Shown in pieces: positions 1 to 64,000 of a DNA stretch of 64,000 nt. Source of the stretch: Octopus vulgaris (Eukaryota); the NCBI GenBank assembly GCA_951406725.2, contig OX597816.1, positions 81,096,001 through 81,160,000 on the forward strand, read 5' to 3'. The notes beneath the pieces are model-generated. The model made no database searches. It was not told where the DNA came from and saw only the letters and a list, made by a program, of their open reading frames with translations. Positions within the stretch are counted from its first letter, which is position 1. Every line of letters starts with the position of its first letter. A program made the translations under genes and the position numbers.

Positions 1-797
1 TTTTGCTGTAATTCTATTCCTTACATCGTTTTAACATATAATCGATTAACCACTATATGTCGGCGTATGCAGTATGGTTCTCAGTTCTGTGGCACTATGA
101 TGTATATATGGGACAAAAGTTCTATATTGTCATTCGACTGATTATATATGTACCATAGGTCAGAACTGGCCCCGGTTACACAACAACAATTACAACAACG
201 CTATTAAAACAAAAGTCTGGCTTAGACAACCTATAATGCAAAATAGAAAATGGACTGGTAGCTGTAGATATCAAGCCGTCATAACAAATTCCATATTACC
301 AACGAGACTGAGCAGATACGACAGAAAGTGACGGGAGCAGGTTAGAGGACAAGGAGCGAGCGAGACAAGGAAGGTAGCCATCATTTTCACTGCATATTTC
401 TGTCATAGAAATCCTCTCATGTGAGAAATATATTCTTATAACTTGGAATTCTGGAGAAGATTTATTATTGAATTTCGCAGATTTAGGAAGTAGGAACAAA
501 ACGTGTGTTTACCACCGTAGTAGTATATTAATAGTTATCTCTGTAGGTTGATAATGGAATCAGATCATGCGCACAATAATGGTGAAGAGCGCTACATACG
601 CACAAACACATACATAGCATATATATATGAGCAGTGAAAGCGTCTGCGTGCAAGTGTAAATATTCGAAAGGAGTTTTATATAAAATATGTGCATATTAAC
701 TATGTCTATGTGTTACAACACATAGACATACTCACACACACACATATGTATGTATATACATATATATATATATATACATGTATATATATATATATGC

Positions 798-846
<49 letters not shown>

Positions 847-856
847 AACATGTATA

Positions 857-916
<60 letters not shown>

Positions 917-919
917 TGT

Positions 920-1072
920 GTGGATGTGTTGTAAGAAGCTTGCTTCCCAACCACATGGTTCCGGGTTCATTACTACTGCATGGCACCTTGAACAAGTGTC
1001 TTCTACTATAGCCTCATGCCGACCAAAGCCTTGTAAGTGGATTTGGTAGTCGGAAACTCAAAGAAGACCGTC

Positions 1073-1125
<53 letters not shown>

Positions 1126-1219
1126 CTAAATTATAATTTTAATAATAATTATTACCTTTGAAGGTTTTTATTCCCATGCTGGCCACCTGATAAGATCCGT
1201 ATTTACAAAACGATCTTAT

Positions 1220-1258
<39 letters not shown>

Positions 1259-1495
1259 CATCCATACATGTATGTTAGTGTCCGTGTTTGTCCCCACGCC
1301 ATCTCTTGACAGCCGATGGTGGTGTGTGTTTGTCCTCGCAACTTAACGGTTTGGCAAAAATACCCGATGGAATAAATACTAGACTTACATAGAATAAGTC
1401 CAGTGATCGATTTGTTCGACTAAAACCCTTTAAGGCGGTGTTCCAGCATGGCTGCAGTCAAATGACTGAAACAAGTAAAATTATAACAGAATAAA
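920..1495 (+). mobile_element. tRNA-derived SINE (family A), near full length, with internal (TA)n and a nested ~100-bp insert
   Basis: Head with B-box-like GGTTCCGGGTTCA, CORE-like GGCACCTTG(A/G)CAAGTGTC, internal (TA)n, 3' tail ...GGCGGTGTTCCAGCATGGCTGCAGTCAAATGACTGAAACAAGTAAAA. The same sequence recurs at 39.3, 50.3, 50.8, 60.6 and 62.1 kb. Confidence 0.85.
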
Positions 1496-1564
1496 ATAAT
1501 ATATAAACATGTATATAAATGTGTGTGTACGCGCGCGTGTGCGTACACACACGCACGTATATAT

Positions 1565-1695
1565 CTTTCACTTTTTGAGGGATTGTACAGCGGCCATACT
1601 GGAGTTTTAGTCGAATGACTCGATTCTTGTACTTTTTTTATTAAGTTTGGTTCTCATTCTAACGGTTTTTAGCTGAACCGCTAAGTTACGAAGAT
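1565..1695 (-). mobile_element. SINE family A, degenerate 3' half
   Basis: Reverse complement of the tail (GCGGCCATACTGGAG...TTTAGTCGA...GAACCGCTAAGTTACG). Confidence 0.6.
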
Positions 1696-1770
1696 CAAGC
1701 GCGCACTCACACATATACATTTATATATGAGAAGCCCCTGTGGTTGAAAATTAACTTTTTAACCATACAG

Positions 1771-1818
<48 letters not shown>

Positions 1819-1849
1819 CGATTTACAAACAAGAGAAATAGGACTCGCT

Positions 1850-2075
1850 ATGTAGAAATGAAAATTATTTCCTATTTAGCTGTGAAGCAACACATCACTA
1901 ACAGCTTTACAGTTTAATGGTAGGCATTTAGGCTTAACAGAATCAGTTTAGTTTTGTCTTATAAATGCTGCACATGAAAATCTAAACTGGTTTAGTTTTA
2001 GTCTGATAATTTCGAAGCGCGAAATTCTAGATGACTGAGTCACTTATAAAACTGTAACACTAATTCATTAAAAAA
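1850..2075 (+). mobile_element. Possible decayed 3' end of a Penelope-like element with a degenerate hammerhead
   Basis: Reads LNRISLVLSYKC(+fs)HEN, like the PLE C-terminal LNxRSExxxKCRH. It is followed by CTGATAA..CGAAA-T-TCTAGA at 2003-2031. Confidence 0.35.
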
Positions 2076-2352
2076 ATGTATTTATATATGTATACACATA
2101 CAGGCCCATACGAATGAGTATGTGTGTGTGTGTGTGTGTGAGCGAGAGAGAGAGAGAGAGAGATTGTGTAGGTACCGTGTATAGTTGAATATTAGGTTAA
2201 ATAACCGCTCCGTGCTTTTTAACACAGTATGAGCTATGAGTTTACTGGAAAAGGTTTGACAGTAGCATCGAATACACAACATTTTGCCGTCGTCAGAATG
2301 ATACATGGGCGTGTGTTTGAGTGTTTGGTTGTGTGTGTGTGCATGGTTTTAT

Positions 2353-2386
<34 letters not shown>

Positions 2387-2389
2387 AAC

Positions 2390-2530
2390 AAACATGAAAA
2401 CACAAAGAGAAAACACAACAACGCGAGGACGTGGAACAAGTATAGTGTTATTGGACACTCAGGAAAGGAAAGATCCAAGGAAGGGAAGACGGAGGAAAAA
2501 AATCGCCAACGATACACACACACGGTTACA
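2390..2530 (-). mobile_element. Short dispersed element, internally deleted copy of the 50485-50691 element
   Basis: Reverse-complement match to 50485-50691 except that the ~60-nt hammerhead segment is missing. It lies between microsatellites. Confidence 0.8.
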
Positions 2531-2551
2531 TAATATATATATATGTATATA

Positions 2552-2605
<54 letters not shown>

Positions 2606-2649
2606 TGCATACACACACATAGATAGATAGATAAATAGATAGATATAGT

Positions 2650-3350
2650 ATCAACAATGATTTAACGTTGATAGTTCGTAAATAGGCAGGTGTAGTAACA
2701 GAGCTTGATAAGATGAAACTTTTATCATATAATACCATGGCAGGAGTAGAAATAGTGAGCTGAAGAAGTAAGCAAAATAAATGTGGAAGAAGGGTTGGAA
2801 GGACCAATAATTCCTAAGACTGTTGTGTACTCAAATTTACAAACTTATAAGTGCATTAGTTTGGATAAGTACGCATACAACAAAGAGAAGTGAAGCCCGA
2901 CGTTTCGGATTTGACTCTTTATCCGAGAGAAAAGTGGTTTCATTTGAGTGAGATAGTACTAAAACGTGCTGGAGAAAACAGGTGTAACTCACATGAAGTG
3001 AGCGTAGATAATAAGAAAATTTAAAGAGTATCAACAAATTGACTTATTCTATTATCGGAAGAGAGTCCTGTGTTTGTGTTAGAAGTGGTTATAATTGTAG
3101 GGACGTGTAATGGGAGGCCAAGAGACACAGCTGACAAAGTTTAATGTATATAAAATTATGCTCCTTATTGCAAACTGTAGTAAGTGTAGAAGAGACTGAG
3201 AGGTGAGACAGCACGTTTCCGTATCAGATTCTGAAGTACGTTGAGGATGATTAACATTTAATTTGGATATCTATGTGAATCGACGGTAGGAATTTTGTTG
3301 CATGGATTCCGACACATTCACAAAAAGAACATTGTACATTTCAACAGAAG
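2650..3350 (-). pseudogene. Possible ancient CR1/Jockey-group LINE ORF2 C-terminal remnant
   Basis: Weak frame-hopping motifs LLILFK..LR, SFQPFFH, SLFYSCHG. Confidence 0.3.
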
Positions 3351-3399
3351 AGAACATTGAGAAGTTTAACGTTTACACTTGTAAAGCAAAATAGCCCAT

Positions 3400-3406
3400 A
3401 TGTGTA

Positions 3407-3441
<35 letters not shown>

Positions 3442-3470
3442 TCTTGTGGGTGTGTAGCGATAGTACTACT

Positions 3471-3510
<40 letters not shown>

Positions 3511-3532
3511 CATACATACATACATACATACA

Positions 3533-3566
<34 letters not shown>

Positions 3567-3635
3567 CATACATACATAGATGACAGACAGACAGACAGAC
3601 AGACAGATAGATAGATAGATAGATACATACATACA

Positions 3636-3669
<34 letters not shown>

Positions 3670-3684
3670 CATACATACATAGAT

Positions 3685-3760
<76 letters not shown>
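3400..3760. repeat. Compound (TG)n/(GATA)n/(CATA)n/(GACA)n microsatellite with an internally duplicated block
   Basis: Directly visible. Confidence 0.95.
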
Positions 3761-3762
<2 letters not shown>

Positions 3763-3802
3763 ATTACTGTATTCTCTCTGTAACCCCATTTCTTTCTTTG
3801 TC

Positions 3803-3848
<46 letters not shown>

Positions 3849-4611
3849 CCAAATTTTCTACCACAGCTAACAACTGTCTATGTACCTTACAGCTGACTGC
3901 ATTCGTACCACTTCAGTCATTCTCGATTTATTCGTCTCTACTCCTCTCATTAAGCATACTGTACGCAAAAGTCCGGGACCCACACTAATTTCTACACCCA
4001 GTATTTCTTGCTCGGGACTTTAGCCCTCTAAAATTCCCTGCAACAGTCAACTTGCAACAGTTGATGCCGAATGTTCAAGACATCGATGTTCATGGTTTCG
4101 GAAGGGTTGGGAAGGTTAAAATCATAGCATTTTCTCCAAACCATATTAATATAAATACAAAAGACAGACAAACAGACAGACGGACGGACGGACGGACGGA
4201 TGGACGAACAGACAGACAGACAGACAGACTGATAGATAGATAGATAAAAAATTAGATGTAGAGGGAGACAGACAGACAGACAGAAAAATAAATAGATCAA
4301 ACTTCTCAACTCCTAATTATAGTCACACGGCTGCTTAACATCGTTAATTTTATGACGCATAGGTTTGTGATTAAAAGTTTTTCAAAGACATCTTCTCTAG
4401 CATCAGACTATCGCTATTTTAAAAGGAGTAGCTTCTATTGGCCCGGTTTTGTCAATAGATCAATCGATCTGATGAAATTGGAACGAAACATGCAATGGTC
4501 GCATTCAACACAAGCATCGCCTGACAATGTTGAAGAGAAACACAATTGTGAATGGTATTCTTACATACTTGCAGACTTCTCTGAATTCTGATTGTCTATA
4601 TGTGTATGTAG

Positions 4612-4646
<35 letters not shown>

Positions 4647-4945
4647 TCTCTGTGTGTGTACATGTATGATATAGCATAAGAGAAAAAGAGTTACATTTAC
4701 ATATATGTATGTATGTTTTTGTATACGCACGCTTACATACACACATATACATATACACACACACAGATAAAGACTGCTGCATATGATGCATAAATGTATA
4801 TACATATGTGCATATGTGAGTGAGTGCGTGGGTGAGTGTTGTATATATATATATAGACACCAATATATGTGTATGTAATATACGTATGTGTGTATGAGTG
4901 TATATATCAATATATATATATATATATATATATGAGTGTATATAT

Positions 4946-4985
<40 letters not shown>

Positions 4986-5199
4986 ATATATATATATATC
5001 ACTGCATCCTTTCTATGCCATACTGCTGAGTTTTCTTATATGCCCGCACATGTTCACACATACCATCATGTAAAACAGCAAACAATCAAACACTTCGGGG
5101 TTATTGGAATCTTTATTCTACTGAAGAAATGATAGGATATCAAAGGTGAAAGATTGATTTACAGAACGTCAAAACCTTTGGGCGTACATTCTTACAAAC

Positions 5200-5453
5200 A
5201 CACACATAAACACACACACACATACATACATACATACATACATACATACATACATACATACACACACATATACACACACACATACGCACACACATACGCA
5301 CACACATACGCACACACACACACAACACACACACACACCTGCATACATACATACATATATACATACATACATACATACATACATACATACATACATACAT
5401 ACATACATACATACATACATACATACATACATACATACATACATACATACATA
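5200..5453. repeat. (CA)n/(CATA)n microsatellite
   Basis: Directly visible. Confidence 0.95.
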
Positions 5454-5479
5454 CCTGTTTATTTTTGTTTTCTTGCTGT

Positions 5480-7250
5480 CATTGGAGTTTTTAGTTTATT
5501 TCGATCTGCTGCTGCTCAATCGTAAAACTTTGCTAAGATATTATAAACTGGAGTCTTGCTTTTCAGCTATTCGTCTTTTACACTTTAAGAAAGCCTTATT
5601 CATGTTTGTTGTCCCAGACATCGTGATCATTGAGTGAATTATGGAGCCTTGTTTCTTCAAAAGTCCACGTTCAATCACATTTTGATCCACGCACGACGTT
5701 ACATAAATTTTCTTTGTCCTTGCTTATATTTTGTCATTCCATACTCTATCAGCTCGGTTACGCTTTAATTAGGTTACACATATCTCTATCAACTGATCTT
5801 TTGTGTGCGTTCGTGCCTGTTGTGTGTGTACGGGATTTTGCAATGTACCTTGGAGAGACATTACTACCAACTTTTATTTCATTTCCTCCCTCAACTTCTA
5901 TAGCTATAATCATGATATATATATATCTTTTATTTTTGTGCCAGCGAATTTGTAATAAATGTTGCTTTTCTACTTGGAAGTGCCACTACACTTTATAATT
6001 TGTTTCATATATGAAAATAGATCTAAGCCACAGCCACTCTCCTTTCGTGGAACTTATAATCTTCTTACATTCCCTTGATGTTGAAATTTCCAGTAAATAC
6101 TAAGCAGTTTCGAAGTTTTCGTTTAGTCTTTGTAACCAATTCTGAATACCAAATGTCGTTGTAAGCGACATTCTTGTAGTAAACAGAGAATTCATACTAC
6201 TATATTTTCTTTTATTCGCTTAAGGCATTCATTTCATGTCCTCATCCTGAATAATGGATGCATCAACCTTGACGTTCTCGTGTTTTTCCTTCTTTTTTAA
6301 AAAAAAATAGTTGTAATTCTTTCTTCGTAAAGTATATTACCAAACCACTCATGTTTATTTGTGGGGAGGTCAGAACACAAATTTCCACTCTCTGATTACC
6401 AAGAATGGACATTTTGGACACGCCAAATTTTATTCTAATGTCAAAATAATGAAATCCGATTACATTTTGATGTGGTTTACACTTGGTCGATACAACTTCA
6501 GGTCGTCTCCGAAGTAAAAGAGAAGTTTCTGGATTCAAATTATTTATTTATATAAACATAATGTTTTCTAAGTGGTGAGATGACGGGTTTATCAAGCGTA
6601 CAAAGAACAGTATTGACAAGGTATCACTTGGCACGATACATTTTTTATAATGTATGTTAGATTTGTATGATTCGTTCTGACCTTTAAGAAGTAAAATGCA
6701 GCACTCAAGCGTTGGCTACTTTTTGTAAAACAACTACCGTCGATATGGAACTTATGTTAAACTTAATTCTTTGATAACCCACCCGTTGTACATCGTCGAA
6801 TGCTTTCTGGTATTCTCGTCGCATTACATTCATGTTACAGCGGTTCTTTACTACTTCTTCTGTATCATTTTATAGATTAGTAGTTGCTCTATATTGGTTA
6901 TAATTCCGAATTTTTCCCAATTTGTTCAAGTGTTATAATATAGTTGTTAGAATAATGATTTTGAAGAAGAGATTAGGTACCCATTCTCATACATGATAGT
7001 CTAGCCGGCTAAGGGGTGGTAATTTTAGCTTGAGTGGTTTGCTTAATTTTTTAAATGAGAAGATTAAAGGCAAGTAAATGCAGCTGGGTAGCCTTAGCGA
7101 ATTTTTGCCTGCGTCTTGATTGAATAACTGCACCTCGTTACGATGAATGAAAAGTTTAACTTCACACACATTCATAATGAGATTTAAAGATTCACCTTTT
7201 AGGAAATGTTCTGCTACTTCATTTACTACAACCAGTTCCTCTTAGTATTT
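5480..7250 (-). pseudogene. Heavily decayed R4/Dong-like non-LTR retrotransposon reverse transcriptase fragment
   Basis: Colinear RT motifs across frameshifts on the - strand: LEQIG, IEQLLIYKMI (~6.9 kb), EYQKAFDDV (~6800), PSDTLSILFFV..NP (~6620), GDDLKLY (6490-6510), FDIRIKFGVSK (~6430), TFGIQNW (~6150), VRRL*VPRKESGCGL (~6025-6070). Boundaries are approximate. Confidence 0.8.
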
Positions 7251-7270
7251 TTGTTTAAGCACGTATCTAT

Positions 7271-7339
<69 letters not shown>

Positions 7340-7737
7340 GCGTGTGTGTGCGTGTGCAGTTTGAATGTTTAAGTAGAAATGTTCTGTATGTGGATCTACC
7401 GCTAAAAGCGTCTATAATCTAGTTACAGTTCCAAATACATAACTGAAGATTAGAGTCGCCATGTTTCATATACATATATGAAGACAAATATCTGTATGTG
7501 TGTGTGTGTGTATTTGTGTGTACATACACACACATACACACACACACACACACAGAAATCATACATGTTTATATATAAGCATATGTGTGTGTGCATGCGT
7601 GTGTGTGTGTCTGTGTGTGTGTGCATATACACGCACACACATTGTCCACAATATTTCTTAAGACATTAAAAAGAAACAAACGCAGCAATGGGATTTCAAC
7701 CACTCATATAACATGCAGAATGTAATCACGTTTACCG

Positions 7738-7856
7738 TATGATGATGATGCTGATGATGCTGATGATGATGATGATGCTGATGATGATGATGAGGATGAT
7801 GAGGATGATGAGGATGATGATGATGCTGATGATGATGATGATGATGATGATGATGC

Positions 7857-7887
<31 letters not shown>

Positions 7888-8087
7888 GCTCATGATGCTG
7901 ATGCTGATGATGATGCTGATGATGATGCTGATGATGATGATGATGATGATGATGGTGCTGATGATGGTGCTGATGATGGTGCTGATGATGATGCTGATGA
8001 TGATGATGATGGTGCTGATGATGATGCTGATGCTGATGATGATGACGACGACGACGATGACGACGACGATGATGATGATGATGATGA
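7738..8087. repeat. Long imperfect (GAT)n trinucleotide array
   Basis: GAT units interspersed with GCT/GAG/GGT/GAC. Confidence 0.95.
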
Positions 8088-8919
8088 CAGCAACAACAAA
8101 ACCAACAACAGCAGTAACAACAGAAGAAACAACAGCAGCGGAAACAAAATTAACAAATGTAAACACACATCAACAATGGTAAAAACACGAACTAACAAGT
8201 AAACAGTTTGCTTTTTTTTTTCTTTGCCTTTCTCAAACTGAGTTTGTTAAATTGAGAGCATTTGAGAGGGAAATATAACATCTGGCTTCAAGTTGACTCT
8301 CAATATTGGGTAACTTTCAAGCTGAAGTATATTTATAAAGAAGGAAAGAGAGGAAATAAAACAGAAAATTCACGTAGAAAAATGGAAAAGGATGAAAGTA
8401 CGATAAATTGAGCGAGAAGTCTGTTGGCTGAGTAATTGATTGAAACATATGATATATATATATATATATGAATGCAATTTTCGTAAATGATAGAGAAAAA
8501 CAGGTTATAGTGTTGAAGGAAATGGAATAAAAATGATATATACACGTATAAACACATACACAATGATGCATAATAATTAAAGAAAGATGAGCAAGAAATA
8601 AAAGAAAACGAAAAGTAAAGTACTCTAGCAGGGAGAGTGGGGTGGGAGATGATACAGTTGCGATAGAAAATGGAAGGACAAGAAAGAAAAAAGGGAGAGA
8701 GAGAGTTGGAGGGAGATGGGTGGGTGTTCTAAAGTAAGAAATGCAGAGAGATGTAGTGTAGCGAGAGGATGGAAAAGAAACACGCAAGAAACTATGTTTA
8801 GGATTTTGACTATTAAGATGAGGTGCCACAGACGAGATAAGGCGTGAGGGAAGAGAATGTGAATGTGTGTACTTAAGCAAAGACAAATAATGATAGTAAT
8901 GATGATGGCTAAGAGGAAG

Positions 8920-9127
8920 AAAATGAAGAAGAAGAAGAAGAAGAAGAAGAAGAAGAAGAAGAACAAGAAGAAGAAGAACAAGAAGAACAAGAACAAGAAC
9001 AAGAACAAGAACAAGAAGAAGAAGAACAACAACAACAACAAGTAGAAGAAGAAGAAAATGAAGAAAAGGAGGAGGAGGAGAAGATTAAGAAGGAGGAGGA
9101 GAAGATTAAGAAGGAGGAGGAGAAGAT

Positions 9128-9158
<31 letters not shown>

Positions 9159-9392
9159 AAGAAGAAGAAGAAGAAGGAGATTAAGAAGAAGAAGAAGATT
9201 AAGAAGAAGAAGAAGATGATGATGAAGATGAAGAAAACCAGGAGGAAGGGAGAAGAATGACGTTGACGACTATAAGAAGAAAAACACCAACAAAATGATG
9301 ATGATGATGATCATGATGATCATGATGATGATCATGATGATGATCATGATGATGATGATGGTGATGATGGTGGTGGTGATGATGATGATGAC
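8920..9392. repeat. (AAG)n/(AAC)n/(GAT)n compound repeat
   Basis: Directly visible. Confidence 0.95.
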
Positions 9393-9660
9393 GATAGACT
9401 ATCCCGAGCAAGAGAGAAAGAACAAGTATATAAAAGGTGTGTGTACAGGTGTATGTGTAAGTAACATAAAGATAGGGACAAAAAGAAAGGGAAAGAGAGG
9501 CGGAGACAGTCAAACAGACAGACAAACGGCAAGTGCAGCAAGAAGACAGACAGAACAAAAATGAAGCAGAAAGATGATAAAAAAAAATATATTGATGGCA
9601 GATAATTTACAGGAAGAATGTAGCGTTTCTTCAATTAAAACAGAGACTAAATAAGTATAT

Positions 9661-9700
<40 letters not shown>

Positions 9701-9786
9701 AAACGGAAAGTGGGGAAATAATAGGAAAATATCATGTGCATGTGAATACACACACACACAAGCACACGTACACATGCATATGTATG

Positions 9787-9789
<3 letters not shown>

Positions 9790-9826
<37 letters not shown>

Positions 9827-9879
9827 TATATATATATGCACACACATATATATACATATATATACATACATATATATAC

Positions 9880-9910
<31 letters not shown>

Positions 9911-10179
9911 CATACATATATATATATACATACATATACATATATATATATACATATATATACATATACATACATATACATATATATATATACATATATA
10001 TACATATACATACATATACATATATATATATACATATATATACATATACATACATATACATATATATACATATACATATACATATATATATATATACATA
10101 TACATACATATACATATATATATACATATACATATATATATATACATATACATACATATACATATATATACATATATAC

Positions 10180-10232
<53 letters not shown>
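9790..10232. repeat. Imperfect (TA)n/(TACA) microsatellite
   Basis: Directly visible. Confidence 0.95.
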
Positions 10233-10237
<5 letters not shown>

Positions 10238-10789
10238 GTTAAACATTTATTAATGCGAAATGTTGAAAATATCCTTTTGATGCGGATAGCTAAGGGGAAA
10301 AGACACTCAACAACATAACTAAATTATAAAACACTGTGTTTGTTTTTGTTTGTTTGTACTTCGGTTTGTATAATTTTTGTTGACGGCGGCCATGCTGCTT
10401 AGTTCGAAGTTGATATTTTTAAATCTGAAGTATTCTATGAATGAAGAAAAAATTACATTAAAAACAGATTGATGGCTAATGAGGAACATATAAACAAACG
10501 CACATACATGCACTCACACACAATCGTATGTATCTCCATACACACACACACACACCTTTACCTCTGGAACTATTACAAATATACTGAGATAGCCAACTAT
10601 ACACCAAAATGAACGTGCAGAAACACACACATATACAGGTTTATATGCACATATGCATACGTATGCACACGTATATACGTGTTGACAGAGAGATAGACAA
10701 ACATACAGAGACAGACAAACAGACAGAGACAGACAAACAGACAGACAGAAAAGCAGGGAGAAAGATAGCTAGCTAGCTAGGTAGATAAA

Positions 10790-10792
10790 TAT

Positions 10793-10872
<80 letters not shown>

Positions 10873-11230
10873 ATAGACAGATAGATAGATAGACAGACGG
10901 GCAGGCAGGCAGACAGACAGGTAGGCAGACAGACAGATACAGTTAGATATAGAGAACGTATGTATGGATGTATGTATATATGCATGTATGTATGTACGTA
11001 CGTATGTATGTACGTACGTATGAATGTATGTGCGTACGTATGAATGCATGTATGTATGTATGTACGTACGTATTTATGTACGTACGTATGTATGTACGTA
11101 CGTATGTATGTATGTACGTACGTATAAATGTATGTACGTACGTATGAATGTATGTACGTACGTGTGTATGTATATATGTATGTACGTATGTATGCATGTA
11201 TGTATGTATTCGTGCATGTACATACGTATG
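10790..11230. repeat. (GATA)n/(GACA)n/(TATG,TACG)n tetranucleotide arrays
   Basis: Directly visible. Confidence 0.95.
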
Positions 11231-11879
11231 TATTAGTTTTCACGGTAAGGAAATAGTCCTCAAGTACCAAGATGTCAGTAGATGAGTAAATGACAGCAGA
11301 AGATGAAAGATGAATTGTTTATCAGTCACGGTTGACCGGAGTAGCAAACGGGAGAAAATAAGTGAAAGAAAACAAATGAAATGAGTGGCAGCTATCACTA
11401 GCAAATGATACAGCTTCAGGTAAGTGAAACTGAATAAGATGAGATATCGCCCATACGTGCATAAAGATTTCATCTCAAATATTTTTTTTTCTATTTTTGG
11501 AGAGACACAGTAAAACTACAGAATGAAAGTTTGTTGTTCTTAAAGAGAAATATTTTCTACATTTAATAAAACTGTCGTCATTTTTGCTGACACAGAAACA
11601 ATTTATGTTTAACACAATCGCGCGCTCACACATACATATATAGACAGACAGACCGATAGATAATAATTAGACTTATACAAGGAAAATTTTGACAGTGATT
11701 TGGAACTTTTGGTTACGATTTTCTTGGGTTCTTTTTTTGACTTTGCTTATTCCTTGGCAAATGGGTGTGGGACTTGATTTGTAGATAGAGCTATGTGACG
11801 TATATATAATATGTTGTGCGTCTGTGTATGCTTACCTTTATGAGTACATATACATGCGTCCATACACATATACACATAA

Positions 11880-12210
11880 AACTGAAACCCCCTTCGGTCA
11901 CGATATAGACCATGGATTTGCACCTACAAAGTTATCCTCCCAGGCACAAGCCCGGGCAAGGTTGTTTATGGAAGACCAGCAGTTGCCCATGCATACCGGC
12001 CTCCCCTCTCCACACCACCAGTTTTATCCAAGGGAAAGGCAACGGCCGTTAAAGTTTGGCACCTGTGACGTCGCAACTCATTTCTACAGCTGTGTGAACT
12101 GGAGCAACGTGAAATAAAGTGTCTTGCTCAAGAGCACAACACGCAGCCCGGTCTGGGATTCGAACTCACAATCTCACGATCGTAAACTCGATGCTCTAAC
12201 CACTGAGCCA
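11880..12210 (-). mobile_element. tRNA-derived SINE (probably tRNA-Arg head, CORE/V-like middle), full length
   Basis: The - strand has A box TGGCTCAGTGGTTAGAGC, an ACG in the anticodon-like position, B box GAGTTCGAATCCC, then GTGCTCTTGAGCAAGACACTT. This resembles described octopus OR-type SINEs (inference). Confidence 0.85.
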
Positions 12211-12749
12211 TACATAAATTGTATACATACGTACAACTGTAGTTATACATGCACAAAACATGTGTGTTATGTGTTTGTGTGTGCACACGCGCGAATATTA
12301 GCGCATTAACCAAGAGTATGATGCTAAGAACTTAAGGCAACATATAAAGTAGCATATAGCCAGGTTCATCTATACGCGCGAGGTTTCTACGCAAACACTA
12401 CGTCCCTAGCTTAACGTATGTGGAGTCGTGTGTGCATAATACAGGCTTGGGTTTTGACGTGTTCATCCATCCTGAGATATATTTAAATGTATATACGTAT
12501 TTCCTTGCATACTTGTCTTTAAATGTGCATATACGTTAGGATCCCTTTTCCTGTATGCGGCTCATTCTCTAAATGGGTTTTTACATGCTGTGGGTAGGTA
12601 CCATAGTTGATAATTACATATAATTATTAGATAATTGTGATCAACTTTATATCGTTTGTTGTTGGTACGAAAATTTATGGGAAGTTACGTGAAAGGGATG
12701 AGATACTGTCTTTAACCATTGGAAAAATATATACGTTTCTAATATCTTG

Positions 12750-13290
12750 GAGTTTTGAAGACTTTTGTGTTTGCAGGAAGCGGCTGATCCAGAGTTACGG
12801 TTCAGTATTCGAGTTCTAAAGAAGGAAATATGGTAGATTATAGTAGATAAAATGGGTAATTGACAGCAGAAAATGAAATTGAGCGGATGGATGAATTGGT
12901 TATTAGTCACAGTTGACCGGAGTAGAAAACAGAAGTGGCAAGGTTTGTCGTTTCCCTGATATGGTAGCTAGTGGGTAGAACAATACATTCCAATTAATGT
13001 TAAGTGGGGTATTTTGTTAAGTATAGTGCCTATATATGTTTAGGTAGTGGCATTTTTTGCTGTGAGTTGCTAAAAGTCTATTTGAGTTGATTGCATTGGA
13101 TTTTGAACCTACGTGCAGTTAACCAAGTATATATTGATGTGGTTATTGGTTACATATTACTCATGAAGCAGTTTCCTTTTAGAGGGCATTATGTGGGTGT
13201 TATAGTTACATTTGTTAGTATTAGTTACGTAGTTTTAGTTTTCATATTTTGAAAGTTGTTCTGTGGTTAATTTTGGTTATAGTCATCATT
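12750..13290 (-). pseudogene. Penelope-like element GIY-YIG endonuclease/C-terminus remnant (Naiad-like type)
   Basis: Colinear - strand motifs KCN..CPLKGNCF, IYTWLTARRFKIQCNQLK*TFSN, KHI*AL, NINWNVL, PYQGNDKPCHFC, ILNRNSGSAASCKHK. Confidence 0.75.
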
Positions 13291-13496
13291 TCACACAGCT
13301 CCGCCTATTCCCCATCCCATCCACCCTCCTAAAAAAGGCAAATTGCGAGAGAACATATAAAAATCAAGACCTCAAGTCAAGCACAGTCTGACGATGTCAA
13401 GTGAGTCCCAGCTTTAAAGTCACTTTCCCACGTACAAGGTTAAATAATCTGCTCTGGTACAAAAATTCACGTGATATTCTTCAGTTTAGAAAGAAT

Positions 13497-13559
<63 letters not shown>

Positions 13560-13571
13560 AGATAGATAGAT

Positions 13572-13602
<31 letters not shown>

Positions 13603-13789
13603 AAGGGGGAGAGAGAGAAAGGGTGGAGATCATTAAATAATGAACCGGACATCATTACGCAGCGAAAAAGAAAAACAATATTAGTATTATGAATCAGCTA
13701 AATATTTTTTTAAATTATAGTAACAAATACTTGAAGCAATCCAGGAAAAGAGCACAAAGAGTGGAGTACTAATTCTTTCTAATTTAAGC

Positions 13790-13990
13790 TTAGGGCATCA
13801 ATTTTTGATTGTGTGGGTTGCGTTAGTCGATACCGTCGAGTCCATTACTTAAAAGATATTACATTTTCATCGATCTCAGGGAGCTGAAAAGCAAAGTTGA
13901 CTTCGATGTAAATTGAACTCAGACTGTAACGATCAAGAACACCGCTTAGCATTTTCGCGACGTTCTAACGATTCTGCCAGCTCGCTGCAT
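13790..13990 (-). mobile_element. SINE family B, degenerate
   Basis: Reverse-complement similarity to 32747-32980 (CTAACGATTCTGCCAGCTCGC head; GAAAAGCAAAGTTGAC). Confidence 0.7.
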
Positions 13991-14380
13991 TTTGGAGTGG
14001 AGTAATAGATAACAAGACACACAATGTCACAACAATGAAGAATCTAACGTAAACTAAACAAAGCATATCTCAAAAGAGGGCTCAGCAAATATTTACATAA
14101 ATAAACATTACGTGTGGAAAGATTTGTGCGCGTGCGTGCATGGTCTCCTGAAAGAGATAGGTTGAAGAAATGTATTCACCAGCGATAAAGTTGCTTCGAA
14201 GCCACAACATTGTGTACATCCGTGCGATAATGCATTCCTGAACACAATCCTACAACGCAAATCACAGCAGAAGTGTTGTGCAATGGTAGATATATCAATT
14301 CAGGAATCGTTAGTAGTTACGCATGCAAGCATACACGCACACACAGGGAGACAGGCGGACACACAAATAAATGGATTTGG

Positions 14381-14534
<154 letters not shown>

Positions 14535-14751
14535 TGCACATATAGATACACACGCGCATACACATGTATAGATTTGAAGGTGTGTGTGTGTGTGTGTGTG
14601 CGTAGTGTGTGTGCGTGTGCGTGTGCGTTGCGTACGCGTGTGAGTGTATGCGTGTGCACGCGCGTGTATGCATGTGTGCGCGTATAACTACACGCACACA
14701 TGATTATAAATAAATGTGTATGTGCATGCATTTATATTCGCATATATACAC

Positions 14752-14794
<43 letters not shown>

Positions 14795-14896
14795 CACATA
14801 CATACATACATACATACATGCATGCATACATACATACACACACACACATACATACATACATACATACATACATACATACATACATACATACATACA

Positions 14897-14927
<31 letters not shown>

Positions 14928-16998
14928 GCATATATATATTAATAGAGTTTATATGTTCGGAAGTTACGAGACATGTCAATACTTGTAAGCACTTGTTTCG
15001 CTTTCAGAATGATTAAGGAGTAAAATGAATGTGTTTCATATTAAAATTATATAGAAAGTAACAAGGTTTTCGAATTTTATTAGACGAGTTGTTTGGACCA
15101 TTAGATGTCATGGTTTTCGAACATGCCAGAAAGATCTTGACATCAAGTATGACATATGTCTCATTAAACCACAATATCCCATATGCATTGAATCATTATT
15201 TTCTCACACAGCGTTTCACTGAAGCTATGATATATGGCTCGACAAACTATAGATTGGGAAACTTTACGTAGAACAACTTTCTTATTAGAATGGCCTCATA
15301 TTTTCCGTGAAAACCGACAATGACAGAAGAAATTCATTTCTTTTGCTGCTGTGGTTAGCTCTACGGTCTTCTGACATCAGTCAAAGGCGAGAATATAAGG
15401 GAAAACTATAATTATTTCCTAGTTGTAACTGAAAAGATGTAGCTTCCCAAGTCGACAGTGTTTCAAATAAGCTCTGGGTGGTTGTAATATCAGAAATCCA
15501 ATACCAAGGGATTTTTGATTGGTGTATATCGCTACGGTAAATCGTAAGCAAAATCAAGGGAAAACAACAGAAAACAACAAAAATACAGAGTATCGATTTT
15601 GTACTTTTGTTTGTTTTTCGTAATGTTTTTAGTTTTTGTTTTAGTTTGTTTGTTTTTTGTGGCGTCCACATGATTTACTTTGGATGATTTTAAGAATACA
15701 AATGTTGTTGTTGTTGATGATGATGATGATGAGGAGGAGGAGGAGGAGGAGGAGGAGGCGGATGCTGTTACTGTAGCTTCGACCTGCGCATCAGAAAACA
15801 TCTGGTCAAGCTTATTTCAGAAAAAAAACAAAAAAAACAACACTGCTATTTTGATAGGGGTTGATTTGAGGAAAATTTGGCTACTATTATTTATCAGATC
15901 AAGAGCTAGCAGAGAAGCTCATTTACCGGTTCGGCAATCTAAGCATTTTGAATTAGATGCCTTGGAGTTGGTACTTTGGAATATATTAGACGCAGAAGTG
16001 TGTCCTACAGTCAATTACTGAAATTACCCTGACAAGAGTACACCTGGATCGCTGAGTTTAACACTTCTAACAGAAGGAAATTGTGAACAAGACAAATAGA
16101 ATCCATCTTGCATAGAAACGCCATCCAAAAACACCACTGCACCAACGTCAGAGATTCTACATAAAATGCCCAGCCTACTAGAAATAGCAGCCAAATGATG
16201 ATATGATTGTTGTTCATACTGTGGTGGTGGTGGTGGTGGGGTTACGGTGATGGTCTCTAAGGTGGTAGTGCTGACAGTTGTAGTGATGGCGATTGATACA
16301 GTCTTTGCGGTTGGTGACGGTGGTGGTCGCGGCGGCGACGGCGGCGGTGGAGACGACGGTGGCAACGGTGGTGACGATGATGATGATGATGATGGCCGTT
16401 GATATAGTTATTGTTACTGATGACTGGATGACGGTAGGAGGGGGGTCGTCGTCGCCGTCGTGTTGTTGCTCTTGTTAGTATGGTCGGTATAGTGGTAGCG
16501 AAGACGGTGCCGATATCAATGGTAGAAAGGATTATGCCGGCGCTCGTGCTGGTGAGGAAATATGTGAAATGGCCTTTCTTAATGATAATGCTCTGCTCTT
16601 GAAGCGTTTCAGTAATAATACTTTATATATTTGACTTAGGCAATGGGAGAAAGGAAGAAAATCAAGAAAACAATAGCGAACACAAATGTTCTCACACACA
16701 TACATATATACATACAAATACTCATAGATACACACACACACATATATATATATATACATTCCAGCATCGCATACACACATACATTCCAGCATTCGCATAC
16801 ACATACACACATACATAACCAAAGAAAAACTTAATTTGTATTATCATGAAAACTGCTTAAAACGTCAAACTTGATATTTCTAAATTATACACGACACACA
16901 CGTACACATATATAAGTATATAAGGATGTATATGAATATATGTATGTATGTTTATGTGCGTATTGTGTGTGTGTGTGCTTCAGTGAGTGAGTGAGTGA

Positions 16999-17050
<52 letters not shown>

Positions 17051-19539
17051 GTGTATAGAATATAGAGTGAGTGAGTCTGTGTGTGCGTGTGTGCGTGTGT
17101 GTGTGCGTGTGTGTGTCTGTGTCTGTGTGTGTGTGTATCTGCGTGTGTGTGTGTGTGTGTATCTGTGTGTGTGTGTGTGTGTGTGATTATTTGAATGCTT
17201 GGATGTATTTGTGTGATAAAAGAAATACAGAAAATCTGATGGAGAGAAAAGAGTGATAGAGAGAGACACAGAGAGAGAGAGGGGGAGGGAGAGAGAGGAG
17301 AGGGAGAGAGAAATAGGAAAGATTGCGCAGTTTAGGGAAAAGAAAGAGACAGAGTGATAAAATATATAGCATGCGAGATATGAAAAGAGTGAAAGGAGAG
17401 GATGTTAAGGTTAGTTAAATCTAGAATTGATGAATAACGAAGATAAATTGATCAAGTGTCAAACTGAATTAAAAATATAAAATTTAAATTATATATACCG
17501 CACGGTTTTAAATAGAATTAAAATGCGCAGTGTTACTCAACAATCGGAGGAGAATTGTCATAAAAGTAGAAATGTGCTAGTTCTCTAATAAGATAGATTA
17601 TTTTAACGTAAGAAGCCATGCTCTTTACATACGCATTCAGCGATAAACCAAGACATCTTTCCTTACATAGGCCCGAGGCGACACATATAATAGGGAGTAC
17701 TAGTCTATTAATTATTTCATCAATCCTGTATATGTCAAGACGAAATCAGACGGCTCCGGCGGGATTTGAACCCAGAAGGTAAAAGAATGAGATTGAATGA
17801 GAATGGTAGTGCTTTAGATGAAATCAATAAAGCTATATATGGTAGTTTGGTAGCTTAGATGGTTGCATGGAGGACGAGGTGGTGGTGGTGGATGGTGATG
17901 GTGTTGGTGGTGGTGGTGGTGGTCGTCGTCGTTGTAACGCTGCTGCTGAACTGTGATCTTTCAAAGTGGATATAAACTGAACTTATTTAAAACGTACACG
18001 ATTCTTCACAGAACAGTACGGATATAAAAATAGTATGAAGGAAACGAAACGAAATGTATTGTAATGATACAAAGCTGTCGTTAACATAAATAACAAAAGA
18101 AAGATAAGGATCAATGTAATAGCAACTTTCACTTTAGATATATTTTTTTTATATTTTATTTTTTTTTTTTTTTTGAGGGGGTGGTTATGGTTTTTATTGT
18201 GTTCCGTTTTAATGTATTATTGGGAAAGTAAAAGAGCGGCTAAATATCTGATTTCTACCATCGGCACAAGGTCTACGCATTTTCGTTGTGGTTAGAACTC
18301 ATCAAGGAATTCTGTTGTCTGAATACTCATCGTCGAAGCATTGCACTATTTATTACATTACAGATCAGGAAGACTATGAGAGACAGAATCTGTAGATCAA
18401 CGGTGAAGAATGCCATGCACATCAACTTTACCTTTCACCTACCCAGAGATCAAGTTGAGAGATTTCGATTTAATCGATTGTGCCCAACCCTCAAATAACA
18501 TCTGATCGTGCGCTCACGTTAGAAATCCCTATTGTAAGCCAATATTAGATAGAAAGTCAGATAGTGAAATAATTAATGAGTAAATGAGTAAGTGATTGAG
18601 TGAGTGAGTGAAGGAAAGAGTGAGAAAAAATATTCAAGCTGATGTATTCAGGGGGAGGAGTATGCGCGTGCGGAGTATTACTGAACTGGCAGTCAAAAGA
18701 TGAGCTAAGAGAAGTGAATGATGAGAGAATTGTGGATCAGAGGACAGAAGAGAAAACAGAAAGCAAGTGCGATGATGATGGTGATGATGATGACGACGAT
18801 GATGACGGTGGTGGTGGTGGTGGTGAAGAAGAGGAGGAACAGCAGAGAATGAGGTTAAAAGAATGGAATGTTTCGAGGTCTTGATGGTATAAAGTCAGAC
18901 GTGTTTGTGTTTGTATATATGTGTGTGAGAGAGAGAGAGTGTGTGTGTGTGCGTGTGCGTGCTTCAGTGAGTGAGTGAGTGTGTGTGTGTGTGTGTCTGT
19001 GTGTGCATAGAATATAGAAAAATCTTGAAATATGAATGAAGATGAAAGCAATTCAAAAGAAAAGATAACGATGAAAAAAGTAGGGTAAGGAGAGAAAGGA
19101 TAAGTGATGGAAGAGAAAGAGGTGGGTGGGCAGAGTGAAGAAAGAGGTTAAAAAATAGCGTAGTTAAGTGGCACGAGAAAAGAGAGAAAGTGATGAGTGG
19201 TTGAGGAGTTGAATTAATAGTTGGGTGAGTAAAGGAGTGAGTGAGAGGTTGAGCCAGTCATTAAGTAGGTTAGTGACACTAGATGAATGTATGAGTGGGA
19301 GGGAAAAATTGGGGATGATTAGTAAAGGAATCTTTTTCATTAATGGTTCAGTCAGAGAAAGAAGGCACGCCCATGATCCTTTTGCAGGGAAAGTATGGAG
19401 GAAGTTATCCTCAAACCAAAGACATGGCTCGAGCCTGTACAACAGTGTGTACACTGCTAAAGGTATGTGGAAGATCTCGTATTTGTGTTAAACCCGAATA
19501 TAGATGAAGTCTACCACTCAAAATCAAAAACAGTTCTTC

Positions 19540-19700
19540 AGATGGGGTTTCACAATTTCCATCCATCAAATTTCAGTTCCAAGGCTTCTGATAAGCCGTG
19601 GCTATTGCAGAAGATATATACTCAATGAGCTGTGCAGTGCTATTATAACCGAAACCACGTTGATACGAAGGAAACATTTTAAATATACAGTCTTGCCTAC
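19540..19700 (-). mobile_element. Old SINE family A-like 5' half
   Basis: Degenerate match (TTTCC..CCATCAAATTTCA..CAAGGCTT..GGCTAT..AGAAGA). Confidence 0.45.
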
Positions 19701-20927
19701 AATCAAAGAAGTATGTATTCTATAACTACCAATTATTTTGACGACATTGTAGTTGATACTCTAGAGGGTCAAACAGACTTATTATTAAGAAAATGAAAGC
19801 ATTTTTCTTTCTTATTTTACTTTTTCTATGAAATCACTACATTATTCGATGTGTCTTTTTTTTTTTTTTTGAAGACGTAAGTCATTTTAGGAAGATCTGG
19901 CTATTATTTTGCAAGTCGATCGACCACATAGAGATCCATTATTTGTTCAATAGTATTATCATAGAATATTAGCAAGATATAGATATATTTTAGTATCTGG
20001 GGGTTGATTGTACATGTATGGGAATGGCTGTCAAGGTTGCTACTCACAATAAACACCGCCCTTCATATAACGAGGTGGTCTTAGATTTGTATTATATTGT
20101 TGCAGTGAGTAGATACAAAGGTATTTTTCAGTGAGAAGTTTGTGGTGATGCGTAGTTTTGATATATTTGCGGTGTGGTGTGATTTGTTACGGATAGGTTA
20201 TGAAATGCACTCAAGGAGAACTTTTCGTAGATTGTAGATGTGTAAAAGAAGATAATTTACTTCAACCACCAGCAATAATAATAGTCATTTCTAGCATTGA
20301 CACAAGGTCATACATATCTCGAAATGAAACATAGTTGGCTGAACTGATTTTTATATGTGATAGTTGAGTTAGATAGAAAATCTATGAAGAAAAAAGAGAT
20401 TTTTTTTTAAATATATTAAAAAGAAAAAGGAAGTATACGACTACAAAGACCATGGTCTCAGTAAAAAAAAAAGGAAAAGCTTCAACATACTTCATACTTA
20501 GATAAGTAGGGACAGATCAAGAAAACAGTACTGTTTGAGAATGCCTTTGAACATAGGCCTGATCGATCAGAGTCGAACAGTGACTAAGCAACAACAACAA
20601 AAACAACAAGAGCATGTATATTTTACCTAGTGTACCTTGAATACGATAAAAGACAGTTGAGTTGCTGATTGCTGCACAACAACAAAGTCTTCCGGCGAAA
20701 AGCATATAATGAAGCAGAATATATAACCTGGCATTAAAATATGCAGAAATTGTGCAGAAATAATCAATCACATTATTTCTGGCTGTGCTGCACCGTCTTT
20801 GCAATTTAGATATCACAAAGTTGAATTTCCATGCAGTTAAAATTCTCGTTTATATTTCAGAATCCGAGAAGAGAAAGCCAGACACACACACACACACATA
20901 TATATATAAATATTCATATATATATAT

Positions 20928-20996
<69 letters not shown>

Positions 20997-21029
20997 TTAC
21001 CAATACGCTGATCGACAAGATATAGAAAA

Positions 21030-21350
21030 TTACATTGTAAGTCTTACGGGACGTAGCAGTTCTTACTGACAAAGCAAATAAAGGTAAATCGCGTGAATAT
21101 CTGAATATCAAAGGCCATCAGATAGAAAAAAAACTGTATCCTAAAGATATATCAATTACAGCTGACGACAACATAACTCTGAAACAAATGGGGCAATTAT
21201 GCAAACATAAAACCACGAATACAGATATCCAGAACGTGGTTATTGGAAACAGAAGCAATCCTGAAAATAATATGTATCCTGGGAATGCTAAAAAGAGGAT
21301 TATTACCGAAATCCCGTGACTTAAACATAAACAAAGCATTAGTGCATATA
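21030..21350 (+). pseudogene. R4/Dong-like LINE restriction-like endonuclease (RLE) domain remnant
   Basis: Across frameshifts: VLRDVAVLTDK, EKNCIL, DISITADDNITLKQMGQLCKHK, SRTWLLETEAILKIICILGMLKRGL. This matches the ILWD..TD...IDVSIP.D.N..K..EK..KY.....W...T..IP..IG.LG pattern. Confidence 0.7.
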
Positions 21351-21722
21351 GATCAAACCAACGAGAACGTAGTCACTCTTGGCAAATTAGAAACAGAGTC
21401 CAAATCTTCTTTAAATTCCACTTCAATATTCATTAAAAAGAAATAAACGTATTGGGTAATGAAGCCCTTACATACACTATCCTTGGATAAAAAATATGGG
21501 ATAGTCACGACTGGAATGTCTTTCAAAATAGATCTACTAGATCAGAACTGATAAAGGACTAAACAACAACATAAGAGAAACTTTATATATTATATGTAGA
21601 AGCCTTTGATTGTAACACAGAGAGCACAGCTTTGAATATAATCAACATATATATAGCTGCACGTATATGAGAATATGTAATGTGAGGGCATAGTAACAGT
21701 GATATTACTGAATTAATATTAA

Positions 21723-21791
<69 letters not shown>

Positions 21792-22739
21792 GAGGGTGGT
21801 TGCATTGGCAAAAACAGATACAACACTATTTGCAAAAAAAAATGATAAATCTTTTGCAAGCGTTGCGAGTCACAAGAAGCCTTCCCAGCTCAACGTCTTG
21901 CGGACTAAAAGGGCGGAAATGAAAGTCGTCGTGTAGAATGCAAAGTGATTGGATGGGGGAAACAAAAGAATAGGCTCAAAATGGAAGATAAGCAGAATAC
22001 TGAAAGTTCTCTCCACAGGCGACCAGTAGTCCACCCGATAGCCTAAACTTCAAGGTTCTTTGAATTAGTAACTTGAGGCTAGCAATGAAACTGCTGAGGA
22101 AGCTAAAAAGGGATAAAAACAAGGAGGAGATTGAGCGCATACAACAAACAAAAGCCTCGCAAACTATCAATGCCTAACGAACACTGTCCATTGATGCGAG
22201 AGACTTTTGCAGTTTAATCGAAAATGCCCATATCTGACTTTAGAAAAATCAAGAGTAAGAGGCATGATTAGTGAACGCTGCCCGTAAGTTGCAACAAGAC
22301 AGGTTACGCAATGTGCAAAGAAGAACATTATCAGTGTTGCAGAGAAGCCCTGATCTTATGATGTCACAGTTTCTCGCAGCTTTGTAACAAAAGCATGTAA
22401 TGTATTGTATTAAAATTTTAACATTTGTTTATATTACATTGCGTTCTCTCCAGTTCCTTTATCGTATATTTACATATCCATATATTTTGTAATCCCTTTA
22501 GTATAACATAAATAAACCTTTATTATTACTATTCATCGAGCTCATGTCCGAAATGTATCTGTTTGTGCCAAGGTTTAAAATCCTTATTGTTACTTTAAGT
22601 AGCAACACTATGTAGTATGCATAAAGAGAAATTAGCAATACCAATGACAAATTGAAATTTCATTTCCTTTCTTTATTTTTCACTGTTACTATTTCTGTTA
22701 CGTGTATGACATGGATGATGCACCTGTATATACAAGACA

Positions 22740-23075
22740 GAGAGGAGAGGTGCAGAAAAGGAGGAGGAGAGGAGGAGCGGAGGAGCGGAGAAGGGAAGGA
22801 TGAAGAAAGATGAGGCGAGAAGGGGAGAAGGAGGAGGGACGAGGGACGAGGGGAGCAACAAGCGGAGAGGGAGAAGGGGAGGAGAAGTAGGAGGATGGCA
22901 GAGCAGAAGGGAATGAGGAAGGGTGAGGAGTAAGGGAGAAGAGGAGATGTAATAGGTGGGAAGGAAGGAAGGCGAATAGGAGGTTGAGAGGTGCTGATGG
23001 TAATGGTGGAAGGTTGGTTCTGGAGGAGAAGAAGAAGAAGAAGAAGAAGAAGAAGAAGAAGAAGAAGAAGAAGAT
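22740..23075. repeat. Polypurine GGA/GAA low-complexity tract ending in (AAG)n
   Basis: Directly visible. Confidence 0.9.
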
Positions 23076-23407
23076 TTGAGAAGAAATGAGATGAAGCGAG
23101 GCGAGCAGTGGTGAGGGCGAGAGACTTGGGATTGAACAACAAAAAATACAGAGCAAGAAAGCGGGGGGTGGAGACAGCAACAGCAGAAGAGCACGACTTT
23201 ACGTCACGATTACATGAAATGAAGGAATACAAATAAAGATAATGTAATCTAATAAATACAAAAGAACTACAGAAATACTAAACACCCACATACATAGTTA
23301 GAATGGGAAGAGAAGAGAGAATATAAAAATGAAAACAAATTCGAAATGTAATATTAGCTACCAAGAGTTTCTGGGAAATTTCTGGGTGTGTGCGTATGTA
23401 TATATAC

Positions 23408-23444
<37 letters not shown>

Positions 23445-24678
23445 GATGACATGTTTACAGGTATGTATGTCTGTATATATGTATATACATGTACATGCAT
23501 ACACACGCGCGCGCTCGCACACACTCATAGTGTGAGAGTGAAAGTGAAAGGGATGGAAAAGTGGAATTTCTTCGTAATTAACGAGGTTTGAAACGCTGAG
23601 CATGTTAAAACAGGGAACAGGTTGAAAGAGTGTACCTGTTACAACAGGAACATGCTGAAGCAGCGAACATGTTGAAACGGCGGACATGTTAAAAAGGTAT
23701 TTGTGGTTGCGAGGGAGATGTTTCACAAATAGGAAGGGCGTGGGGGGGGGGGGGCGTTGAACATAAGAACGCAAGAAAGAAAGAAAGAAAGAAAGAAACA
23801 CAGAAAGAAAGAAAGAAAGAAAGAAAGACAGAAAGGAAGAAAGAAAGAAAGAAAGAAAGAAAAAAGAAAAAAAGAAACAGAAAGAAAGAAAGAAAGAAAC
23901 ACAGAAAGAAAGAAAGAAGGGAAGACACACAGACAGACAGACAGATAGATAAGAAATGTAATGGAAAATGGTCAATACACGTAAACAAAAATTTGAAAAA
24001 TGACAACCTGGGGAGTTTCCACTAACTCCTTCTCCGCTACTGTAAACTCTCTATGTGTATATAGGTGTATGTATGAGTATGTACATAGGAAATAATTTCA
24101 TAAAAAATGTTAAACAGAAGACACGACTGAAGTTTCATCTTTTTTTAATTAAACATGATTCCTATTAGTTTTTTTTTTTTTTTTTAGTTTAATATTTTAA
24201 ATGTTTGTTAGAATAATACCGTTTCAAGTTAATTTAGAATAATACCGTTTCAGGTTAATTTTCTCAGTGAAGTTTTTGATAATGGAGTTTTCTAGTATAC
24301 AAGTATTATTGAAATACTGTTGCAAATGAAAAAGTTATCAACACCCAAATTAATATTCTTTAACAGTTAACTCTTATTTATTATCAACGTTTAATTAATT
24401 TGGACTAAATTTCAGTGTTTTTATCTAGCTTGTGTTTTCTTTACTAATAAAACTTGCGTAGTTAATCTTCTCAATTTTGCAGTATTCTTTATAGGAAGGT
24501 CGTGTTGTTACTTATTGATTCTCTATCTAGTTATGTTCCATATTCAGTATTATAATGTATTGTAATGATTCCTTGACGAAATGCATCGAACAACGAGAAA
24601 GTGTTACAATTGTCTACGCGAGGATGCAAAATTTGAAATCCATGCATTTAAGTCTATGCATCATTTTGCATTAAAATG

Positions 24679-24731
<53 letters not shown>

Positions 24732-24744
24732 GTACATATCGGGG

Positions 24745-25020
24745 GTGAAGGTGCGTGGCCTAGTAGTTAGGGTGTTTCACTCACGATCGCAAGACCGTGG
24801 TTTCGATTCACAAACTGACACTGCGTTTCGTTTTTCAACAAAACACTTCATTTCACATTGTTCCAATCTGCTCAGCTGTAAATGGGTAACCCTACGACAG
24901 AGTGGCGTTCTGTTCAGGAAGAATGTTGACCTACATGCTTTTTCAGCGGTGTGGTATCATTCGAAAGCGCATTATGACAAACAGTGTATAACAACATCCG
25001 ATAACCTGGTTCATATAGTG
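24745..25020 (+). mobile_element. tRNA-derived SINE with V/CORE-like domain (related to the 11880-12210 family)
   Basis: A box TGGCCTAGTAGTTAGGG, CACGATCG, B box GTTTCGATTC, then CAGCTGTAAATGGGTAACCCT..GAC...TGGCGT. Confidence 0.7.
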
Positions 25021-25084
25021 ATGTATTGATATATATATATATTCATACTTTGGGCACCATAGCCCTTTCAAGTAAAGAGTTATT

Positions 25085-25260
25085 ATCTGCAGATATATAT
25101 CCGTAGTTTACTTGGAATTTGTGGGAGACATTCGTCCAGTATGCGTTTGAATGTTATGAAGTCTTTTTCTTCTTTCATGTACCTTGGCATGATATTAAAG
25201 AGATCAGTTGAGGTGAAATAGTTTCTGCCTCGATGTTGTGATGTGATGCGAGCATGATTT
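25085..25260 (-). pseudogene. CR1-group LINE ORF2 C-terminal fragment
   Basis: NYFTSTDLFNIMPRYMKEEKDFITFKRILDECLPQIP matches LFN.LP..I......FK..LD.FL..IP. Confidence 0.7.
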
Positions 25261-25621
25261 TTGGGGAGAACGGATTGCACGGGAACCAAGACTTGGGTGA
25301 ATTTTAAAGTTGATGCCAACATCATTTCGGCAGTGCTATTGGACTATTTTCCACATCATACAACTGATATAGCACTTACGGCGACGCTGGAGGGAATAAG
25401 GTATGAATTTCTCTTGTCATGTCGTCTATTTTCCTCAGGGATACTTCGATTTTTATATGTTTTGTGTAGGGAGACCACAGCGGACAAAAGGATTCAATGT
25501 AAGGAGGGGCGAGGGTGGGGAAGAGTAATGGTAGCGGCGTCATACAAATCTGCACATACATACATACATGCGTACATGCATACATACATTAATACATACA
25601 TACATACATACATACGAACAA

Positions 25622-25716
25622 AACTACCCTGCTGTTGATGTTGAAACTCCTATGAAGGAACCTTGGATCTAGGTTAGAAACTGGTTCTTACACTATTGGC
25701 AAGAAATCTTCAATAA
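25622..25716 (+). mobile_element. Short retroelement 3' remnant next to (CATA)n with a hammerhead-like degenerate core
   Basis: CCTATGAAGG-AACCT-tggatct-AGGTT-AGAAAC-TG-GTTC followed by AATAAG. Confidence 0.4.
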
Positions 25717-25739
25717 GGACATACACGCGCGCACGCACG

Positions 25740-25771
<32 letters not shown>

Positions 25772-26619
25772 CACACACACATACATACGAAATTTCCTTA
25801 ATCTTAATACTGATTTTCGAGTCGCCATTTATTTAAATATTTGAATAATCAGTAACCTGAGATTCAGATATATCAGTCGAGAAGCTTCAGTTTCTCAGGA
25901 AATGTTCCAACCCAAATCCTAATGAAATGTACATAATTTATTTTATAGACTGAGGATTCCTTTCTTTCTTTGTAAACACAAATATTCACCAATCTCTATC
26001 TATCTATTTATTTCTCTGTGTATGTGTGTGTGCGTGCGTGAGTGTACGTATGTGTGTGAATGCATGCATATATTTATAAGTATTTATGTATATTCACTTC
26101 ATGATATGATAATTCTTCCACTTGACTTTTAGACAAATATACGGAATCTTAAATGTATGGAACGAGAATATTACCAAAGATGTTTATACTAAAGGGCCTC
26201 CAATGCAGAGGGATATTTATTTCTATTTCCTATTGTCAGAAGAAAAGGAAGTGCTATATCTATTTTCTATTCTTCTACCTTGTTCTCTGTAACTTCTGTT
26301 AATTTGTCTACTTTTCTCCTTATTTGTGTGTGTGCGTGCGTGCGTGAGTGTGTGTGTATGTGTGCGTGTAGGGGGGACTGTAGTTTGTGTTCCATATTGT
26401 ATTCTAGTCTCTGATCAGCCTTGATTGTGCATGCGAATAATTAAAAGCGTACAAGGCAGAAAGTCTCATTTATTCAGTCATAGTGTATCTAGGATTATGC
26501 TGTCCAATGCATTTTCTTATTCTTAATATTTTCCGGTGTGATTTGAGGGGAACTTTGCTGCTATTTCTCATCAATTCAGAGGAAGCACACATCGACATAT
26601 TGTTGTTGTTGTTGGTGTT

Positions 26620-26812
26620 GCTAAGTAACAAGACGGGGGTAAGGGTAATTAGGTGATGGTCTAGGGCTTAGGGGCGGGAGACCCCAGACCTTGGAAAAAA
26701 AACTTTGGTCGTCTTGTTGTAGTCGAGGGCTCTTCGTTGACGCCCGACACCACTGGGAGGTGGCCCTCAAAGTTGCTGGAAATGGAGATCTCCAGGTCCA
26801 AATTCTTGAACG
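26620..26812. mobile_element. GC-rich ~190-bp insert within a (GTT)n tract, unclassified
   Basis: Composition shift, with (GTT)n on both sides. Confidence 0.4.
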
Positions 26813-27129
26813 GTTGTTGTTGTTGTATGTAGTAAAGTCGCTTACATTTTGGAAGAAGTGACTGTAACTGCTTTTGATCTATTGGGAAATTATCAAGCAA
26901 TAGCAACTGCATCAACAACATCAGGAATTATCACAAAATGCAGCAAGAGAGTAAGAGAGTGAAACTGTTGTAACAGCGTCAACACTAACAATACCGAAAT
27001 TAACTTTTAGCAATATTTCAATGTTCTACCCAGCCACAACACCCTTCTTATTCTCATTTTCCACCTTATATACATAGGCACACAGAGAGTAGACATACAT
27101 ACAGATATACACACACGTCTGCGTGTATA

Positions 27130-27170
27130 TGGCTGACGACTAGCATCACGCTTGAAACTCAAGAGTACCA
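27130..27170 (+). ncRNA. Minimal type I hammerhead ribozyme (PLE-type)
   Basis: TGG-CTGACGA(27133-39)-ctAGCatcacGCTt-GAAA(27154-57)-CTCaaGAG-TA^CCA. Stem I is TGG/CCA, stem III is ACTC/GAGT, and the GUA triplet is at 27165-67. AATAAA lies ~45 nt downstream. Confidence 0.65.
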
Positions 27171-28183
27171 AGGAATTTGAATCAAACTGTTTTGACCCAT
27201 ACATGTGACTCCCAATAAATTGGTTGAGTGCCTGTCTTTCGTTTGCCCACTAACACATATATGTGTGTGTGTGTGTGTGCGTGCGTGCGTGTGTGCGTGC
27301 GTGCATGCGTGCGTGCGTGCGTGCGTGCGTGTGTGTGTGTGTGTGTGTGTGCGTGTGTGTGGCATACTAGCAGAATGGCTATATCTTCGGACAAAATTAC
27401 CAACGTAAAACAATTTGGGTTTATGCCCTCTAAATTCGAATCCTGCCTGTCTACTTGTCGGGCTTAACTTCTTTCTTCTAGTCTAGTGGTGAAATTTGAA
27501 CAATGTCATGTACGCTTTGTACGTTTATGAAATAAAACTGGCCGTGTATGTGTGTGTGTGTGTGTGTGCATGGGTAGTAATGTGGGCAAAATATAGTCTA
27601 GTTACGATTATATAGAAGAAAAATTAAGTATAGGTGGTAGGTAGAATGCACAAGTGAAGACACAAGCATGGAAGCCATTTTTCCTTCATCTGTTATTGAT
27701 CGAAGCAATTTCAGCACTTTAGCAACAGGATTTCGCCCATCGGAGACCTAGCAATAAATGTTATTGGAGAACAAGGACAGGACGACAAGTATATGAAAAT
27801 ATACGAACAATTAGGTACAATAAATATTTAAATCTGCCAACCAAATGAGAAGTTAGTTTGTACAACTAAGACAAATATAACACAAGACGAAGTCACAAAA
27901 ATATAAAACAGTGAATGTCTTTCGACTGGGTTTTCCTCTTCGCAATCCAATATTACTCTTGAGTAAAGAAAAATTTAATTACACTACAAACAAGTCAAAC
28001 AGACATGTATACATTCTCAGTTAACACACATACAAGTATAAATATATGTATACAAGGCGACACCCAGCATGACCGAACTTTAATAATTGAAACAAGGAAT
28101 AAACAAACATACTTGTATATTTGAGTGTTTGTATATACATACATACATACATACATACATACATACATACATACATACATACA

Positions 28184-28214
<31 letters not shown>

Positions 28215-29035
28215 GTACTGCCTCTGCTCTTGCTTATACCATTATTGACATTTTGTATGTTCAAGAGTATACACATCAACGTTGATTTTTCAATACCCTG
28301 AAATAATTATCCCCCATTTTATACTTTAGCAACGCCTTCATTTTCTGTATACTCGTCGTACACATATATGAATGCTTGTGAATGTGCGTATGTGTGCTTG
28401 CATGTTTATATCTGCGGCAATGTGCAATATAATTAAATATTTCTTTACTCAGAATGTTACCTCTAAACATCCACATGTGTATGTGCGGTGTATCTGCGTG
28501 CATGTGTATATGTCTGTGAATGGGTACATGCTTCTGTTAAGTGTGTGGGTATATGGTATAAGTGGGTGGGTTTTTTTTTCTTTTAATATGATAGCTTTTT
28601 CCCAGTTGTTCCTAATCAACTAATTGAAAAGACAAAACACGTTAATTAGAAAACAAGTAATTATCAAAATTTTTAAATCGTATTGTGTCGTAATGATGGT
28701 TTCTTTACAGACAAGGTAGCAGCACTAGCTGATCTAATTACAGTGTAATTTAGTAGTAGAGCCGACCGATACGCTGTTGGGTCAGGAGGGGATTGTACCA
28801 TTTCAGTCGTTTTCTGCTCGCTAGTGAGAAACGGAATGGGATTAGAAGGTGGAGGGTGGGGTGGGATGGCGGGCGAATTGGATAGATTGATTGCTGAATG
28901 ATTGCATATTTGATTGATGAACAGTTAGTTGGTTGCAAGCGTAAGGGTAGATATATGATCGAAATACAAGTGACACTTAGCCAGATGTATTAGTTTAACA
29001 GAAAGAGCTAGACAGATGTGTGTGTATGCGCGCGG

Positions 29036-29075
<40 letters not shown>

Positions 29076-29155
29076 ACACACATATAAGATAGAGATAGAG
29101 ACAGAAAGACATAGACCCATACAAATAAACTGAGAAATAAATCGATCCATCCATT

Positions 29156-29201
<46 letters not shown>

Positions 29202-30300
29202 TTGATGGATAGATGGACGGACGGACGGATGGATGGTGTTTAGATTTTGCAGTTGTTTGTGTGTTTTTTGGGGGTTTTTTGTTTGTTTTTTTTTGGTTTT
29301 TTGTTTTTGTTTTTTTTTGTTTTTTAGAAGTGAATGTTTGCTATCACTGGGACTAGATTCTTTAATATTATATTGACACGATGCTTCGCATTAACAGAGG
29401 AAGAGAAAAGAAGAAGGAGAAAATGTTCTGCTTCGTGCCGTTCACAATGGTTTAAGCAATGTCAGTGAAGCGGTTCCAGCGCTTTATTTCAAACTTTTAT
29501 ACTGCTGAGTATTTTTGTATAGTTATTCATGGCGTTTTCTGATTCTTCATCTAAATTCTCCTCATTTATGATCTTCATCATTTATTTGAAGAGCGGGTAT
29601 GATAGAACCACTTTGAAAGAGACAATAGATACGTATTTCATATAAAGTTATACTTAACATCCCTGTATCAAAACGACGCGGGGGAAAAAAAGCTTTCTGG
29701 TAATGGCCACAATGTCACGCTGATACATTTTTAACAGAAGTAATGTCAGGATGACAGTGTCACAAAGCTCAAAATTCCCAGACACAGGTCATGACGTTAT
29801 ACCAATTGTCTGGTGACATAATGGCAAAACTTATGTTGATAATGGATAAAGTCGATTTTATTGAATTTTGTTTTTGCTTTTTTTTATATATTCGGCAAAA
29901 TGTTCCGGGTTTTGCTTGTTATACTTAGGTTGTTTTGGCTTTATAAGTTATAAGATTATGAGTATTTTGAGGCAAAGATTACTATTAATTATATATAAAT
30001 CAATCCCCTCAGTACTTAGAATGGTATGTTTAGTTGCTCTATCTAGTAAGTGTGAAGTTAACATTTTCAGTTTTTACCTTACTTTAGTGCGTATATTTAT
30101 ACGAATATAAACAAGAACAGACACACACATATATTATATATTACAGATAGATAGAGAGAGAGAGAGGGGTGGGGTGAGAGACAGAAAGATAAAATCACAG
30201 TGGCCGAGATGAAGAAGGTAGTCAGCGACGACAAAAATTAACAATGACGTCCTAGAAATTCATTAAATTCGTATGCAGCTGTAAACTGAATTCACTGTCT

Positions 30301-30364
<64 letters not shown>

Positions 30365-30788
30365 ATGTGTATGTATGTACATCTCTCTCTCATTTTCTCT
30401 CTCTCTATATATATATATATTATTAGTTTTATTATTATTATTGTTATTATTTGATTGAACGCCACGCATCCATTTCCATGTATATATTATATATATATAT
30501 ATATACATATACATAACACAGCTTGTATAATTTATAAGATTTAATTTAATATTTCCTTTAATTTAATATTAAGATCTAATTAGATATTTCTTAACGAAGT
30601 CAGGCAGTTTTTCAATGTTCATTCCTTTATTCTTGTTACCCGAGAGTTATTGCTAGTAAGCTTAGAATGCATTTTAGTCGTTTCGTATATTTTTTCGTAT
30701 TTTGTATCTTTTAGAAAATAAAAGGCATTAAACCACATCACATGAAATGGTATATGTATATGTGTGTGTATATATATATTTATGTATA

Positions 30789-30828
<40 letters not shown>

Positions 30829-30956
30829 TATATATATATATGTGTGTGTGTGTATGTGTGTGTGTGTATGTGTGTGTGTGTGTGTATGTATGTATATATA
30901 TGCAGGTGGACAAGCCCTATACTGTACTCTACCACGTTACTAACGGAATAGAGCAT

Positions 30957-30998
<42 letters not shown>

Positions 30999-31000
<2 letters not shown>

Positions 31001-31480
31001 GTTTTCTCCCCTATCGTTTTCTCTTTTATCATTTCTCTAATTCCATCCTCCCTTACCTTCACCATTTTCTATCTGTCTGTCTGTCTCTATCTCGCCCTCT
31101 CTTTCTCTCTTCTATCTTTTCTCTTGCCAAAGAAAATATTTCTCCAGCGTTCGCTATTTTACCCTCTTTCTGGTCAAACGACCCTCCATGTTTGTTTTCA
31201 TTCGGTTTCTTTGTGTGTCTCCACTGTCCTGTTTTTGTTCCCAACTTTGACCCTCTATAAATCTCAAATTTTATTTTGTTATTTTTGGTGAGCAACTGTC
31301 TTCGAAGAATTATATTGTCGTTCAATGCTCGAAATGAGGAGTAGATAGACAGCCGACAACTAATGAAGGGTCGTTCTTTATGTAACTTGTCCTGTTTTTC
31401 ATTTGTTTCTCCCGTTGTTTGCGTATTAAACACTTTTATTTTCGTATTTCATGTCGTTTACTGTTGGTGACGTCCTGTAT

Positions 31481-31482
<2 letters not shown>
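30999..31482. mobile_element. ~480-bp pyrimidine-rich element inserted in (TA)n, unclassified
   Basis: (TA)n on both sides. Its terminus (GTTGGTGACGTCCTGTA) recurs in reverse at 50357-50375. Confidence 0.55.
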
Positions 31483-31510
<28 letters not shown>

Positions 31511-31514
<4 letters not shown>

Positions 31515-31670
31515 CAGAACACAATAAAGCAGAAACAGACCCCATAAAGCTCAAGAAGCTCAAGAAATCCCGGATAAACGTCCTACACCCGGATTTGAAT
31601 GACTTTGCCAGGTGGTGTTATTAAGTTAAACATGGCCTGGGCGAATATTGGCCGAAACCTATCAAAGTAT
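31511..31670 (+). mobile_element. Probable PLE 3' end (GIY-YIG tail plus degenerate hammerhead)
   Basis: AETDPIKLKKLKKSRINVLHPDLND resembles E....R...E...I....P.LN. It is followed by TTAAACAT-GGCC-tgggcgaatatt-GGCC-GAAAC and lies between (TA)n and (CATA)n. Confidence 0.45.
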
Positions 31671-31789
31671 ACATACATACATACATACATACATACATAC
31701 ATACATACATACATACATACATGCATACATGCATGCATACATACATACATACATACATACATACATACATACATACATACATACATACA

Positions 31790-31822
<33 letters not shown>

Positions 31823-32459
31823 TAGTATATATTAGGAATCTTCACTTCTTCCACTAACCAGAAAGTTTGATATCTTCAAGTCTAGAATCCCATATTGGTA
31901 TTTATTGGATGCTTAATAACACCGTAATTATAGATGTGTTTTCAGATATTTGACTGTACAGAGATTTGAACACAGCACAGAGCCGCACGGAAATACGTGC
32001 ACTAAATGTATTGCCCAATAATGATTCAATGACAGAATTTTCAGATAACTAAACTGATACCAATGGGACTTACATGTAAGCAATATCCTGATTATAGAAC
32101 TCTCCCATAGGCGGAGAGATTTTAGTGTAACATGAGAAATGTCATGGCCATTTAACCTGACCTAATAAGGTCAATAAAGTGAAACGAAAAAAAATTAAAG
32201 TATGTTAGATTGTCGAAGAGAGGAAACATCTAATGTTTCAAGTAGAGCACTTAATTTTCTAATGACCTCTGCCAGTGACACGATTTCTAGTTTTTATCTT
32301 CTAATATAGTTAGATTTATTGTGATACATTAAGTTAGTTTCCATATGTTGATATTAATCTCGTAAAAACTTACTGTCATAAACATTTAATATTCTAGAAA
32401 ATTAACTACAGCTTAATTGTTGAATCTATGATTCAGTTGTTGCTAATGTTCTTATCCTT

Positions 32460-32660
32460 GCTGTTGTTTATCCTCAAGTTAGTCCTGATTGCGCAGAGCT
32501 AAATTCGAAGTCTTTTGTATTTTTACCTTTAGACAATGCATCTAGAATTACATCATCAAATATACCCCTCCTTTATTACGACGGCTGGATTCAATTTAAG
32601 AGACATATTGCGGCTATGTCTATCAGGTCGAACGACCCCGTAGACGTTCCTCGTTAGTTC
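32460..32660 (+). repeat. Old dispersed repeat family C
   Basis: Motif GTGATTTGAGG..A.TTTG.CTGCTATTTCT..CAGGTCGA.CGACC. Further copies at ~15860, 16175(-), 19890, 21410-21570(-), 26400-26580, 47150-47580(-) and 48680-48830(-). Confidence 0.6.
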
Positions 32661-32746
32661 GAGTTACGACACTCAGTGCCTAAATATGGTCAGATATGCA
32701 ATTCCAGTCATACAAGAGGAACTGTATCAGGAGCACTGGGTGTACA

Positions 32747-33164
32747 GGGCGGCGAGCTGGCAGAAACGTTAGCATGCCGGGCGAAATGTGTAGCCGTATT
32801 TTGTCTGTCGTTACGTTGTGAATTCAAATTCCGCCGAGGTCGACTTTGCCTCTCATCCTTTCGGGGTCGATCAATTAAGTACCAGTTACGCACTGGGGTC
32901 AATGTAATCGACTTAATACCTATGTCTGTCCTTCTTTGTCTCCTCTATGTTTAGCCCCTTGTGGGTAGTAAAGAAATAGGTATTTCGTCTGCCGTTACGT
33001 TCTGAGTTCAAATTCCGCCGAGGTCGACTTTGCCTTTCATCCTTTCGGTGTCGATAAATTAAGTACCAGTTACGCACTGGGGTCGATGTAATTGACTTAA
33101 TACCTATGTCTGTCCTTCTTTGTCCCCTCTATGTTTAGCCCCTTGTGAGTAATAAAGAAATAGG
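32747..33164 (+). mobile_element. SINE family B with tandemly duplicated 184-bp body
   Basis: Head GGCGGCGAGCTGGCAGAAACGTTAGC, B box GAGTTCAAATTCC, conserved GGTCGACTTTGCCTTTCATCCTTTCGGGGTCGATAAATTAAGTACCAG domain. Units start at 32796 and 32980. Confidence 0.9.
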
Positions 33165-34412
33165 AGTATTGGGTGTTCAACATTAAAGGCAGTGCACCTG
33201 TATGGACGTAACCAGAGCTTAAATATTTAAAAACATTTAAAGAGTATTGCAATATTTTATTTCGACAGTAATGTAAAAATGAATAAAATTTCGATGTCAT
33301 ACTCGTCCTTATATGACACGCATCACTGATGTCACTAACAATCCGGCTACGAGGTTATTCAGTCTTCTCTTTTCTTTCGTCTATACGACTGAGACGTCGG
33401 TCTCTAACTACAAAACAGATTTAGAAGCTATCTTTATCCCAGTGCTTGCATGCATCCTGACCAAAACAATGATCAGAGAGCCGTGTAGGTCAATTGTGTA
33501 TAGCTAAACTTCTATCTTATGTTATTTATTTTATCAATCTACGTTATATGTGTTCATCTTCTGCACTTCACTTTTAAGCTCTATCCAAGCAAATTTGAAT
33601 GTATATACAACTTTAACGCAAATTATTTCTATTCTAGTTTCTATTCCATTCTAGTTTACTCTATTCCATTCCATTTCATTCAATTCTTATATACATTACA
33701 ATACATCACTTAGTCTTTTCAGTGTCACAATACCCGAAGTTATATAATGTGAAGTAACGTCTCGGATTTTAAAGTTTTCTCATGCAATAAATATTTAGCA
33801 CGATTACATCGAAAATAAGATCGAATTTTCTTGAAAGTATAATCAAGTAATTCTTCAAACTCTCTCAGAGGCAAACTTTCAGACATCAATCGAATTGTCA
33901 TCATTATTCTCCTGAAGAATGAAATTCCAATTAACCTTAAATGTAGGCGAAAACATTCCTATTAGATTTTAGGATTCGATAACGAAATTAAAGCAACATT
34001 AAAAATTTCTCAAAACCTTCTAAAGATTGGAGAATTTCAGACTTATAAAGCATCATAATCACTTTTGCAGGCTTCTTAATTTGTATTGCTATATTCACGA
34101 GCTGAACGTCTCTCACTACTAAACAGTTTACATACGTCTAATTATTCCATATAATTTACCTTCAGGAGAAAATTCAATTTATTTGCGTTTACTTCTAAAT
34201 TTGTAAATAGATTTACTCAGTGTTGTTACTTTGAGAATTTCTGCAATAAAAGCATTCTTGAAGCTAAAAGAAGCTGCTTCCAAAGTTAACAACTTAGTGA
34301 CCAAATATTTAGAATATTTCAGAGTAGCTCAGGATAGATTCGGCTAGCAATGGCCTAACCATGTCTAATTTAGAAACACAACCCTGATTAGTTGATGTTA
34401 TATGTAAATTGT

Positions 34413-34600
34413 TCATCCAAGCAAGTTGTTGTTGTTCATTGAAACATATTCTGGTATGGGTCGTTTGTCTAGGATTGTTTCGAGGAATTTGTAGAGATGC
34501 CGTTTGAATGTTTTCTTTGATGCTTTGATAAGAATGTTGAACAAAGCTGAACTGATTGAGGTGAAGAAAGTGGAGCGTGGGGTTTTACCAGGAGACGGGA
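34413..34600 (-). pseudogene. CR1-group LINE ORF2 C-terminal fragment
   Basis: FFTSISSALFNILIK..KKTFKRHLYKFLETILDKRPIPEYVSMNNNNLL; same type as 25085-25260. Confidence 0.7.
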
Positions 34601-35371
34601 TGAACTGAAGCACTTGAAATATATTATCACTTCATTGGGATAGCACTTTTGGAACATTTGCCATAATAAAATTATAATTATTAAAATCATCTTAATAATT
34701 TCATAAGTATAATAATTTTTCAATAATTAAATATAGATATTCCCAGTAAATTTGTCGCCGGATATAAAATTGCTCTACGTTCAGCTGTACGGTGATGCAA
34801 ATTGCGGTTAAGAAATTGTACTAATTCCTTCAGAGAAAAAGAGTTTTAGTTTCAAGCAGAGCAAAATCGCGAGCTAGTTATATTTTACTAATTCAATACA
34901 ATTGGTTTAACATTTACTTCAAATGTGGAAAACAAAAGCTCCAAATGTTAAGAGAATTAAGAAGTTACCAATTAGTAATTAATTCTTAGATTTTAAAAAA
35001 TTGAACAGTGTTCTAGATAAAAATATTTACATTCTTTATAAAATGTAAATCAATTACAACTCCTAAGTCTGTAAATAGTTACTTCTTACAACTTTAGATA
35101 TCGTTCATATGTCCGAAATTCTAAGGCCACCGAATTTATTCTTTATCACATCAAATAAGCTACAGAGATTTTTTACTAACGTAGTCGACGTGTATTCGAC
35201 TATCCTGATGCTTCAAATTTACAAATGAATGAACAGAAAAGTTACAGATTGAAATGGTAGCAATATTTTAATGCATCAATACATACAGACTATGTCGTTT
35301 CTTCTGATACTAACACAAGACAATGAATAAGACTAACTACTTTCAATACATATACGTATATATATGTATGC

Positions 35372-35440
<69 letters not shown>

Positions 35441-36010
35441 GGGTGGAGATATAAATGAAGTGGATGGAGATTTAACACTGGTGTAGGATGCAATTAGGTG
35501 AAAAATTAATCAATACTGATAGATATTGTGGAATAATATTATATATCTAGAGTTGAGTCGTCACCCAGAATATCTTGTTCCTGATTTTCAGGCTACAATA
35601 CGCGCATGTGTGTGCGTGCGTGCTTGCGTTGGGGGCGGGGTGTACACCATGTCCTGTGTGTTAGTTACGACTATAATGGCAAGCATGCACAAGTGTATGA
35701 TTTAAGTGCGCGTGAATTCTCAAGTAGAAACAAATTCATCTCCGTTCACCAGTGGATCATCCAGAATATCACAACTGACGAGAAGTCTGCCCCAGCACTC
35801 GACTGTGAGTTTCTTCTTGATTTATTGAACCAGAAAGGATGAAAATGAAGGTTACCCTCAGCCTGATCTCAACAGAGTGTGAACATAAGTAGATATCGTA
35901 ATGCAGTTTGTGTGTGTGTGTGTAAAAATGCATATACATACTCATACATTCACACAAAACATTATATGTATCTGTGTATGCAAAAGTGTGTGCCAGTGTG
36001 TGAATGTGTA

Positions 36011-36014
<4 letters not shown>

Positions 36015-36104
<90 letters not shown>

Positions 36105-36335
36105 CATATATATATACATATATATACATATATATATACATATATATATACATATATATACATATATATATACATATATATATACATATATATATACATA
36201 TATATACATATATATATACATATATATATACACATATATATATACACATATATATACACATATATATACACATATATATACACATATATATATACACATA
36301 TATATACACATATATATATATACATATATATATAC

Positions 36336-36396
<61 letters not shown>
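36015..36396. repeat. Imperfect (TA)n/(TACA) microsatellite
   Basis: Directly visible. Confidence 0.95.
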
Positions 36397-36398
<2 letters not shown>

Positions 36399-36708
36399 GG
36401 AAGTTGCATGATGGAAGAATCAGTAGCGCGTAAAAGAAAATGCTCGTTGTATTAGGTAATGTCCCTTTGCGTTCCGAGATCAAATCTATTCAAATGATTC
36501 TAATTTTATTGGTCTCTCCCGAAGTCGATAAAATTAATACCACTCAAGCACTTGAGTTGATGTAATCGAGTATACACTTGAGAAGCAGTTTCTAACCGTG
36601 ATAATAATCAATGATTGGAATAAAGATATTTATCAGCTGATACCCAATGTTATGATTACAGTCCAGTATGAATCTTGAATTATCAGAGAAGTAGACAGCT
36701 TAATCATA

Positions 36709-36752
<44 letters not shown>

Positions 36753-37503
36753 ACGCACACACTTTGCAGAAAAAGTATTTTCGCAAACAAAGTATTTTTA
36801 GTCAACGGCAACAATGGTTTTCACTTGGTGAAAAAACAGACAATTAGTTGAGACAATATTTTAAGACAAGTCTCATTTAACTTCGCGTCAAAATCACAAT
36901 GAAGACACGACAATTCTCAATTGTAATTTAGAAAATCGAAATCAATTAAGAAATATTTTGCTTTCCTTTTTTTACTGTTTTGTGGGTTTTTGTATTTCTT
37001 GTCCGTTTTCGGACAATCTTGAAATCTTTAATATTTTGGTTCATTTATTCCAATTAACAAGTTAATAATCAAATACTAAGCAGAAGAAAACTTTACCCTA
37101 AAATATTTCTACTAAAATCAAGACAAAATTAATTATCGCCAAAAATTAAATTAAATTAATGAAGCATTCAGCAAATTTATTCCGTTTTGTGTGTATTGAC
37201 TGATAAGGTTATGTCAAGAAATATGTGACACATTAAGCTATACTACTTAATAACAATATAACAGTGCAGATGTTTCAGTATTTCTCATCTCTGCTTCATT
37301 TTTCAATCTGATTCCCAATGACACAAGTATGGCTTTGCGGTTAGAAAGTACATTACTTAAACACGTGATTCCGGATACTTGAGGTAAGTGTATTCTATGA
37401 TAGTTTCAGATTGACAAAAACCAGATGAGTGATATTTAGAAAACAAAAGCTGTGCGGAAGCCCTTCGTATATTTTACATGTGTGTGTGTGTACATATGTA
37501 TAA

Positions 37504-37549
<46 letters not shown>

Positions 37550-37894
37550 TTTTTTATCCAAGGGGAGGCAATAGGAGCAACAACCACAGGAACAGCACAA
37601 AATTCAAAGATAGACTAAACACATACAAATCTTATATACTAGTTTATATCTATACAGTCCGACATATTAGAAATTTAAAAATTCAGTAATATATAAGTAT
37701 CATATACAAATAAAAATATAAGTACAAATATAAATATAATATAAATATAAATTTTGCATATAATACGCTTAAAACTGTTAGAATAAGAGGAATAAATATA
37801 GTGATAATAAAATAAAAATATACCATATCAAGACACGAGTAAAATTCCGGCGAATAGTACATAAAATATAATACACATACAAGCTTACAAAAAT

Positions 37895-37980
37895 GGGCCG
37901 TTTCGGGGGATGTGCCAATCAATACTAGATATATCAGTACTTAAAATAGTACTTAAAATTGGCACTCCCTTCGTCAGGAT
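37895..37980 (-). ncRNA. Degenerate hammerhead ribozyme with extended stem II
   Basis: - strand CTGACGA(37977-71)-A-GGGAGTGCCAA..~40 nt..TTGGCACATCCC-cc-GAAAC(37904-00)-GGCCCAT. There is no canonical NUH triplet. Confidence 0.5.
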
Positions 37981-38378
37981 GTCCTATACAACACATAAAA
38001 TATGAACAAACACACAAATACATAGTCACATACCGGCCATTCTCAGAACACGATATTTACGTACTCCCAGAAAAATTTTTACGTTGATCCTGAATGGAAC
38101 ATAATACGCAAGCCATTCGATACAGTCGCCATAGGAAATTGTATGCACGCAGCGCCATCTGGCCCGTTTCACTTCAGCACTTAATTTATTTTATTTTATT
38201 TTATTCCAATCTTATAAATTCTCCCATACATGCAAAGCCACATACTCAGGTTTGAGTCCTCGACTAACAGCTATTTTTCATATAATCACATTACTTTTAT
38301 TTTTTCTCGTTTTTCACTCACTATACTTTCTAAACTTAATTCACTTGTTATTGGTTAGCTCTAACTTTTATTGCTATT

Positions 38379-38908
38379 TCAATTATCATAAGTTTCATAA
38401 GGCACTGAATAAATATTCCCTGTTTTATCAGAAAGAATGTGTAGATTGGGATCCTCCTTCAGTTTAGCTATTGTATGTTGTAACTGATTTTGGAAAGCAT
38501 TCGAATATCTGGAGTATTTAAGGTTCTTAATCATATATATTAGGTCCTTTTCAAATTTCGCTAAGTCGGGGTTTGGTGGTGCGTTTTTATATGACTTTAA
38601 ATTATAAGATTCCGTATCCTCAGTTTGGTTGGTAATGCTGGTCCTCATGGTTTCGTCCTTCGTCTTCAAGATCCTGGACTTATCAACATAGAAGGCACGC
38701 CACCTAAGTCTAGATATAAACTCATTGGTCTTATGCAAGAGAGTTTCCATATATAAGATTTGCATGTGTTTGGTCTATCTTTGAATTTTGTGGTGTTCCT
38801 GTGGTTGTTGCTCCTATTGCCTCCCCTTGGATAAAAAAAGTGTATACAGCTCATTGGAGCACTTCTATTTCTAGTCCGTTGTATATCTTGAGTGTTGTTG
38901 TCACTCAA
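38379..38908 (-). pseudogene. PLE ORF N-terminal fragment up to the DKG-like motif (frameshifted, truncated)
   Basis: FKDRPNTCKSY/(fs at TATATA ~38750)/METLLHKTNEFISRLRWRAFY...YNLKS.K.PP..L.KFEKDL..MIKNLKY...NAFQ.QL...I..L......LSDKTGNIY, a typical PLE pre-RT region. Confidence 0.75.
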
Positions 38909-38922
38909 GATATAACTTTATA

Positions 38923-38972
<50 letters not shown>

Positions 38973-39309
38973 GTGTATATCTAAATGTATATGCGCATAC
39001 ATACATAAACACACATGTATCACCATGTGTTGCAACCTGCGACATTTGAGCTGAAACACTCCGCGGTATGTACGTCTGCTTGTATTGTTTGCGATATGCA
39101 GGTAAATGAACGATGAACCAAGTACCACATAAAGTAATAAGATGGATTATATCGACTGAAAACATTGTTTAATGACGGTAAAAGAAAAAAAACGAAAGAA
39201 TCAAAGAATGAATGATTTATTCGAACCATGCTCAACTCTGACTGCCATAGCGCTGATAGGATTCCTTATGGACAGGACTCTGTTCTCTTGCCGGTAAAGT
39301 TTCTCGTGG

Positions 39310-39700
39310 CCGTCAGGTGAGTAGCTTGGCTCCGGGTTCAGTCACATGGTTCCGTGTTCAGCCACACTGCGTGGCACCTTCGGCAAGTGTTTTCTACTAT
39401 AGCCTCGTGAATGGATTTGGTAGACGGAAACCGAAAGAAGCCCGTCATGTATATATATTTATATATATATACACGCGTGTGTGTGTATCTTTCTATGTTT
39501 CTCTCCACCACCACTTGACAACCGCTGTTGGTGTGTTTGCATCCCCGTAACTTAGTGGTTTGGGTAAAGAGACTGATACAATAAGTACAAGGCTTTAAAA
39601 ATATAAGTTGTGGGATCGACTCATTCGACTACAAATTCTTCAAGGTGGTGCCCAGCAAGGCCGCAATCTAATAACTGAAACCAGTAAAAGATAAAAGATA
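39310..39700 (+). mobile_element. SINE family A
   Basis: Matches the other family A copies along its length. Confidence 0.85.
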
Positions 39701-40206
39701 ATACTGCAATTTCTATGAGTGAATTTCCATCGTGATTAGACCAAGATTCCGTCAGTGTTAAGCTTAACTGTGAGATAAATTCCATCAAAACAGCAAGAGG
39801 CGAATGGGCAGAGCTGTTAGAGCGCCACGCGGGATGACTTGTGTTATTTGTTCTGGTTCACTGGCTTCTTCGACCAAATTCCTGCATGACAGGCATGAGT
39901 TTAACACAACAGTGTTGCAAGCATTCGAGTTAAAGCCACGATAATAATATACCTTCCTCCTTTTCTTCGCCAACGTCAGAGACTCAGTAAAATGTCGTGG
40001 GCATTATAGCAATAGTTTTAAATATGCATTATTGAAAACAACAAATAATCACAATTTTTAATGTTGATTCGGATTGATTTTTCACATTTACTATATTAGA
40101 AATTTTATTCGAACCGAAACATGAGGGATTAATTTTAATTATAAAAATTTTCAGAGACTAAAACATAACAATTTTCAATAATACTCACAGACACAGAGAC
40201 ACACAA

Positions 40207-40237
<31 letters not shown>

Positions 40238-41193
40238 ACTGAAAAGTACAATAACATTCTCTAAGTATCCATATAACAGTTTGGTTATATATAAACATAA
40301 ACGTATGTTGTGGATATGTGTTTTTGTGCTTATATGTGTATGTGTACAAATATAAAAATGTGTGTGTGTGTGTGAATCAATGTATGTCTGTGTATATGTG
40401 TGTGTGTTTTGTGTTGTGTATGTATGTGTATATTATACAGAGACATGCGTGTGAATGTGTATGAGTGTGAGGTCTTAAATACCATTCTTTATTGCATTTC
40501 TATAGAATCTTATATAATAAAATACAATGGGGTTCTCTATCGAAGACAAAAATCTCTAGTATCCATTGGCAAATTGCTGACTGCAGTACATTATACAATA
40601 GCATTGATCAGAGAATGAGTATGTTGATGTTGTGGCAATAGTATAGATACTGATATTGATGATGATGGTGATGATGAAGTGATGCTGTATTGATGTGATC
40701 AGTAGTGATTCTGATGATTGTATCTGTGTTGGTATTGGTGTTGGTGTTGAGAAGCAGGGCGGGAGGAAATGGTCATCTTGCAAAAGCTGATTTATAATAT
40801 AAGAAACACAACTCGAAACATCAATACTCAATCATTGTATTTATTGTTGGAGCATAGCCAGAAATATCAAAACTAATCAATACAATAGACATCTATAAAC
40901 TGTGATTATCTCTATGTGATTATCTAACTTCTCTCAGTAAGCAAACTATTCTCATAAAACAGATGCCAGCAGAGCTATAAAAAGAAACAAAAAGAAATAT
41001 TCTGAGGAAGGGCAAGGTGGATGTGATGTGTGTTTGTGAGTGTGAGGGGGGTTCGGAATATATATTTTCTTGGTTTTAAGTTTATAGGACTGTATGTTAT
41101 ATATAAGAATATTCTGCATAAGAAAGCAATGGAATTTCCGGGTGAAATCTCAATTTTTATGGTTAACTTTTGTTATTGTCAATATTCTGTCTG

Positions 41194-41268
<75 letters not shown>

Positions 41269-42034
41269 GTAAGCATTTGTGTGTTGGTGCTTATATATGT
41301 TTATGAAGGAGGGTGCATATGTGTAAATAGACACACAAGCTCGCTCGTACACACAGGCACGTGTATATGTACGTATATTGAATAAAGTATTTTGTTTTAT
41401 GTCTTATATAGAGAGTCATATATAAAACCAGTCATATATGAAGACAGTCGTATACAAACATAGATGTTATCCAATACATCTAAGTAGGATATCAAAGTTA
41501 CATTTTTCAAGGAAAAGGTTGACAGTGACTTACAGTGTTCATTTGGCCCGGTTTCGATAGACATGTACTAAGTGTGTGTGTGCGCGCGCGTGTGTGTGTG
41601 TGTGTGTGTGTGTGCGTACGTGCGTGCGTGTGTGTGTCCAATTGATCGCTCACACGGCTATTATGCAGAGTTTGAACATTCACGAATGTAAGTATCAGTA
41701 TGAATAAGGCCTTCACTGTATTCAAGGTAGGTCCTTATTTGTTATTTGTAAGTTTGATTCTCATTGCACTACAAAGGTCACGTGATGAAATGAAACTTAT
41801 TGCAGACTAATACAATAAGCATCTATGTGAGTTTGTGGGCGTGTGGTGTATGTGCATACGCACACACACATACACATTAACAGAATTGGGATTTTAATGT
41901 TGTCGCTTATTCAAAAGAACATTACGTCTCTATATTCGATGTAGATAATGTTACGAACATTTGTCTTAGAGAAATTGAACCTACGAATATTCATATATAC
42001 AAACATATAAAGGACTGCTGAATAATATAATGGC

Positions 42035-42160
42035 TTCAAATTCTAGTGCAAGACCAAAAATTTAAAGGGAGGGTTAAGTCGAATATATCGACCCCAGCGT
42101 TAAACTAGTACTCAATTTATCGACCCCGAAAGCATGAAAAGTCAAGTCAACTTTGGCAGA
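42035..42160 (-). mobile_element. SINE family B, 3' part
   Basis: TCGACCCCAG..TAGTAC..TTTATCGACCCCGAAAG.ATGAAA. Confidence 0.7.
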
Positions 42161-42364
42161 AAAAATCTAGCAATTAATGATTGTTATTATTCGAGACAGG
42201 GGAGGTGATTGCACTTTTTGGGGAAGTACCCTTTAGGGGTAAGGGTAAATTTGTGGTATTTGTATTACGAAGTTATAAATTCGTGAATTAAAATAGTGAA
42301 ATAAAATATGTATAAAGTTGCTTATGCGTTCATTAATTAAGATATTAACAAAACCCAAAATTGG

Positions 42365-42670
42365 TTATGAATTCATATTCAGGGGCGGTTTGTGTTTCCC
42401 AATGAATATATTCTCTTTATTTAATTGTTGTTGTATAGAGATTGTTTCCTGACATTGGTAGATGGGGAAAATTGTGAATGTTGATTGAAGATTCTTCATA
42501 CATCTCTCTGTGTTCACTCAAAAGTACCGGCCTATATCTTGGGAAACGAATATGCTCCTTATGCAGTGTAGTTATCTGTCTAAGGGACATACTTGTTTGT
42601 CCTATACAGTTGTGTCCACATCCTGAGCAACTTATCGTATAAACTTTTCAATGCAACAGTGAAATTGGTC
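42365..42670 (-). pseudogene. Penelope-like element GIY-YIG endonuclease remnant (second PLE lineage)
   Basis: VYTISCSGCGHNCIGQTSMSLRQITTLHKEHIRFPRYRPVLLSEH, then after a frameshift FTIFPIYQC......LNKENIFIGKHKPPLNMNS*. Confidence 0.85.
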
Positions 42671-44595
42671 AAGCTTAGATATATGTATAAATATACATAT
42701 GTATGTATGAGTGCATATAAACATATATGTGTGTGTGTATGTATGTATTTATGCACTTACGTATGTATTTATGCATTTGTATATGTATTTATGCATTTAC
42801 GTTTGTAAGTATGTATGAATGTATTATGTATGTATGCATGTGTGTATTCATGCATGTATATATCATGTTTTAAACCAACACTAATTGCTATGAATTATAT
42901 GTTAACACTTTTCATGATCAGAGTAATCGATGAAAAGGGAATCGTCTTTATTCACTTGGATATAGAAAAAATTGCATGATGCTATACACAAACATTCAGA
43001 ACTGGATATAATTTCTTACTATATTCTGCTACTCAAACACACGCGTACACTCTAACACTTACAAGTATGCATGAAAGCATATACGTATCAATATATATGA
43101 AATTATCAACCATCATCATATTAGCATAGGTATAGTAGTCATGAAAATGTGTCACAGTAATTATTGTTGTATACCCTCCGCCCCAAGTAGTACATAATGC
43201 GTGCAATCTGGCTTGAAACCTTCATTATAGGAAGATATTAAACCGTACTAATACCAACTGATAAGAAGACAATCTAGCTCTCTCAACCAATTTAGCAAGA
43301 TAATATCTTCAGTTCTTAGTAAGACGATACCATGTAGTATTCTAATAAAACAGTATTTTAGTTTCTTCTCTCCTTCTTGCCAGAATTGTACCTATTCAAT
43401 TTAAACATCAATCTAGCCTTGACACATCCTGTCGCGTTCACTCGGTCTACGAGCTGCGTTAAGGATACAGGTGTCTATGAAATGTTCAACTGCTTACATA
43501 CTATTCATTTGTTTACTTAAGATCAGAATCAATATTTCTATATTTCTATAACGAAAATTTTACCTCTTTTGCCACCACACAGAATGTGGCGAGGTGAGGA
43601 CCTGATCCAGAAGAATTATAGTCAAGTCATTTATTCTGTTCTGAAATCGTCTTTTTTTAAGCTATACAGGATCGCATTACCTTATGCATGTCTGCTTCCA
43701 TTTTTTCAGATGATAGAGAGTGATTTTATACAAATTTTCTACAAATTAACAGGGAAATGACCGTGGTAAAAAAAAAATACATCTCCTCTAACTCTCTGCC
43801 GTTTCATATGAATGAAGCATTCTCCATATGAACTTTGTCTCATATATGGTTTTTATTTTTTATAATGCCTTTATATATTAAACTTGATATAACTGAACTG
43901 ATCCTGAAAATACTCTTTGATTTTCAAAGATGAAGCAAGAAGGAGTCAAGAAGTGGGCAATTGTTTCCGGACGTAAGTGTGAAGGTGCGCAAAAGTTGTC
44001 GGTCCTATGATACCTATTAATTAAGATGGAGGGAAACGGCAAATGAGTCTCTGATCCCGAGTGGTGAGAATCTTTTCTATGCCACTATGTGTTCAATCGA
44101 CAAAGCGATTATTCCAACTTCCTTCTCTTTCTCTTTCTCTCTCTCTAATTCACACAAACATACACACACTTTCACTCCGTCTCTCATTTTCACTTTCTCT
44201 AATAGTTCTAGCAGCTCGGTCAACTCTCCCTTTTCCTTTCACATGTTGATTTCTCCAAGGGATTGCATTTTACTTTCCTTTTCACTTGACACCAACCTAA
44301 TGTTGATTTTATTCTTTATCATCTAGTTTTTATTCTTTATCATCTGGGTGATTTTGTTCTTTAACATCTAGTCCTTCCTGCAATAACACACACACTTAGA
44401 AACTCTCAAGCACACTTCTCTTTCTCTTCCGCCTCCTTCTTTTCTCTTTCTTTGTCCCCCACTACTTCCCCATCCTCCTCCTTCTCATTTCTCATACTAC
44501 TGCTCCTTATACGTCAAGTCTCATGTCAATCTGTATTGAAGGGATTTTTCTTGAATGAAGATATTTTTCTATAAAGAGAAGACATATTTGTAATA

Positions 44596-44648
<53 letters not shown>

Positions 44649-45840
44649 TTTAAACCGGAACAGTAATAGTATTACAACAGTATTAACTAAAGGAGTTATT
44701 GGAAATAAGACTCCATTCCTCACAGGGAAGAATAATTTCTAATTCATATATTGAGTTTTCTCCTTTCTCATTTTTCTGCTTCCTTTTTATTTTTCTCTTA
44801 TTTTGTGATTTACTTCATTTATATGTTCACATTATCCTATATTATCCTATAAAGCTACGGTGTAAACATTACTTGATAAAGTGCCGTAAATGAATGCTAT
44901 AAAGTGTCGTGAATGAACGCCATAAAACGGCGTAAAGTGCCATAAAATATAGCGGTAATCAATAATTCATGACAACAGTTCGTAAATTAAGTCAACCATT
45001 GCTTATTTAAAGCTGCAATCCCCACTCAACTCTATTTCATTACGGTAAGATTATATTTCAATTCTGTTTCTCGTTTATTTATCATTTGTTTGGATCGTAT
45101 ATGCGTGTTTACTTGTTTCTATAGTTTCCCGATATCCTTTAGTGGCGACTGCCGGAGTATACGTAACAAGCTCCCGATAAACCTAGACTTAGATTCGGGT
45201 TCGATTTCCGGTTGCAGTGATTTCGCTTATTTTATCCGGTGTCCTAATTGCATGAGAAAAGACATAAACATGTCATGACCTCCATACTCTGGATGCTTCC
45301 ATATGTTTTCTCTACTGGTTACTAATCTATATAGTTTCTCTTTAGTGACTATTTGTAAATGGATTATTGTGTAGCAAAAACAGCATAACAAAAAGTAAAC
45401 CCTCGACTAAGATGAGACTGTAATTCGGTTTCAATATTGGCCTAAAGTTATTTCAATGATTTTCACAGTAATAATGTCTCTTGGAATAAAAATGAACGTC
45501 AAAACCTTCCCTTTTCTCTTCAGTTTAAACGCAGAATATTTGAGATTGTCAAAAATGAAAACAGCAGGTGTTGAGGGAAAGGACTAAAGCTGTAGGCGAC
45601 ATGGTTTCAATCCTTAGCCCTAGCAGCTGAAACATTTCCTTCTACATAACGCTAGAAAGGGTATTCTCGCGACAACATCTCATTTAATTACCTTATCTAT
45701 TTAAGGTACTTTTATATCTTGACTTTTTAGTGTAATTCGTAGAAATGAAATGTTCAAACAAGCTTAGGTGTAAGGTACTAGAATGGCTTTGTGCTATGAT
45801 ACTACGCAATTAACATATTCCATCGTCAGCTTCTAATGAT

Positions 45841-45881
<41 letters not shown>

Positions 45882-45949
45882 ACGCGCCTGTATGCTTGTG
45901 CATGCGTGCCTGTATGTGTGCGCGAGTGTGTGAGTGTGTGTGAGAGAGT

Positions 45950-46003
<54 letters not shown>

Positions 46004-46702
46004 AAGAGAGCGAAATGTATCTGTTTTATAGATTCCGGATAAATTAACCAATACGGAATTTGAGCATGAAATTTGGAAATTTAAACTAAATAACTATGTT
46101 TTACTTTGATACGAAACTTCTTTCCTAGCCATGTTTTGTCCGCTCAGTCATTTCGCTAGTATCAACTTCACATCAATATTGATGTAGATTGAAACTTATC
46201 AGAGATGCAACTACCGTATAGTAGTTTTCTATTCCATCTGACATTGTCTGGTTTACTGAAAAATATGTTTTTATAAGCTGAAATTTGAACAAAAGAAAAA
46301 AAAAATTAAAAGCATCATACAGAGTTGTAAGATTCTAAAAAATAGTGCCTGTAAGGTAATTTATCACAGCCATGTTGCAGATAATTAATAGAAGAAATGA
46401 ACAGAGAAATAAGACGAAGACATCAGTTCAAAAGAAGAAGCGATGAACTATGTAATGTCTAAGTGGTTAGATGTAAAGCTTGTTTACTTCTACCATTTTA
46501 CCAAAATGTACTTATGCAAACGCAACTATATATATTATTATTATTATTATTATCATTATTATTATTATTATTATTGTTGTTGTTGTTGTTGTTGTTGTGG
46601 TCGTTGTCGTTGTTATATATAGATATGTATGCATATGCTCAAACATGTATGTAATATGTTTGCACGCCTGCTCTCTCCCTCCCTCCCCCTCTCTCTCTCT
46701 CA

Positions 46703-46734
<32 letters not shown>

Positions 46735-47149
46735 GTATATATAGAGAGAGAGACAGAGAGTGTGTGTGTAAGTGAGAGAGCGAGAGGGAGGAGAGATAAG
46801 ATTATATATAGTATTTGAAAACCAATCTACGTTTGACACGTGGCACCCCGGGCTCCTTCTGTGAAGATCACGAAATATAATGAAATAGTAAATGGGTTAT
46901 ATGCATTCAAATTTAACTCCTCCACCTTGTTCAATTGTGCTCTGGTTCGACTATTATATTTTATAATAAATGATGCCAGATTGAAATGTAGTTACACGTC
47001 GAGAATATTTTCATTGCAGCTTTTTACGCATGGAAGTTTTCCCAATACTGTATAGTATCGTTCAGTTGTTACTTGTAGCGGTTTCGTGCTGTAGTACAAG
47101 TAGACTTAAAAACTCGAGTTATTCTGCAACCACCGACACACGAGGGGAC

Positions 47150-47580
47150 TTCTATGTGCTTGCTTTGCCTGGTAAGAATAGCAACCAAATTTCAATTAGA
47201 TCACACTTCTACAGCCTTAAAAAGAAAGAACTGGTTCGTTGGATAACGAAGTTGTAATTACATTATGTCAGAAAAAATGGACGAGATACGCACGGTTGAA
47301 ATAGCTTTCATTATAGATCTGATCGATTAGGGTTGATCAGAGACTAAACGATAATAACAACAAGCTAACGTGAGAGCCTATAAGTATTCGCTCGACCTGG
47401 TAGGAATAGTAGAGAAGTAGCCCTCAAATTACACTCTATCGCCTTAAAAAGGGAAAGATGCAGTGAAGAATGCTATCCCAAATATACTATGCCTAAAATC
47501 AATGCAGGGTGACTATGACTGGAAAAACCCTGGTTATAAATCTATTCAAGCAGGCCTAAGCCCAAGCTAAATAGCATCAA
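47150..47580 (-). repeat. Two tandem, diverged copies of repeat family C
   Basis: CCTGGTA.GAATAG...AATT/ATCACAC.CTA..GCCTTAAAAAG occurs at ~47168 and ~47396. Confidence 0.65.
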
Positions 47581-48247
47581 CCCAACTGCTTCGAAACAAT
47601 GGGTTAGTTTCCATGAACTCAACTCAATTTGTCAATGTTTTCTGCAAAAGAATCTTTCAGTCTTTAAAACTGGCACCAACCGAGCCAACGAGAATAATTC
47701 TAAATAGCGCCTCATTATGCGCAATATATAAAATGAATTCCTTATAATTTCCCACCGGTTTAAAAAGTTTAACAACTGAGCAAATGACAGGTTTTCAATA
47801 TAGTCGCTCTTCTTTGAAATAGAGACGATATGTGTTAAAGTCTTTAAATCAGAAGACAGTATCTGCCACAATAAATGCGCTTTCGTGCAGATTAGAAATG
47901 CTAATCTACTGTTGTGTTAAGCAACTGTCTCTGTGTCAAAGATATGCTCAATAATAATAAGTCAGCAGTTGAGAAAAATATAAGTTGTTGCTGTTGTTGT
48001 TTTGACGTGTCTATTAAATATTGTTTGCAAATCAGATTTGAGCTCACTCTAAGAAAATAACTTGGATAAATAAATATATAAATAAACAAACGAATATAAA
48101 TAAATAAACCGATCGATACGGACGCAATAATCAGGAATTTGTTAAAAGCTTCATAACATGATGAAATGCCAAACAAACAGACAAATACATCTTTTTGTTC
48201 ATTTGCTGGTATTATTATTTTGTTGTTGTTGTTGGAATTATTTTGTT

Positions 48248-48297
<50 letters not shown>

Positions 48298-49044
48298 CAT
48301 CATGGTCTGCTTAACAGACTTGGTAATTTTTCCGCGTTGCAGACAATCTTCATTTCAATTGCAAGAGTTTTTATTTCTTTTTTTTCTTAAATTTATTAAA
48401 TAATCAGGTGTTAGTTTATTGTGTAAAAGTGAAAGACTAGAAAATTAAGTGTCAATTTTTTGTATCAACAACTTAATCCTATGTAATAATGTTTTATCGA
48501 CAAAATTGCGACCGACTGATTGTAAATTGTTTAAAAATTTAGAAGACATTCATTGAATGTCTTCTAAATTCTAAACAGTTTAGAGTTTGCTACGGATTTT
48601 AAATTGATAAATATTTATTTGCCATGATAACAGACGTTTCTTAGTTTGAGTTGTGAAGGATTTCAAAGAATTGTTTATTAGCAGGCTCCAAAAATAGTAG
48701 CCAAATCTTCCTCGTTTCACATTACCATTTTCAAGCAGAAAGGATGTATCGTATAATGTTTATGAAAGAATGGCTGAAAGGTCATAGCTGGGACGTTTTG
48801 GGCCATAAATTTGCTCAGTCGCAGCTGAACAACAAGAATAATTCCTACCAGCGAGAATAACTACTACCAGTAAATATAACAACTACTACTGCTGCTACTG
48901 CTGCTGCTACTGCTGCTGCTACTGCTGCTGCTGCTGCTGCCACAACTGTTTTTACTACTTCGGTTTGTGCTCGACTGGGAACTGAAATCTAAACCCATTG
49001 CCCACAATCCCCAATCATTAAAAAAAGAAAAACAGTTTAAAACA

Positions 49045-49151
49045 TTGTAAGGTATATTTGCCATCTCAATATGGCTAACCACTAAAGGTGGGTGTTACTG
49101 TAGCTTGTAGCCCCAGGAGAACATCTCCTCCAGCTGGCTTTAGGCACACTT
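49045..49151 (-). mobile_element. 107-bp truncated retro-insertion with a perfect 16-bp target-site duplication
   Basis: AAAACAGTTTAAAACA at 49029-49044 and 49152-49167. The strand is inferred. Confidence 0.7.
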
Positions 49152-50164
49152 AAAACAGTTTAAAACAGTAATTAAGAAATCAGTAGACATGAGTATAGAA
49201 AAGGGGTGGTGTACTGAATGACACAGGCAAAACATTCTTTATTCAGTGAAATTTGCGCTTAAGTTGAGGAAGAAAAGGAAAACCTAGCAGCAATTGTTAG
49301 GCAACCCCAAATTAAGAGGGGGATGATTTGAAGAAATTAATTCTTATAAATTATAATATTCATATTTAGGTGAAAATCTGAGATAATTGGGAACTAAATT
49401 ATACATGTTAATTTATATTATTAGGAAGAAATTTATTTTGCTAAGTAAAGTGACAGCTCGGATATTCAATCTTATCGAATTTTGACAGCGAAGCATAGCC
49501 AAACGCGAACCTGTTTGATCAGCCAAGAAAAATACTTACATTCAGAAAAGTATAAAAAAAAACAAAAAAAAATTGGCATTGTTAGATCTGTATAATGAGC
49601 TAAGGAAAATAATTCAAGTGAACTAACGCCATGAATTTAGATAAGTAAGGTAAAAATGGTGATGTATTAAATCATAACACTAAAAGTCTCATTCCCGACG
49701 ATAAACCCCAGCGATGCTTTCTCTACTATTTCTATAAACTGACGGGCGTTCTATGCATGATGGGAATAACTTGGGATATTAAACAAATGCTGTGCACAAA
49801 GGCTAGTGCTCCTAACATTTACTCTCATAGCCTACGTTTACTACACGCTTGCTTTATCGGCCTACAATAATAGGGTGTATCAATCAGTCGGCCACTTTTA
49901 AGAACATCGGTGATAATAGACATTCCTGCTTCGCTCCACAGCTTTCCTTTCATTTCTAGAAAGACTGTCTTTTCCTAAATAATATATCAATTTTGGTGAC
50001 ATCTTAGTTATTGAGATTATCTCCCCTTCTCATTCAAAGGTGTTCCCAATTGCCACCAAAAGACTGTTCAATCCTCTCTTGAAGCGAAGATGATTTCAAT
50101 ATATCAAGAATTTGTCTTGATTGGTGTTTAATATACCCGCCTGTTTATTGTTCTGATAGTCAGC

Positions 50165-50220
50165 TAGGGGACACATGAGGTTGGGAAGCAAGCTCCTTAC
50201 CACGCACCCACTCCTGCGCC
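50165..50220 (-). mobile_element. SINE family A head fragment
   Basis: Reverse complement of GGCGCAGGAGTGG.TG.GTGGTAAG.AGCTTGCTTCCCAACC.CATG. Confidence 0.75.
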
Positions 50221-50229
50221 TCCACAGGG

Positions 50230-50276
<47 letters not shown>

Positions 50277-50279
<3 letters not shown>

Positions 50280-50484
50280 GCAGGAGTGGCTGTGTGGTAA
50301 GTAGCTAGCATACCAACCACATGGTTCCGGGTTCAGTCCCATTGCGTGGCACCATGGGTACAGGACGTCACCAACTGACCGACTGAATAAATACTAGGCT
50401 TAAAAAGAAGAAGTCCTGGGGTCGATTTGTTCGACTAAAGGTGGTGCTCCAGTATGGCCGCAGTCAAATGACTGAAACAAGTAA
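50277..50484 (+). mobile_element. SINE family A, internally deleted/chimeric
   Basis: The head runs to GTGGCACC and joins the 3' tail through a foreign ~20-nt piece. Confidence 0.85.
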
Positions 50485-50687
50485 TGTGACCGCGTGTGTA
50501 CCGTAGGCGGTTTTTTTCCTCCGTCTTCCCTTCTCTGGATCTTTCCTTTTCCTATGTTTCTGACGAAGAGGTCCGCTCGAAACGTTAAACCCTCCTTCTT
50601 GCCTTCCTTCCTGAGCGTCCAATAATACTATATTTGTTCCACGTTCTCGCGTTGTTGTGTTTTCTCTTTGTGTTTTCATGTTTGGAT

Positions 50688-50691
<4 letters not shown>
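50485..50691 (+). mobile_element. ~205-bp hammerhead-carrying element (PLE pseudo-LTR or retrozyme-like)
   Basis: Contains an intact hammerhead core, ends at (TA)n, and has a second copy at 2390-2530. Confidence 0.75.
50556..50590 (+). ncRNA. Minimal type I hammerhead ribozyme with palindromic stem III
   Basis: GTTT-CTGACGA(50560-66)-A-GAGgtccgCTC-GAAA(50579-82)-CGTT^AAAC. Stem I is GTTT/AAAC, stem III is the ACGT palindrome, and the triplet is GUU. Confidence 0.75.
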
Positions 50692-50755
<64 letters not shown>

Positions 50756-50757
<2 letters not shown>

Positions 50758-50871
50758 CGTAGGAGTGGCTGTGTGGTAAGTAGCTTGCTTACCAACCACA
50801 TGGTTCTGGGTTCAGTCCCACTGCGTGGCACTTGGACAAGTGTCTTCTACTATGGCCTCGGGCAGACCAAA

Positions 50872-50872
<1 letters not shown>
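50756..50872 (+). mobile_element. SINE family A 5' half between (TA)n tracts
   Basis: GGCGTAGGAGTGGCTGTGTGGTAAG...GGGTTCAGTCCC. Confidence 0.85.
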
Positions 50873-50906
<34 letters not shown>

Positions 50907-50986
50907 TTTATTTAAAGCATATTACTCTACCACTGGTATTTGAGTACTCTTTTTTCCACCTTGTTTCACATTTATGTGTTTACTCC

Positions 50987-51047
<61 letters not shown>

Positions 51048-52059
51048 GTATGTATGCATGTATGTATGTATGTATGTATGTATGTATGTATGTTTGTATG
51101 TATATACATGTAAGATGAGTTAAGTCAACGACTTTGATGCACATATCAGGAGGACAAGATGGAAACTCACTGCCAATTATATTACTATAGTGTAATGTAA
51201 TTTTATAAATTAGAACATCGAGACTGTAAGTAGTGCGGTAGCGAAGATCTCGTCTCAAAGTTAAGATTTGTGAAAAAAATTTGCTTTTTAAATTTCAATA
51301 AAAACTGATGTATTATATTCCCATAATAACTGGATTTTATCGTTTGAAAACACTGAAAGTTCATTTCAGATAAGTAAGATATAGCGTTCACATTTCCGAC
51401 AATGAATATTAATGTAATATTTGAATTATTCAAATTATAATGCATAAACTCTTAGCTCCAGAATGCAAATATCTATTTTAATAATTCAGTAACTATATGT
51501 ACATAATGAGAAATCAGACTAAGCTATATTTGAAGTGATGAGGAATCGTATAACTAGAAGTACAAAATGGAAACAGATACAAGCAGATGGGCTCGAAACT
51601 ATGTGATTTCAATTTCAATCTTAATGTGCGACATCCTGGGAAAGTATCTTGTAGCAGAGCCTTGGACTGACCAAAGCTTTGTGAAATTTAGTAGAGGGAA
51701 ATTATGTGAAAGCCCATAGAGGACACAGTGCATATTGCGTGGCGGTAACCTTAATCGCCCAAAACAATACCACCAACTTCAGCTTGGGAACGTCTACCGA
51801 AGTGCAATCTTTTTCACATATTCGAACTCGGACTACAATCTAAAGATAACCTCTTTTCTGTCCCACCAATTTCAGAGGCGTTGGAATCGTTCATGGACAA
51901 CGGCCAAGCTATACGAGTTATTTAAAAATAAAAAGATAAAGGGTACTTGTGGTGGTATATATGTGATAGGGTGGTTCTAATAATGCGGTATTGATCCTAT
52001 AGTTCATGTGTTATATTTAACTTATGGTTAATAGTGAGCTTTATTGATAACAGGATTTG

Positions 52060-52220
52060 GATAAAAGAAAATACAGGAGAATCAGTTAATTATGATTTTA
52101 TTCAACATATTCCCGTCTCAGATTCATACACTTATTGCAGAGGTCTTTCAGTTTTTCTAAGCTCTGTAAAAGAATTCGGATAGCCTTTCTCGATACCCTT
52201 TTCAGCACACCTTCATATGT
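52060..52220 (-). mobile_element. mariner-derived MITE, degenerate
   Basis: The - strand encodes LEKLKDLCNKCMNLRREYVE* (mariner C-terminus) and matches 63745-63960. Confidence 0.75.
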
Positions 52221-52662
52221 ACAAAGAGACAAAGATGGTAGACAAAGATGCTAGGGACGAATTAGGAGAAGTCTTAAACTTTGATGTTCTTTTCTTTAAT
52301 ATAGGCACAGGGTCACAGAGTTGAGTATGTGTCCTGTTGAGGGAGAATAGTCAATTATATAGAATCAAGCACTTATATATATTTTAGCGACTAAGGAATG
52401 AGGAAACAACGACCTCTATGGACTCGGAAATCGTACAGACGGCATTTAATCCAGTTCTTTAGTGATCCTGCCTTTAATCAACTTGAGAAATGATAATATT
52501 GAAATTGTCTGTCTGGAGAAATATATTTATGGCGCAAACAACATATCTCATACACACACAGACACACACGTGTGTGAATGTGCATATTATGTTTTTGGCA
52601 TCCGTATAATTTGTGCATACATATAATTTATTTCCGTTTTCTCCTCATCTATCTTTCTCTCT

Positions 52663-52704
<42 letters not shown>

Positions 52705-53519
52705 CTCGATCTTTCTCGATCTCTTTTCGCCACTCCCTCTCTTTCTATGCTCATACATATATACATGTATAATGATTGATATATGATATAATTTTTCATA
52801 TATATATAGATACACGTATATATATACATCTATGTATGTGCATGCGCGGGTATTTATATGTTTGTGTATTATTCAGGCTGTGTCATCTTTAAATATGTGA
52901 TTGATATCATGATAAAGAATCCTCTGGCGCTGCAATGTGACGAAGGTCGAAGTTCAGTTATAGAAAATTAGATAAATATGAATTTTATTCGTAGCGCCAA
53001 ATATCTCTATTAATACGAATTAGTTTCTCGAATATGTATAATGAATCTAAAATTAACCAGACAATATAGCATATATACATTGTTTTTCTTTTTAAATTGA
53101 AGATAATGCTTCATTTTCATTGGAAAATTTATTTTGAACTTTCACATGAAAATCTATCATTTAATTTGCAAATAGCGTGATACATACAGGCGCATAAAGA
53201 TGAATTCTAAATAAAGGAAACCGTTTTGAAAATATGTTACTGTTATACATTATGTTCACTGGTAAAGTGCTGGAGGGGGTAAAGGCGAGAGAAAAGTGCA
53301 TTTAAACATTTTACATATTTATATTCTTCATCTTTTCTCTGGATTCAGAAAATACTCTTCAATGATTACTAGCTGACCCTCTAAAGAGTCCTGTTACTAC
53401 TGCTGTTGCTGCACAGATATTTCAAACGGCATCTAAATCAAAACCATCGACTTGATTAATGGGCAAAAACTCACCAACACGCTACAGCCACAGACGTGTT
53501 GGTTATGCTCTTTGCTACT

Positions 53520-53538
53520 GCTGCTGCTACCACTACTA

Positions 53539-53587
<49 letters not shown>

Positions 53588-53607
53588 GCCACAACTATCA
53601 CAACACC

Positions 53608-53652
<45 letters not shown>

Positions 53653-53662
53653 TAATAATAAC

Positions 53663-53703
<41 letters not shown>
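53520..53703. repeat. (CTA)n and (AAT)n trinucleotide arrays
   Basis: Directly visible. Confidence 0.95.
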
Positions 53704-53704
<1 letters not shown>

Positions 53705-53910
53705 CCTTTCTACTGGAGGCACAAGGCCTCAAATTTGGGGGAGGGGACTAGTCGATTACATAGACTCCAGTGTTTTGCTGGTACTTAATTTATGAACTCC
53801 GAAAGGATGAAAGGCAACGTCGACCTCGGCGGAATTTGAAGTCCGAGCGTAAAGACGGACGAAATGCCGCTAAGCCCGATATGATAACGGTTCTGCCAAC
53901 TTGCCGTCTT
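53705..53910 (-). mobile_element. SINE family B, full length, within (AAT)n
   Basis: Reverse complement of the 32747 element, with (AAT)n on both sides. Confidence 0.85.
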
Positions 53911-53924
53911 AATAATAATAATAA

Positions 53925-54027
53925 AGAAGAAGAAGAAGAAGAAGAAGAAGAAGAAGAAGAAGAAGAAGAAGAAGAAGAAGAAGAAGAAGAAGAAGAAGAA
54001 GAAGAAGAAGAAGAAGAAGAAGAAGAA
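53925..54027. repeat. Pure (GAA)n tract of ~100 bp
   Basis: Directly visible. Confidence 0.95.
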
Positions 54028-54503
54028 GCCCTGATGCAGTACCAAGCAGTGACTCCCATGGTTCTTGATCTTAACTGATTGGAAGTGTTATCATGTACAT
54101 TGTTTTGTCTTGGCATAAAAGATGGTCTACAGCAAATATTCTGCTCAATACCACAGATTTGCTTGTCAGTTGTTTGACCTGAACCAGTTGACCATGTCCA
54201 TTAGTGACTGACGATATATGCATATCTGATCTCGAGCAGAAGTGCTGGGGGAGCATCAAGCCATGTGTTGAGAAGAATTCTTTGGGTTTTGGATAATTCA
54301 CCTTTGGAAACATGGGTGTTTTGTTCAACATCCTTAAACAAACCTTATTCAGGGACCTTATGATGCGCACATATGATTGTGATGCATGTGCCTGGTGTAC
54401 CCTTATCAGATGGGCAGTCATGATGGGTATACTGGGCGTCGTATATTTTACCCCAGTGTCACTTTGATGGCATGCACTGCTCTCTCACTCAATAATAATA
54501 ATA
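54028..54503 (+). mobile_element. Probable non-LTR retroelement 3' fragment ending in (AAT)n
   Basis: Higher-GC non-coding block with sharp boundaries against (GAA)n and an (AAT)n tail. The classification is inferred. Confidence 0.45.
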
Positions 54504-54814
54504 ACGGTTTCTAATTTAGGCACAAGAGCAAAAATTTGCAGTTTAGGGGTTACTCCAGAAGATCAACCCCATATATACCTGTGTATGTGTGCGCGCGCGT
54601 GTACGGATGTATGTAAGTATATACATATTCATATGTAAACATACACACACATAAATATGTATGTATACACACACACAAACATATGTATGTAACTTTAAGG
54701 ATGTATGAGTATATATGTATGCGTTGAGTGTGTGTAAGAGTGAAAGAGAGCAATGAAGAAAGGAAAGAAAGATGCGTTCACATAAATGGGAACCCTATTT
54801 CCAATTTTTGATCT

Positions 54815-55100
54815 CAAATTAATTACATACTCCAAAATATAAGCAAGTTCTTTTGATTAAATGGATTTTGTAGACCTTGATATTTGGCGGTTATTACGAG
54901 ATGTTAATAGAATTCATTATTTTCTTTGGTTTTGCTTTTTGAGAAATTTTCGGTTTTTCTCTTTTCCATTTTGGTTTTTCTCACATAGTAATTTTCAACA
55001 TGTGGCAGAGGAAATTATTCATTTAGTGAATCACGTAAGGTTTGAATATCAGCATTTTCAAGTCAACCATTATACGAAGATGAAGATGATTGCTAGTGAT
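54815..55100 (+). repeat. Old local duplication, copy 1 (copy 2 at 57112-57400)
   Basis: Shared blocks AAGCAAGT.CTTT.GATTAAATGGATT, GGCAGAGGAAATTATT, GTAAGGTTTGAATATCAG. Confidence 0.85.
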
Positions 55101-55339
55101 GATATAGTTGAAGTGAAATTAGATGCAGCCATGTTGCCCATATCAGTCAGCCATCGTAGAGCCACTACAACAATGTTACCATAGCAGGTATAATACTTCA
55201 GTGCAACAGTACCATCACAACATAATTAGTACGTTGACCTTCTGATAATGCTTGAACCAGTTGTCAAGCACCCCACCTAGATGTCGATGCTAGATGTGTC
55301 GAAACAGTTGTTTCATCTTCCACCTTTCATTTATCATAC

Positions 55340-55427
<88 letters not shown>

Positions 55428-55428
<1 letters not shown>

Positions 55429-55560
55429 CTCTTTTATTCTTCTACTTGTTTCAGTCATTTGACTGCTGCCATGCTGGAGCACTCTAGTACTTATTCTATC
55501 GGACATTTTTGCCGAACCGCTCAGTTACGGGGACATAAATACACCAGCATCGGTTGTCAC
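55428..55560 (-). mobile_element. SINE family A 3' half with internal deletion
   Basis: TACTTGTTTCAGTCATTTGACTGC.GCCATGCTGGAGCAC...GCCGAACCGCT.AGTTACGGGGAC. Confidence 0.85.
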
Positions 55561-55741
55561 AAGATGGTCATTGTATTACATTGCAATTGCTCTGAAACAT
55601 AGTGAGTTGTCGTGTGAGTCATTTCAATAGTCAGTGTATAATGGTTCATGCCATGAAGTTCACAGTTATATTTTCATTCGAATTATATACGTACGCATGT
55701 GTGTGTGTGTGTGTGCGTGTGTGTGTGCGCGCACGCGCATA

Positions 55742-56948
55742 CACAGGGATTGGAAAAAATAGTTGGAACAGTAGAAATTTAACTCCAATATTTCAATGCG
55801 CCATTATATTACGAATATCCATACAAATTTCATTGGGCGTGTTTTTGTTTTGGTTTGTAGATGGTTTTATTTATCTAATTTGCTGATTATTTCTATCTCT
55901 TTTTCAGATTGTAGTATAAATTAAGCTAAGATGCGAAAAAGGGCAAATTGTTGGAACTCGAATGGTAGGAGCTTCCTTCACCAGAACAGCTGAACTATAT
56001 CAAGTACCATGGTTGAATTTGAGAAGCAGGGTAAAACCTCCAGCAGGACTTCGAAGCTCACTGAAAGAGTGTTGAATCGCATCGTGAAGAAAAATCACCG
56101 GACAACTGCCCCCAAAGTAACTACAGAGTTGAATCAGCATCTGACTAGCCCAGTTCCGACAAAAACTGTTCGCTGTGAGCTCAATAAAGCTGGATATCAT
56201 GGAAGAGATGCCATCAGGAAACCTCTGCTTTCTCATCAAAACATTCAGAAAAGGCTGAATTGGTGTAGAGATCTCAAGAGCTAGTCGACAGACCAATGGA
56301 AGCAAGTAAAATTTTCCGACGAGTCCAGTTTTTCTCTTTTCCTCCCTGCAGGGTGAGTTTATGTGTGGAGGCAACCCAGGGAAGCTTTTTATCCTGACTG
56401 CCTTCTTCTTACAGTGAAGCATGGAGGAGGGTCTGTGATGGTTTGGGTTGCCATTTCTTAAAATTCTCCTAGTCCAGTCGTTGCCCTGCACGGTAGGATC
56501 AACAGCAATGATTATCTGAATATTTTGGAAAATCAAGTCCTTCCCCTGGTCCAGTCATTATTCCTTGATGGTGAGTGCAGCTTCCAAGATGACAATGCTT
56601 CAATGCACACCTCTCATGTTGTTAAGAATTGACATGAAGAGCATAATAGTGAGCTACAATACATGGAGTAGTCCCCTTAATCTCCAGACTTCAATATTAT
56701 TGAGCATCTGTGGTGCATCTTGGAGTGACAGGTAAGAAGTCGTTACCCTCTACCGTCGTGTCTGCAACAGCTGGAACAGGTTTTGCGGGGGTAATGGCTC
56801 AAGATTCCTCTCAATGAAGTCAGGAAGCTGCATGAATCAATTCCTAGACGCAACGAAGCAGTTCAGAAAGCTGAAAGAGAACGAACTCCATATTAAATAA
56901 ATATTCATTGAATTTAACACGTGTTCCAATTATTTTGTCCAACCCGTG
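55742..56948 (+). mobile_element. Tc1-like DNA transposon, full length (~1.2 kb), inactive
   Basis: TA target duplication (55740-41, 56949-50). Imperfect ~28-bp TIRs CACAGGGATTGGAAAAAATAGTTGGAACA / TGTTCCAATTATTTTGTCCAACCCGTG. Transposase inside. Confidence 0.95.
55935..56896 (+). pseudogene. Tc1-family transposase pseudogene, DD36E spacing
   Basis: EKGQIVG.. N-terminus, then one frame from 56009 with several stops: RKPLLS..RLNWC, FSDES (D 56318), VKHGGGSVMVW, FQDDNA (D 56591), SPDFNIIEHLW (E 56702), ending TPY* at 56896. Confidence 0.95.
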
Positions 56949-57111
56949 TATGTGTTTACGTGTATGTGCTCGTTTGTGTGCGCGTGACTGTCTGTGTCTG
57001 TATGTATGCATGTACAATAAAACTTTTTTTTCTTTTTGTATCTATGAATAAGAGGCAGAAAGAAAGATGACATATATGAAGTATGAAATTCTCGTTCCGA
57101 ATTTCTGCGCT

Positions 57112-57400
57112 AGAATTAATTACAAAGTCTCCAAAGTGTAAGCAAGTCCTTTCGATTAAATGGATTCTATAGCCCTTGGTATTTTGTGGTTATTATGAGA
57201 TGCTAATAGAATTCATATTTTTCTATTTAGTTTTGCTAATAGGGAAATTATTTTCTTTTTCCAATTAACTTTTTCTCATGCTGTAATTTTCTACAGGTTA
57301 TTCCGGCAGAGGAAATTATTTGGTTGTTGAATCAAGTAAGGTTTGAATATCAGTTTTCTCAAGTAATCCATCGTGGTAAAGGTGAAGATGACTACGGGTG
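57112..57400 (+). repeat. Old local duplication, copy 2
   Basis: See 54815-55100. Confidence 0.85.
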
Positions 57401-59598
57401 ATCACGTGGATGATGTTCTATGTGCAGTATATATATATATAAACAGTATGCAATCAAGAGGTGCAAATATCGCCGATTGATGATAAGCTCCGGACACATT
57501 GAATTTGTGATATTTGCACAATTTTCTGTTTAATTATTTTACATCCTTCACATGCTCCTCGCACCTTGATTTCCTGCAATATTCAGTTTAGTGAAGAGGG
57601 ATTGGATTCATGAGGCTTACGCACTACATGAAAACGAAGCACTTGATTCTGATCCAACGAGCAATTGATTGCTACAGTACAAATAATATTAAGGGTAGCA
57701 ATGAGATTTTGGTCGCGAATAACACATATGTAGAAGCACCATGAAATAACGGCAATATCCCGAGCAGGCCAATATATTTTCTGGTTTTCAACAAGTGCAG
57801 TATTTCAACTCCCGATGTAGGTGAATCTTTGACTTCGGTTTTCCAAGGACTTTTATAATTAAGATATTTTATGCGCCTAATGCATATTTACAAAACTTGT
57901 GGGCTATTTTTTTTAGATACAAGTTCTGCTGAACATTGTATTTCCTTTTCGTTTAATTTCCATCGAAGTGTTGCTCGATGTTAACACATTATTCAAATGT
58001 TTGGATTAATATTTTAGGATGCACTGAATTAATAGTTTTGTGTACACAGATAATTTACATGAATTATTAAATTGTTTTTCAAAACAAAACTTTATATGAA
58101 CATTTTTTATTTGACCCGTAATGGTGCTTCAGCTAAATTTAAACGAAAAACAAGCATTTTAATGAACATATAGCAAATATACACAAACAAGCTTCCTTAG
58201 TAGCCAGAGATAGATTTTTCAGACAGGAAAACTTTAAGTCACATAGTGACGACGATGGCGGCAGTGACGCATTCACACCAATTTCACCGAGCGAGAATGC
58301 TCCAAACAGAAGCATTTCTACCAATGCTGCGAGTTTTGCTCGAATTATCTCCAAAATTCAGTCCTGGAATATGGGAAAAGAACAGTACGAAAGGAAATAT
58401 TGATAAAGTTAAGTTCACAAAGAACTCATCATCCAGGTTCAAAAATTCATTCGGGAGCAGAAGCGGAAACTAATTTATTCTCTTCTCACAGAAGGTGGAA
58501 ATGCCATTTCTTTATTCTATTCTCATAAGAGTACTTGAAGTCTTCACAAGTATCCTGGCCAGTGTCTTACAGGGATGGTCAAAGCTTACGGTATTGTCTA
58601 CCTAACCATCAGGCCAAGGAAGAGTTATGGAGACGAGCAGAGAATATGTGCGACACACTCGCTAAGCTTGTTCCCCAAGAGACAGAGGTGGAGGGAGAAA
58701 GAGAGATTTCACCTTCCCTTTAAAATGCACATGGTGGAAACCTCGGTTTTTGTAGATAGAAAGCTAGTTTTTCTGTCAACTCAATCACGACATAGGCGAG
58801 CGAGCGCGAGTATGTGTGTGTGTGTGTGTGTGTGTAGTTGTGACCTTCAAGACTGAGAACGAAACAAAGCGTCAACTTGAGTTCTGACGTCATATACCCG
58901 ACCACAAACACGTTCCACGGTGTATTGGTAATGTTCAAAGATCACTGTCAGGAGAATAACTAGTGATATTAACCCTTGGTTTATCATCTCCTCTGTAACA
59001 AAGTATGGGCAAGGGGTGAACACTGCAGTAACTGAAAAGTACATGTGGTCAGATGGGGTTTGTATGAACGTGCATATCGTAGTTACGCCCAAAAAGCATA
59101 AGTATATTTCTGAGCTATGTTCGTTGCGGATGCAAGAACGAAAGCTAAGAGACTCGGAGTAAAATCCATGTCTAACTGCTAAATTAGTGATAATATACAA
59201 CACCTAAGAGTTTTCGGCCCTGAGGAGTTGAGGAAGCAGAAGAGGAAAGAGTGTATTGCACAAAAGAAGAGCCAGAATCAACAAAAGTAGAATTCAGAGC
59301 CTGCTTTAAACTTTGGAGTAGGAAACGTTGCACTACATTGTGAAACGTCTCTTACTTTCTTTATAAAATTTTTATTCGTTTGTCACCTTTGTTTTCGATT
59401 TATTGCAACACTTTTGTGTACATATTATTGTATGCATCAATGAGTTATGGTGGCAATATGAGAAAAAAATATTTATTCAGTATCATCATTGTTGTTGTTG
59501 TTATCGTTCACATATGAAAAATTCATACAATAAACTAAGGTTACCATAATGATAATTGTAATATTTTTTCTAGCATTCAAACATGCATTCTTCGTGTT

Positions 59599-59644
<46 letters not shown>

Positions 59645-60594
59645 CAACAATAATAACAACAACAACAACATTACAAAAAAGTAGCTTTGCCACTGTTATT
59701 GCTCCATATTTTGAACGTTTGCTTGCCTTGAGAAAAAAATTGCATTTTTCTCAGTTTTCAAAATAAAATGTCGTTGTTTCTATAATCTGAAGAACAATGT
59801 AGCGTCATTGTTTAGGATTGTGACAATATCAGATAGAATTGCCCGTTTTGAAAACGAATCATTTATTTCTTTATGATATGATATAATGTTGTTGCTTGTG
59901 TTACTTTCCTTTTTGCAGATTGCTTTTATTTTATCTATTTATTTATTTTTTTCTTTTCATATCGTTGCTCTTGTTCCTGTTATTCTTGACATCGTTGTTG
60001 TTTTTAACCTTTTTGTTCAGCAAAATTTCAAATCTGCAGCTGTGTATTCTCATTATACAATTATTACATTTATAGATGAATAACTAAGATAAAGTCTCGG
60101 TTTCGTGTTTTGTTGGGCTTTTGAGGGTTTTTTTTTATTATTTCTTTTTGCTTATTTTCTGTACCGATCAATGCTGTAACTTTTGTTGCTAATGTTAACA
60201 ATGATAATGATGATAACAATGTTGATAAAGATATTGAAGATGATGAGGATCACTATGAGTGTGACGACAATAATAGATATTGATGGGGTTTCTGACGACG
60301 AAACGAATGAAAACTATCATGATGGTTATGATTATGATGATGACGACTACGCCAGCAACGACGTTGACGACCACGGCAACGATGGTGATGACGATGATAA
60401 TACTGATTGATTACAATGTTGATGTGATTCTAGATTTTCATGATGATCTCGATGATTATGAGATTGTTTACATAAGATAACGCCATCATGTATATTAAAT
60501 CTCCACTGGAAAATGCACGTCAGCAGAAACAGAAGCAGCTCCAAACGTTGATCTTAGTTTAGCATTTAACTATTGCTCAAATATCGATACTCAT

Positions 60595-60639
<45 letters not shown>

Positions 60640-60643
<4 letters not shown>

Positions 60644-60845
60644 TTACTCTTTTACTTGTCATGTGACAGTGGACATGCTGGAGCACCGCCTTTAGTCGAG
60701 CAAATCGACCCCAAGACTTATTCTTTGTAAGCCTAGTATTTATTCTATCGGTCTCTTTTGCCGAACCGCTACGTTACGGGGAGATAAACATACAATCATC
60801 GGTTGTCAAGCGATGTTGGGGGTACAAACACAGACACACAAACAT

Positions 60846-60933
<88 letters not shown>

Positions 60934-61103
60934 GACGGGCTTCTTTCAGTTTCCGTATACCAAATCCACTCACAAAACTTTGATCGACCCGAGGCTATAG
61001 TAGAAGACATTTGCCCAAGGTGCCACGCAGTGAGACTGAACCCGGAACCATGTGGCTGGAAAGCAAGCTAGTTACCACACAGCCACTCCTACACCACTCC
61101 TAC
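60640..61103 (-). mobile_element. SINE family A, full length
   Basis: Complete head, internal (TA)n(TG)n and tail. Confidence 0.9.
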
Positions 61104-61348
61104 GTGTAAGATACACAAGCGCATGGCTCTGTGTGCGTGTGTGTCTGTGCGCGCGTATGTGTGTGTGCGCGCGTATGTGTGTGTGTGTGTGTGAGCCTTT
61201 ACGTATATGCCATCATATATATTAAAACTTCACTGGAAAATGCACGTCTGGGAATACAGAAAGAGATCAAAACGTTGAAATTGGTTTAGCGACTAGCTAT
61301 CATACAAATGTCGGTATGTGTAACACACGAATATACACAAGCGCATGG

Positions 61349-61386
<38 letters not shown>

Positions 61387-62136
61387 AGACAGAGAGAAAC
61401 AGACAGACAGAAAGATAGAGAGCGAGATAACAACAACTACAAGAAGCAGCAACATCTTGATCTTTCAAGATACAATGCGTAATTCCATCTTTTAACTTTG
61501 AGACGGTACCAGCAGCTGAGAGCTGATCAAGGCAGAAGATAAAAATGGCTGAGGGCTAATGGGAAGATAGCCAACGCTAAAACATTCACACTAAATTGAA
61601 AAGTTAAAGGTTCAAACACAGCCACCCCGACCTCTACACATCACATACGACCTTACATACACTCTCACACACATGTATACAAACACATACACTCACACAT
61701 ATATATAGTCATTTGCAACTTGTGTTCTCATATATATATATATGCACACACACACACACACATATATATATATAAGGAAGACAGAATAAAAATAGAGATT
61801 TTATACATCTTTAATTAAAATTGTCCAGCATGTGTTTCTGTTGTATAAATGAATTCGTGTTGGAATATTACAAGTTGGAAAATTTTAATTGAAGATGAAT
61901 AATTCTCCATTCATTATTATATATTTTTAATATACTCCGTAATAATTTTACACGAAATCTTTGGGAGCGAACTCAGGATTTACCAGTCGAAAGAAGTACA
62001 ACTGTAATTGTTTATTCTACACGATTCTTTACGTTTCCTATTATTCGATATGGTTAGCCAAGTTTGGATTTCATCAAAGTGCTCGTAAGATATCAACCTG
62101 GATTTTAAAATCCTCATTCCTTTGTGGTATATATAT

Positions 62137-62507
62137 ACTGCGGCCACGCTGGTGCACCATCTTTAGTCGAGCAAATCGACCCCGGAACTTATTCTTTGTA
62201 AGCCTAGTACTTATTCTATCGGTCTCTTTTGTCGAACTGCTAAGTGACAGGGACATAAATACACCAGCATCGATTGTCAAGCAATGCTAGGGGGACAAAC
62301 ACAGACACGCAAACATATACACACACACATATATACATATATATACGACGGGCTTCTTTCAGTTTCCGTCTACCAAATCCACTCACAAGGCTTTGGTCGG
62401 CCCGAGGATATAGTAGAAGATACTTGCCCAAGATGCCACGCAACGTGACTGAACCCGGAACCATGTGGTTGGTAAGCAAGCTACTTACCACACAGCCACT
62501 CCTGCGC

Positions 62508-62508
<1 letters not shown>
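62137..62508 (-). mobile_element. SINE family A, near full length, flanked by (TA)n
   Basis: High similarity to 60640-61103. Confidence 0.9.
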
Positions 62509-62551
<43 letters not shown>

Positions 62552-62553
<2 letters not shown>

Positions 62554-62785
62554 GTGTGTTTGTCCTTGAGTCTGTGTTTGTTCCCCACCTCCGCTTGATA
62601 ACTCGTGGTGGTGTGAATACGTCCCCGTAGCCTGGCAGTTTGGCAAAAGAGAAAGATAGAATAAATACCAGGGTTTTTTTTAAATAAGTACTGGGGTCGA
62701 TATATTCGGCTAAAAATTCTTCAAGATGGTGTGTCCCAGCATGGCTGCAGTCTAATGACTAAGACAAAATATAGAAGATAAAAGA
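62552..62785 (+). mobile_element. SINE family A 3' half
   Basis: TGTGTTTGTTCCCC..GCTTGA..GGCAAAAGAGA..GATAGAATAA..GGGGTCGA..CCAGCATGGCTGCAGTC. Confidence 0.8.
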
Positions 62786-63744
62786 TATAGCCATAAGCAT
62801 ATGTCCGAAGATGGTGCTGCATTCCGCCGTTACTCAAAGATTCTCGATGTGTGTTTTCGTACTTGTATTGACTGAACCATCAGATTCATTGAATGAAGAA
62901 AATACTCTACAACATGTATTGAGTACTTTTCCCTGTTTTAAACACACACACATGCGTGTGTGTGTGTGTTTCTGTCTCATATAAAAATATTAACTTCTGT
63001 TATTTTTCTGCTACTGCTGTTGCTGCCACTAGTACTACATCATTAGTATTCACACATGCCCAGACATCCGGCATTTATATAAATTCAGTAAGTAAACAGG
63101 CAGTTAGCTTGACCAAAAGCAAAAACTCTGTGTATGCGTGCGTATGTATGCGTGTGTGTGTTTTAGAGTCAGGAAAATGGAAGGGTACACACACAAAAAA
63201 AGGAAACAAAACATACAACTAAACCAGAGACGCAATGAAGACGCGAAAACAAAGAAGGAAAAGCAGTAAAAAGCAAGCTGTGTTTTCTGTAACTTTTAAA
63301 CACAGTTAAGATATGGGAAGTTTGAAAGACACATGCTGTGAGATATCGGATTGGTGAGAATGTTGTTATCTATGGAGAAATGAAGTTTATATACACACCT
63401 TAAATACGGATGTGAATGAGAGTATATGTATTTGTTCAAGTGTGTATGTATATGTGTGAGTTTGTGTGAATGAGAATAAGTGTATGTTTATGTCATATAA
63501 TCTGTGAGTAATATGCGTTTGCCTGATTTGAAATATATGTGTATGTGCTTGGATGATAGTGTGGGATATATGTAAGTTGACCTCGTGTTAATTGCTACTA
63601 GTTAAAGGATTTCGTTTTTTCATTAAATTTGTATACAAATTATATAATCCAAACAAAAATTGTAATTTGTATCGTTCACATGACATTTAGCAGCTGAAAA
63701 ATTTAAATAGCGAATTTGAAGGTTCACTCGTAAATAAAATTTAT

Positions 63745-63960
63745 ACTTATTTTGAAAAGGTCCTGGCTTTGGGTTAAAGAAAATACAGGAGGATCAGTTA
63801 ATTACGATTTTATCCAACATATTCCCCTCTGAGATTCACACACCTATTGCAGTGATCTTTCACTTTTTCTAAGCTCTGTAAAAGAACTCGGATGGTTGTG
63901 CCTTCAGCCAGGCATTTCGCGAGACCCTTAAAACCAGGAACTTTTCAGCGCCCCTTCGTA
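63745..63960 (-). mobile_element. mariner-derived MITE
   Basis: Right TIR CCAGGAACTTTTCAGCGCCCCTTCG+TA and degenerate left TIR TGAAAAGGTCCTGG. The - strand encodes DHCNRCVNLRGEYVG*. Confidence 0.8.
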
Positions 63961-64000
63961 TATATGTATATATAAAATAAAGGCGGTGCTCCAGCATGGC

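Follow-up and report, generated by a model that had tools for sequence, protein, structure and literature searches.

What is the 207-nucleotide repeat unit at positions 50485-50691 (+) of this 64,000-nucleotide stretch of Octopus vulgaris DNA (the window), and does the ribozyme motif inside it take part in its spread? An earlier note, made from the sequence alone, had described it as a (TA)n-anchored element without an open reading frame, carrying an intact minimal hammerhead, and as a candidate retrozyme or derivative of a Penelope-like element (PLE). The unit is non-coding, resembles a PLE terminal repeat (pLTR) and is spanned end to end in all four sequencing runs analyzed; its 5′ half is pyrimidine-rich and its 3′ half is GT-rich.

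The hammerhead motif

It is evident that the type I hammerhead motif at 50556-50590 (+) is real. A CUGACGA box (50560-50566) is followed by one extra A (50567; together 50560-50567) and by stem-loop II (50568-50578), which is closed by the G10.1-C11.1 pair (G50568-C50578). The segment 50579-50586 holds the GAAA box, starting at 50579, the palindrome ACGU (50582-50585), forming a helix III without a loop, and the GUU triplet. Stem I pairs GUUU (50556-50559) with AAAC (50587-50590), giving a 4-bp helix I, and from a reading of these letters the cut is predicted after U 50586. Both boxes, stem I, stem III and the triplet had been named in the earlier note and are confirmed here. A strict descriptor modelled on published minimal-hammerhead features has one match in the window and none in 300 block-wise dinucleotide shuffles, and a direct hammerhead pattern has none in 100 shuffles. 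A second match to a looser descriptor, at 5121, was rejected: it has a 2-bp stem II and a long helix III and fails the strict descriptor.

The description of this hammerhead as intact applies to its core boxes and not to its stem II. In copy 1, the unit described so far, stem II has three base pairs (GAG/CUC, 50568-50570 with 50576-50578) and a private G at 50571, where C makes up 98.0-99.6% of the depth in the sequencing runs. Thus, helix II has 4 bp in the family majority, with a 3-nt loop, and the private G shortens it in copy 1. With a 4-bp helix I and this 3-nt loop 2 in the majority, the motif differs from the canonical loop 1-loop 2 hammerhead.

The motif type appears to be the Penelope minimal hammerhead, to judge by its agreement with the published consensus feature by feature. 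That consensus comprises a U-rich leader, CUGANGAH, G10.1-C11.1, a palindrome at 15.2/16.2 and a short helix I, and the aligned sequences often have GUU (Cervera and de la Pena 2014, PMC4209133). Like the minimal hammerheads of PLEs described there, the motif is of type I, with an extra nucleotide after A9 and the G10.1-C11.1 pair, and it shares with them the loop-less palindromic ACGU, the 4-bp helix I, the GUU triplet and the mostly solo copies. Helix II differs, with 4 bp in the unit majority against 7-8 bp in the Schistosoma examples of that paper.

The unit could instead be a SINE or another non-PLE repeat whose hammerhead arose by chance or was captured. Rfam, which the earlier note had proposed as a check, detected no hammerhead at the unit even at E ≤ 10 (the local scan gave two matches, both lncRNA noise; across the window there were 365 matches, and the 150 listed are microsatellite-driven noise of miRNA type). 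Together with a hammerhead fold that is not the minimum-energy fold (z = -1.19 for the whole unit), a core without extra conservation and the lack of an identified parent, this would speak for such an origin. We consider it very improbable, given the shuffles, the same core found behind PLE open reading frames elsewhere, a unit without a tRNA-like head, and the fit to four features that emerged in PMC4209133 without being part of the descriptor used there.

Folding of copy 1 is in keeping with a low predicted activity for this copy. The forced monomer hammerhead reaches -3.1 kcal/mol against -7.0 kcal/mol, and a forced double hammerhead -4.3 kcal/mol, where the best two-strand fold has -18.1 kcal/mol; by these calculations the nested double-hammerhead pairing between two copies is geometrically possible and energetically not favoured. 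Minimal hammerheads were reported to show no monomer cleavage and low dimer cleavage (PMC4209133).

Ends, neighbours and the second copy

Copy 1 lies in an AT-rich window (25-40% GC) dense in microsatellites. At its 3′ end it abuts (TA)32 (50692-50755), the likely target site, behind which stands a SINE-like repeat (50756-50871, +). Its 5′ neighbour, outside the unit, is another SINE-like repeat (50277-50484, +) with several further copies in the window; we take these neighbours to be octopus SINEs. ARAGORN reported no tRNA in the 5′ neighbour or the unit region. The (TA)n anchor described earlier is present on the 3′ side of copy 1 only, its 5′ neighbour being SINE-like, and the second copy has (AT)n on its 5′ side. 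Short, inverted SINE-like 5′ pieces surround (TA)22 at 50174-50323 and fold as a long hairpin, and the Rfam matches there are miRNA-type noise.

The statement that the element has no open reading frame holds in substance and not to the letter. An antisense ATG-started frame of 71 codons (50679-50467, -) overlaps the unit; it is probably spurious because it has no Pfam match and no homolog among 24 longer candidate proteins and one of near length, which is weak evidence. With no homolog among these proteins, we abandoned the frame as a lead to a fused PLE open reading frame.

A second copy, as the earlier note stated, does exist in the window, at 2389-2531 (-), and its hammerhead is gone. Both of its halves align with copy 1 at 91-94%; a deletion of 60 nt, equivalent to 50548-50607 and lying between TTCCT repeats, has removed the whole motif. 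It lies ~48 kb from copy 1, inverted and not in tandem, has (AT)n on its 5′ side (2533-2602), and its last 7 nt are replaced by TG/TA repeats. No third copy was found in the window with nhmmer. Both copies are flanked by other repeats and not by an open reading frame for reverse transcriptase (RT) and GIY-YIG.

It is worth noting that the start base is identical in both window copies, whereas the upstream DNA is unrelated (a SINE-like tail in one and (AT)n in the other); the 3′ microsatellites are (TA)32 behind copy 1 and TG/TA repeats behind copy 2. In each of the four runs the 5′ loose ends also meet at this base, with 3-4 A/T letters in front of it; their consensus lines are at most 30 letters long, agree at 0.53-0.72 and reach only 3-4 letters past the start. 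The 5′ end is thus apparently fixed, as judged from two full copies and short loose-end lines, the alternative being a fixed AT-rich upstream continuation.

This common start bears on the possibility that the copies are solo pLTRs or 5′-truncated tails of one very abundant autonomous PLE, and that the unit was never a self-standing mover. PLE insertions are mostly 5′-truncated, and genomes hold thousands of minimal hammerheads, mostly single and probably from truncated PLEs (PMC4209133). In a rotifer, pLTRs of 193-218 bp and solo pLTRs have been described (PMC3846280), and PLEs make up 6.83% of the O. vulgaris genome, with 190 Penelope-like families (PMC13282606). This origin is a serious possibility, which we nevertheless judge to be the lesser one: the window copies and the loose ends agree on the 5′ start, whereas remnants of a comparator PLE family scatter (see below); no strand-changing joint, as is typical of the inverted 5′ pieces of PLEs, is among the 13 joints listed in the runs; and tblastn with Hydra-like and Neptune-like queries found no PLE open reading frame similarity near either copy.

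Family size and variation in sequencing runs

Part or all of the stretch is present in 22 of the 23 listed runs, under five organism labels, and none of the runs listed with the stretch is recorded as RNA; run X1, which may be RNA, shows the same behaviour as the rest. Four of them, with labels A, C, D and A (three organism labels), gave 21,223, 5,058, 8,508 and 4,589 contigs fitting the unit, or 39,378 over the four runs. For each run, the peak summed depth was divided by the median depth of the eight long pieces listed for it; the ratios are 0.7-1.5 × 10^5, from which we estimate a family of roughly 10^5 dispersed copies, as an order of magnitude only because depth is not copy number. The depth ratio agrees with the density in the window: 2 copies in 64 kb would correspond to 87,500 in a genome of 2.8 Gb, the size that follows from an O. 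vulgaris table in PMC13282606. The estimate is about tenfold above the 2,000-9,000 minimal hammerheads per genome of PMC4209133. A non-autonomous family, as proposed earlier, is plausible in view of the shared 5′ start and this very high copy number.

Variation in the family does not clearly single out the ribozyme. At the 3% level, 2 of 11 core sites, 2 of 16 stem sites and 23 of 124 other sites are variable (P = 0.79, Fisher's exact test), and at 10% the counts are 1, 1 and 11 (P = 1.0); variability was counted over 50512-50662 only, since the alignments are clipped beyond these positions. At the available resolution the core appears no more conserved than the flanks within the family, a result that the earlier note had named among those that would count against its reading. 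U4 is C in 24-30% of the depth in all four runs, a change that lowers hammerhead activity considerably in vitro, yet with viroid infectivity retained (PMC3088659). CpG letters reach 3% at 1 of 5 constrained positions and at 9 of 13 free ones (P = 0.12), which hints weakly at earlier selection on the ribozyme in source copies. With the U4C share, the flank-like variability of the core and a hammerhead that is not the minimum-energy fold, the ribozyme of the family would be largely passive.

These data also bear on whether the unit is a non-LTR retrozyme, in which tandem sources would give multimeric RNA, dimer-activated cleavage would release monomers that circularise, and the dispersed monomers would be their offspring. 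Non-LTR retrozymes have tandem units, mostly canonical hammerheads and demonstrated circular RNAs (PMC7229834; bioRxiv 10.64898/2026.07.22.740005); the latter source argues that they are non-autonomous pLTR derivatives, admits minimal motifs too, and reports that the share of monomers ranges from 0 to 1 and that 1 of 9 dimers cleaved. The unit resembles them in being short, within their size range, and ORF-less, in its type I hammerhead, in its proposed pLTR origin and in its dispersed monomers, of which such families may have a high share (bioRxiv 10.64898/2026.07.22.740005); the possible geometry of the nested double hammerhead and the weak CpG hint also fit. It differs in having no tandem copies in the window, where both copies are solo, and in a minimal, not canonical, motif of a kind that cleaved little in vitro (PMC4209133). 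The 13 joints listed are all internal skips, none being head-to-tail (go-back) or strand-changing; the absence of go-back joints is weak evidence against tandem arrays because the contigs are short and break at microsatellites and (TA)n. The unfavourable energy of the double hammerhead and the presence of U4C in a quarter of the depth further argue against this route. We thus regard a retrozyme making circular RNAs, as the earlier note had inferred, as quite unlikely, from the solo copies, the listed joints and a core not conserved above its flanks.

Relation to Penelope-like elements

We then sought the same core elsewhere. A core-pattern search of metagenomes gave 79 loci (67 distinct by their flanks), whose agreement with the unit in the core follows from the construction of the search pattern. 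Their flanks look like animal PLE repeats, the hosts being putative. At positions left free by the pattern, 66 of the 67 distinct loci have U16.1 and all 67 have a non-G at 17, and helix I has at least 3 bp in 40 of them, with base pairs differing by family. Of the 79 loci, 7 have the remnant of a PLE ORF upstream in the sense orientation (L005, L008, L016, L023, L041, L065 and L070; the flanks of L008 and L023 are identical), and the remaining 72 have no ORF similarity to the queries used, which also suits the truncated-tail origin discussed above. L016 has an RVT_1 match (E = 5e-8), a CX2CxxC linker seen by eye and the hammerhead ~680 nt behind the stop; its C-terminal pieces have no Pfam match. 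In L016 and L005 the same core follows the ORF remnants in sense at 200-680 nt. These loci and the consensus fit support the earlier view of the unit as a PLE derivative with a minimal hammerhead. The unit has no DNA similarity to the 79 loci outside the motif, so the comparator loci indicate the kind of motif and not the parental element. The family-specific and core patterns had no match in viral contigs or in prokaryote genomes, and blastn found none in phages.

Across 56 loci of the main comparator PLE family, five references among them, the 5′ ends are scattered between 0 and 700 nt upstream of the core, and 33 of the 56 end within 10 nt of it. These 33 lose similarity just upstream of the core, often at an inverted-copy junction (e.g., L007, L011, L012, L013 and L017). 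The clustering near the core may reflect ascertainment by the pattern, or templates may preferentially be switched at the ribozyme. A count of inverted copies in this family (46 loci) was dropped, as the references themselves contain inverted pieces. One further locus, L037 (640-830, -), carries a same-core hammerhead with a 4-bp GUCC/GGAC helix I and no ORF nearby. Its T-rich tail ends in a TTGGATTA-like motif resembling the 3′ end of the 207-nt unit, and a second diverged piece lies inverted ~150 nt upstream.

Among PLE clades, a CX2-5CxxC linker marks the Neptune and Nematis elements, which are EN+ and have a microsatellite bias, and PLEs are biased toward (TA)n insertion (PMC8557442). The unit is like Neptune/Nematis elements in its (TA)n end and in the core shared with L016 and L005 behind their ORF remnants; it differs in that no ORF-linked copy of its family was found and no DNA similarity exists outside the motif. 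With Hydra-clade PLEs, including Hydra-1_Obim, it shares the (TA)n insertion, a hammerhead near the 3′ end and the occurrence in octopus (PMC8557442). The hammerheads of that clade have a helix III of 3-4 bp with a 1-3-nt loop (PMC8557442 File S1/S2), whereas helix III of the unit is ACGU only; given the longer helix III of the clade, the (TA)n end does not make the unit a Hydra element. The motif of Hydra-1_Obim differs in sequence, and the supplement of PMC8557442 contains none of the short unit motifs searched for. Precedents for ORF-less PLE derivatives with the 3′ end of autonomous families are the Chlamys PLEs such as MRC1 (PMC8557442), which differ in being algal, often head-to-tail multicopy and of a clade mostly without canonical hammerheads.

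The window itself holds an internally deleted Hydra-clade-like PLE at 37543-38990 (-), with (TA)n at both ends. Its N-terminal ORF piece (38382-38774) has RWR and DKT motifs and best matches an 806-aa protein (E = 4e-23) that has a weak GIY-YIG match; by its N-terminal sequence it belongs to a family other than Hydra-1_Obim. Its inverted terminal repeats, 97 nt and 96% alike, lie at 38750-38846 and 37543-37638. Within it, a decayed hammerhead-like motif (37890-37985, -) has the CUGACGA and GAAA boxes; its helix II is very long, its helix III is of Hydra type with a single mismatch, and its helix I is unclear. This remnant (~37540-38990) was rejected as the parent of the unit for its different helix III and the lack of DNA similarity (best 14 nt, E = 0.13).

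The reading that we put first, with about even confidence, is that the unit is a fixed-length non-autonomous derivative of a PLE pLTR, moved in trans into (TA)n, whose ribozyme is mostly passive. An autonomous PLE, probably a Neptune- or Poseidon-type one, would supply the RT/GIY-YIG protein that reverse-transcribes the unit and inserts it at (TA)n; because no autonomous parent was found, we infer both the mobilisation in trans and the clade. Transcripts spanning a copy would serve as template. Both ends would be kept fixed, the 3′ one by priming at (TA)n and the 5′ one by resolution of its junction in upstream AT-rich sequence. Because helix III has no loop, cleavage by the hammerhead would require a dimer paired through ACGU:ACGU and would be slow, so that monomer templates would stay whole and the ribozyme would be largely an inherited passenger. 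What the hammerhead does in PLEs is still described as unclear in the literature (PMC8557442).

A bolder version, which we hold to be unlikely, makes the unit a SINE-like, fixed-length mini-Penelope of ~10^5 copies (~0.7% of the genome), comparable to the retrozyme load of the axolotl. Its hammerheads would pair in trans via ACGU, so that any two copy-bearing transcripts, host pre-mRNAs included, could cleave one another or give off circles; the U4C subfamily would have escaped this as an attenuated lineage.

The literature already covers (TA)n targeting, PLE derivatives that are non-autonomous, and minimal hammerheads in PLE repeats together with their solo copies. The unit therefore likely represents a new family within a kind already known, rather than a new system. 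We found no description of the family in the literature on octopus, cephalopods, PLE hammerheads and retrozymes or in the supplements searched, and it may sit unnamed in repeat libraries. The available text of two octopus repeat papers (PMC13282606 and PMC8967140) mentions Penelope expansions and neither hammerheads nor ribozymes. The word Octopus is absent from one searched supplement file of PMC4209133, and other supplements of that paper or of the bioRxiv study could list a cephalopod motif. What the family adds is scale (~10^5 copies) and a natural experiment, in which a 24-30% U4C subfamily occurs with apparently fixed ends. With such a family, genome data alone could serve to test whether PLE-type amplification depends on an active ribozyme.

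Other features of the window include open frames of 107-184 codons at 56000-56554 (-), 54071-54484 (-) and 54861-55184 (+), which are non-repetitive and have no Pfam match at the cut-off; as an impression only, the frame at 56000-56554 may run antisense to what is left of a transposase. At 32796-33164, a 184-bp unit occurs twice in tandem, and the two copies are 93% alike.
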